Shown: positions 1-8,454 of the stretch, one piece after another
Numbering within the stretch: the stretch's first letter is position 1
Layout of the letters: each line of letters opens with the position of its first letter
From: a virus
Virus record (IMG/VR): IMGVR_UViG_3300024299_000002
Reading direction: 5' to 3' (one strand)
Length of the DNA: 8,454 nucleotides
Notes under the pieces: generated by a model
The model's database searches: none
What the model saw: only the letters and a program-made list of their open reading frames with translations
Told to the model about the DNA's origin: nothing
Made by a program: the position numbers and the translations under genes

Positions 1-65
1 CCGTAGATAAAACTCATAAGTTTAATTCTACTGCACCAATTCAACGCGGTGGACTTAGACTATAA
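1..65 (+). CDS. ORF8: 3' end of the small basic ORF8/J-like DNA-binding protein (5' part lies outside the window)
   Basis: Identical to 4157..4221, the tail of the complete 39-aa ORF. Codon phase begins at nt 3. TAA at 63..65 lies 3 nt before the Rep ATG. Confidence 0.6.
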   Translation, partial: VDKTHKFNSTAPIQRGGLRL

Positions 66-68
66 GTC

Positions 69-1025
69 ATGCCTTGCTATCACCCGCTAAAGGCTTACCG
101 CAGAACAGACTGTAATACTCTATCCTTTAATAAAAATGGACAATACACGAATATTGCAGCACCTCTCTCCCTACCTTGTGGCCAATGCACTGGCTGTAGA
201 CTCGAAAGGTCTAAACAATGGGCAATACGATGCGTACACGAAGCATCTCTCTATGAAAAAAATTGCTTCATCACACTTACCTACAACAACGAAAACCTAC
301 CTAAAGACTTTTCTTTAAATAAACGCGACTTTCAGCTCTTCATGAAACGCCTTAGAAAAGCACACTCTAATAAAACCATAAGATTCTACCATTGCGGAGA
401 ATATGGCGAACCTACAGAATTCAATAACTACGTCGCCAGACCTCACTATCACGCAATAATATTCAATCATGAATTTAAAGACACTACCTTATGGAAAACT
501 AAACGAGGAACAAAATTATATACCTCACCAGAACTAGAACGCCTATGGCCTCAAGGCTTCTCAACTATCGGTACCGTAACCTACGACTCCGCAGGATATG
601 TCGCTAGATACTTACTAAAAAAACTTAACTTATCCGATAAATCTTCACCCGGCGTTAAAGAACGCCATCAAAAACAATACACACACGTAGACCGTAAAAC
701 CGGGGAAGCATTCCCCCTCTTACCAGAATACACAACTATGTCTAGAAAACCCGGCATCGCCCGTGCATGGTTCGAAAAATGGGGAAAAGACGTCTTTCCA
801 AACGACTCTGTCGTAATGCAAGGAAAAGAACGCACCGTCCCCAAATTCTATGATACAATCTATCAAAACAACGAACCTGAAAAATTCGATATAATAAAAC
901 AAAAGAGGGTCAAAAATATGCAAAAACACGCTAAAGATAATACCCCCGATCGCCTCGCAAGCAAAGAGATCGTAAAAACTGCGCAGATAGGAAAACTGTA
1001 TCGTGAATACGAACAATCTAATTAA
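69..1025 (+). CDS. VP4: VP4 replication initiation protein (HUH rolling-circle endonuclease), 318 aa
   Basis: N-terminus MPCYHPLKAY is typical of gokushovirus VP4. It has FITLTY (motif 1), HYH at nt 444..452 (motif 2), and YVARY with two Tyr spaced as in phiX174 protein A (motif 3). There is also a CGQCTGC Cys cluster. Confidence 0.95.
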   Translation: MPCYHPLKAYRRTDCNTLSFNKNGQYTNIAAPLSLPCGQCTGCRLERSKQWAIRCVHEASLYEKNCFITLTYNNENLPKDFSLNKRDFQLFMKRLRKAHSNKTIRFYHCGEYGEPTEFNNYVARPHYHAIIFNHEFKDTTLWKTKRGTKLYTSPELERLWPQGFSTIGTVTYDSAGYVARYLLKKLNLSDKSSPGVKERHQKQYTHVDRKTGEAFPLLPEYTTMSRKPGIARAWFEKWGKDVFPNDSVVMQGKERTVPKFYDTIYQNNEPEKFDIIKQKRVKNMQKHAKDNTPDRLASKEIVKTAQIGKLYREYEQSN

Positions 1026-1053
1026 TTACTTAAAACTATCTCAAAGGAAAATT

Positions 1054-1311
1054 ATGAAACTTAATATCTATTCAATGTATGACCAAGCGGCACAAGCTTA
1101 TTTACCTCCCGTTTATTTAGAAAACGACAACGTCGCAAAACGGGCAATACAAAACGCTGTCAATACTCAAGATCATCAATTCAACCAAAATCCGGCAGAC
1201 TATACCCTATTTCACTTAGGTGAATGGGACGACTGCACGGCTACTATAACAATGCTAAAAACCCCCAATGTTCTTGCTAAATGCAATGAACTACTAACAA
1301 TTACGGAGTAA
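1054..1311 (+). CDS. VP5: VP5-like small non-structural protein (ssDNA synthesis/packaging role in gokushoviruses), 85 aa
   Basis: It sits between VP4 and VP1, as VP5 does in gokushoviruses. I chose the ATG at 1054 because AAAGGA lies 6-9 nt upstream. The track start at 1003 would overlap the Rep 3' end and has no RBS. Confidence 0.7.
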   Translation: MKLNIYSMYDQAAQAYLPPVYLENDNVAKRAIQNAVNTQDHQFNQNPADYTLFHLGEWDDCTATITMLKTPNVLAKCNELLTITE

Positions 1312-1315
1312 TACT

Positions 1316-2881
1316 ATGAAGTCAGTCATGTCACACAAGTTCAGCGAAATTCCAAAAGCTGATATCCAACGCTCAAAATTCGACCGTTCACACGGCTTAA
1401 AAACTACATTTGATGCGGGAAACTTAGTTCCAATGTTCACCGATGAAGTTCTACCTGGTGATACATTTAACTTACGCACGACTGCTTTCGCACGATTAGC
1501 AACACCCCTATTCCCTCTAATGGACAACATGTTCATGGAAACACACTATTTTTTCGTACCCAATAGATTACTTTGGGACAACTTTAAAAAATTCCACGGT
1601 CAACAAGACAACCCCGCAGACTCTATCGACTTCACAGTACCTACTATGACTTCAACTGGTACTGGCTATGCTAATGAATCACTACACGACTACTTCGGAA
1701 TACCAACTCAAGTATCTGGCCTAGAACACATTTCACTATATCACAGAGCATACAACCTAATTTATAATGAATGGTTTCGTGACGAAAACCTTCAAGACTC
1801 TGTAACAGTAGATAAAGATAATGGCCCAGATAATCCAAACGACTACACACTACTAAAACGTGGCAAAAGACACGACTATTTCACATCAGCACTACCATGG
1901 GCGCAAAAAGGCGATTCCGTTAATCTTCCTTTAGGATTAAAAGCGCCTGTCGCTTCTGATAATTCTTCTTATCTTACGGGTAGCACTTATACAGACGGAC
2001 ATGGAATTCTATTACCTAATATTGATACAGCTAATCATGCTTTAGCTGCGAATAGTTATTATACATATGCAAACACGGGTACAACTGCAGACGCAAACAT
2101 GCTATATGCAGACTTATCGTCAGCAACATCTGCAACAATCAACCAACTACGCCAAGCCTTTCAAATACAACGCTTATTAGAGCGCGATGCTCGCTCGGGC
2201 ACAAGATATACAGAAATCATTCGCTCACACTTTGGCGTAACCTCTCCAGACTCAAGACTTCAACGCAGTGAATACCTAGGCGGTGGATCATCAATGGTAG
2301 ATATCTCACCAATTCAGCAAACCTCTGAATCAACTGCCGCATCACCTCAAGGTACACTAACTGCACAAGGAACTGCCAATCTACACAATCATGGCTTCAC
2401 AAAATCCTTTACAGAACACGGAGTCATCATCGGATTAATCTCCGTTCGTGCAGACTTAACATATCAACAAGGACTAAATAGACGCTTCTCGCGTCAAACT
2501 CGCTACGATTACTACTACCCAGTACTAGGTAACATCGGCGAACAAACAATCCTTAATAAGGAAATATGGGCTGATGCATCAGCTAACGACGAACTCGTAT
2601 TCGGCTACCAAGAACGATATGCAGAATATCGCTACGAACCATCAAAAATCACTGGCAAGTTCAGATCAAATGATGCCGCGTCATTAGACGGCTGGCACTT
2701 ATCTCAAGACTTCGCCACTCTACCCGTACTCGGGGATACCTTTATTAAAGAAACTCCTCCAATAGCACGTGTCGTTGCTGTACCAAGCGAACCAGAATTC
2801 ATTCTCGACTGCTATCACCAATTGTCATGTGCTAGACCAATGCCAATTTATGCCGTTCCTGGCATGATGGATCACTTCTAA
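1316..2881 (+). CDS. VP1: VP1 major capsid protein, 521 aa
   Basis: The N-terminus SVMSHKFSEIPKADIQRSKFDRSHGLKTTFDAGNLVPMFTDEVLPGDTF closely resembles Chlamydia phage, SpV4 and phiMH2K VP1 as I recall them. GGAG lies 7 nt upstream of the ATG. Confidence 0.97.
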   Translation: MKSVMSHKFSEIPKADIQRSKFDRSHGLKTTFDAGNLVPMFTDEVLPGDTFNLRTTAFARLATPLFPLMDNMFMETHYFFVPNRLLWDNFKKFHGQQDNPADSIDFTVPTMTSTGTGYANESLHDYFGIPTQVSGLEHISLYHRAYNLIYNEWFRDENLQDSVTVDKDNGPDNPNDYTLLKRGKRHDYFTSALPWAQKGDSVNLPLGLKAPVASDNSSYLTGSTYTDGHGILLPNIDTANHALAANSYYTYANTGTTADANMLYADLSSATSATINQLRQAFQIQRLLERDARSGTRYTEIIRSHFGVTSPDSRLQRSEYLGGGSSMVDISPIQQTSESTAASPQGTLTAQGTANLHNHGFTKSFTEHGVIIGLISVRADLTYQQGLNRRFSRQTRYDYYYPVLGNIGEQTILNKEIWADASANDELVFGYQERYAEYRYEPSKITGKFRSNDAASLDGWHLSQDFATLPVLGDTFIKETPPIARVVAVPSEPEFILDCYHQLSCARPMPIYAVPGMMDHF

Positions 2882-3399
2882 TGAGTCTACTATCATCAAT
2901 AACCGGAGGTCAATGGCTAGGAGCCGCTGCAGGCTTCCTCGGCCAACGCTCCGCTAATAAAGCCAACTCCGCGCAAGCGGCACGCTCGATGGACTTCCAA
3001 CGAGAAATGGCACAAAAAGCACATCAATATGAGGTCGCAGACCTCAAAAAAGCTGGCTTAAATCCCTTACTCTCAGGAACTGGAGGTAAAGGCGCGTCCG
3101 CATCTGGCGGCGCACAAGCCAAAATAGAAAACGAAGTAAACTCAGCTATGACTACTAAACTTCTACAAGCACAAATCAATAAACTCAACGAGGAAACCGA
3201 GGTACTTAAAGGCGGTGTACCCGCCAAAACAATCGGAACTAAACCACTCGCAGACTTCAAAGAATTTGTCGTAGACAAACGCGATAGCGCTTTTTCAGCT
3301 TATAATCTAAAAAAAGAAAAAGAAAGAAATACAATACTTCACCCACCACGTAAAGACGGCTTAACCCGTCGCTCATATAAACCAGGCTACGGCCGCTAA
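2881..3399 (+). CDS. VP2: VP2 minor capsid / DNA pilot protein, 172 aa
   Basis: The ATG overlaps the VP1 stop (TAATG), which suggests translational coupling. The position after VP1 fits VP2. It has a Gly/Ala-rich core LLSGTGGKGASASGGAQAK and a following coiled segment. Confidence 0.8.
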   Translation: MSLLSSITGGQWLGAAAGFLGQRSANKANSAQAARSMDFQREMAQKAHQYEVADLKKAGLNPLLSGTGGKGASASGGAQAKIENEVNSAMTTKLLQAQINKLNEETEVLKGGVPAKTIGTKPLADFKEFVVDKRDSAFSAYNLKKEKERNTILHPPRKDGLTRRSYKPGYGR

Positions 3400-3411
3400 G
3401 GAGAATAAAAA

Positions 3412-3891
3412 ATGAAACGAACAAACGGAACAAAACGATATCAAATCAAATTCGACCAAGACGACGGCCGAACTCAACAACATCAAAAAGATGAATGTGA
3501 TATCAATCTCATCATCAAACGCCATACTCCAGAGCAAATTGCTCTAATGGCTACACAAAACGAAGGCCAATATGGCGACGCAACTTCCGTCGACTATCAT
3601 GCCGCACAAAACATTATCGCAAACGCGAATACAATGTTTAATGATCTTCCATCGGAAATCAGAAATCAATTCGACAATGATCCTGCTACCTTCTTAGACT
3701 TCACATCTAATGAAGAAAACTACGCAGAAATGCGCAAAATGGGCATCATGTCACCAGAAGTAAATACTACTTCTTCTGAATCAATTGTGAGCGAAGCGAA
3801 CCCGCCGAAGGCGAATAGCGCAAGCGGAAATGCTCCGCAGGAACCATCGGTAGATCGCGTCGAAGACGCGCCTAAAACAGTTACCACTTGA
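3412..3891 (+). CDS. VP3: VP3 internal scaffolding protein, 159 aa
   Basis: AAGGAG RBS lies upstream and the gene follows VP2. The N-terminal 113 aa are conserved between units. The stop TGA (3889..3891) lies inside the loop of the downstream stem-loop. Confidence 0.85.
   Translation: MKRTNGTKRYQIKFDQDDGRTQQHQKDECDINLIIKRHTPEQIALMATQNEGQYGDATSVDYHAAQNIIANANTMFNDLPSEIRNQFDNDPATFLDFTSNEENYAEMRKMGIMSPEVNTTSSESIVSEANPPKANSASGNAPQEPSVDRVEDAPKTVTT
3856..3870 (+). other. GC-rich hairpin CGCGTC-GAA-GACGCG, inside the VP3 coding tail in unit A
   Basis: Perfect 6-bp inverted repeat read directly from the sequence. It is positionally equivalent to the hairpin at 8126..8142 in unit B, but the stem sequence differs. 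Confidence 0.6.
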
Positions 3892-3900
3892 TGTAACTGT
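3877..3900 (+). promoter_or_regulatory. Candidate (+)-strand origin: 8-bp stem ACAGTTAC/GTAACTGT with loop CACTTGAT
   Basis: Perfect 8-bp inverted repeat. The loop contains ACTTGAT, identical to the core of the phiX174 gene-A cleavage site (CAACTTG^ATATT). It is identical in unit B. Confidence 0.5.
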
Positions 3901-3931
3901 ATGGAGTGACACCGTATAGGTGGAACTCCAT
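3901..3931 (+). other. Compound hairpin ATGGAGT-GA-CACC-GTATA-GGTG-GA-ACTCCAT
   Basis: A 7-bp outer stem and a 4-bp inner stem are separated by symmetric GA/GA internal mismatches. It directly abuts the ori-like hairpin, is followed by an A-rich tract, and is identical in unit B. Confidence 0.55.
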
Positions 3932-3962
3932 TAAAAAAAACTAAAAAAGGAACAAAAAAATA

Positions 3963-4076
3963 ATGCAATACTTACTAATAAAAATACTACTAGGAATGCT
4001 AAAAACAACCCTAATTCCTTTACTAACTAAATTTCTTGAAAAGAAATTAAAACAACTTGACATCGACAAGCTATAA
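3963..4076 (+). CDS. Hypothetical 37-aa hydrophobic/amphipathic cationic peptide MQYLLIKILLGMLKTTLIPLLTKFLEKKLKQLDIDKL
   Basis: The ORF is not in the supplied track (too short). It is intact in both units, with AAGGA about 11 nt upstream. Three nt differences in 114 nt give 2 synonymous changes and 1 Leu->Ile. The A-rich spacer just upstream differs at 6 or more of 34 positions. Confidence 0.35.
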   Translation: MQYLLIKILLGMLKTTLIPLLTKFLEKKLKQLDIDKL

Positions 4077-4077
4077 T
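4049..4077 (+). promoter_or_regulatory. Possible promoter for ORF8-VP4: perfect -10 TATAAT (4072..4077) with weak -35 AAAACA at 17-bp spacing
   Basis: TATAAT is conserved in unit B (8343..8348). The upstream region is A/T-rich. The host is unknown, so the sigma-70 model may not apply. Confidence 0.2.
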
Positions 4078-4101
4078 CAAATAAACCAACGGAGAAATAC
4101 C

Positions 4102-4221
4102 ATGAAACGTAGAACAAAACTATCTAAATCAAAATCTCGTAAATACTTCAAAAAAACCGTAGATAAAACTCATAAGTTTAATTCTACTGCACCAATTCAA
4201 CGCGGTGGACTTAGACTATAA
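4102..4221 (+). CDS. ORF8: ORF8/J-like small basic DNA-binding (packaging) protein, 39 aa: MKRRTKLSKSKSRKYFKKTVDKTHKFNSTAPIQRGGLRL
   Basis: 14 of 39 residues are Lys or Arg. GGAG RBS lies 8-11 nt upstream. It sits immediately upstream of VP4, as ORF8 does in Chlamydia-phage-type genomes. It is not in the supplied track (too short). Confidence 0.7.
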   Translation: MKRRTKLSKSKSRKYFKKTVDKTHKFNSTAPIQRGGLRL

Positions 4222-4224
4222 GTC

Positions 4225-5238
4225 ATGCCTTGCTATCACCCGCTAAAGGCTTACCGCAGAACAGACTGTAATACTCTATCCTTCAACAAAAATGGACAAT
4301 ACACGAATATTGCAGCACCTCTCTCCTTACCTTGTGGCCAATGCACTGGCTGTAGACTCGAAAGGTCTAAACAATGGGCAATACGATGCGTACACGAAGC
4401 ATCTCTCTATGAAAATAATTGCTTCATCACACTTACCTACAACAACGAAAACTTACCTAAAGACTTTTCTCTAAATAAACGCGACTTTCAACTCTTTATG
4501 AAACGCTTAAGGAAAAAATACGTCCCTACAAATCCATACGATAAAAAAACACAAGAAGATCAATATAATCAATTTCATAAAAAACATGAAATACGCTTCT
4601 ATCATTGCGGCGAATATGGCGAACCAACAGAATTTAACAATTACGTCGCCAGACCTCATTATCACGCAATAATATTCAATCACAAATTCAAAGATGAAAC
4701 TCTATGGAAAACTAAAAGAGGGACAAAACTATTCACATCAGCAGAACTCGAAGAGCTTTGGCCAAAAGGCTTCTCAACAATCGGAACTGTAACGTACGAC
4801 TCCGCAGGATATGTCGCACGCTACCTATTAAAAAAACTTAACTTATCCGATAAATCCTCACCTGGCGTAAAAGAACGCCATCAAAAACAATACACACATA
4901 TAGACCATCAAACTGGGGAAACATTCCCCCTCTTACCAGAATACACAACTATGTCTAGAAAACCCGGCATTGCCCGTGCATGGTTCGAAAAATGGGGAAA
5001 CGACGTCTTTCCAAACGACTCTGTCGTAATGCAAGGAAAAGAACGTACCGTCCCTAAATTCTATGATACAATCTATCAAAACAACGAACCTGAAAAATTC
5101 GATATAATAAAACAAAAGAGGGTCAAAAATATGCAAAAACACGCTAAAGACAATACCCCCGATCGGCTCGCAAGCAAAGAGATCGTAAAAACTGCGCAGA
5201 TAGGAAAACTGTATCGTGAATACGAACAATCTAATTAA
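4225..5238 (+). CDS. VP4: VP4 replication initiation protein (HUH Rep), 337 aa, with a 19-aa net insertion relative to unit A
   Basis: Same motifs as unit A (FITLTY, HYH, YVARY). The extra segment KYVPTNPYDKKTQEDQYNQFHKKHE lies between motif 1 and HUH. Confidence 0.95.
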   Translation: MPCYHPLKAYRRTDCNTLSFNKNGQYTNIAAPLSLPCGQCTGCRLERSKQWAIRCVHEASLYENNCFITLTYNNENLPKDFSLNKRDFQLFMKRLRKKYVPTNPYDKKTQEDQYNQFHKKHEIRFYHCGEYGEPTEFNNYVARPHYHAIIFNHKFKDETLWKTKRGTKLFTSAELEELWPKGFSTIGTVTYDSAGYVARYLLKKLNLSDKSSPGVKERHQKQYTHIDHQTGETFPLLPEYTTMSRKPGIARAWFEKWGNDVFPNDSVVMQGKERTVPKFYDTIYQNNEPEKFDIIKQKRVKNMQKHAKDNTPDRLASKEIVKTAQIGKLYREYEQSN

Positions 5239-5269
5239 TTACTTAAAACTATCTCAAAGGAAAAACAAT

Positions 5270-5527
5270 ATGAAACTTAATATCTATTCAATGTATGACC
5301 AAGCGGCACAAGCCTACTTACCACCCGTATACTTAGAAAACGACAACGTCGCAAAACGGGCAATACAAAACGCTGTCAATACTCAAGATCATCAATTCAA
5401 CCAAAACCCGGCAGACTACACCCTATTTCACCTTGGTGAATGGGACGACTGCACGGCTACTATAACAATGCTTAAAACACCTAACGTTCTTGCGAAATGC
5501 AATGAACTACTAACAATTACGGAGTAA
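5270..5527 (+). CDS. VP5: VP5-like protein, 85 aa
   Basis: The amino-acid sequence is identical to unit A from MKLNIYSMYDQ onward. The 3-nt indel lies upstream of this ATG, which supports the internal start. Confidence 0.7.
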   Translation: MKLNIYSMYDQAAQAYLPPVYLENDNVAKRAIQNAVNTQDHQFNQNPADYTLFHLGEWDDCTATITMLKTPNVLAKCNELLTITE

Positions 5528-5532
5528 TTACT

Positions 5533-7137
5533 ATGAAGTCAGTCATGTCACACAAGTTCAGCGAAATTCCAAAAGCTGATATCCAACGCTCAAAATTCGA
5601 CCGTTCACACGGTTTAAAAACTACATTTGACGCGGGAAACCTAGTACCAATGTTCACCGACGAAGTATTACCTGGTGATACATTTAACTTACGCACGACT
5701 GCCTTCGCACGACTAGCAACACCCTTATTCCCTTTAATGGACAATATGTTCATGCAAACTCACTATTTTTTCGTACCCAATAGACTACTTTGGGACAACT
5801 TTAAAAAATTTCACGGTCAACAAGACAACCCAGACGACTCTATTGACTTCACAGTTCCTATCATGACGTCAACTGCTTCAACTGGTTATGCTAATGAATC
5901 ATTACATGATTACTTAGGAATACCAACACAAGTCGCGGACTTAGATCACATCTCACTATATCACAGAGCTTACAACTTAATTTACAATGAATGGTTTCGT
6001 GACGAAAACCTACAAGACTCTGTTGTCGTAGACAAAGATAATGGCCCCGACTCACCAACAGACTATGTACTATTAAAACGTGGCAAAAGACACGACTACT
6101 TTACATCAGCACTACCATGGGCACAAAAAGGCGATTCAGTTGGCTTACCTTTAGGTGTTACTGCACCCGTTTACGGTGACGGAAAAAATTTAGGCTTAAC
6201 TGATGGAGTAACTAATTTTGGTCTAACCTCTGTAGGCACTAAAGAATTTCGCGGTATTACCGGAAATTATGGCGGCAATATTGGTACAACTCCAAATACT
6301 GGTACTTGGAATCCAGCAGATACCTCTTTCGGTGTTGTTGAAACTGGAACCTCTGGATTAGTCGCAGACTTAACAACAGCAACTGCCTCAACAATCAATC
6401 AACTACGCCAAGCTTTTCAAATACAACGCTTACTAGAGCGTGACGCTCGAAGCGGAACAAGATACACAGAAATCATTCGCTCACACTTTGGCGTAACTTC
6501 ACCAGACTCAAGACTCCAACGCTCAGAATATCTAGGCGGTGGATCATCAATGGTAGACATCTCACCAATTCAGCAAACTTCTGAATCAACTGCCGCATCA
6601 CCTCAAGGTACACTAACTGCACAAGGAACAGCCAATTTACATAATCATGGCTTTACTAAATCCTTTACAGAACACGGAGTTATTATCGGACTAATCTCCG
6701 TTCGTGCAGACTTAACTTACCAACAAGGACTAAACAGACGCTTCTCGCGTCAAACTCGCTACGATTATTATTACCCTGTACTAGGGAACATCGGCGAACA
6801 AACAATCCTAAATAAGGAAATATGGGCTGACGCATCAGCTAACGACGAACTCGTATTCGGCTACCAAGAACGATATGCAGAATATCGCTACGAACCATCA
6901 AAAATCACTGGCAAGTTCAGATCCAATGATGCCGCGTCATTAGACGGCTGGCACTTATCTCAAGACTTCGCCACACTACCCGTACTCGGGGATACCTTTA
7001 TCAAAGAAACACCACCAATAGCACGTGTCGTCGCTGTACCAAGCGAACCAGAATTCATTCTCGACTGCTATCACCAATTGTCATGTGCTAGACCAATGCC
7101 AATCTATGCCGTACCTGGCATGATGGATCACTTCTAA
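5533..7137 (+). CDS. VP1: VP1 major capsid protein, 534 aa
   Basis: Collinear with unit A VP1. The C-terminal ~245 aa are identical in amino-acid sequence. The central loop cannot be aligned with unit A. Confidence 0.97.
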   Translation: MKSVMSHKFSEIPKADIQRSKFDRSHGLKTTFDAGNLVPMFTDEVLPGDTFNLRTTAFARLATPLFPLMDNMFMQTHYFFVPNRLLWDNFKKFHGQQDNPDDSIDFTVPIMTSTASTGYANESLHDYLGIPTQVADLDHISLYHRAYNLIYNEWFRDENLQDSVVVDKDNGPDSPTDYVLLKRGKRHDYFTSALPWAQKGDSVGLPLGVTAPVYGDGKNLGLTDGVTNFGLTSVGTKEFRGITGNYGGNIGTTPNTGTWNPADTSFGVVETGTSGLVADLTTATASTINQLRQAFQIQRLLERDARSGTRYTEIIRSHFGVTSPDSRLQRSEYLGGGSSMVDISPIQQTSESTAASPQGTLTAQGTANLHNHGFTKSFTEHGVIIGLISVRADLTYQQGLNRRFSRQTRYDYYYPVLGNIGEQTILNKEIWADASANDELVFGYQERYAEYRYEPSKITGKFRSNDAASLDGWHLSQDFATLPVLGDTFIKETPPIARVVAVPSEPEFILDCYHQLSCARPMPIYAVPGMMDHF

Positions 7138-7652
7138 TGGGTTGGCTGGAAGGATTAGGCGCGGGAGCTTTAGGCTTCCTCGGCCAAAGATCCGCTAATA
7201 AAGCCAACTCCGCGCAAGCGGCACGCTCGATGGAATTCCAACGAGAAATGGCTAAAAATGCACATCAATACGAGGTCGCAGACCTCAAAAAAGCTGGCTT
7301 AAATCCCTTACTCTCCGGAACTGGAGGTAAAGGAGCGTCCGCATCTGGCGGCGCACAAGCCAAAATCGAAAACACAGCTAACTCAGCTATGACTTCCAAA
7401 CTACTAAATGCACAAATCAATAAACTAAACGCTGAAACTTCAGCCGTTCAAGGCGGTATACCCGCCAAAACGTTCGGCACAGATTTTATGGACTGGCTAG
7501 GCGAAGCCTATCAAGGATCAGCCACTAAAAACTTGTTAGACAAGTGGAACGATTACACCGCTACACAAAATAATTCCGCTAAACAAGGCTATAATAAAAA
7601 CAAAAAACTACGAATATACATAAATAAATCAAAAGAAGACCTCGCTAAATAA
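7137..7652 (+). CDS. VP2: VP2 minor capsid / DNA pilot protein, 171 aa
   Basis: TAATG overlap with the VP1 stop. The core (GFLGQRSANK...PAKT) is conserved with unit A. The N-terminal 12 aa and C-terminal 56 aa are unrelated to unit A. Confidence 0.8.
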   Translation: MGWLEGLGAGALGFLGQRSANKANSAQAARSMEFQREMAKNAHQYEVADLKKAGLNPLLSGTGGKGASASGGAQAKIENTANSAMTSKLLNAQINKLNAETSAVQGGIPAKTFGTDFMDWLGEAYQGSATKNLLDKWNDYTATQNNSAKQGYNKNKKLRIYINKSKEDLAK

Positions 7653-7663
7653 AGGAAATTATC

Positions 7664-8122
7664 ATGAAAAGAACAAACGGCACAAAACGCTTCCAAATCA
7701 AATTCGACCAAAACGACGGCCGAACCCAACAACATCAAAAAGATGAATGTGATATTAATCTCATCATCAAACGCCACACTCCAGAGCAAATCGCTCTAAT
7801 GGCTACACAAAACGAAGGCCAATATGGCGACGCAACTTCCGTCGACTATCATGCCGCACAAAACATTATTGCAAACGCAAATACAATGTTTAACGAATTA
7901 CCTTCGGATATCCGAAACCAATTCAATAATGATCCCGCAATCTTCTTAGATTTCACATCTAATGAAGCTAACTATCCCGAAATGATAGAAATGGGCATCA
8001 TGACTCAACCAGACGTTCAAGATAGAACACCTATCACTTCTGAACCAACTGTGAGCGTAAGCGAACCCGTCAGCAAAGCTGACGATAGCGCTAGCGTAAA
8101 TGCCTCGCAGAGTACGTCGTAA
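7664..8122 (+). CDS. VP3: VP3 internal scaffolding protein, 152 aa
   Basis: The first 113 aa are collinear with unit A and the C-terminal tail has diverged. It stops at 8120..8122, 3 nt before the GC hairpin. Confidence 0.85.
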   Translation: MKRTNGTKRFQIKFDQNDGRTQQHQKDECDINLIIKRHTPEQIALMATQNEGQYGDATSVDYHAAQNIIANANTMFNELPSDIRNQFNNDPAIFLDFTSNEANYPEMIEMGIMTQPDVQDRTPITSEPTVSVSEPVSKADDSASVNASQSTS

Positions 8123-8125
8123 GAC

Positions 8126-8145
8126 CGCCCCGAATAGGGGCGTTT
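8126..8145 (+). terminator. Hairpin CGCCCC-GAATA-GGGGCG followed by TTT (intrinsic-terminator-like)
   Basis: Perfect 6-bp GC stem (8126..8131 / 8137..8142) with TTT at 8143..8145, immediately after the VP3 stop. The T-run is short. Confidence 0.4.
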
Positions 8146-8147
8146 AA

Positions 8148-8171
8148 ACAGTTACCACTTGATGTAACTGT
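8148..8171 (+). promoter_or_regulatory. Candidate (+)-strand origin stem-loop (unit B copy), loop CACTTGAT
   Basis: Identical to 3877..3900. It is fully non-coding in this unit. Confidence 0.5.
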
Positions 8172-8202
8172 ATGGAGTGACACCGTATAGGTGGAACTCC
8201 AT
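8172..8202 (+). other. Compound hairpin (unit B copy)
   Basis: Identical to 3901..3931. Confidence 0.55.
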
Positions 8203-8233
8203 AAAAAACCACTAAAAAAAGGAATAAAAAACA

Positions 8234-8347
8234 ATGCAATACTTACTTATAAAAATACTACTAGGAATGCTAAAAACAACCCTAATTCCTTTAATAACTA
8301 AATTTCTTGAAAAGAAATTAAAACAACTTGACATCGACAAGTTATAA
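8234..8347 (+). CDS. Hypothetical 37-aa hydrophobic/amphipathic peptide (unit B copy, L21I)
   Basis: Same frame, length and stop position as 3963..4076. Confidence 0.35.
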   Translation: MQYLLIKILLGMLKTTLIPLITKFLEKKLKQLDIDKL

Positions 8348-8348
8348 T
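8320..8348 (+). promoter_or_regulatory. Possible promoter (unit B copy), -10 TATAAT at 8343..8348
   Basis: Positional equivalent of 4049..4077. Confidence 0.2.
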
Positions 8349-8372
8349 CAAATAAACTAACGGAGAAATACC

Positions 8373-8454
8373 ATGAAACGTAGAACAAAACTATCTAAAT
8401 CAAAATCTCGTAAATACTTCAAAAAAACCGTAGATAAAACTCATAAGTTTAATT
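8373..8454 (+). CDS. ORF8: 5' part of the ORF8/J-like basic protein (runs off the window end)
   Basis: Identical over the 82 nt available to 4102..4183. Same GGAG RBS. Confidence 0.65.
   Translation, partial: MKRRTKLSKSKSRKYFKKTVDKTHKFN
8428..8454 (+). repeat. Start of a third unit; exact 27-nt copy of nt 1..27 and 4157..4183
   Basis: The string ccgtagataaaactcataagtttaatt occurs at 1, 4157 and 8428. Confidence 0.95.

Follow-up and report, generated by a model that had tools for sequence, protein, structure and literature searches.

An apparent head-to-tail dimer of two marine gokushovirus genomes that is probably an assembly pseudo-dimer

The 8,454-nt viral sequence analysed here (the window) carries two complete gokushovirus genomes, A and B, joined head to tail. 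It would best be explained, with a probability of roughly 0.88 and judging from sequence, as an assembly walk through two co-occurring ~4.2-kb marine gokushovirus strains, not as a molecule. An earlier note on this DNA had listed such a threading of two strains through their shared ori/ORF8/Rep segment (X below) as one of three readings; it is supported by closed monomers, by the position of the join within X, by the equivalence of dimer and monomer k-mers, and by A-X-A and B-X-B linkage in other contigs. The headline of that note, a heterodimer or longer array, was overstated, and its third unit rests on a 27-mer that both units share.

The window is composed of unit A (1-4156), unit B (4157-8427), and a 27-nt terminal overlap, and direct repeats at a spacing of 4156-4271 span its whole length. 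All of the long ORFs are on the + strand, and Rep/VP4, ORF5, VP1, VP2, and VP3 are intact in both units. The units and their genes are as follows.

1..4156, + strand: unit A, complete gokushovirus genome (strain A); 100% match to independently closed 4156-nt circles
69..1025, + strand: Rep/VP4 of A, 318 aa; PF23343 (REP_ORF2-G2P), E = 2e-21
1054..1311, + strand: ORF5/VP5 of A, 85 aa from ATG; PF20577 (Phage_ORF5), and gene calls on monomer contigs
1316..2881, + strand: VP1 major capsid protein of A, 521 aa; PF02305 (Phage_F), E = 7e-188, full-length
~1937-2097, + strand: variable surface loop of A VP1, from the A/B alignment and substitution counts
2881..3399, + strand: VP2-position protein of A, 172 aa, named by position only; its C-terminal half is a replaced cassette
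3412..3891, + strand: VP3 internal scaffold of A, 159 aa; PF09675 (Chlamy_scaf), E = 2e-31
3901..3931, + strand: intergenic hairpin with 7-bp and 4-bp stems, conserved, just 3' of the VP3 stop
3963..4076, + strand: hydrophobic small ORF, 37 aa, called on every monomer contig
4102..4221, + strand: ORF8/J-like ORF, 39 aa, highly basic, wholly within X
4157..8427, + strand: unit B, complete gokushovirus genome (strain B); one mismatch to the closed 4271-nt circle L011
4225..5238, + strand: Rep/VP4 of B, 337 aa, longer than that of A by a 19-aa insertion
5270..5527, + strand: ORF5/VP5 of B
5533..7137, + strand: VP1 of B, 534 aa
7137..7652, + strand: VP2-position protein of B, 171 aa
7664..8122, + strand: VP3 of B, 152 aa

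With an F/VP1 capsid, Rep, VP3, ORF5, and a one-strand genome of ~4-5 kb, each unit can be assigned from its sequence to the Microviridae, gokushovirus type. The VP2-position protein has no Pfam match; it shows weak tblastn similarity to the protein at the equivalent position, after VP1, in relatives. VP1 matches 3763 phage records by tblastn, and its best GenBank matches (64-66% identity) are uncultured marine gokushoviruses, namely Ciona robusta-associated Microviridae sp. and Eel River basin pequenoviruses, whose genomes of 4.0-4.4 kb are similar in size to A and B. None of the GenBank phage records is near-identical to the window at the DNA level. Sample 3300024339, which holds strain A, is also the source of a UViG of an element that one paper reports from marine samples only. 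By these comparisons, A and B are judged to be new strains of a known kind, marine gokushovirus. The ORF5/VP5 reading frame of A also opens at a GTG at 1003.

The earlier note had described two genomes of 4156 and 4271 nt, diverged by silent substitutions and replaced cassettes yet with every ORF intact, and the repeats, alignment, and substitution counts agree with that description. A global alignment of A and B gives 86.9% identity across aligned columns. The pattern is mosaic: windows of 96-100% identity are interleaved with replaced cassettes of 35-68% identity, and near-identical blocks also alternate with blocks diverged by 10-15%. Replaced cassettes lie in Rep (~A 301-443), in the VP1 loop (~A 1937-2097), at the VP2 N-terminus, in the VP2 C-terminal half, and at the VP3 C-terminus. 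Beyond the cassettes, the changes are mostly synonymous. Thus, ORF5 has 13 synonymous and 0 non-synonymous changes, Rep has 48 and 17, and VP1 has 99 and 50, with the non-synonymous ones of VP1 clustered in the loop.

The join between the units lies within segment X, which spans the ribosome-binding region and the whole 39-aa basic ORF8/J-like gene and runs 59 nt into rep. Alleles are of A type up to 4087 and of B type from 4284, and this A-X-B join at 4088-4283 is the only heterologous join physically present in the window. X occurs as one complete and two truncated copies.

1..127, + strand: X copy 1, truncated (last 127 nt); the unique diverging 127-mer of the A+B graph
4088..4283, + strand: segment X, complete, 196 nt; no other exact match between circular A and B reaches 99 nt
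8359..8454, + strand: X copy 3, truncated (first 96 nt); its final 27 nt form the terminal overlap and are also found at 1-27 and 4157-4183

The exact terminal overlap, at 8428-8454, is a 27-mer present three times in the window (starting at 1, 4157, and 8428). The earlier note took it as the beginning of a third unit; the end repeat itself is confirmed, and the third unit is not, since the 27-mer is part of a stretch that does not differ between A and B and so shows neither that what begins at 8428 is A nor that B is joined to A. For the same reason, B-to-A closure is never observed, and a circular 8427-nt dimer with its B-X-A join would have to rest on this shared 27-mer.

Analyses of k-mers indicate how a contig of this form could arise from separate genomes. 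Breaking the 8427-nt dimer circle into k-mers gives the same set as pooling those of the two monomer circles, at all values of k tested (21 to 197). The de Bruijn graph of an A+B mixture has 31, 10, and 7 diverging/converging nodes at k = 27, 55, and 77, respectively; at k = 99, 127, and 141, a single node of each kind is left. Because X is the sole exact match of at least 99 nt, the figure-eight found at k = 99-141 extends up to k = 195. The first 127 nt of the window coincide exactly with the unique diverging 127-mer, which recurs at 4157, and the window contains one repeated 127-mer and no repeated 128-mer. The final k of the assembler was thus very probably 127, as far as these repeats can tell. 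Both units are perfectly phased and switch only at X, as expected from a large-k assembler.

Under the assembly reading, the sample would contain one marine gokushovirus as two or more co-circulating strains, including A (a circle of 4156 nt) and B (a circle of 4271 nt). The flanks to the left and right of X could not be paired by reads or k-mers shorter than 198 nt, and the circles would therefore collapse, at k 99-195, into a figure-eight made of a loop A', a loop B', and a single shared edge, X. The assembler would have begun at the branch vertex, walked A' and then X, taken the unused branch B', and re-entered X, yielding a contig in which A and B seem to be dimerised head to tail, with a short repeat at the ends. 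The separate monomers, the join within X, the k-mer equivalence, and the start on a k = 127 branch vertex are shown; the identity of the assembler, and its reason for taking B' over closing A, are what we infer. As in a pseudo-dimer, closed monomers of each unit were found, and the join falls in the sole inter-strain repeat of k size or longer.

The monomers come from independent assemblies. Six of them contain A, closed into a circle of 4156 nt and matching at 100%: four are MEGAHIT (k141) contigs with a 141-nt overlap (L002, L003, L004, and L006), and two are Logan contigs with a 30-nt overlap (L009 and L010). B is present as circle L011 (4271 nt, 141-nt overlap), which has a single mismatch, at window position 5019; L099/L135 match L011 at 100% over 3594 nt. 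Another MEGAHIT k141 contig of strain B, L012, ends exactly with the first 141 nt of X, the converging 141-mer, indicating that an actual assembly did branch at X. Terminal repeats of 127 nt are found on the JGI relatives L014 and L095, and L099 terminates on a repeated 127-mer. Apart from the window, 13 distinct contigs contain X with flanks; ten are A-X-A and three are B-X-B, so that among such contigs A-X-B linkage is seen in the window only. In two of the ten A-X-A contigs, the left flank includes a few k-mers of B type.

Some features fit the figure-eight less well. The final base of the window is base 96 of X, and a further 31 nt would be required to complete the converging 127-mer; with a canonical 127-nt terminal repeat, the contig would measure 8554 nt, exactly 100 nt more than the window does. 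None of the collections searched contained the contig from which the window derives. An overlap of 27 nt is not a usual final k, and the figure-eight reading leaves the end of the window unexplained. In addition, a pair-aware assembler should normally resolve a 196-nt repeat. Its failure to do so at X would require that pairs were left unused, that loops were avoided by design, or that some A-X-B read pairs were real.

Precedents for such contigs exist. Assemblers can concatenate genome copies, with terminal-repeat lengths that follow k (CheckV, PMC8116208). Like those concatemers, the window is ~2x the expected length, has a short direct terminal repeat, comes from short-read assembly of a small circular genome, and has boundary lengths tied to k (Nayfach et al. 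2021, PMC8116208). It differs from them in that its copies are different strains (87% identity) rather than one genome repeated, and are joined at a single shared exact repeat; under CheckV-type tests, its k-mer-frequency score would be near 1, and the length test alone would flag it. Where a conserved region exceeds k in length, de Bruijn assemblers also cannot connect its two flanks (PMC11443906); linkage becomes undecidable, and the outcome is fragmentation, as in L012 at node X, or a wrong join. Here, with two circular genomes that have a single such node in common, the product would be a neat pseudo-dimer rather than a mosaic single genome.

A physical origin of the dimer, also among the readings of the earlier note, is improbable, and its best form would be an 8427-nt circular heterodimeric replicative form, made when one homologous crossover fuses the double-stranded replicative forms of A and B inside a co-infected cell and existing as an intracellular recombination intermediate that exceeds the packageable size. 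The lineages evidently do recombine, as judged from the mosaic A/B blocks and from two natural-looking recombinants among the other contigs (L001 and L094). Reciprocal exchange between circles goes via a dimer, and one crossover would place both joins at a single homologous site, matching the window. The classical literature of the 1960s-70s describes, as recombination intermediates, replicative forms of phiX174/S13 that are of multiple length or figure-8 in shape; these have the topology that a co-integrate needs, a circular dimer formed via one crossover. Those forms were demonstrated physically by electron microscopy and sedimentation, whereas the apparent dimer of the window is a contig sequence. 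Against a co-integrate, the window holds nothing to tell it from two monomers (k-mer identity extends up to k = 197), other samples give A and B as monomers, and recombination intermediates would be a tiny minority of molecules. Moreover, of the exact-match sequence on which homologous recombination could act, X makes up 14-26%, and about 1 in 5 real crossovers would be expected within it, whereas an artefact with k of at least 99 must join at X. The start of the window on a k = 127 graph vertex likewise suggests graph traversal.

Slightly less probable still is that template switching at X, during phi29 whole-genome amplification or library PCR, generated real A-X-B fragments that were then assembled. 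Rolling-circle or multiple-displacement amplification is a common step in preparing ssDNA viromes, and identical sequence, of which X is the longest stretch, promotes switching. Fragments of this type would account for the acceptance of an A-X-B path by a pair-aware assembler. Nevertheless, they are unnecessary given the equivalence of dimer and monomer k-mers, and their biological meaning would be the same as that of the assembly walk: no natural dimer.

The least credible possibility is another reading of the earlier note, an A-then-B tandem prophage integrated by host XerC/XerD at dif, with the contig broken at the repeated X. Enterogokushovirus prophages do integrate at dif by XerC/XerD, as shown experimentally (Kirchberger and Ochman 2020, PMC7062461), and hetero-tandem gokushovirus prophages are real: in Intestinirhabdus alba BIT-B35 (L111), two different units lie head-to-tail beside dif. 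These prophages belong to the same subfamily as the window units, with the same gene set and no integrase. However, in L111, which served as the control, host DNA flanks the array and a dif site marks every junction, with units 70-83% identical, while the window units are joined within a 196-nt identical coding segment. The earlier note had proposed looking for host genes and dif-like junctions; neither was found in the window, which is entirely viral and has no site with 3 or fewer mismatches to dif or the dif core, nor any with 6 or fewer mismatches over the 22 arm positions, though the exact dif of the host may differ. Most gokushoviruses lack dif (PMC7062461). Searches of E. coli genomes and of genomes from 185,579 species found no copies; a 30-mer from X likewise has zero matches in the latter, and in metagenomes it occurs on monomer-sized contigs only. 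The nearest relatives in genome collections (VP1 identity of 61% or less) are also monomer-sized contigs.

A real dimer would mean that a recombination intermediate or a lysogenic array had been seen directly in an uncultured ssDNA phage, which is rare; a co-integrate in particular would be a captured intermediate, abundant enough to sequence, of the inter-strain recombination behind the mosaic genomes of the population. If the window is instead an assembly walk, it serves as a caution that a terminal direct repeat together with double the expected length can represent two strains connected via one shared exact repeat. Duplicate-k-mer filters would miss such contigs, because the copies differ by 13%, and the contigs would inflate the size range of 'complete' microviruses and confuse species-level clustering. 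The biology gained is modest: two new marine gokushovirus strains, each backed by independent closed assemblies and differing by cassette swaps in the Rep, VP1-loop, VP2, and VP3 regions over a background of synonymous divergence.

One MEGAHIT contig, L001, is a 1.6-unit mosaic of three strains without an internal repeat of at least 141 nt, and simple figure-eight logic does not fully account for it. The hairpin at 3901..3931 (-9.2 kcal/mol, z = -3.7) lies within a 57-nt exact A/B match. The strain switches of L001 map at, or just past, this hairpin.

The window consists of two collinear gokushovirus units, A (1-4156) and B (4157-8427), with each 300-nt block of A matched in B 4156-4271 nt further downstream. 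In a global alignment the units are identical at 86.9% of aligned columns, and the identity profile is strongly mosaic. The 100-nt windows at 96-100% identity include 1-300, 744-1043, 2598-2697, and 3968-4156, and between such near-identical windows sit cassettes at 35-68% identity (Rep, the VP1 loop, VP2, and the VP3 C-terminus). Outside the cassettes, substitutions are mostly synonymous; synonymous and non-synonymous changes number 13 and 0 in ORF5, 99 and 50 in VP1, and 48 and 17 in Rep, respectively. The gokushovirus gene set is intact in A and in B.

Genes present in both units
Rep/VP4: matches PF23343
ORF5: matches PF20577
VP1: matches PF02305 (E = 7e-188)
VP3: matches PF09675
VP2-position protein: without a Pfam match
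Two small ORFs: 37 and 39 aa

Alignment, Pfam, and substitution counts thus bear out the earlier note's description of two units with replaced cassettes, silent changes, and intact ORFs. B Rep carries a 19-aa insertion relative to A (window 4513-4572, about aa 98-116) flanked by a short stretch of replaced residues, the rest of the protein being highly conserved; the second Rep of L001, a mosaic contig, also has this insertion. A block comprising the intergenic, ORF8-like, and rep 5' regions (window 3968-4456 versus 8239-8454 plus 4157-4456) is 98-100% identical between A and B, unlike most coding sequence, where synonymous sites diverge by about 10%. The pattern points to either recent exchange between lineages or strong constraint at the nucleotide level.

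The 'heterodimer' is best explained, with a probability of roughly 0.88, as the product of a short-read assembly in which the figure-eight graph of two co-occurring strains was traversed. Circular A and circular B share 31 maximal exact matches of at least 27 nt, and only one of these reaches at least 99 nt. This segment, X, is 196 nt long and runs from A 4088 round to A 127 (window 4088-4283); truncated copies lie at 1-127 and 8359-8454. Within X lie the ribosome-binding region, the 39-aa basic ORF8/J-like gene in its entirety (4102-4221), and the 5'-most 59 nt of rep. In an allele table of 15 junction sequences, informative sites of the internal join are all A-type up to 4087 and all B-type from 4284, and monomer contigs have alleles of one type on either side of X.

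At all k tested from 21 to 197, the 8427-nt dimer circle has the same k-mers as the two monomer circles together; the first difference appears at k = 198. Diverging nodes in the A+B graph number 31 at k = 27, 10 at k = 55, and 7 at k = 77, and at k = 99, 127, and 141 a single diverging and a single converging node remain, so that the graph is a figure-eight. Given mixed monomers, a large-k assembler would be expected to yield a contig phased perfectly in both units and switching only at X; traversal of the figure-eight by a short-read assembler would then give the 'heterodimer' pattern. Window 1-127 coincides exactly with the unique diverging 127-mer, and the window holds one repeated 127-mer and no repeated 128-mer. 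Terminal repeats of 127 nt occur on two related JGI contigs (L014 and L095), and a contig that walks 1.13 units, from a B-variant into B (one contig under two handles, L099 and L135), halts on a repeated 127-mer. A strain-B contig (L012) from MEGAHIT k141 assembly ERZ27250239 ends exactly with the first 141 nt of X, the point at which a k = 141 graph has to break given a second strain sharing X; X is therefore a branch node in real assemblies. Multi-copy contigs made by assemblers, and terminal repeats of length k, have been documented by CheckV (PMC8116208), and de Bruijn assemblers cannot connect the two sides of a conserved region that exceeds k in length (PMC11443906).

Linkage across X was read in 13 distinct contigs with a complete X besides the window. 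Ten of them have A-type sequence on both sides (L001 to L010, with some B-type k-mers in the left flank of L001 and L005), and three have B-type sequence on both sides (L011, L099/L135, and L136); A to the left with B to the right is seen in the window alone. Contigs encoding exactly B's Rep have a B-type left flank wherever it is readable, and B's VP3 precedes B's Rep wherever the contig reaches that far.

Both units also occur as monomer circles. Contigs were gathered from public assemblies by exact VP1 protein look-up, followed by local BLAST and terminal-overlap analysis. Four MEGAHIT k141 contigs from ENA (L002, L003, L004, and L006) are 4297 nt long (4156 + 141), their ends overlapping exactly by 141 nt, and circularised A is 100% identical to them; a fifth (L005) is alike except for one mismatch to A. 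Two Logan contigs (L009 and L010) of 4186 nt, or 4156 + 30, are also 100% identical to A. L011, at 4412 nt (4271 + 141), matches circularised B except for a single base at window 5019. A and B thus self-close in other samples under two different assemblers, and since each closes alone elsewhere, they need not occur as a dimer. Were the dimer real, the depths of A and B would have to be 1:1 in every sample; the available assemblies suggest otherwise, because A or B forms its own circle in several of them. Together, the k-mer equivalence, the position of the join in X, and the monomer circles support the earlier suggestion that two strains were threaded in assembly.

The first 27 nt of the window equal its last 27 nt, a match that the earlier note read as the start of a third unit at 8428. 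The match stands; the third unit does not follow from it. The 27-mer lies inside X and is found at 1, 4157, and 8428, so the overlap does not reveal the sequence after B. Both the B-to-A join and the 'third unit' come from this terminal overlap and not from direct observation. An overlap of 27 nt corresponds to no usual final k. The MEGAHIT meta-large k list has 27 and 127 as its ends. The idea that an assembler run at k = 27 produced the overlap was rejected, since at that k the A+B graph has 31 shared nodes, which make perfect phasing implausible. The last base of the window is the 96th base of X, and the complete converging 127-mer ends 31 nt further on. Had the terminal repeat been a canonical 127 nt, the length would be 8554 nt, the window plus exactly 100 nt, and this 100-nt shortfall suggests, speculatively, that the window is truncated at its end. 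Polymorphism does not account for the stop at the 96th base, as the only polymorphic positions of X among sampled strains are 4101, 4197, 4272, and 4281.

A physical co-integrate of A and B is highly unlikely. The contig is no evidence for one, given that dimer and monomers have the same k-mers up to k = 197. In addition, X makes up just 14-26% of the exact-match target, so a homologous crossover would be expected to fall there in only that fraction of cases, whereas assembly with k of at least 99 must place the join there. Transient heterodimers in co-infected cells are plausible in principle; none was observed in the present data. Fusion of the two genomes as a chimera of in-vitro amplification is given a very slim chance.

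The A/B population is clearly a recombining swarm. L001 (ENA ERZ27250242, MEGAHIT k141) is a 6827-nt, 1.6-unit linear mosaic of three strains, passing from B-like VP2/VP3 with a novel VP2 C-terminus to A and then to an intergenic region like that of contig L097 with a B-like Rep. It switches at or just after the post-VP3 hairpin region (window-equivalent 3875-3939) and not at X, and its longest internal repeat is 98 nt, with none of at least 141 nt. Natural recombinants, graph pruning, or the two combined may account for the mosaic. L001 was rejected as independent support for an A-B array, because its switch points lie away from X and a third, L097-like strain is involved. Another contig, L094, is a fine mosaic.

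The hairpin itself (window 3901-3931; equivalent in B near 8172-8202) is a conserved DNA element, ATGGAGT..ACTCCAT plus an inner 4-bp stem, with a folding energy of -9.2 kcal/mol (z = -3.7). It lies directly 3' of the VP3 stop, is followed by an A-run, and falls within 57 nt that match exactly in A and B. The hairpin may serve as a complementary-strand origin or another cis element, and L001 apparently has a recombination breakpoint there. A scan of the intergenic region for intrinsic terminators and promoters found nothing.

A tandem prophage integrated in a host chromosome, another reading in the earlier note, has a very low probability: host genes and dif-like junctions were sought in the window and neither was found. 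The dif search was run at three stringencies; the window has no match to E. coli dif or the dif core at up to 3 mismatches, nor to a dif-like site at up to 6 mismatches over 22 arm positions. A 30-mer from X has zero matches across 185,579 species, each represented by one genome, and is confined to monomer-sized contigs in JGI metagenomes and IMG/VR, and near-identical DNA was not found in any complete E. coli genome. A capsid-based scan placed the nearest genome-collection relatives (at most 61% identity) on monomer-sized contigs binned into MAGs, several of which are Gammaproteobacteria, and also yielded genuinely integrated gokushoviruses from lineages further away. Among them, locus L111, from the isolate genome of Intestinirhabdus alba BIT-B35 (NZ_WMJZ01000007.1, record 104820-126430), holds a true head-to-tail pair within L111 1-16000: two different prophages of about 4331-4342 nt each, 70-83% identical.

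Features of the L111 tandem (L111 coordinates)
3913-3940: host dif
3993-4850 and 8333-9181: Rep
5668-7263 and 10001-11611: VP1
near 8245-8272: internal dif-like site, possibly with a 7-nt spacer
12568-12595: distal dif-like site

The L111 tandem is bordered by host DNA at either side and has dif and dif-like sites, whereas the window has neither; taking L111 as the model of a tandem prophage, the window is unlike it. The dif motif is missing from most gokushoviruses (Kirchberger and Ochman, PMC7062461), and the text of that paper on enterogokushoviruses does not mention tandem arrays. In two further MAG loci, L121 900-8700 (Kiritimatiellia) and L124 4700-13700 (Rickettsiales), two gokushovirus gene sets are inverted, head-to-head. 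This arrangement is unexpected from directional XerCD/dif integration; these loci could be misassemblies or reflect a different integration route.

Among 80 IMG/VR VP1 relatives, four contigs are longer than one unit: L022 (8214 nt), L040 (7761 nt), L058 (5545 nt), and L075 (5526 nt). Their second copies are 78-88% identical to the first over aligned blocks, so overshoot into a different genome is recurrent in microvirus-rich assemblies. Internally, their exact repeats reach no more than 34, 121, 91, and 95 nt, respectively, and a simple k = 127 figure-eight therefore fails for all four. No monomer reference for any of them turned up among the collected loci.

Near-identical DNA in GenBank phages was limited to two trivial matches of 38-50 nt. 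Screens of IMG/VR, JGI metagenome contigs, GTDB genomes, and an exact-protein index (with VP1-A, VP1-B, Rep-B, and VP3-B) did not turn up the contig from which the window derives. In GenBank, VP1 is closest to that of Ciona robusta-associated Microviridae and Eel River basin pequenoviruses (64-66% identity). The sample containing strain A, 3300024339, also yielded the UViG of an element that one paper reports only from marine samples. Both A and B are new strains within a known type of marine gokushovirus.

Follow-up and report, generated by a model that had tools for sequence, protein, structure and literature searches.

A short DNA element, composed of a hairpin with the heptamer ACTTGAT in its loop and a conserved box 3' of the stem, is near-universal across the Gokushovirinae that we sampled, and comparison of the sequences indicates that it is likely to be the viral-strand (double-strand) origin of rolling-circle replication of these phages. 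The hairpin is the best candidate yet for a gokushovirus replication origin. In gut, marine and freshwater viromes few ssDNA phages rival gokushoviruses in abundance and diversity, and to our knowledge what is understood of Microviridae replication derives from phiX174-type phages. We found no gokushovirus replication origin described in the searchable literature, a search that left older subscription papers on Chp1, Chp2 and SpV4 outside its range. The element was recognised in a stretch of viral DNA of 8,454 nucleotides (IMG/VR record IMGVR_UViG_3300024299_000002; hereafter the window), which contains two related units, A and B, each with one copy (Table 1).

Table 1. Coordinates of the element, its parts and the Rep genes in units A and B of the window.
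Feature	Coordinates	Strand	Remarks
Unit A VP4, HUH rolling-circle Rep, presumed trans-acting partner	69..1025	+	HYH at nt 444-452, YVARY at nt 597-611
Unit B VP4 Rep	4225..5238	+	catalytic motifs as in unit A VP4; 19-aa insertion
Unit A whole conserved element (5' flank, hairpin 1, 3' box)	3868..3918	+	covariance model R1 match, 52.6 bits, E 3e-13
Unit B whole conserved element	8139..8189	+	covariance model R1 match, 52.1 bits
Unit A hairpin 1: stem ACAGTTAC/GTAACTGT, loop CACTTGAT	3877..3900	+	
Unit B hairpin 1, same sequence as unit A	8148..8171	+	
Unit A loop motif ACTTGAT	3886..3892	+	predicted VP4 nick G3890/A3891, by analogy with phiX174 (G4305/A4306)
Unit B loop motif ACTTGAT	8157..8163	+	predicted nick G8161/A8162; non-coding there
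Unit A 3' box TGACACC, candidate Rep-binding ('key') sequence	3907..3913	+	14 nt past CTTGAT
Unit B 3' box TGACACC	8178..8184	+	offset as in unit A
Unit A hairpin 2 (ATGGAGT..CACC gtata GGTG..ACTCCAT)	3901..3931	+	TGA of the box in internal loop
Unit B hairpin 2	8172..8202	+	
Unit A upstream G+C-rich hairpin CGCGTC-GAA-GACGCG	3856..3870	+	within VP3 3' end
Unit B upstream hairpin CGCCCC-GAATA-GGGGCG, then TTT	8126..8142	+	terminator-like, right after VP3 stop

Results

The hairpin in the window

As the earlier note had observed, a perfect 8-bp stem with an 8-nt loop is identical in the two units: the 24-mer ACAGTTACCACTTGATGTAACTGT is found exactly twice in the window, where shuffled sequences give an expectation of 0. 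Hairpin 1 has a DNA folding energy of -5.1 kcal/mol (z -3.2), and the region around the element, with three hairpins, folds with z-scores of -6.8 and -7.2. ACTTGAT occurs in the window only within the two loops, and in neither VP4 gene. The element lies downstream of VP3 and is intergenic or touches the 3' end of that gene: in unit A, VP3 ends with the TGA at 3889-3891, a stop codon within the loop motif as had been noted earlier, and VP3 of unit B stops at 8122, with hairpin 1 placed 26 nt further downstream. Since the motif of unit A overlaps a stop codon, coding could account for a small share of the conservation at this place. The G+C-rich hairpins upstream of hairpin 1 are alike in position and different in sequence between the two units; one is present at the equivalent place in most relatives, and in L259, where the origin element is flipped, the upstream hairpin with its T-run stays in gene orientation. 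It is probably a transcription terminator that lies outside the origin core.

Taken from the window alone the feature is not significant, because the heptamer and the hairpin are both within chance. ACTTGAT is expected 1.25 times per window and at least two copies arose in 68 of 200 shuffles, while perfect hairpins with stems of 8 bp or more number 2 in unit A, where 0.48 are expected, and 23 of 200 shuffles also reach 2. The identity between units A and B adds little since the units are 84% identical relatives. An earlier claim that identity between the units peaks at the hairpin did not survive the identity profile, in which windows of 100% identity occur in many other places (e.g. 4096 to about 150, 844-933, 1320-1379, 2598-2657 and 3545-3604). 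What the profile does display is a sharp step at the hairpin, from 58-68% upstream to 87-95% from the hairpin onwards and 97-100% further downstream. The significance of the hairpin, as judged by sequence comparison, comes from distant genomes and not from the window.

The element is conserved in other microviruses

A search for an ACTTGAT-in-loop hairpin in other gokushoviruses, which the earlier note had proposed, was positive. BLAST of positions 3850-4110 against 50,697 phage records gave 168 matching records, and in each of the 30 that were listed the match fell within window positions 3868-3925, the whole genomes being ~65% identical; in such alignments the element is conserved far more than its flanking sequence. 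Among 70 gokushovirus genomes chosen by capsid homology only, a set that is thus independent of the element, a covariance model detected it in 58 at E<0.01 and weaker variants were present in 7 more; of the remaining 5 genomes without the element, 3 are fragments. All complete genomes among relatives selected by Rep homology (36-99% identity) carry it, if a diverged manual candidate in L031 is included, as do GenBank microviruses down to ~30% capsid identity, and homologous elements were found in more than 150 other microvirus genomes. The element lies at 2902-2954 in Chp2, at 3294-3346 in phiMH2K and at 516-550 in SpV4, the last two with the loop variant ACTTGTT; another SpV4 candidate, at 1636-1668, was dropped as 516-550 fits much better. 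No convincing element was found in four microviruses of ~6 kb (PQ006847, OR148996, NC_040375 and PP511526). NC_040375 offers no more than a loose candidate (4491-4535). A search at the DNA level with VP1 for an enterogokushovirus prophage of E. coli was negative.

Each genome unit has one copy, which without exception lies between genes or at the end of one. The element and the genes share a strand in 103 of 105 genomes of one set and in 56 of 58 of another. In most relatives it is found downstream of VP3; other lineages have it behind VP5 or on either side of Rep.

Stem pairing, loop and 3' box

The stem sequence differs wholly among lineages, e.g. CTAGCGTATAACAG in Chp2 and TGGGGCATAT in SpV4, with pairing kept. 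In alignment A1 we counted 141 compensatory cells compared to 57 in shuffles, with a covariation of 0.39 against ~0.10 in slid controls, and an independent set gave 146 compensatory cells compared to 57 in shuffles and a covariation of 0.49 against 0.07-0.10 in controls. The structure conserved in most relatives is an outer stem of 7-12 bp that encloses a loop of 13-16 nt. Hence the 8-bp stem described earlier is indeed perfect in the window, but the stem of the family is the outer, covarying one, and the inner TTAC/GTAA pairs of the window hairpin are specific to some lineages. The core of the loop, CTTG(A/T)T, is near-invariant: CTTGAT is present in 55 of the 63 matches of the capsid-selected set, and the variants seen are ACTAGAT, CTTGTT and ACTGGAT, with the fourth base of the heptamer (T) changed to A, G or C and the sixth (A) to T in some lineages. 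The G that precedes the proposed cut stays in place in 62 of these 63 matches, the exception being a weak match in L271. The hairpin therefore combines a stem backed by covariation with an invariant loop motif, as is the case for stem-loop origins used by HUH Reps.

Directly 3' of the stem, a TGACA(C/G) box was found in 60 of the 63 matches; in alignment A1 its T, G, A and A are invariant and its C positions near-invariant. The spacing between CTTGAT and the box is 14 nt in 42 of 60 matches, and the base that precedes TGACAC may be C, G, T or A. Second hairpins of the GACACC/GGTGTC type occur in many relatives, although not in all, and in many genomes the box is partly unpaired within the internal loop of hairpin 2. 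No iterons or direct repeats were detected in 3800-4110, which contains the single TGACACC box instead. The TGACAC(C) box, the second hairpin and the inverted lineages described below did not figure in the earlier note.

We also compared the element to signals of other kinds, and around it found no T-run terminator, promoter match, iterons, Rfam family or dif similarity. A match to RAGATH-12 RNA (RF03149) at 3879-3952 scored 22.9 bits compared to a gathering threshold of 75 and was treated as coincidence; 15 other gokushovirus genomes gave no RAGATH-12 match, and the RAGATH-12 core string is mostly found in far larger phage contigs (most >10 kb, many ~100 kb) that are not recognisable microviruses. 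Matches to the Rfam families freshwater-2, veev_FSE and SAM-II had E-values of ~0.5 and were likewise discarded. TGACA was rejected as a promoter -35 box, as there is no promoter match at the element and the inverted copies are also against it. In some relatives the next start codon is just ~30 nt from the element, which counts against a -35 box as well.

The replicon encodes a Rep homologous to phiX174 protein A

A HUH Rep, VP4, is encoded within the same replicon as the hairpin. VP4 of unit A matches Pfam PF23343 (E 2e-21) and PHROG 942, replication initiation protein (E 1.5e-111). Its motifs HYHAIIF (aa 126) and YVARY (aa 177-181) have as their counterparts HFHAVHF and YVAKY (Y343/Y347) in phiX174 protein A, in agreement with the earlier report of a two-tyrosine YxxxY motif in the Rep. 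The phiX174 origin, CAACTTG^ATATTAATAACACTATAGACCAC (annotated nick 4305/4306), contains the only ACTTGAT of the phiX174 genome, so that the heptamer is, as had been pointed out, common to the hairpin loop and the protein A cleavage site. We infer that VP4 binds the element and cuts at G^A, with TGACACC as binding determinant.

Under the proposed mechanism, the inverted repeat would extrude in supercoiled replicative-form DNA, or fold in displaced single-stranded DNA, and thereby expose the loop (C/T)ACTTG^AT(G)TAA as single-stranded DNA. VP4 would read the loop plus the box TGACAC(C) at its fixed distance and cleave 3' of the invariant G, one tyrosine of YVARY becoming joined to the 5' end and the 3'-OH being elongated by a host polymerase. 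After one round, the second tyrosine would cut the regenerated hairpin in the displaced strand, which would then be circularised for packaging. The loop is kept in phages of Chlamydia, Bdellovibrio and Spiroplasma as well as in environmental genomes, and conservation across such different hosts suggests a phage-encoded reader rather than a host-specific one.

Inverted copies of the element

Seven independent genomes carry the element in the orientation opposite to that of all their genes (IMG/VR L090, L092, L259 and L260; GenBank KT264790, PQ006448 and phi-CA82, NC_015785). If the element is the viral-strand origin, phages with a flipped copy would have to package the antisense strand, and we know of no report of antisense-strand packaging for Microviridae. 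We tentatively raise the possibility, which we hold to be doubtful, that hairpin and box form a self-contained, movable replication cassette that alone sets which strand is displaced and packaged. Were this true, virions of the seven flipped lineages would carry the antisense (non-coding) strand and these lineages would be the first negative-sense Microviridae; as a corollary, the phiX174 origin would be a hairpin-less derivative of the ancestral element that became embedded in gene A. The inverted copies hence offer a checkable prediction on the polarity of the packaged strand.

Discussion

A complementary-strand origin would show the same traits, namely a hairpin folded from single-stranded DNA and a loop that is conserved. 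In such a reading the hairpin, in incoming virion DNA, would recruit host RNA polymerase, primase or a PriA-type primosome to start minus-strand synthesis, as in the complementary-strand priming systems of phiX174, G4, M13 and ssoA of rolling-circle plasmids, and the match to ACTTGAT would be coincidental. The strong structure of the region, the stem covariation, which speaks for function as a folded single strand, and the strand specificity of the element in most genomes are all consistent with it, and many copies have a CTG after the stem, the start triplet of E. coli primase. In other small microviruses, the reekeekee- and roodoodooviruses, hairpins with covarying stems and conserved loops in the interval from Cap to Rep have been interpreted in this way by Olo Ndela et al. 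(2022; PMC9865509), who favoured a minus-strand origin, considered the role not certifiable and proposed no link to the phiX nick motif; these viruses belong to different clades. However, priming signals depend on the host, whereas the gokushovirus loop recurs in phages whose hosts differ widely, the CTG is not conserved because the base before TGACAC varies, and the loop is the cleavage heptamer of the homologous phiX174 initiator, with the box spaced as in the phiX origin. Moreover, if the nick were elsewhere and of fixed polarity, the seven inversions would put the priming signal on the unpackaged strand, which would be lethal. We thus regard a complementary-strand origin in place of a viral-strand origin as unlikely; the element may have a dual role as both.

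If the element is a Rep origin, the cut could also lie outside the loop, with the hairpin serving only for docking of the Rep and the nick placed further 3', within TGACACC or next to it. Cleavage a few nucleotides away from a hairpin, or 3' of it, is known from other HUH enzymes (conjugative relaxases, IS200/IS608 transposases), and TGACAC is as invariant as the loop, directly follows the stem and is partly unpaired in many genomes. But VP4 is homologous to phiX174 protein A, with near-identical catalytic motifs, and the heptamer that protein A cleaves matches the loop and not the box; mutational work by Baas and Jansz reportedly assigned the 3' part of the phiX174 origin to binding and not to cleavage. 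A cut outside the loop consequently seems improbable to us. We give still less weight to a packaging or protein-binding signal, read by a basic VP8/J-like protein or the procapsid, or to a dif-like recombination site, both of which we consider very improbable. The element is single-copy and conserved and adjoins the VP8 gene in the window, and the phiX174 origin is also required for packaging, which is coupled to rolling-circle synthesis; on the other hand, the loop matches an endonuclease cleavage site, and we know of no sequence-specific packaging signal in Microviridae apart from the origin. With respect to dif, the motifs of gokushoviruses are rare 28-bp XerC/D sites with two 11-bp arms, found outside the enterogokushoviruses in only 48 gokushovirus MAGs (PMC7062461), whereas the element is near-universal, and by eye it bears no resemblance to dif as described there or to the E. 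coli dif consensus. Very improbable too, and the least favoured of these explanations, is a role in the transcript, as a 3'-end stabiliser or terminator of the VP1-VP2-VP3 message or as a regulatory RNA structure. The position just downstream of VP3 in most genomes would suit such a role, and with all genes on one strand an RNA copy would fold identically. Yet hairpin 1 is followed by ATGGAG and not by a U-run, a scan of 3400-4300 returned no + strand terminator, and the upstream G+C-rich hairpin, in unit B with its TTT, fits a terminator better; invariance of the loop and of a single-stranded box is not a property of terminators, the element relocates to other gene borders in other lineages and is on the non-transcribed sense in seven genomes, and no Rfam family scored above threshold.

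A viral-strand origin of ~45 nt with a predicted cut site would make the question testable by one oligonucleotide and one purified protein. It would also give thousands of metagenomic genomes a natural starting point and strand for their numbering, and the covariance model could flag gokushovirus DNA without recourse to protein genes. The element could further serve as the cis-element of gokushovirus phagemids or of vectors for ssDNA production, and it would tie together the origins of both main microvirus lineages.

Comparison with known origins

The closest known counterpart is the 30-bp viral-strand origin of phiX174 and the Bullavirinae; in phiX174 its layout includes ACTTGAT, 15 nt and GAC, the same offset as in the modal gokushovirus element (42 of 60); a GAC at this offset has a chance of ~1/64 to 3/64. 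The window decamer CCACTTGATG (3884-3893) matches 8 of the 10 bases of the phiX174 recognition sequence CAACTTGATA, and in the 3' blocks, GACCAC in phiX174 and GACACC in gokushoviruses, only GAC and the last C match. The two systems have homologous initiators that carry HUH and Y-x-x-x-Y motifs, and the origin of phiX174 and the candidate origin of gokushoviruses are each single-copy and on the viral/coding strand. Unlike the gokushovirus element, the phiX174 origin has no hairpin and an A+T-rich spacer replaces the 3' stem arm, whereas the 15-nt interval of gokushoviruses is that arm (GTAACTGTATGGAG), is not A+T-rich and varies with compensating changes. The phiX174 origin is inside gene A and the gokushovirus element intergenic or in contact with the VP3 stop, a difference proposed earlier and borne out by the gene positions; the latter is, in addition, mobile in position and orientation among lineages. 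Covariance model R1 does not detect the phiX174 origin, and a weight matrix of the gokushovirus element ranks it 8th of 10,772 positions and not 1st, so that, together with the missing hairpin, the sequence likeness of the two elements is no more than suggestive of homology.

Complementary-strand origins (phiX174 PriA, G4 primase, M13 ori(-) and ssoA) likewise have a folded, strand-specific intergenic hairpin region on the packaged strand, and ssoA likewise has a short conserved loop motif; in contrast to the gokushovirus element, they are longer and host-specific and do not contain an initiator cleavage motif. In CRESS-DNA viruses (loop nonanucleotide, e.g. TAATATT^AC) and plasmids of the pMV158/pT181 type, as proposed here, a HUH Rep has its cleavage site in a hairpin loop, and the covarying stem, invariant loop and intergenic location are shared features. 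The loop motif itself is different, and the Rep is of the two-tyrosine phiX type in gokushoviruses and of the one-tyrosine type in CRESS-DNA viruses. Where the origins of CRESS-DNA viruses and rolling-circle plasmids have flanking iterons, the gokushovirus hairpin has none, and its putative binding determinant is the single box 3' of the stem.

Results

The window is a circular contig of 8,454 bases with a 27-nt terminal overlap, and holds two related gokushovirus genomes in tandem (unit A, 1-4156; unit B, 4157-8427; overall identity 84%). As the earlier note had claimed, both units carry an identical hairpin, the exact 24-mer ACAGTTACCACTTGATGTAACTGT (3877-3900 and 8148-8171), with a perfect 8-bp stem and an 8-nt loop presenting ACTTGAT, a heptamer that occurs nowhere else in the window. 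The VP3 stop codon of unit A was likewise found inside the motif (TGA, 3889-3891), and that of unit B lies 26 nt upstream of the hairpin. The proposal that A/B identity is highest at the hairpin did not hold, since several other stretches are 100% identical; identity steps up at the hairpin, being 58-68% in the VP3 C-terminus, 87-95% beginning with the hairpin and 97-100% further downstream. Within the window alone the feature is statistically unremarkable: the 7-mer is expected 1.25 times by chance, and 23 of 200 shuffles matched unit A in its count of perfect 8-bp hairpins (two).

The ACTTGAT hairpin is conserved in other gokushoviruses, as had been anticipated, and was found in capsid-selected genomes and in Chp2, with ACTTGTT-type variants in phiMH2K and SpV4. 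BLAST of 3850-4110 against 50,697 phage records matched 168 records, and in all 30 listed of these the match was confined to window positions 3868-3925; the microviruses matched have a whole-genome identity to the window of only ~65%. Every complete contig of a Rep-selected sample (33 IMG/VR contigs, VP4 protein identity 36-99%) contained a hairpin with the same loop, and an exact-pattern scan of IMG/VR (CTTGATGTA, 8-16 nt, TGACAC) returned, among the matches listed, mostly 4-5 kb circular contigs with fixed spacing. A further 70 genomes were chosen by capsid homology alone, without regard to the element; here R1, a covariance model of the element, matched 58 of the 70 at E<0.01, and the 12 remaining genomes included 7 with recognisable weaker variants and 3 fragments. 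In a graded sample of 12 GenBank microviruses, R1 matched 7, whose capsid identity to the window is 31-50%. It missed the SpV4 counterpart. A variant element was recovered from phi-CA82 (capsid identity 29%) by hairpin scan, and nothing convincing was found in the four ~6 kb microviruses of the graded sample. The ~6 kb microviruses PQ006847 (L285), OR148996 (L287) and PP511526 (L289) have a long Rep and no recognisable copy of the element, and NC_040375 (L288, also ~6 kb with a long Rep) has only a loose candidate at 4491-4535, with a 12-bp stem and ACTTGTT in the loop; the origins of such phages may be different or too diverged.

Across the family the stem comprises 7-12 bp, and the 8-bp stem, although present in the window, is as a family structure only a lineage variant: in the window's clade the inner TTAC/GTAA pairs are formed and the outer pairs lost. 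The sequence of the family stem is free to vary across lineages while pairing is kept: in A1, an alignment of 66 sequences, compensatory double-change cells numbered 141 against 57 ± 7 in shuffles, and covariation was 0.39 against ~0.10 when the partner was slid by 1-3 columns. The corresponding values for the independent capsid-selected set, in an alignment fitted to R1, were 146 against 57 and 0.49 against 0.07-0.10. The loop spans 8-16 nt and has the 3' end (C/T)ACTTGATGTAA, with the variants ACTAGAT, ACTTGTT/CTTGTT, ACTGGAT and ACTTGAC; CTTGAT is present in 55 of the 63 capsid-selected matches, and the G position is kept in 62, the exception being the weak match in genome L271. Directly 3' of the stem lies a box, (N)TGACAC(C), that the earlier note had overlooked. 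TGACA(C/G) was found in 60/63 matches, and the spacing from CTNGWT to the box is 14 nt in 42/60, 15 nt in 15/60 and 13 nt in 2/60. Many genomes, though not all, have a further hairpin, formed between GACAC(C/T) and a (G/A)GTGTC downstream of it (window 3901-3931). The GTAA of the first stem seems to be read as sequence, because it is conserved even where pairing is impossible, for example in genome L016. Just upstream of the element, most relatives also have a G+C-rich hairpin. It is likely a separate feature, a terminator that is not conserved but replaced.

Each genome unit has one copy of the element, which always lies between genes or touches the end of one, and in ~90 of 105 genomes it directly follows VP3, regardless of the next gene. 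Other positions are after VP5 (phiMH2K and L031, a Rep-selected relative), after Rep (SpV4, KT264790) and between the pilot gene and Rep (MK765621, PP511327). The element is on the gene strand in 103/105 and 56/58 genomes. Hairpin and box are inverted relative to every gene, and still intergenic, in seven unrelated genomes (see table), among which the four from IMG/VR showed no nucleotide similarity when compared mutually. The flip in L259 is limited to the element, because its terminator-like hairpin is still in gene orientation.

Iterons were sought near the element and none was found, a promoter scan gave no match at it, and Rfam yielded no family above threshold. RAGATH-12 (3879-3952) was rejected at 22.9 bits against a gathering threshold of 75; the similarity comes from CACTT..AACTGT.TGGAGTG. 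Contigs with the RAGATH-12 core string are mostly those of much larger phages (most >10 kb, many ~100 kb) and not recognisable microviruses.

Coordinates of genes and elements in the window and in compared genomes
Feature	Position	Details
VP4 Rep	69-1025 (A), 4225-5238 (B)	PF23343 (Pfam); PHROG 942 'replication initiation protein'
VP5		one per unit
VP1 capsid		one per unit; PF02305
VP2 pilot protein		one per unit
VP3 scaffold	3412-3891 (A), 7664-8122 (B)	PF09675
Hydrophobic ORF, 37 aa	3963-4076 (A), 8234-8347 (B)	between element and VP8
VP8/J-like basic protein, 39 aa		one per unit
Upstream G+C-rich hairpin, unit A	3856-3870	inside VP3; CGCGTC-GAA-GACGCG
Upstream G+C-rich hairpin, unit B	8126-8142	after VP3 stop; CGCCCC-GAATA-GGGGCG, then TTT
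Chp2 element	2902-2954	between VP3 and ORF8; CTAGCGTATAACAG-TCTACTTGAT-CTGTTATACGCTAG GTGATAGC
phiMH2K element	3294-3346	11-bp stem, loop ..CTACTTGTTGTAA
SpV4 (L155, NC_003438) element	516-550	just 3' of Rep gene; 10-bp stem; TGGGGCATAT-ATTACTTGTTATA-ATATGCCCCA TTGACGAC
Inverted element, L090	90-115	IMG/VR
Inverted element, L092		IMG/VR
Inverted element, L259	4111-4164	IMG/VR
Inverted element, L260	4171-4223	IMG/VR
Inverted element, KT264790 (L281)	3638-3690	GenBank
Inverted element, PQ006448 (L283)	2021-2074	GenBank
Inverted element, phi-CA82 NC_015785 (L286)	~2430-2480	GenBank

In the contig, units A and B form a head-to-tail circular heterodimer, a mosaic of blocks with either 100% or 25-60% identity. 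The sharp islands of divergence against near-identical flanks (3725-3876 vs 7977-8147; 359-423, 1917-2147, 2868-2957 and 3198-3424) are the VP3 C-terminus, a 19-aa VP4 insertion in unit B, the VP1 variable loop, the VP2 N-terminus and the VP2 C-terminal half. The VP3 island ends exactly where the element begins on its 5' side, a pattern that modular exchange at the origin could explain. An independent monomer contig, L004 (IMGVR_UViG_3300024302_000371), shares 99.2-99.97% identity with unit B, and the best identity of unit A is 93.5%, to the compared genomes L001/L005. Similar non-identical repeats occur in several IMG/VR contigs (L007, L134, L123, L244, L278). The contig probably reflects an assembly that ran through two strains occurring together, or alternatively may be a genuine heterodimer left by faulty termination of rolling-circle replication. 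The 37-aa ORF (MQYLLIKILLGMLKTTLIPL(L/I)TKFLEKKLKQLDIDKL), hydrophobic in its N-terminal half, is retained with amino-acid changes in L001-L008 and had no match in Pfam or PHROG; its product is a candidate membrane or lysis peptide, and we know of no established lysis gene in gokushoviruses.

Discussion

We consider the element likely to be the viral-strand origin of rolling-circle replication. What the analysis establishes is that the element exists, together with its structure, conservation, strand, placement, likeness to the phiX origin and the motifs of the Rep; binding by VP4, the place of the cut and the part played by the box are predicted. Its loop would be exposed by hairpin extrusion in the supercoiled replicative form or by folding in displaced single-stranded DNA; to our knowledge, HUH nucleases cut single-stranded DNA only. 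VP4, we infer, would dock on the loop and TGACAC(C), cut at CTTG^A (G3890/A3891 in unit A, G8161/A8162 in unit B) and become joined to the cut 5' end via a tyrosine of YVARY, and after one round the regenerated hairpin would be cut by the second tyrosine and the strand closed. The two-tyrosine YxxxY motif attributed to the Rep is indeed present: VP4 has HYHAIIF and GYVARYLLKK, and phiX174 A has HFHAVHF and FYVAKYVNKK (Y343, Y347).

A complementary-strand origin, towards which Olo Ndela et al. 2022 (PMC9865509) leaned for hairpins of other tiny microviruses, would fit a folded, strand-specific hairpin, but we regard it as unlikely here: the loop is common to Chlamydia, Bdellovibrio and Spiroplasma phages and equals the initiator's cleavage motif, and an inverted copy would be fatal were the nick site elsewhere. 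There is a slim chance that the element is an origin whose cut falls in the box, next to the hairpin. That it is a packaging site, another protein site or dif is very improbable; dif is rare in gokushoviruses (PMC7062461), and by eye the element does not resemble it. An RNA or terminator role is barely credible for an element that lacks a T-run, gave no match in a terminator scan, shifts position across lineages and is in some genomes inverted.

If the element is the viral-strand origin, phages with inverted copies would package the antisense strand, and the inversions are either a new kind of biology or the most serious objection to the origin model now available. They argue against an RNA role, and against a minus-origin-only role with a fixed nick site elsewhere. 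No account of a gokushovirus origin, or of the present hairpin, turned up in the searchable literature; the older Chp1, Chp2 and SpV4 papers and the phiMH2K paper were outside its reach and may hold an earlier remark. The element makes it testable with one oligonucleotide where and how gokushoviruses begin replication.

Three parts make up the phiX174 origin: a recognition sequence (CAACTTGATA), which is enough for single-stranded DNA cleavage, a spacer rich in A+T and, on the right, a 'key' sequence for binding. Protein A cleaves at ACTTGAT, which occurs only once in the phiX174 genome; cleavage within CAACTTG^ATATTAATAACACTATAGACCAC, as previously stated, agrees with the record, which annotates the start of viral-strand synthesis at 4306. 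In both systems ACTTGAT is followed after 15 nt by GAC (GACCAC in phiX174, GACACC in the modal gokushovirus element; the chance of GAC at one offset is ~1/64), and a gokushovirus weight matrix of loop, 3' arm and box gave the phiX origin rank 8 among 10,772 positions (z about +3.5). However, the phiX174 origin has no hairpin, and the covariance model did not detect it in phiX174. These likenesses are suggestive, not proof, of a relation between the two. CRESS viruses and rolling-circle plasmids likewise present the nick motif in a hairpin loop, whereas the motif of the element is of phiX type and is accompanied by a single fixed-distance box in place of iterons or an A+T-rich spacer.
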